From Candidatus Thorarchaeota archaeon (lineage in GTDB: Archaea > Asgardarchaeota > Heimdallarchaeia > Hodarchaeales > Hodarchaeaceae): a stretch of 9,789 nt of DNA. The notes beneath the pieces are model-generated. The model worked only from the letters and a program-made list of their open reading frames with translations. It had not been told where the DNA came from and did no database searches. Below, in pieces: positions 1 to 9,789 of the stretch (the stretch's first letter is position 1; the number at the start of each line of letters is the position of its first letter). The stretch is from the NCBI GenBank assembly GCA_048882505.1, contig JBHLRO010000043.1, positions 1 to 9,789 of the forward strand, read 5' to 3'. The position numbers were made by a program, and so were the translations under genes.

Positions 1-446
1 TGGATATTAACGAGATTAAGAATCAATTGCAGGTATGTTTCTCTTGTGGGACGTGTAGCGGATCCTGTCCCATATTCCGAGTGAATCCAGAAAAGAATCC
101 GCGAAGGTTTATACGGGCGGTATTAGACTCAAGCAATTCCGATATATCAGTGTTGGAAAACTTCGAACCTCTCTGGCTATGTACGACATGCTATGCATGC
201 GAAGACCGGTGTCCTCAAGGGATTAACATCACAACAATGCTTGTAAAACTAAAAAATATAGCTGCTAGACACGGATACGTTCCTGAGTCAGTGAAAGCGG
301 AATTAGAAACAATTATAGCAAACGGGACTACATCTCCCCCTGGTAAGAGTATTTTGATGCGCCGCAAAAAGCTCAGTCTCCCAGATCTTCCTCAACCCGA
401 TCTCCCAGCTATCCAGAAGCTGATCCATCTTACATTAGATGACTAG
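1..446 (+). CDS. hdrC: Heterodisulfide reductase subunit C-like 2x[4Fe-4S] protein (5' end at or beyond the window edge)
   Basis: Two ferredoxin-type motifs, CFSCGTCSGSCP and LWLCTTCYACEDRCPQG, lie directly upstream of an hdrB-like gene. The frame is open back to the window start (GAT at 3-5: DINEIKNQLQVC...), so the TTG at 27 is probably not the true start. The TG at 1-2 could be the end of a start codon. Confidence 0.88.
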   Translation, partial: DINEIKNQLQVCFSCGTCSGSCPIFRVNPEKNPRRFIRAVLDSSNSDISVLENFEPLWLCTTCYACEDRCPQGINITTMLVKLKNIAARHGYVPESVKAELETIIANGTTSPPGKSILMRRKKLSLPDLPQPDLPAIQKLIHLTLDD

Positions 447-458
447 AGAAGATGCCAA

Positions 459-1427
459 ATGTCAGAATCAAATGGTAGATATGCTCTCTTTCTGGGGTGT
501 ACGATACCCTATAAGCTCCCACAGTTGGAAGCGGCGACTCGTTTCGTCATGGAAAAGCTAGGGTTAGAATTCGTGGACCTTCCATTCGGATGTTGTCCCG
601 ATCCAAATGGTATTCATTCCTATAGTGAAGATACCTGGTACACGTTAGCTACGCGTAATCTGGCCCTTGCTGAAGACCAAGGACTAGATATTATTACCTT
701 GTGTAACGGCTGTTATGAAACTCTCCACTATGTAAACCAGAAACTTAAGAACGACCCAAAGAAGCTTGCAAAGATCAATAGTTTGCTTGCAGAAGTGAAT
801 CAGGAATATAAAGCAAGCATTTCTGTCATCCATCTCCATGAATTTCTCCACGAAAAGATCGGATATGATAAACTCAGTCAAATGGTTGTTAATCCTCTGG
901 CAAACTTGCGGTTATCCGTCCATTATGGCTGTCACGCATTACGACCCCAGAGTATTGGCCAACCAGAAAACGCAGAAGCACCCCAATGGTTATGGGAATT
1001 TGTAGAAAACGTCATCCAAGCGGAACCCATTCATTACGTGGATGAAACATTATGTTGCGGAGCAGGTATTCGCGAAATGGATCAAGCGGCATCATTTGAC
1101 ATCACTAAACATAAGATTGTGCAAATGGAGACAGCAGGAGCAAATGCGATCACCGTTCCTTGTCCCACGTGCTTTCTGCAATATGATGGAAGTCAGAAGC
1201 TCATTCTAAGGGATGAATCGGTGGGAACACAGATTGTGGGCACGCCAACATTCTATTTCACGGAACTACTAGCGCTCGCGATGGGGGCGGACCCAAAAGC
1301 AATAGGCATTAATTATCATCTGATGAAACCGGAACAAGGATTACTAAAATCCTCAGAATCCACCTCTGTGGAAACCTCCCCAAAAGAAATCATAACAGTA
1401 ACGACGGGATCTAATCCGAATTCATGA
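459..1427 (+). CDS. hdrB: Heterodisulfide reductase subunit B-like protein (two CCG domains)
   Basis: HdrB cysteine motifs are present in the expected order: LFLGCTIP, GCCPDP, TLCNGC, HYGCH, LCCGAG, VPCPTC. It starts 12 nt after the hdrC stop. Confidence 0.92.
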   Translation: MSESNGRYALFLGCTIPYKLPQLEAATRFVMEKLGLEFVDLPFGCCPDPNGIHSYSEDTWYTLATRNLALAEDQGLDIITLCNGCYETLHYVNQKLKNDPKKLAKINSLLAEVNQEYKASISVIHLHEFLHEKIGYDKLSQMVVNPLANLRLSVHYGCHALRPQSIGQPENAEAPQWLWEFVENVIQAEPIHYVDETLCCGAGIREMDQAASFDITKHKIVQMETAGANAITVPCPTCFLQYDGSQKLILRDESVGTQIVGTPTFYFTELLALAMGADPKAIGINYHLMKPEQGLLKSSESTSVETSPKEIITVTTGSNPNS

Positions 1428-1653
1428 GCAAAACAAAGCCTTGATATATTCTGCGATAAAACGGATATAGCAAGACCCTCTTAAATTCTCCACTTGAGAG
1501 ATGCTACCGATAGATAACTGAAGTGGGGTTGTATTATTTGTTCAGTTCTCACTTTTAAGCGATTTGATCTAGGATCATTTGCAGGAACATTAAGGATTGG
1601 CTCCAAAGGGCGAAAAGAACGAAAAGCTCCCAGAATTATCCTGAGAACAGCTA

Positions 1654-2232
1654 TTAATGTTGAATCCAATGATCCAGAGTAGTTGAATATTGATCAGAAA
1701 TGGATTCATGCGTAAAAGCCTGTCTATATTTCTTTTCTAATGCAAGTAACTCCCTCTTTCTCCACAATCCGCCTCCATAGCCCTGTAGGTCTCCAGTGCT
1801 GCTGATTACGCGGTGGCACGGAATGAGAATTCCGATGTTATTGTCTCCGTTTGCTCTTCCAACTGCTCTAACTGCTGCATCGTTCCCGATTTTTTTTGCG
1901 ATATCATTGTAACTTCTGGTTTCCCCGTATGGTATCGAAAGCAATTGAGCCCAGACGGACATCTGAAAAGGAGTTCCTCGCACGTCCAAGGGGATGGAGA
2001 ATGTGTTACGTAACCCATCGAAATACTCGTTTAGTTCTTCCTGCAGGTTCTGTAATATAGGTGAAGAACCATGGATCAGCGGCATCTTATATCGAGACTG
2101 CATCCTAGAAATGATATTGTTGAGGCTTTTGCGGTCTAAAAATTCAAGGAGACAACAGCCTTTGGATGTAACCCCTCCAATTAAATTTCCCATCCTGCTT
2201 CGGAGAATTTGCCAAGTTATTTTTTCCTTCAT
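1654..2232 (-). CDS. ogt: Methylated-DNA--protein-cysteine methyltransferase (Ogt/AdaB-type O6-alkylguanine alkyltransferase)
   Basis: Active-site motif IPCHRV (Cys139). Also GTPFQMSVW, IPYGETRSY, the arginine finger VRAVG and GYGGGLWRKRELLALE. The N-terminal domain (GCCLLEFLDR) resembles the C-terminal half of bacterial Ada proteins. Confidence 0.95.
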   Translation of the reverse strand: MKEKITWQILRSRMGNLIGGVTSKGCCLLEFLDRKSLNNIISRMQSRYKMPLIHGSSPILQNLQEELNEYFDGLRNTFSIPLDVRGTPFQMSVWAQLLSIPYGETRSYNDIAKKIGNDAAVRAVGRANGDNNIGILIPCHRVISSTGDLQGYGGGLWRKRELLALEKKYRQAFTHESISDQYSTTLDHWIQH

Positions 2233-2778
2233 TTAAATTCCTCTCGGTGAAACACCGTATTCTTTTGAAAATGCGTAGATAAAGCCGTTTACTGAGCTAA
2301 ATCCAACTTGATTCGAGACTTCTTGAACTGAATTTCCTTGTTGGAGCAATATTCTTGCATATGATAATCGAACCTTGCGATGATAAGCCATAGGACTGAT
2401 TTTATGCCTGGATTTGAAATAACGTCTGATTGTAGTAATTTCTGTCCCTGTTAATTTCTCCAATTCCCGCTCCGTAATTTTTCTTGTCTGATTGGTCCTC
2501 ATGAATGCAAGAACTCGTTTAAGCCATTTTGGCTCAACATTAGGGAAAAATTCAGATTTACACCTTTTACATCCCCTATAATTATTCGCTATCGCTTCTT
2601 CACGAGTAGCGTAGAAGGTAACGTTCTTTGGTAATGGAGATTTTGCCTTACATGACGGTAAACAATAAATTTTTGTTGTTTTCACAGCAACCCAGAATTT
2701 CCCATCATAAGTTCCGTCACAGGCTTTTGCGATCCGAAACATGTCTTCAAATGCTAAACCATTTACTTTTTTCATCAT
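2233..2778 (-). CDS. adaA: AdaA-type methylphosphotriester-DNA methyltransferase / AraC-family regulator
   Basis: Ada Zn-binding domain (DGKFWVAVKTTKIYCLPSC...YRGCKRC) with C39/C43/C70/C73, the same spacing as E. coli Ada C38/C42/C69/C72. It is followed by a full two-HTH AraC domain (...VGFSSVNGFIYAFSKEYGVSP). Its TAA abuts the ogt ATG. The start could be 2778 or 2775 (ATGATG). Confidence 0.92.
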   Translation of the reverse strand: MMKKVNGLAFEDMFRIAKACDGTYDGKFWVAVKTTKIYCLPSCKAKSPLPKNVTFYATREEAIANNYRGCKRCKSEFFPNVEPKWLKRVLAFMRTNQTRKITERELEKLTGTEITTIRRYFKSRHKISPMAYHRKVRLSYARILLQQGNSVQEVSNQVGFSSVNGFIYAFSKEYGVSPRGI

Positions 2779-2798
2779 AAACAGCCAATGAATTAATG

Positions 2799-2812
2799 TT
2801 TATAAATTTTTC
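2799..2812 (-). promoter_or_regulatory. Archaeal-type BRE-TATA promoter for adaA-ogt, probably leaderless
   Basis: The minus strand reads GAAAAA-TTTATAAA. The TATA box ends 20 nt before the ATG at 2778, which puts the predicted start site at about the start codon. Confidence 0.65.
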
Positions 2813-3206
2813 AATCCTATTCAGGCTGAGGCCTATCAAATTTCGGGCAGGGAAATTTTACATCTCATATTTCTGATTTCAAATTTAGTCCTCTTTTGGA
2901 ACAGTTAATAAAAAACATATAGTTCATAAAAAGGGTATGTATAACTATTAATGATCTTAAAGAGCTTCTAAACCCTGACTGAATATTATCTTTGTTTTAA
3001 CAGATAAAAGACGCCTTAAGATTTCTCAAGTTGTCCTACATAGTCAGGATTATTAAAACAACAATGTATGATGTCCAACTGAAAAACATATGGAAATCTA
3101 GCAAAAAGCCTTTTAGCTCCGATAAAGCGTAGGAATAGTCTCAAGAAAAGATCAAGGTGAGAAGTAATGATAAATGAGTTGTAAAATGATGATTTCAGGT
3201 GAAGAA

Positions 3207-3221
3207 CGAAAAGTATAATTA
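3207..3221 (+). promoter_or_regulatory. Archaeal-type BRE-TATA promoter for the larA-like gene
   Basis: CGAAAA-G-TATAATTA lies about 45 nt upstream of ATG 3264. No TTGACA-like -35 hexamer is present 17 nt upstream of the TATAAT (that position reads GATTTC). Confidence 0.55.
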
Positions 3222-3252
3222 GAACAGACCGTTATTATTTTCAGAATTTGGT

Positions 3253-3257
3253 AGGTG
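3253..3257 (+). promoter_or_regulatory. Ribosome-binding site (AGGTG)
   Basis: AGGTG lies 6 nt before ATG 3264. This suggests the GTG at 3255 used by the ORF track is part of the SD sequence rather than the start codon. Confidence 0.5.
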
Positions 3258-3263
3258 TTCTCT

Positions 3264-4625
3264 ATGTCGTGGAAAGATATAACTCTCTTGTACGGGGATG
3301 AACCTATTTCTCAGTTTATACCTGCGGATTTAAATGTACACGTTTTGGAACCACCAGGGCTTCCTGAACCAGGTCGAACTTTCACTGACCTTGAAACGCG
3401 ATTTGAGGATATTATCGCTAATCCTGTCGATTCCAAAGCTCTTGAAGAGCTTGTAAAAACTCGGGAGCGATCCAGAGTCATGATTCTGGTAGATGATGCA
3501 ACTCGACCAAATAAACATACCAAAATTCTACTTCCGCTACTTTTTAAGAAATTGATGGAGGATTACAAAGTAAAAAAGGATGATATCAGATTATTGATCG
3601 CTAGTGGATCGCATAGCCCTCCCGCTGATGATTTATTAGAGAATAAGATCCTTGGACCAACAATTTATGCCGCATGGAAAGATCATGTCATGATTCACAA
3701 ACAGGCTGAAAATTGTCGCAATTTAGGGATATCAACCTTAGGAACCCCGATTTGGGTAAACATAGATGTTCTAGAATCAGGATTAATAATAGCGGTGACA
3801 GACAGTGAGTATCATTACTTCGCTGGTGTAGCAGGCACCGTCAAGCAATTTTTTCCAGGGTGTGCAGGTAAGGAGACAATCGCTCGTAATCATCCTCAGA
3901 TGTTTGATAAGGTTCAAGGATTTAAACCTGAATGCCGTCTCGGCAATACCGCAGGAAATCCAGTCATTCAAGACATGATCCAGATGGCGCAGCTTACTAA
4001 AAAAATGGTTCCAGTCTTCTGCATCGATGCCGTGATGAGCGGCGAGGAGATTGTGATGTTGGATGCAGGAGATATTAATTCTCTGCATGAATTACGCCGA
4101 GAAGCGCTAAAACCCCTCCGGGTGGTAGAAGTCGACAGGCCAGCAGATTTGGTGATCGTATCCACAGGTCCTCTAAGCATAAACCTATATCAAGGAGGAA
4201 AGGGGTTCCATGCTGGCTGGAATGCCGTAAAAGAAGGTGGAGATATCTTACTCTTGGCTCGTTGCGACTTAGGGCATGGTAGCCAAAACTTCTATGACAC
4301 AATGCGGGAAATAAATGGAATGGGATTAGATGCCGCACTTTCTAAGGTTATTGAAACCAAGTGTAGTATTGAGACTTTCAAAATAGGCAACCAGAAGGTA
4401 GTTGATTTAATCCGGATCCTCAAAAGGGCTACATGTCATATGATCACAGAAATGGATAAAGAGCAAGTAGAGGATGTTTTTCGAATTAAGTATGTACCCA
4501 GATCAGGAGATGTCCAGACAAGCCTCCGTGCATGGATAGAAAACTTCCGAGAACAGAAAAATCGTGATCCATTGGTGTATGTGTTGCCCGACGCGGGCAA
4601 CTATATTGATGTAAAATCCAGATAG
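3264..4625 (+). CDS. larA: LarA-family nickel-pincer-dependent lactate racemase / alpha-hydroxy-acid epimerase homologue (DUF2088 domain)
   Basis: Motifs ILVDDATRP, IASGSH, EYHYFAGVAGTVKQFFPGCAG, TIARNH and NLYQGGKG match the LarA pattern (D72/R75, H108, H174/K184, H200, K298 in Lactiplantibacillus plantarum numbering). The ORF track start is 3255 (GTG); ATG 3264 is preferred. Substrate is unknown. Confidence 0.85.
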   Translation: MSWKDITLLYGDEPISQFIPADLNVHVLEPPGLPEPGRTFTDLETRFEDIIANPVDSKALEELVKTRERSRVMILVDDATRPNKHTKILLPLLFKKLMEDYKVKKDDIRLLIASGSHSPPADDLLENKILGPTIYAAWKDHVMIHKQAENCRNLGISTLGTPIWVNIDVLESGLIIAVTDSEYHYFAGVAGTVKQFFPGCAGKETIARNHPQMFDKVQGFKPECRLGNTAGNPVIQDMIQMAQLTKKMVPVFCIDAVMSGEEIVMLDAGDINSLHELRREALKPLRVVEVDRPADLVIVSTGPLSINLYQGGKGFHAGWNAVKEGGDILLLARCDLGHGSQNFYDTMREINGMGLDAALSKVIETKCSIETFKIGNQKVVDLIRILKRATCHMITEMDKEQVEDVFRIKYVPRSGDVQTSLRAWIENFREQKNRDPLVYVLPDAGNYIDVKSR

Positions 4626-4628
4626 TCA

Positions 4629-4668
4629 TTTCCCATCTTCCTTTCTTTTTTCTTTTTTCGTTCCCTTA
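4629..4668 (+). terminator. Pyrimidine/oligo-T tract, candidate archaeal-type terminator
   Basis: TTCCCATCTTCCTTTCTTTTTTCTTTTTTCGTTCCCTT directly follows the larA stop, with two T6 runs and no GC hairpin. Confidence 0.5.
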
Positions 4669-4711
4669 CATTCTTGAACAGGCATAGGAAGGGATTAATT
4701 GGAGAGCCCTT

Positions 4712-5296
4712 ATGTCCAACTTCGATATTATGTATCAAGGTACTCCGTTGTGGGATATTGGCCGACCCCAACAATTTCTCGTCGACCTAGCAAGCAAAAA
4801 CTCAATAAAAGATCCAATCTTGGATGTAGGCTGTGGTACGGGAGAAAATACATTATACCTAGCCACCCTGGGATATAACGTAATTGGTATTGATTCGGCA
4901 CCAACTGCAATCGAAAAGGCAAATCGAAAAGCGCAGAATAGGGGAATTAACGCAAATTTCAAAGTTTTCGATGTGTTTAAACTAGATCAGCTTGGAAAAC
5001 GTTTCAATACCGTGATTGACTCAGGACTCTTTCACATATTTTCAGATAGCGAAAGAATCCTTTTTACCAACCAGCTCGCAAAGGTAATTGATTCTGCAGG
5101 AAACTACTATTTCATATGTTTCAGCGAACATGAGCCAGCAGGATGGGGACCAAGACGGGTAACTCAATCGGAAATTTATTCGGTTTTTTCAGCTACGGGT
5201 GTATGGAGGGTCAGATCAATTGATGCGGCTTCTTTCGAGACTAATCGTCCTCAAGGGAAGGTAGCAGCATGGTTTGCATCCATCCTGCGTCTATAG
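4712..5296 (+). CDS. Class I SAM-dependent small-molecule methyltransferase (TPMT-like / mycobacterial Rv0560c-like)
   Basis: Motif I ILDVGCGTG, motif II VIGIDSAPTAI, RFNTVIDSGLFH, and the N-terminal WDIGRPQ signature. GGAG at 4701-4704 precedes the ATG. Confidence 0.85.
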   Translation: MSNFDIMYQGTPLWDIGRPQQFLVDLASKNSIKDPILDVGCGTGENTLYLATLGYNVIGIDSAPTAIEKANRKAQNRGINANFKVFDVFKLDQLGKRFNTVIDSGLFHIFSDSERILFTNQLAKVIDSAGNYYFICFSEHEPAGWGPRRVTQSEIYSVFSATGVWRVRSIDAASFETNRPQGKVAAWFASILRL

Positions 5297-5610
5297 GGCT
5301 AGATTGATGCAAATCAAGCTTGAAATGTACCCATAGAATCTCAATGGGAGTAATTTTTTCCCCGTTTCTGATCCATGAAGTGAATACAAGCCGAGTACGA
5401 CCCGTCACTGGACTTTCTTTTCCTGAATATTGATTTCAGGTGCCAAAAGCGACCAATGAACGGGGTAATGAAGAAAATCCAAAAGAAAACGTGTTTAGCC
5501 GAAATGGTGCTCGCTGAACGTAGTATTGTGGATTACTTGAATAATATCGGGTTCATATTGGTGATAACTACTTAGACTTTTCTCTCCACCTTAACATGAA
5601 CCCTTCTGTA

Positions 5611-5627
5611 TTAATCGTAACGATTAA
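5611..5627. repeat. Perfect 17-bp palindrome, operator-like
   Basis: TTAATCGT-A-ACGATTAA: 8-bp arms around a 1-nt centre, in the intergenic region upstream of the MFS gene. Confidence 0.7.
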
Positions 5628-5794
5628 CGTAAAATTCGGATTTATTCTCTAGACATAGTTAAAAATCATCAGTCGCTGGAGTACTAGAACTTCCTGAAAT
5701 TACTTACTCCAACTGAAACTATGATTACTTACTTAGTTGACAAAAACGTGGCTAGGTTGTAATCATTTTCACCTGCCAGTTGTGCTGAGAATTT

Positions 5795-5807
5795 CAAAGG
5801 TATATAT
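5795..5807 (+). promoter_or_regulatory. Candidate archaeal BRE-TATA promoter for the MFS gene
   Basis: CAAAGG-TATATAT ends 38 nt before the TTG start at 5846. Confidence 0.45.
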
Positions 5808-5845
5808 CCCTCCATTTCCCCCTCATTAACGTCGGACGTGGCACC

Positions 5846-7261
5846 TTGGCGACACATACGGCTACTTCGCATACAGCTAATGCCTATTTGCTTTTCTGGG
5901 CCGGTCAAGTCGTGTCCTTACTTGGTTCAAATATCGTCCAATTTGTAATCATTTGGTGGATTGTTGTAACGTATCTAAATCCAATCTACTTAGCTGTCGC
6001 CTACCTATTAGGAATTGGAGTTCAAGTAGTGTTCATGCCAATTGCTGGAGTATTCGTTGACCGATGGAATAGGAAGTGGATTCTGGGGGTCTCAGATGGA
6101 TTTCAAGCATTAGGTGCCATAGGTTTAATTGGCCTGTTTTTGTTTCGAAATATCCTCACGGGACTTCAACTGTACTGGGGAGTCGTATACGTAATCACTC
6201 TTCGTGGAATTACCGCCTCATTTCATGCACCTGCAGCTGACGCCATCATTCCGCTAATGGTGCCGCGAAGCTATCTTAATAGACTTAATGGAGTTAAATT
6301 CTTCTTTGTAGGCGCAGTGAATATACTCGGACCGGCTCTTGGGGCTATATTCTACGAACTTGCCCCAATTGAGGTTATCATCTGGGTAGATGTCGTAACA
6401 TTTCTTATGGCGATTATACCTCTGTACTTCATAATCATACCCGAACCGCCTCCTAACGGAAATCAGGTTCATGACAAGATTGGTTTTTCGGCAGTAATCC
6501 ATGAATTCCAGGAGGGTATCCACATTCTGCGATCTAACGATGGACTCCTTCCTCTGCTCCTCGTATTTACGGCCATTACCTTATTACAAATACCTATTGC
6601 TGTTCTTGGCCCCATATTCGTATATTCCACTCATTCTGGAACTGTGACTGATTTAGCTTTTGTAGTCATTCTTAGTCAGGTTGGAATGCTGATTTCAGGC
6701 GTGTTTTTGCTGGTTAAGAAAGATTGGAACAAAAAATCGACCGCTATTGTTCTTGCGTTCTATTTTCAGCTATTGGGATACTTTATTCAAGTAATTACTC
6801 CATTGGGAGTCTTTTGGTGGATGGGAATTGGAGCACTAGTTTTTGGATCTATGATTCCCATAGTAGATTCTACATTTAGGACTATACTTCAAACCACGGT
6901 TCCGCCCGATCTACAAGGACGAGTATCGGCTATTGCCGCCTCTGTGGCGGGAGCAACCTTACCTTTTGGTATGCTGGCTTCGGGGCCCCTCGCCGAAATT
7001 TTTGGAACTGTTAACCTTTTCCTCCTTGCAATATTTGCCAGTTTTATTGTAATTACGCTAGCTTGGCTCTTCACGGGGCTTAGTAATCTTGACAAGACGA
7101 TAAGCTGGGAACCAGAAGCCCCTCTTCCAACAGCAGCTGGCCATAGTCCTTCCATCAAAAGCGAGTTGAAAAGATCCATTTCCGAAATATCTGGCTCTGG
7201 TATCGGCCAGCCAATGATGGGATTTACAAAATTGGATGAAGATCTGAAAACCGGAGAATAA
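5846..7261 (+). CDS. MFS transporter, DHA3/MefA-like efflux family
   Basis: About 12 hydrophobic segments, N-terminal LLFWAGQVVSLLGS, MFS motif A GVFVDRWNRKWI, and late-loop QTTVPPDLQGRV. TTG start; the exact start is uncertain. Confidence 0.9.
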   Translation: MATHTATSHTANAYLLFWAGQVVSLLGSNIVQFVIIWWIVVTYLNPIYLAVAYLLGIGVQVVFMPIAGVFVDRWNRKWILGVSDGFQALGAIGLIGLFLFRNILTGLQLYWGVVYVITLRGITASFHAPAADAIIPLMVPRSYLNRLNGVKFFFVGAVNILGPALGAIFYELAPIEVIIWVDVVTFLMAIIPLYFIIIPEPPPNGNQVHDKIGFSAVIHEFQEGIHILRSNDGLLPLLLVFTAITLLQIPIAVLGPIFVYSTHSGTVTDLAFVVILSQVGMLISGVFLLVKKDWNKKSTAIVLAFYFQLLGYFIQVITPLGVFWWMGIGALVFGSMIPIVDSTFRTILQTTVPPDLQGRVSAIAASVAGATLPFGMLASGPLAEIFGTVNLFLLAIFASFIVITLAWLFTGLSNLDKTISWEPEAPLPTAAGHSPSIKSELKRSISEISGSGIGQPMMGFTKLDEDLKTGE

Positions 7262-7278
7262 CCAAACCGCTGGTCCTG

Positions 7279-8142
7279 TCACGCAGGAATGGCAGTCTTG
7301 GTGAAAGCGTCAGCTGCAAAAAGCGCGCTGCCATCGATATCAAGTCGGATAGCTCTTGCAATTTGCCTTACCTCTTCAGGAGATTTACCTGTGAGGTGGT
7401 TTTTGGCATTGTATTTTTGAATGATTTTTATTCCGTGTATATCTAAGGCAACCCGATTTGAACTCGCCAAGATTCTTTGTGGTTCTTCTTTTCTACCATT
7501 ACCTGGCCCCCCAGTGACGAAGACCTTACGGGCGTCCATGATACAAAGATGTGGCGAATAACCAAGATTCAAATCTGCGACCTTTTCCGGAACCCGGAAG
7601 CTCATATGCATCCGTATTCTTTGTTTTCTTTCCATTAAACCCACTGCCAGTTTCAAGGCACCAGTGAACTGGCCAATAAAATGGGTTTTACAGCAAGGTA
7701 GAAGAATAATTCTCGAATTGGGATCCAAAATCTGCCTAGGAAGTTTAACGGATTTCATATATTTGGCCCCCATTGATTTTAGATCCAGTTTTTCATATAT
7801 ATAGTCCTTTTCCGTAATAAGAGGAATATCAAGTTCCTCCAGTTTACCATTCATCCGTGAGGTGATTAACTTCCTAGTATCCACCTGTAAGGTGGAAGAT
7901 TCAATAACAGTAACGTCAGAGGTAATTTTTTTCAAAAGCATCAGAATAGTTATGAAGAAACCTAAATCAGTTGACGCTGGAAATGGATCCCCAGTATTGA
8001 AGTTTGGCTTTACAAGAACATGATCCCTAGGATTGATGAAATTTGTCAATCCACCCAAAGGATCAAGACATGATAATATCGTAGTTCTAAGAGACTGATC
8101 TGTGTGTAAAACCTCGGATACCAAGGGATTAGGAGGCGCCAT
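7279..8142 (-). CDS. DUF362-domain protein (no fused ferredoxin domain)
   Basis: Family-typical motifs HVLVKPN, VTVIES, LPCCKTH...TGALK, LCIMDA and ASSNRVALD. Confidence 0.8.
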   Translation of the reverse strand: MAPPNPLVSEVLHTDQSLRTTILSCLDPLGGLTNFINPRDHVLVKPNFNTGDPFPASTDLGFFITILMLLKKITSDVTVIESSTLQVDTRKLITSRMNGKLEELDIPLITEKDYIYEKLDLKSMGAKYMKSVKLPRQILDPNSRIILLPCCKTHFIGQFTGALKLAVGLMERKQRIRMHMSFRVPEKVADLNLGYSPHLCIMDARKVFVTGGPGNGRKEEPQRILASSNRVALDIHGIKIIQKYNAKNHLTGKSPEEVRQIARAIRLDIDGSALFAADAFTKTAIPA

Positions 8143-8519
8143 ATCAACAAGCCCTGTGTTTTATTGAACCTAACAATGACAACAAAAACATTCAGTTAAC
8201 AATTATGAGGGATAAAGATGATTTGACCTAAGATTGACTTTTTTCTAATCTCCTTATGACTGATTGCAGAATTATCCCAATATGATGTATACTGTGTCTG
8301 AAAGAGTCCCTTTATACAAGTCTTGTCATTCCCCACCTCGAGGACTCCTATATTCAGTTCCAGACTATTCTTTGGCGAAATTATTTACAGAATAATATGG
8401 TTTGGAATCGGATAAAAAAACTGGAATGAGATCGAAAATCCAGCTATGAGGAAAACGTCTTCATTAACAGATCAGGAGTTCTTCTTAACGATTGTTTAGT
8501 TTCGTGATATGATGAAAAA

Positions 8520-8540
8520 TTGTATGCATATTGTATGCAA
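8520..8540. promoter_or_regulatory. Tandem quasi-palindromic operator-like site upstream of the sdh operon
   Basis: TTGTATGCAT-A-TTGTATGCAA: a 9-bp direct repeat in which each unit is nearly palindromic, flanked by AAA and TTT, about 105 nt before ATG 8647. Confidence 0.5.
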
Positions 8541-8646
8541 TTTATCAAACAAAATCCTCATATTATTCAGCATTTATTGGAGATTTAAGTCACTACAACA
8601 ACTTTAAGATATTGTTTCTTACTAATAACACTTAATATTCGATATA

Positions 8647-9093
8647 ATGACAGGAAGTGTTTGTAATATGACTTCTGAAAGTGGAATTACCCGATTTGTA
8701 CCCAAACATGAAGCACGTTCCGCTCAATGGTGGGTTCTCCAACGTATTAGCGGGGCATTTACTTTTGTTCTGTTAGGGCTCCACATGGTTCTCAATCATT
8801 TTCTCAATCCTTTTGTTGAAGCCCAGTACCCAGATATTGTAAGGGATTATGGGATAGCGTCTTTTCGAGTTGTCCAGATTAAGATGGCGAATCCGCTTTA
8901 CTTAATCGTTTCCTTCCTCTTTGTTATTTTCTTACTGTTTCACGCCTTTAACGGTGTGAGAACAGTATGGCTTGATATAATACCAGGGGATGCATCAAGG
9001 CGATTCATTGGATGGGCTGTTGTCATTCTCATCGTGGTGCTTACTCTATTCACTTTATGGTTAAACTTTAGTGTGGCCCAGCTGCCCGGATAG
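8647..9093 (+). CDS. sdhD: Succinate dehydrogenase/fumarate reductase hydrophobic membrane anchor (SdhD-like)
   Basis: WWVLQRISG...LGLH, FRVVQIKMANP and LFHAFNGVRTVWLD; three hydrophobic segments. Alternative start ATG 8668. Confidence 0.8.
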   Translation: MTGSVCNMTSESGITRFVPKHEARSAQWWVLQRISGAFTFVLLGLHMVLNHFLNPFVEAQYPDIVRDYGIASFRVVQIKMANPLYLIVSFLFVIFLLFHAFNGVRTVWLDIIPGDASRRFIGWAVVILIVVLTLFTLWLNFSVAQLPG

Positions 9094-9098
9094 GTGAT
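9092..9098 (+). promoter_or_regulatory. Ribosome-binding site AGGTGAT for sdhC
   Basis: It overlaps the sdhD TAG and lies 5 nt before ATG 9104. It is complementary to the 16S 3' end sequence AUCACCU. Confidence 0.65.
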
Positions 9099-9103
9099 AT
9101 TTC

Positions 9104-9613
9104 ATGACAGGAAGTACTGAAAAAAGAATTCATGATACACAAGTTGCAGGTGGGAGTAAGCCGAGGAACTTTTTGAATTGGTTTAAACCGTGGGATCAGG
9201 GGATAGGAATGTGGGCTTGGTTCATCCAAAGGATGACGGGACTTTTCCTTGTATTATATCTGTTCGCCCATTTTGGGGTCCTATCAACACTACTGATCGA
9301 TCCAACGGGTGAGCTCTTCGATACCTTGACTATAAGCATGAATACACCATTCCTCCATGGATTACCGGAAATCGGCCCTTTTCCATTGGACAAGGCCACT
9401 TCCTTCGGATTCATCGTAGATTTTGTATTGATTGGCGCAATGATCTATCATGGATTCAACGGGATCAGGGTAACTATGTTTGACTTTTATCCGGAATCCG
9501 TTCGAGCCCAGAAGCGAATTTTCTGGATTTTAACGATATTAGGCATCCTAACTTGGATAATTGCGATGCTATTAATCCTTATTGTTCCAGAAATAGTTTT
9601 ACCAGGAGGTTGA
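9104..9613 (+). CDS. sdhC: Succinate dehydrogenase cytochrome b subunit (SdhC-like)
   Basis: GMWAWFIQRMTGLFLVLYLFAH and IYHGFNGIRVTMFDF; three hydrophobic segments. Confidence 0.85.
   Translation: MTGSTEKRIHDTQVAGGSKPRNFLNWFKPWDQGIGMWAWFIQRMTGLFLVLYLFAHFGVLSTLLIDPTGELFDTLTISMNTPFLHGLPEIGPFPLDKATSFGFIVDFVLIGAMIYHGFNGIRVTMFDFYPESVRAQKRIFWILTILGILTWIIAMLLILIVPEIVLPGG
9604..9610 (+). promoter_or_regulatory. Ribosome-binding site AGGAGGT for sdhA
   Basis: It lies within the last sdhC codons, 9 nt before ATG 9620. Confidence 0.65.
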
Positions 9614-9619
9614 ACAAGA

Positions 9620-9789
9620 ATGACAAACAAAAGGCATTCGCTGCTTGTGATAGGCTCAGGACTCGCTGGAATGCGGGCTGCCGTTGCTGCGCGTGAGCAG
9701 GGTATAGATGTCGCTGTTATTTCGATTTGTATGCCGGTTCGAAGTCATTCGGTTGCGGCTCAAGGCGGGATCAATGCCCCTCTTGGAAA
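9620..9789 (+). CDS. sdhA: Succinate dehydrogenase/fumarate reductase flavoprotein subunit, N-terminus only (3'-truncated; absent from the ORF track)
   Basis: My translation is MTNKRHSLLVIGSGLAGMRAAVAAREQGIDVAVISICMPVRSHSVAAQGGINAPLG. It contains the dinucleotide-binding GxGxxG and the RSHSVAAQGG motif with the covalent-FAD His (codon 9746-9748). Confidence 0.95.
   Translation, partial: MTNKRHSLLVIGSGLAGMRAAVAAREQGIDVAVISICMPVRSHSVAAQGGINAPLG

Follow-up and report, generated by a model that had tools for sequence, protein, structure and literature searches.

Introduction

The locus described here raises the question of whether a bacterial-type methylation sensor, encoded next to a DNA alkyltransferase in a Hodarchaeales archaeon, can run an inducible repair response on archaeal transcription machinery. 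The Ada response, known from textbooks as a circuit of bacteria, depends for activation on the regulator touching sigma70 and the alpha subunit. In a 2023 review, bacteria and Aspergillus are the only organisms for which the adaptive response is given, and our search of the literature yielded no publication on Ada or AdaA systems in archaea. Automatic annotation already names such proteins, as for an AdaA in a Heimdallarchaeota metagenome-assembled genome (MAG).

An initial annotation had read the locus as a horizontally acquired adaA-adaB pair behind an archaeal, leaderless-type promoter. That reading would have lost its interest had the contig been bacterial, or had the pair proved widespread and already characterised in archaea. 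We report here a computational analysis of the host, the two proteins, their distribution and the promoter. The components of the system are known; what is new is the domain of the host, the wiring of the promoter and an operator held in common with bacteria.

Results

The operon belongs to an archaeal genome

The window, that is the whole stretch of DNA analysed (9,789 nucleotides), is the entire contig C43 of an 83-contig, 4.3-Mb genome, in which a gene for TBP and a 16S rRNA gene of archaeal type are also present. The closest proteins in the databases are named Heimdallarchaeota or Hodarchaeales. Moreover, a 24.6-kb contig of the independent MAG G016 (Candidatus Heimdallarchaeota archaeon TM2S.58) shows the same gene order across the whole window, with flanking proteins 88-99% identical to those of the window.

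That the contig is bacterial DNA misbinned into an archaeal MAG, and the pair an ordinary bacterial adaAB, is hardly credible: the estimated contamination of the MAG (3.7%), the small size of the contig (9.8 kb) and the bacterial nature of the nearest named non-Asgard relatives (49-52% identity) would allow it, but it is opposed by the synteny with a MAG from another isolate, by orthologous pairs in single-contig Asgard genomes (near a Ras-family GTPase in the closed genome G009) and in the cultured Promethearchaeum syntrophicum and Lokiarchaeum ossiferum, and by a promoter with TATA-box geometry, unlike the geometry upstream of the bacterial relatives. Contamination is excluded for practical purposes, and the archaeal host assumed in the initial annotation stands. 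We therefore take the adaA-ogt operon as a true part of the chromosome of a Hodarchaeales archaeon, in which a bacterial-type cassette lies behind an archaeal core promoter.

AdaA combines a methyl-acceptor domain and a double HTH

The first gene, adaA (2233-2778, minus strand; P0001, 181 residues), encodes an Ada-type Cys4 zinc methyl-acceptor domain and an AraC-type double helix-turn-helix (HTH). Pfam matches are Ada_Zn_binding (2e-24) and HTH_18 (6e-16, residues 110-179), and both HTH motifs are covered by the AraC-family structures 3mn2 and 3oio over residues 83-179. Alignment to the N-Ada structures 1wpk and 1zgw places residue n of AdaA at residue n-1 of E. coli Ada, so that the zinc ligands C39, C43, C70 and C73 correspond to C38, C42, C69 and C72. 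This alignment designates C39 as the methyl acceptor. The four ligands, C39 among them, and the complete two-HTH domain had been noticed from the sequence, and the structure alignments and Pfam agree.

Three of the five residues through which E. coli Ada contacts DNA are kept or conservatively replaced in AdaA (R45, R71 and R118 are K46, R72 and R119, respectively). The two others, F114 and H115, which contact the B box in E. coli, are T115 and T116 in AdaA, and this would fit the divergent second half (B box) of the putative operator described below.

AdaA is the sole HTH_18 protein and the sole Ada_Zn protein of the host genome. AraC-type domains were found in 23 of the 83 genomes of the class, in a single copy each that coincides with adaA, with the exception of the fragmented MAG G023, which has three. 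The claim that AraC-family regulators are scarce in archaea thus holds for this class, where AdaA is nearly the only one.

The downstream ogt gene encodes a bacterial-type alkyltransferase

The second gene, ogt (adaB-like; 1654-2232, minus strand; P0002, 192 residues), encodes an O6-alkylguanine-DNA alkyltransferase with an intact PCHRV active site, IPCHRV occupying residues 137-142. The protein matches Pfam DNA_binding_1 (1.5e-32) and, weakly, Methyltransf_1N. Its top solved relative is the M. tuberculosis OGT (1e-36), followed by E. coli Ada-C (2e-24), whereas solved archaeal Ogt structures match at 1e-16 or weaker. The linked Ogt is therefore far nearer to bacterial OGTs than to the solved archaeal ones.

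Read off the minus strand, the TAA of adaA (2235-2233) directly abuts the ATG of ogt (2232-2230), as had been noted, and this TAAATG junction (2230-2235) suggests translational coupling of ogt to adaA. A Shine-Dalgarno-like GAGAGG (2240-2245, minus strand), whose role is putative, lies within the end of adaA, 7 nt before the ogt ATG. Just past the ogt stop, a consensus scan picked out a terminator-like hairpin followed by a T-rich tract (1611-1648, minus strand). Rfam and tRNA scans of the window gave no matches. A search of sequencing runs listed no RNA run containing positions 1500-3400, a result that carries no weight for or against expression.

The host genome also carries a stand-alone ogt (contig C4), as does G016, and an alkyltransferase-like gene with PWHRV (contig C27 of the host). 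The view that a stand-alone Ogt is the usual archaeal form is borne out for other Heimdall families. Within the genus, the operon ogt is the only Ogt found with the query used in most genomes, and its basal expression must therefore be adequate.

The pair is patchily distributed and travels as a cassette

AdaA homologues are present in 16 of the 21 genomes of the genus, single-contig ones included. On a wider scale, Ada_Zn_binding occurs in 29 of 400 Asgard genomes, spread over four families, and four model archaea taken as controls gave no Ada_Zn_binding match above the cut-off. Exact protein look-up located the pair in both cultured species, P. syntrophicum (AdaA QEE16994.1) and L. ossiferum (AdaA UYP45831.1). 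With few exceptions among the Asgard loci that have enough sequence, ogt follows adaA on the same strand, with a gap of -14 to +73 nt. The two-gene layout of Bacillus subtilis type, with a separate alkyltransferase gene directly downstream, is thus a real feature of these genomes. The pair is indeed common in some Asgard lineages, but our search of the literature found no characterisation of it in any archaeon.

The nearest named AdaA proteins outside Asgard archaea belong to Chitinophagales, Bacteroidota and Ignavibacteriota (49-52% identity), those of Bacillota being more distant (34-39%). A tree of AdaA, built by a quick method from sequences sampled by similarity to the query and unable to tell donor from recipient, splits the Asgard sequences into at least three clades and nests a bacterial one among these. 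The query and G016 fall into clade A together with proteins named Hodarchaeales; clade B takes in most of the genus as well as a Loki-type group; and both cultured Loki species are in clade C, along with three genomes of the genus. The Ogt tree shows the same clades, which indicates that adaA and ogt travel together, and the genomic context of the pair differs between clades.

A sliding identity profile against G016 delimits a diverged cassette at approximately 1400-3150, made up of ogt, adaA, the promoter and an upstream spacer of about 370 bp. The synonymous divergence from G016 (dS) is 1.40 for adaA and 1.42 for ogt, against 0.08-0.50 for seven flanking genes. Since dS is far above that of the flanks in a bounded block, we conclude that the cassette was replaced by recombination with a distant allele. 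The dN/dS ratios of adaA and ogt (0.10-0.12) are like those of the flanks; both genes are intact and under purifying selection.

Horizontal acquisition, as first proposed, would fit a distribution that is patchy, nearest relatives that are bacterial and an operator that both groups share. Transfer from bacteria to Asgard archaea would be the more economical direction, because the family is common in bacteria.

An archaeal core promoter precedes adaA

On the minus strand, a TATA box with a perfect match, TTTATAAA (2799-2806), is located 20 nt before the first adaA ATG at 2778. A purine-rich, BRE-like GAAAAA (2807-2812, minus strand), read from the sequence, is directly upstream of it, so that the strand reads GAAAAA-TTTATAAA, 20 nt, ATGATG. 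The TATA box is identical in G016. Perfect TATA matches number two in the 469 positions of the intergenic strand upstream of adaA, and one at leaderless distance would thus be met by chance in about 2% of cases.

We regarded a promoter as leaderless when the TATA box lies about 22-27 nt upstream of a start site that is itself at or next to the start codon, the start site being a predicted one here. The distance from TATA box to ATG is 20-24 nt in 13 of 21 Asgard adaA loci. The leaderless spacing proposed for the BRE-TATA element is thus a geometry that recurs in orthologues, and leaderless transcription of the operon may be expected.

A conserved Ada-box-like operator lies upstream of the TATA box

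When the sequences upstream of 22 Asgard adaA genes were submitted to a Gibbs motif search, it returned one box of about 25 bp, always in the same orientation, with the consensus AAAATTACTTGCCCGAATTTCGGCACA. It was recovered in all 21 promoters with enough upstream sequence, and matrices built with one clade left out chose the identical site in 21 of 21 regions. With these matrices, none of 300 shuffles equalled the box score in 14 regions. By clade, this result was obtained for A and FCB, most of B and two of the three f5 regions; the scores are weaker in clade C, where the position of the box is constant. The layout is bipartite, an A/T-rich part being followed, a few bases on, by a GC-containing part. 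The surrounding intergenic sequence does not align between AdaA clades.

In the window the putative operator is AAATTTCCCTGCCCGAAATTTGATAGG (2832-2858, minus strand), with 25 nt separating its 3' end from the TATA box downstream. Scoring 25.4 bits, it is one of just two sites of at least 20 bits in the 4.3-Mb genome. The second strong site (contig C2, 127433-127459) lies upstream of genes for a PLP decarboxylase and a DNA methylase, and conservation gave it no support: the decarboxylase gene has no orthologue in the genus, and its two orthologues outside the genus are without the box. Pattern scans of nine relatives gave one box per genome, at the adaA promoter; an additional match in G014 sits inside an MFS gene. 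Neither the matrix scan of the genome nor the nine pattern scans revealed an alkA, alkB or aidB target that would point to a wider Ada regulon.

The same box is found at -57 to -59 from the adaA ATG in the three FCB relatives, from Chitinophagales, Bacteroidota and Ignavibacteriota. The Bacteroidota and Ignavibacteriota pairs share with the Asgard ones a TTCCTTGCACGAAATTCGGTAGC-like operator upstream of adaA, but have no TATA box at leaderless distance, whereas in the archaeon the box stands upstream of one. Gene order is also comparable, adaA and ogt being adjacent in Chitinophagales and Bacteroidota MAGs, as in the Asgard pair, and about 0.2 kb apart in an Ignavibacteriae MAG. In Bacillota, by contrast, the box is another one, and in most cases adaA and ogt are separated by an additional gene of about 0.85 kb. 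As the box is common to the FCB relatives and the TATA box is found in archaea, AdaA appears to have retained its operator while acquiring a core promoter of archaeal type.

This conservation is a strong argument for binding of AdaA to its own promoter in Asgard archaea. It bears on the possibility that AdaA is a methylphosphotriester repair protein only, with general DNA binding, and that the operon is expressed constitutively, outside any regulatory circuit. The zinc domain would suffice for such repair, and the regulon seems to be the operon itself, the box scans having given no alkA, alkB or aidB target. On the other hand, the full double HTH is retained in all clades, and a specific promoter box of 22-27 bp is conserved between clades whose AdaA proteins are no more than 40-50% identical. 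A box that is nearly unique in each genome is also hard to explain without sequence-specific binding at the protein's own promoter. Given this predicted binding, we consider a purely reparative role quite improbable.

Discussion

The best reading of the operon, and in our view a likely one, is that it is activated by methylation and induces itself. It would probably constitute a bacterial-style inducible repair response running on archaeal transcription machinery. C39 of AdaA would take a methyl group from DNA methylphosphotriesters and, by analogy with E. coli Ada, this would remove negative charge at the zinc site. Once methylated, AdaA would bind the operator, which precedes the TATA box by 2 or 4 helical turns, and help the assembly of TBP, TFB and RNA polymerase. 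The level of a leaderless, bicistronic adaA-ogt mRNA would rise, and translation of ogt would rely both on coupling to adaA and on the Shine-Dalgarno-like site in front of ogt. The outcome would be self-amplifying and yield more of the single-use Ogt protein.

The position of the operator in the window, clear of the BRE, the TATA box and the predicted start site, is as expected of an activator. In all Ada and AdaA systems studied, methylation raises DNA binding and activates transcription (PMC10779285, PMC4437013, PMC3439912). Aspergillus fumigatus provides a case in which an AdaA-type protein of bacterial origin drives an inducible response with TBP-type machinery, and an archaeal AdaA is the less surprising for it (PMC3439912).

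Several observations speak against activation. The TATA box is perfect, whereas activator-dependent promoters are often weak. With T115 and T116 in place of F114 and H115, the details of recognition differ from those of E. coli Ada. The latter activates through sigma70 and alpha contacts, partly by means of its C-terminal domain (PMC4437013), and these targets are absent from archaea. An operon ogt that is often the only one found in a genome of the genus cannot be silent without induction. In clade B, finally, a box 3 nt from the TATA box would overlap the BRE and could equally block TFB.

AdaA could accordingly bind the box as a repressor or negative autoregulator that limits access of TFB and TBP, alkylation either relieving or strengthening the block. 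In that case the operator would still exist, but regulation would have the reverse sign from the bacterial one. Repressors make up the majority of the bacterial-type regulators characterised in archaea, a perfect-consensus TATA box should need no help, and substantial basal expression is implied where only the operon ogt was found, as in most genomes of the genus. The spacing of box and TATA box can be read both ways. The 3 nt of clade B, overlapping the BRE position, would suit repression; the 23-25 nt of clades A and C, the window included, is an activator-like position. These two spacings differ by two helical turns, as they should if the contact has to be made from one face of the helix. 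In addition, repression would run against the sign of the methylation effect in every system studied so far (PMC10779285, PMC4437013, PMC3439912). On balance we regard a repressing AdaA as unlikely, and keep activation by methylated AdaA as the preferred reading.

A broader proposal, which we put forward tentatively, is that one regulator-operator pair works in both prokaryotic domains. In the transfer between FCB bacteria and Asgard archaea, AdaA and its box would have stayed together and the core promoter alone would have been exchanged. Methylated AdaA, phase-locked 2 or 4 turns upstream of the TATA box, would activate TBP/TFB transcription, and the result would be a true inducible adaptive response.

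Archaeal upstream activators offer a further comparison. Ptr2 of Methanocaldococcus jannaschii is of bacterial type, binds just upstream of the BRE and TATA box and is thought to recruit TBP or TFB. It differs from AdaA in belonging to the Lrp family rather than to the AraC/Ada type, and its signal is not covalent methylation.

One of the closest known systems is adaA-adaB of B. subtilis (Morohoshi et al. 1990, cited in PMC10779285). The sensor/regulator and the alkyltransferase are likewise encoded by two adjacent genes, co-transcribed in B. subtilis, and the Cys4 and PCHRV sites are intact in both systems. The differences are the Asgard host, a TATA/BRE core promoter at leaderless distance instead of one of sigma-A type, and an Asgard pair without a neighbouring alkA.

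The zinc-Cys4 methyl acceptor of E. coli Ada (1ADN, 1U8B, 1ZGW, 1WPK) aligns residue for residue with that of AdaA. The E. coli operator also resembles the Asgard box, with an A/T box followed about 5-6 nt on by a GC-containing box (PMC4437013), but the B box is TGCCCGAA-like in Asgard archaea and GCAA in E. coli. Unlike E. coli Ada, AdaA is without a fused C-terminal alkyltransferase domain. Furthermore, the archaeon offers no sigma70 or alpha-CTD to contact, and our box scans found no alkA/alkB/aidB regulon.

In the MPT/AGT response of A. fumigatus and A. nidulans (O'Hanlon et al. 2012, PMC3439912), an AdaA-type protein of bacterial origin works outside Bacteria, in a host with a TBP-based transcription apparatus, and AGT and AdaA are separate proteins, as in the Asgard operon. 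Unlike the Asgard case, the host is a eukaryote and the genes do not form an operon. That study placed the origin of the fungal MPT/AGT in Firmicutes, Asgard genes lying outside its scope.

The Asgard copy is under selection and has a bacterial operator in front of a TATA promoter, which makes it a natural experiment on how a regulator survives transfer between domains. The operon may govern the main O6-alkylguanine defence in most genomes of the genus, where its Ogt is the only one found with our query. As the pair is present in two cultured species, the idea of induction can be tested directly there. If true, this would be the first candidate for an inducible alkylation response in archaea, and it would place an inducible adaptive response in the closest archaeal relatives of eukaryotes.

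Divergence of the adaA-ogt cassette

The segment spanning window positions 1400-3150, which comprises adaA-ogt together with its promoter and a spacer stretch of about 370 bp, shows a dS near 1.4 against the matching locus (L166) of the sister genome G016, an independent MAG, the genes flanking this block being at 0.08-0.50 in the same comparison; the dN/dS of the block is close to that of the flanking genes. From these sequence comparisons, it looks as if same-site recombination with a distant allele replaced the adaA-ogt cassette. The spacer between adaA and larA is long (476 bp), and its distal part (2900-3254), in which no ORF of at least 60 aa and no Rfam match was found, is poorly conserved in G016 except for the final ~100 bp ahead of the LarA-like gene. 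The neighbouring genes (3-1427, 3255-4625 and 7279-9613) encode HdrC/HdrB-like iron-sulfur and CCG proteins, the LarA-like protein, a DUF362 protein and two succinate dehydrogenase/fumarate reductase membrane subunits. Every one of them is kept in G016, and they have no obvious link with DNA repair.

Distribution of adaA and other alkyltransferases

The genus genome G017 was counted as lacking adaA (locus L175, G017:C164:1-2080). Since its ogt starts 92 nt from a contig end and falls within the adaA-linked clade B, its adaA was probably lost to an assembly break, and the true frequency of adaA in the genus is probably above 16/21. Among the more distant Bacillota relatives (loci L028-L102), most carry a gene of ~0.85-0.9 kb between adaA and ogt, and in several the box upstream is of another type, GACCATAAGAGCAAGAATGAGG.

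Two further alkyltransferase-type genes, both on the minus strand, lie elsewhere in the host genome: a stand-alone ogt (contig C4:85064-85603; 180 aa, PCHRV), with orthologues in G016 and the Asgard genome G021 only, and a 109-aa alkyltransferase-like protein on contig C27 (L020:1426-1755) in which the active Cys is replaced by Trp (PWHRV). Across most of the genus's other genomes, this query detected no Ogt apart from the adaA-linked one.

A second strong box

Besides the predicted adaA operator, a genome scan revealed a single strong Ada-box-like site in the host genome (plus strand, contig C2:127433-127459, equivalent to L131:2434-2460; 27.4 bits), identical at 25 of 27 positions to the clade C adaA operator of G013 and G001, two genomes of the same genus. 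A gene for a PLP-dependent decarboxylase of 480 aa lies 76 nt downstream, followed by an N6/N4 DNA methylase gene. No orthologue of this decarboxylase was found across the genus, and both orthologues from another Asgard family lack the box.

Methyl-group genes near adaA-ogt

A SAM methyltransferase gene of the TPMT/TehB-like type (4712-5296) is located 1.9 kb from adaA-ogt in the window. In the closed Asgard genome G009, genes of the MtmB family (methylamine methyltransferase-like) sit on either side of adaA-ogt (5802-7178 and 8496-9881 of locus L167, G009:C1:1036000-1052000). Methyl-group metabolism could conceivably be connected with endogenous alkylating agents.

Follow-up and report, generated by a model that had tools for sequence, protein, structure and literature searches.

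An unstudied half-size relative of LarA in an Asgard archaeon is a plausible candidate for a new nickel-cofactor enzyme

A gene of the DUF362 family (PF04015) in the genome of Candidatus Thorarchaeota archaeon (assembly GCA_048882505.1) encodes an unstudied, half-size relative of lactate racemase (LarA), and it is plausible that its product is a new nickel-cofactor enzyme. The gene lies in the 9,789-nucleotide stretch of DNA that was analysed (contig JBHLRO010000043.1, positions 1 to 9,789), which we call the window. The Pfam DUF362 model matched the protein with E 9.8e-29 and 101.3 bits, against a gathering cut-off of 24, over model positions 1-198 of 200, and the closest homologues are labelled Heimdallarchaeota, Hodarchaeales and Promethearchaeota. 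Neither a signal peptide nor an Fe-S domain was seen in the 287-aa protein, and a scan for promoters and terminators stayed at chance level. The gene and its principal sites are:

7279..8142, reverse strand: DUF362 (PF04015) gene, a 287-aa ORF with the fold of the LarA N-terminal domain as its single domain
7996..8010, reverse strand: K45-P-N47-x-N49 motif, terminating the first core strand, where LarA has its D72-x-x-R75 loop
7681..7683, reverse strand: H154, equivalent of the catalytic LarA H174, invariant (129/129 homologues)
7663..7665, reverse strand: T160, aligned with S180 of L. plantarum LarA, T or S in 130/130 homologues
7651..7653, reverse strand: K164, counterpart of LarA K184, to which the cofactor is anchored as a thioamide, in 128/130 homologues
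7606..7608, reverse strand: H179, equivalent of the nickel ligand LarA H200, in 124/130 homologues
7495..7536, reverse strand: D203 ... G212-P213-x-x-G216 motif, conserved DUF362-wide, with no counterpart among LarA catalytic residues

S180 of L. plantarum LarA is presumably a phosphate contact. All three residues of the H154/K164/H179 triad are present together in 125 of 130 diverse DUF362 homologues, and an H-K-H triad is present in most members of the DUF362 clades examined. K45, K152, D203, G212-P213 and D234 are invariant in DUF362 and absent from LarA.

The first-pass annotation of the window had proposed a possible LarA fold for this protein after noticing that it shares an H-x6-G-x2-K...His core with the LarA encoded nearby. 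The core is indeed found at codons 154-179 of the DUF362 gene and at H187, K197 and H213 of LarA (3813-3893), and the strands quoted along with it, VLVKPN and VTVIESS in DUF362 and ILVDDATR and LLIASGSH in LarA, are all present. The motif alone was rejected as evidence of homology: the bare pattern H-x6-G-x2-K-x14/15-H occurs in 5 of the 2518 ORFs of the genome, with 3.35 expected after shuffling. Its significance comes from the evidence on the families, namely the HMM-HMM register, the identity of the fold and the near-invariance of the three residues.

Direct comparison of the DUF362 protein with the window's LarA by BLASTP gave E 22 or worse. The Lar_N model (PF09861) did not match the protein at E 0.1, and only one other DUF362 protein produced a sub-threshold Lar_N match (model positions 140-195). 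When the PDB was searched by sequence, neither the protein nor a profile of 99 sequences retrieved a real match or a DUF362 structure, and an ESM Atlas feature search outside DUF362 clusters returned weak unnamed matches only. HMM-HMM comparison of a profile of 122 DUF362 sequences with a profile of 43 LarA sequences was significant (probability 95.7%, E 9.6e-9, 213 columns) and paired H154 with H187, K164 with K197 and H179 with H213 exactly. Diverse alignments were needed for this result, shallow ones (Neff <3) yielding no match. In this register, which was read from sequence profiles and not from atomic superposition, DUF362 H154/K164/H179 are the equivalents of LarA H174/K184/H200.

Structures of the LarA superfamily include L. 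plantarum LarA (5HUQ/6C1W), Mar2 (6D6Z/7S91), I. pallida LarA (9EIA) and GntE2 (4NAR). The best PDB matches of an AlphaFold model of the DUF362 protein (pLDDT 91) all belonged to the LarA family (VIA Z 14.7-17.5, rmsd 3.1-4.2 Å over 214-225 residues), with unrelated folds at Z <=5.4, and a Foldseek comparison with LarA-family structures gave E 9e-6. About 220 DUF362 residues align to LarA chains of 393-480 residues, and the order of strands and helices is the same in the DUF362 and LarA models. Fold and profiles thus bear out the LarA-fold proposal. The suspicion voiced with it, that the relationship might already be recorded, was also correct: DUF362 and DUF2088 both stand in Pfam clan CL0471, and DUF362 has been used as an outgroup for LarA, the families sharing this clan (PMC11770544). 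The homology is on record, the function is not. No paper that suggests or examines binding of the nickel-pincer cofactor (NPN) to DUF362 came to light, and literature searches for Npun_F2552, COG2006, COG2768, PF04015 and NPN salvage uncovered nothing functional and no DUF362 biochemistry.

In LarA the cofactor is contacted by R75, K184 and H200, the catalytic residues being D72, H108, H174 and K298 (PMC7583248); K184 is the thioamide anchor (PMC7583248, PMC11796402). The substrate carboxylate is held by equivalents of R75, H108, H174, Q295 and K298, and the N-terminal domain is the one that binds the cofactor, NPN (PMC11851776). The DUF362 protein retains the equivalents of H174, K184 and H200 together with T/S at the S180 position. 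No His equivalent to H108 is found in DUF362, where the position is variable; D72-x-x-R75 has become K45-P-N47-x-N49; and the C-terminal substrate-recognition domain (LarA_C, with Y294, Q295 and K298) is absent from the 287-aa protein, which has no PF21113 match. Because H108, D72, R75 and the C-terminal domain are missing, the protein is not a LarA-type racemase, and we do not place it in the LarA family. It has in common with the LarA superfamily (Lar_N PF09861 + LarA_C PF21113) the N-terminal fold (Z 15-17.5), the register of the triad and clan CL0471, but identity is about 10-15%, and K-P-N, KxH and D...GGPxxG are motifs of DUF362's own.

Two known systems resemble the DUF362 pattern in part. 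Single-histidine LarA homologues (9Q3J, 9Q3K; PMC12611868) likewise combine an NPN-type site with one catalytic histidine, but they keep H108, have Asn in place of H174 and contain both domains, whereas in DUF362 it is H174 that is retained, H108 and the C-terminal domain being absent. NphT (PMC13524815), a single-domain protein of roughly 290 aa found by a His/Lys motif, is an NPN-dependent hydride transferase that catalyses intermolecular hydride transfer. Its aldo-keto reductase fold (TIM-barrel) is unrelated to that of DUF362 and, unlike the DUF362 gene, it is encoded beside larBCE.

Our preferred reading, which we advance tentatively as quite possibly but by no means surely correct, is that the DUF362 protein holds NPN, made by the cell or scavenged, and acts as a one-base hydride-transfer enzyme. 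It would not be expected to racemise lactate-like acids, because the second base and the 2-hydroxy-acid carboxylate site (H108, R75, Y294, Q295, K298) are missing. If NPN is held, the single base would fit a one-directional or intermolecular hydride transfer, with NphT and the single-histidine LarA homologues as precedents; the enzyme could then be a dehydrogenase, a hydride transferase or an epimerase. An electron sink would fit the ferredoxin fusions found elsewhere in DUF362, of which the window's protein has none. NPN would be supplied in this genome by larB, larC and larE encoded elsewhere, and carriers without larBCE would have to scavenge it. In this proposal we infer the cofactor, the type of reaction and the scavenging, as well as the roles that K45, K152, R175 and T160 may play. 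Pointing to NPN are the equivalents of K184 and H200, which in LarA bind the cofactor, and a fold that is the NPN-binding domain of LarA. Orphan larBCE sets accompanied by DUF362 in genomes without LarA, intact LarA persisting in genomes without larBCE, the association of DUF362 with larC at family level and the DUF362 gene beside the single Patescibacteria larC also favour it. Against it, the clade of the window's gene shows no link to NPN synthesis and has no conserved neighbour. For this clade, use of NPN is neither supported by context nor refuted.

The protein is a regular member of DUF362/PF04015, a family that includes Tat-exported, ferredoxin-fused and UbiA-linked clades, and shares the H-K-H triad with them. 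It belongs to a short cytoplasmic clade characterized by KPNFNTxDPxPAST, by L/I rather than N after K164 and by the lack of an Fe-S domain; in contrast to other DUF362 clades, this one has no conserved neighbours and no tie to larC. Against the NCBIfam family Npun_F2552 the protein scores 44 bits, the cut-off being 500.

Of 80 genomes carrying the window's clade, 16 yielded larC, distributed as 0/43 CPR-like, 0/15 Bathyarchaeia, 7/7 Asgard and 9/15 others, many of the genomes being incomplete MAGs. A complete 689-kb Nealsonbacteria chromosome lacks larB, larC and larE and encodes a 44%-identical DUF362 protein in which the triad is complete. Among 201 Patescibacteria genomes, DUF362 is present in 31, larC in 1 and larA in 0. 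In Bathyarchaeia, larC occurs in 0/17 carriers versus 46/121 (38%) of the class sample, a comparison in which related genomes are not independent. A different picture emerged from 151 near-complete genomes of the phylum of an Ignavibacteria genome, where DUF362 is found in 15/17 larC-positive versus 14/134 larC-negative genomes. A DUF362 subtype of ~375 aa is present in 15 of these 151, all larC-positive, kin again not being independent; the subtype was read from five sequences and the remainder assigned by length and score. Co-occurrence with larBCE, put forward at first pass as a way to examine the shared-cofactor idea, gives a mixed picture: it is not seen for the window's clade, in which none of 80 loci is linked either, it is seen for the ~375-aa clade (15/15), and LarA itself lacks it in 21/86 genomes. 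As an NPN candidate, this subtype is stronger than the window's gene. In two loci checked it adjoins a UbiA gene, and it possibly acts on a lipid-linked sugar. Two CPR copies of the same larC-tracking clade reside in genomes without larC. In a third clade, of 305 aa, with Tat signals in many members, the triad is kept in >=95% complete genomes that lack larB, larC and larE, and 10 of 17 members are in genomes without larC.

The significance of missing larBCE was assessed with LarA itself as a control. In the phylum to which a Desulfitobacteriaceae genome belongs, larC is missing from 21 of 86 larA-positive genomes (>=95% complete). Five larC-negative larA genomes that were tested, G495 (L210, L211), G526, G587, G514 and G606 (L212), lack larB and larE as well; in G495, ten larA matches are found on a 2.9-Mb contig. 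These LarA copies have D72, R75, H108, H174, K184 and H200 intact. Five Bathyarchaeia carriers of the window's clade (L205-L209) are similar in having no larB or larC but an intact larA (5/5), which is probably just the base rate, because larA in these carriers sits in a conserved housekeeping block. We found no paper on LarA in genomes without larB, larC and larE. In view of the LarA control, the argument that no larC means no NPN was rejected as decisive. Since intact LarA occurs without larBCE, the absence of larBCE does not exclude the use of NPN; uptake or scavenging of NPN, or another route of synthesis, is implied for the larBCE-less LarA genomes, and an external supply of the cofactor looks real. 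A distribution independent of larBCE had been named beforehand as speaking against NPN in DUF362. It is what the window's clade displays, but the same LarA control weakens its force.

A FastTree run suggested transfer of DUF362 from CPR to Asgard, which is not established. In an IQ-TREE analysis, the Asgard DUF362 sequences form a long-branched clade inside a group made up mainly of CPR members (support 90/99). In this tree the Hodarchaeales/Loki-type copies (L005, L011-L015) are such a long-branched clade among mostly Patescibacteria sequences, and the copies from Thorarchaeota and Bathyarchaeia fall elsewhere. Transfer of the gene is possible.

The larA gene of the window and the two genes that separate it from the DUF362 gene are:

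3255..4625, forward strand: LarA-family gene (Lar_N + LarA_C), canonical, with D81, R84, H120, H187, K197, H213 and K316 intact
4712-5296, forward strand: SAM methyltransferase, between larA and the DUF362 gene
5846-7261, forward strand: MFS transporter gene, between larA and the DUF362 gene and convergent with the latter

The best NCBIfam match of this LarA is malate racemase, with a score below all NCBIfam LarA cut-offs. Where L. plantarum LarA has S180, Ala is invariant in the subfamily of this protein (A193, 3831-3833). Ordinary neighbours in the window are hdrC-hdrB, the DNA-repair genes ada and ogt as a pair, and genes for two membrane subunits of succinate dehydrogenase (3-1427, 1654-2778, 8647-9613). 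In a relative (L201), an hdrA-like/FlpD fusion lies upstream of hdrC-hdrB.

The distance of about 2.7 kb between larA and the DUF362 gene (a gap of 2654 bp) had been taken as a hint of a shared pathway, and DUF362 might accordingly be a dedicated partner of this larA. For a single genome the chance that one of 8 DUF362 genes would be this near the only larA is ~1.4%, and one close relative, with a DUF362 protein 88% identical to this one, has the same gene order. However, it was not seen beyond that relative, the two genes are on opposite strands with the methyltransferase and the MFS gene between them, and a scan of many windows is expected to meet 1% events. No larA or larC was found in flanks of up to 10 kb of 80 related loci, some of these flanks ending at contig ends. 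In a same-genus genome, larA and the DUF362 orthologue are on separate contigs, and in two complete Asgard chromosomes the DUF362 gene is separated from larA and larC by ~1.8 Mb and ~1.3 Mb, respectively (CP070695.1), or by ~0.5 Mb and ~0.2 Mb (CP070760.1), contig and record coordinates being taken as equal. No conserved neighbour was identified for the window's clade, its synteny being lineage-specific only. A dedicated partnership is thus largely refuted and very improbable; larA appears to be a chance neighbour sharing at most a cofactor pool with the DUF362 gene.

Two other alternatives concern the pocket itself. The main one, to which we assign a doubtful yet substantial probability, is that DUF362 is a LarA-fold enzyme using the same pocket for another cofactor or as a plain metal site: a simpler pyridine nucleotide, or a metal centre made of H154, H179, D203 or D234, possibly with K164 in modified form. 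In that case both families would have inherited the triad from their common ancestor, NPN being used by LarA and some DUF362 clades only. This would account for a clade that is intact in ~60 genomes in which no larC was found, one of them complete, and in a phylum with 0/201 larA, that is depleted rather than enriched in larC-positive Bathyarchaeia, and whose family has invariants foreign to LarA (K45, K152, D203, G212-P213, D234); Bacteroides thetaiotaomicron, too, has DUF362 without larC. The equivalents of K184 and H200, however, stand at LarA spacing in all clades examined, canonical LarA is equally orphan (21/86), and even the larC-tracking clade occurs in two CPR genomes lacking larC. 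NAD(P)(H) has no known user in the LarA family (PMC13524815). The loss of substrate residues with retention of cofactor residues could also mean that the protein is a non-catalytic carrier, store or salvage factor that hands NPN to client enzymes, most useful where cells cannot make it, as in the Bathyarchaeia carriers with larA and no larB or larC. We consider this unlikely: the CPR carriers have no larA client (0/201), the Bathyarchaeia larA probably reflects the base rate, and the invariant H154 and the D203/GP motif suggest catalysis.

Binding of NPN by DUF362 would mean a new class of NPN enzymes and cofactor scavenging in parasites; if DUF362 does not bind NPN, it would reveal a pre-pincer function of the LarA fold. 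In ~15% of surveyed genomes NPN is made with no LarA present, and according to the same paper most cyanobacteria have no identified NPN client (PMC11796402). Both Synechococcus elongatus and Haloferax volcanii have DUF362, larC, and larB and larE matches, with no Lar_N match, a pattern that provides a lead to the cyanobacterial client. A broader proposition, possible but on the doubtful side, is that the DUF362 proteins make up a large family of nickel-pincer enzymes with a single domain, which has gone unrecognised and explains part of the orphan larBCE sets (cyanobacteria, haloarchaea), the window's clade running in Patescibacteria and Bathyarchaeia on NPN scavenged from other cells, which would make NPN an exchanged cofactor. 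New here is the finding that the larBCE link depends on the clade, is absent in the window's clade and is often absent for LarA too. The window's gene is a weaker entry point than the DUF362 genes clustered with larBCE.

The genome under study contains eight DUF362 genes, a single larA, larC-larB on contig C21 and larE on contig C1. The presence of all three of larB, larC and larE is uninformative here, since 7/7 Asgard carriers have larC. One paralogue (C22:52644-53789; L007, L195) belongs to the ~375-aa larC-tracking clade. Two others are unusual for the genome: in the 1218-aa product of C19:23546-27202 the DUF362 domain is N-terminal, and the product of C5:79112-80737, a 541-aa protein bearing a Tat signal, has Gly where H179 would be. 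The same-genus orthologue of the window's gene (G058:C106:4863-5666, 59% identity) has one TGA stop within the matched stretch. The ~375-aa subtype, to which L125-L127, L129, L130, L157 and L158 belong as well, adjoins a UbiA prenyltransferase gene or genes of glycosyltransferase type. The only larC among the 201 Patescibacteria genomes is divergent to a 532-aa DUF362 gene (L199, G369:C7, 6294-9947); it adjoins a larE-like ORF, so called from a sequence motif only, and nucleotide-sugar genes for an NAD-dependent epimerase and a UDP-sugar dehydrogenase are nearby.
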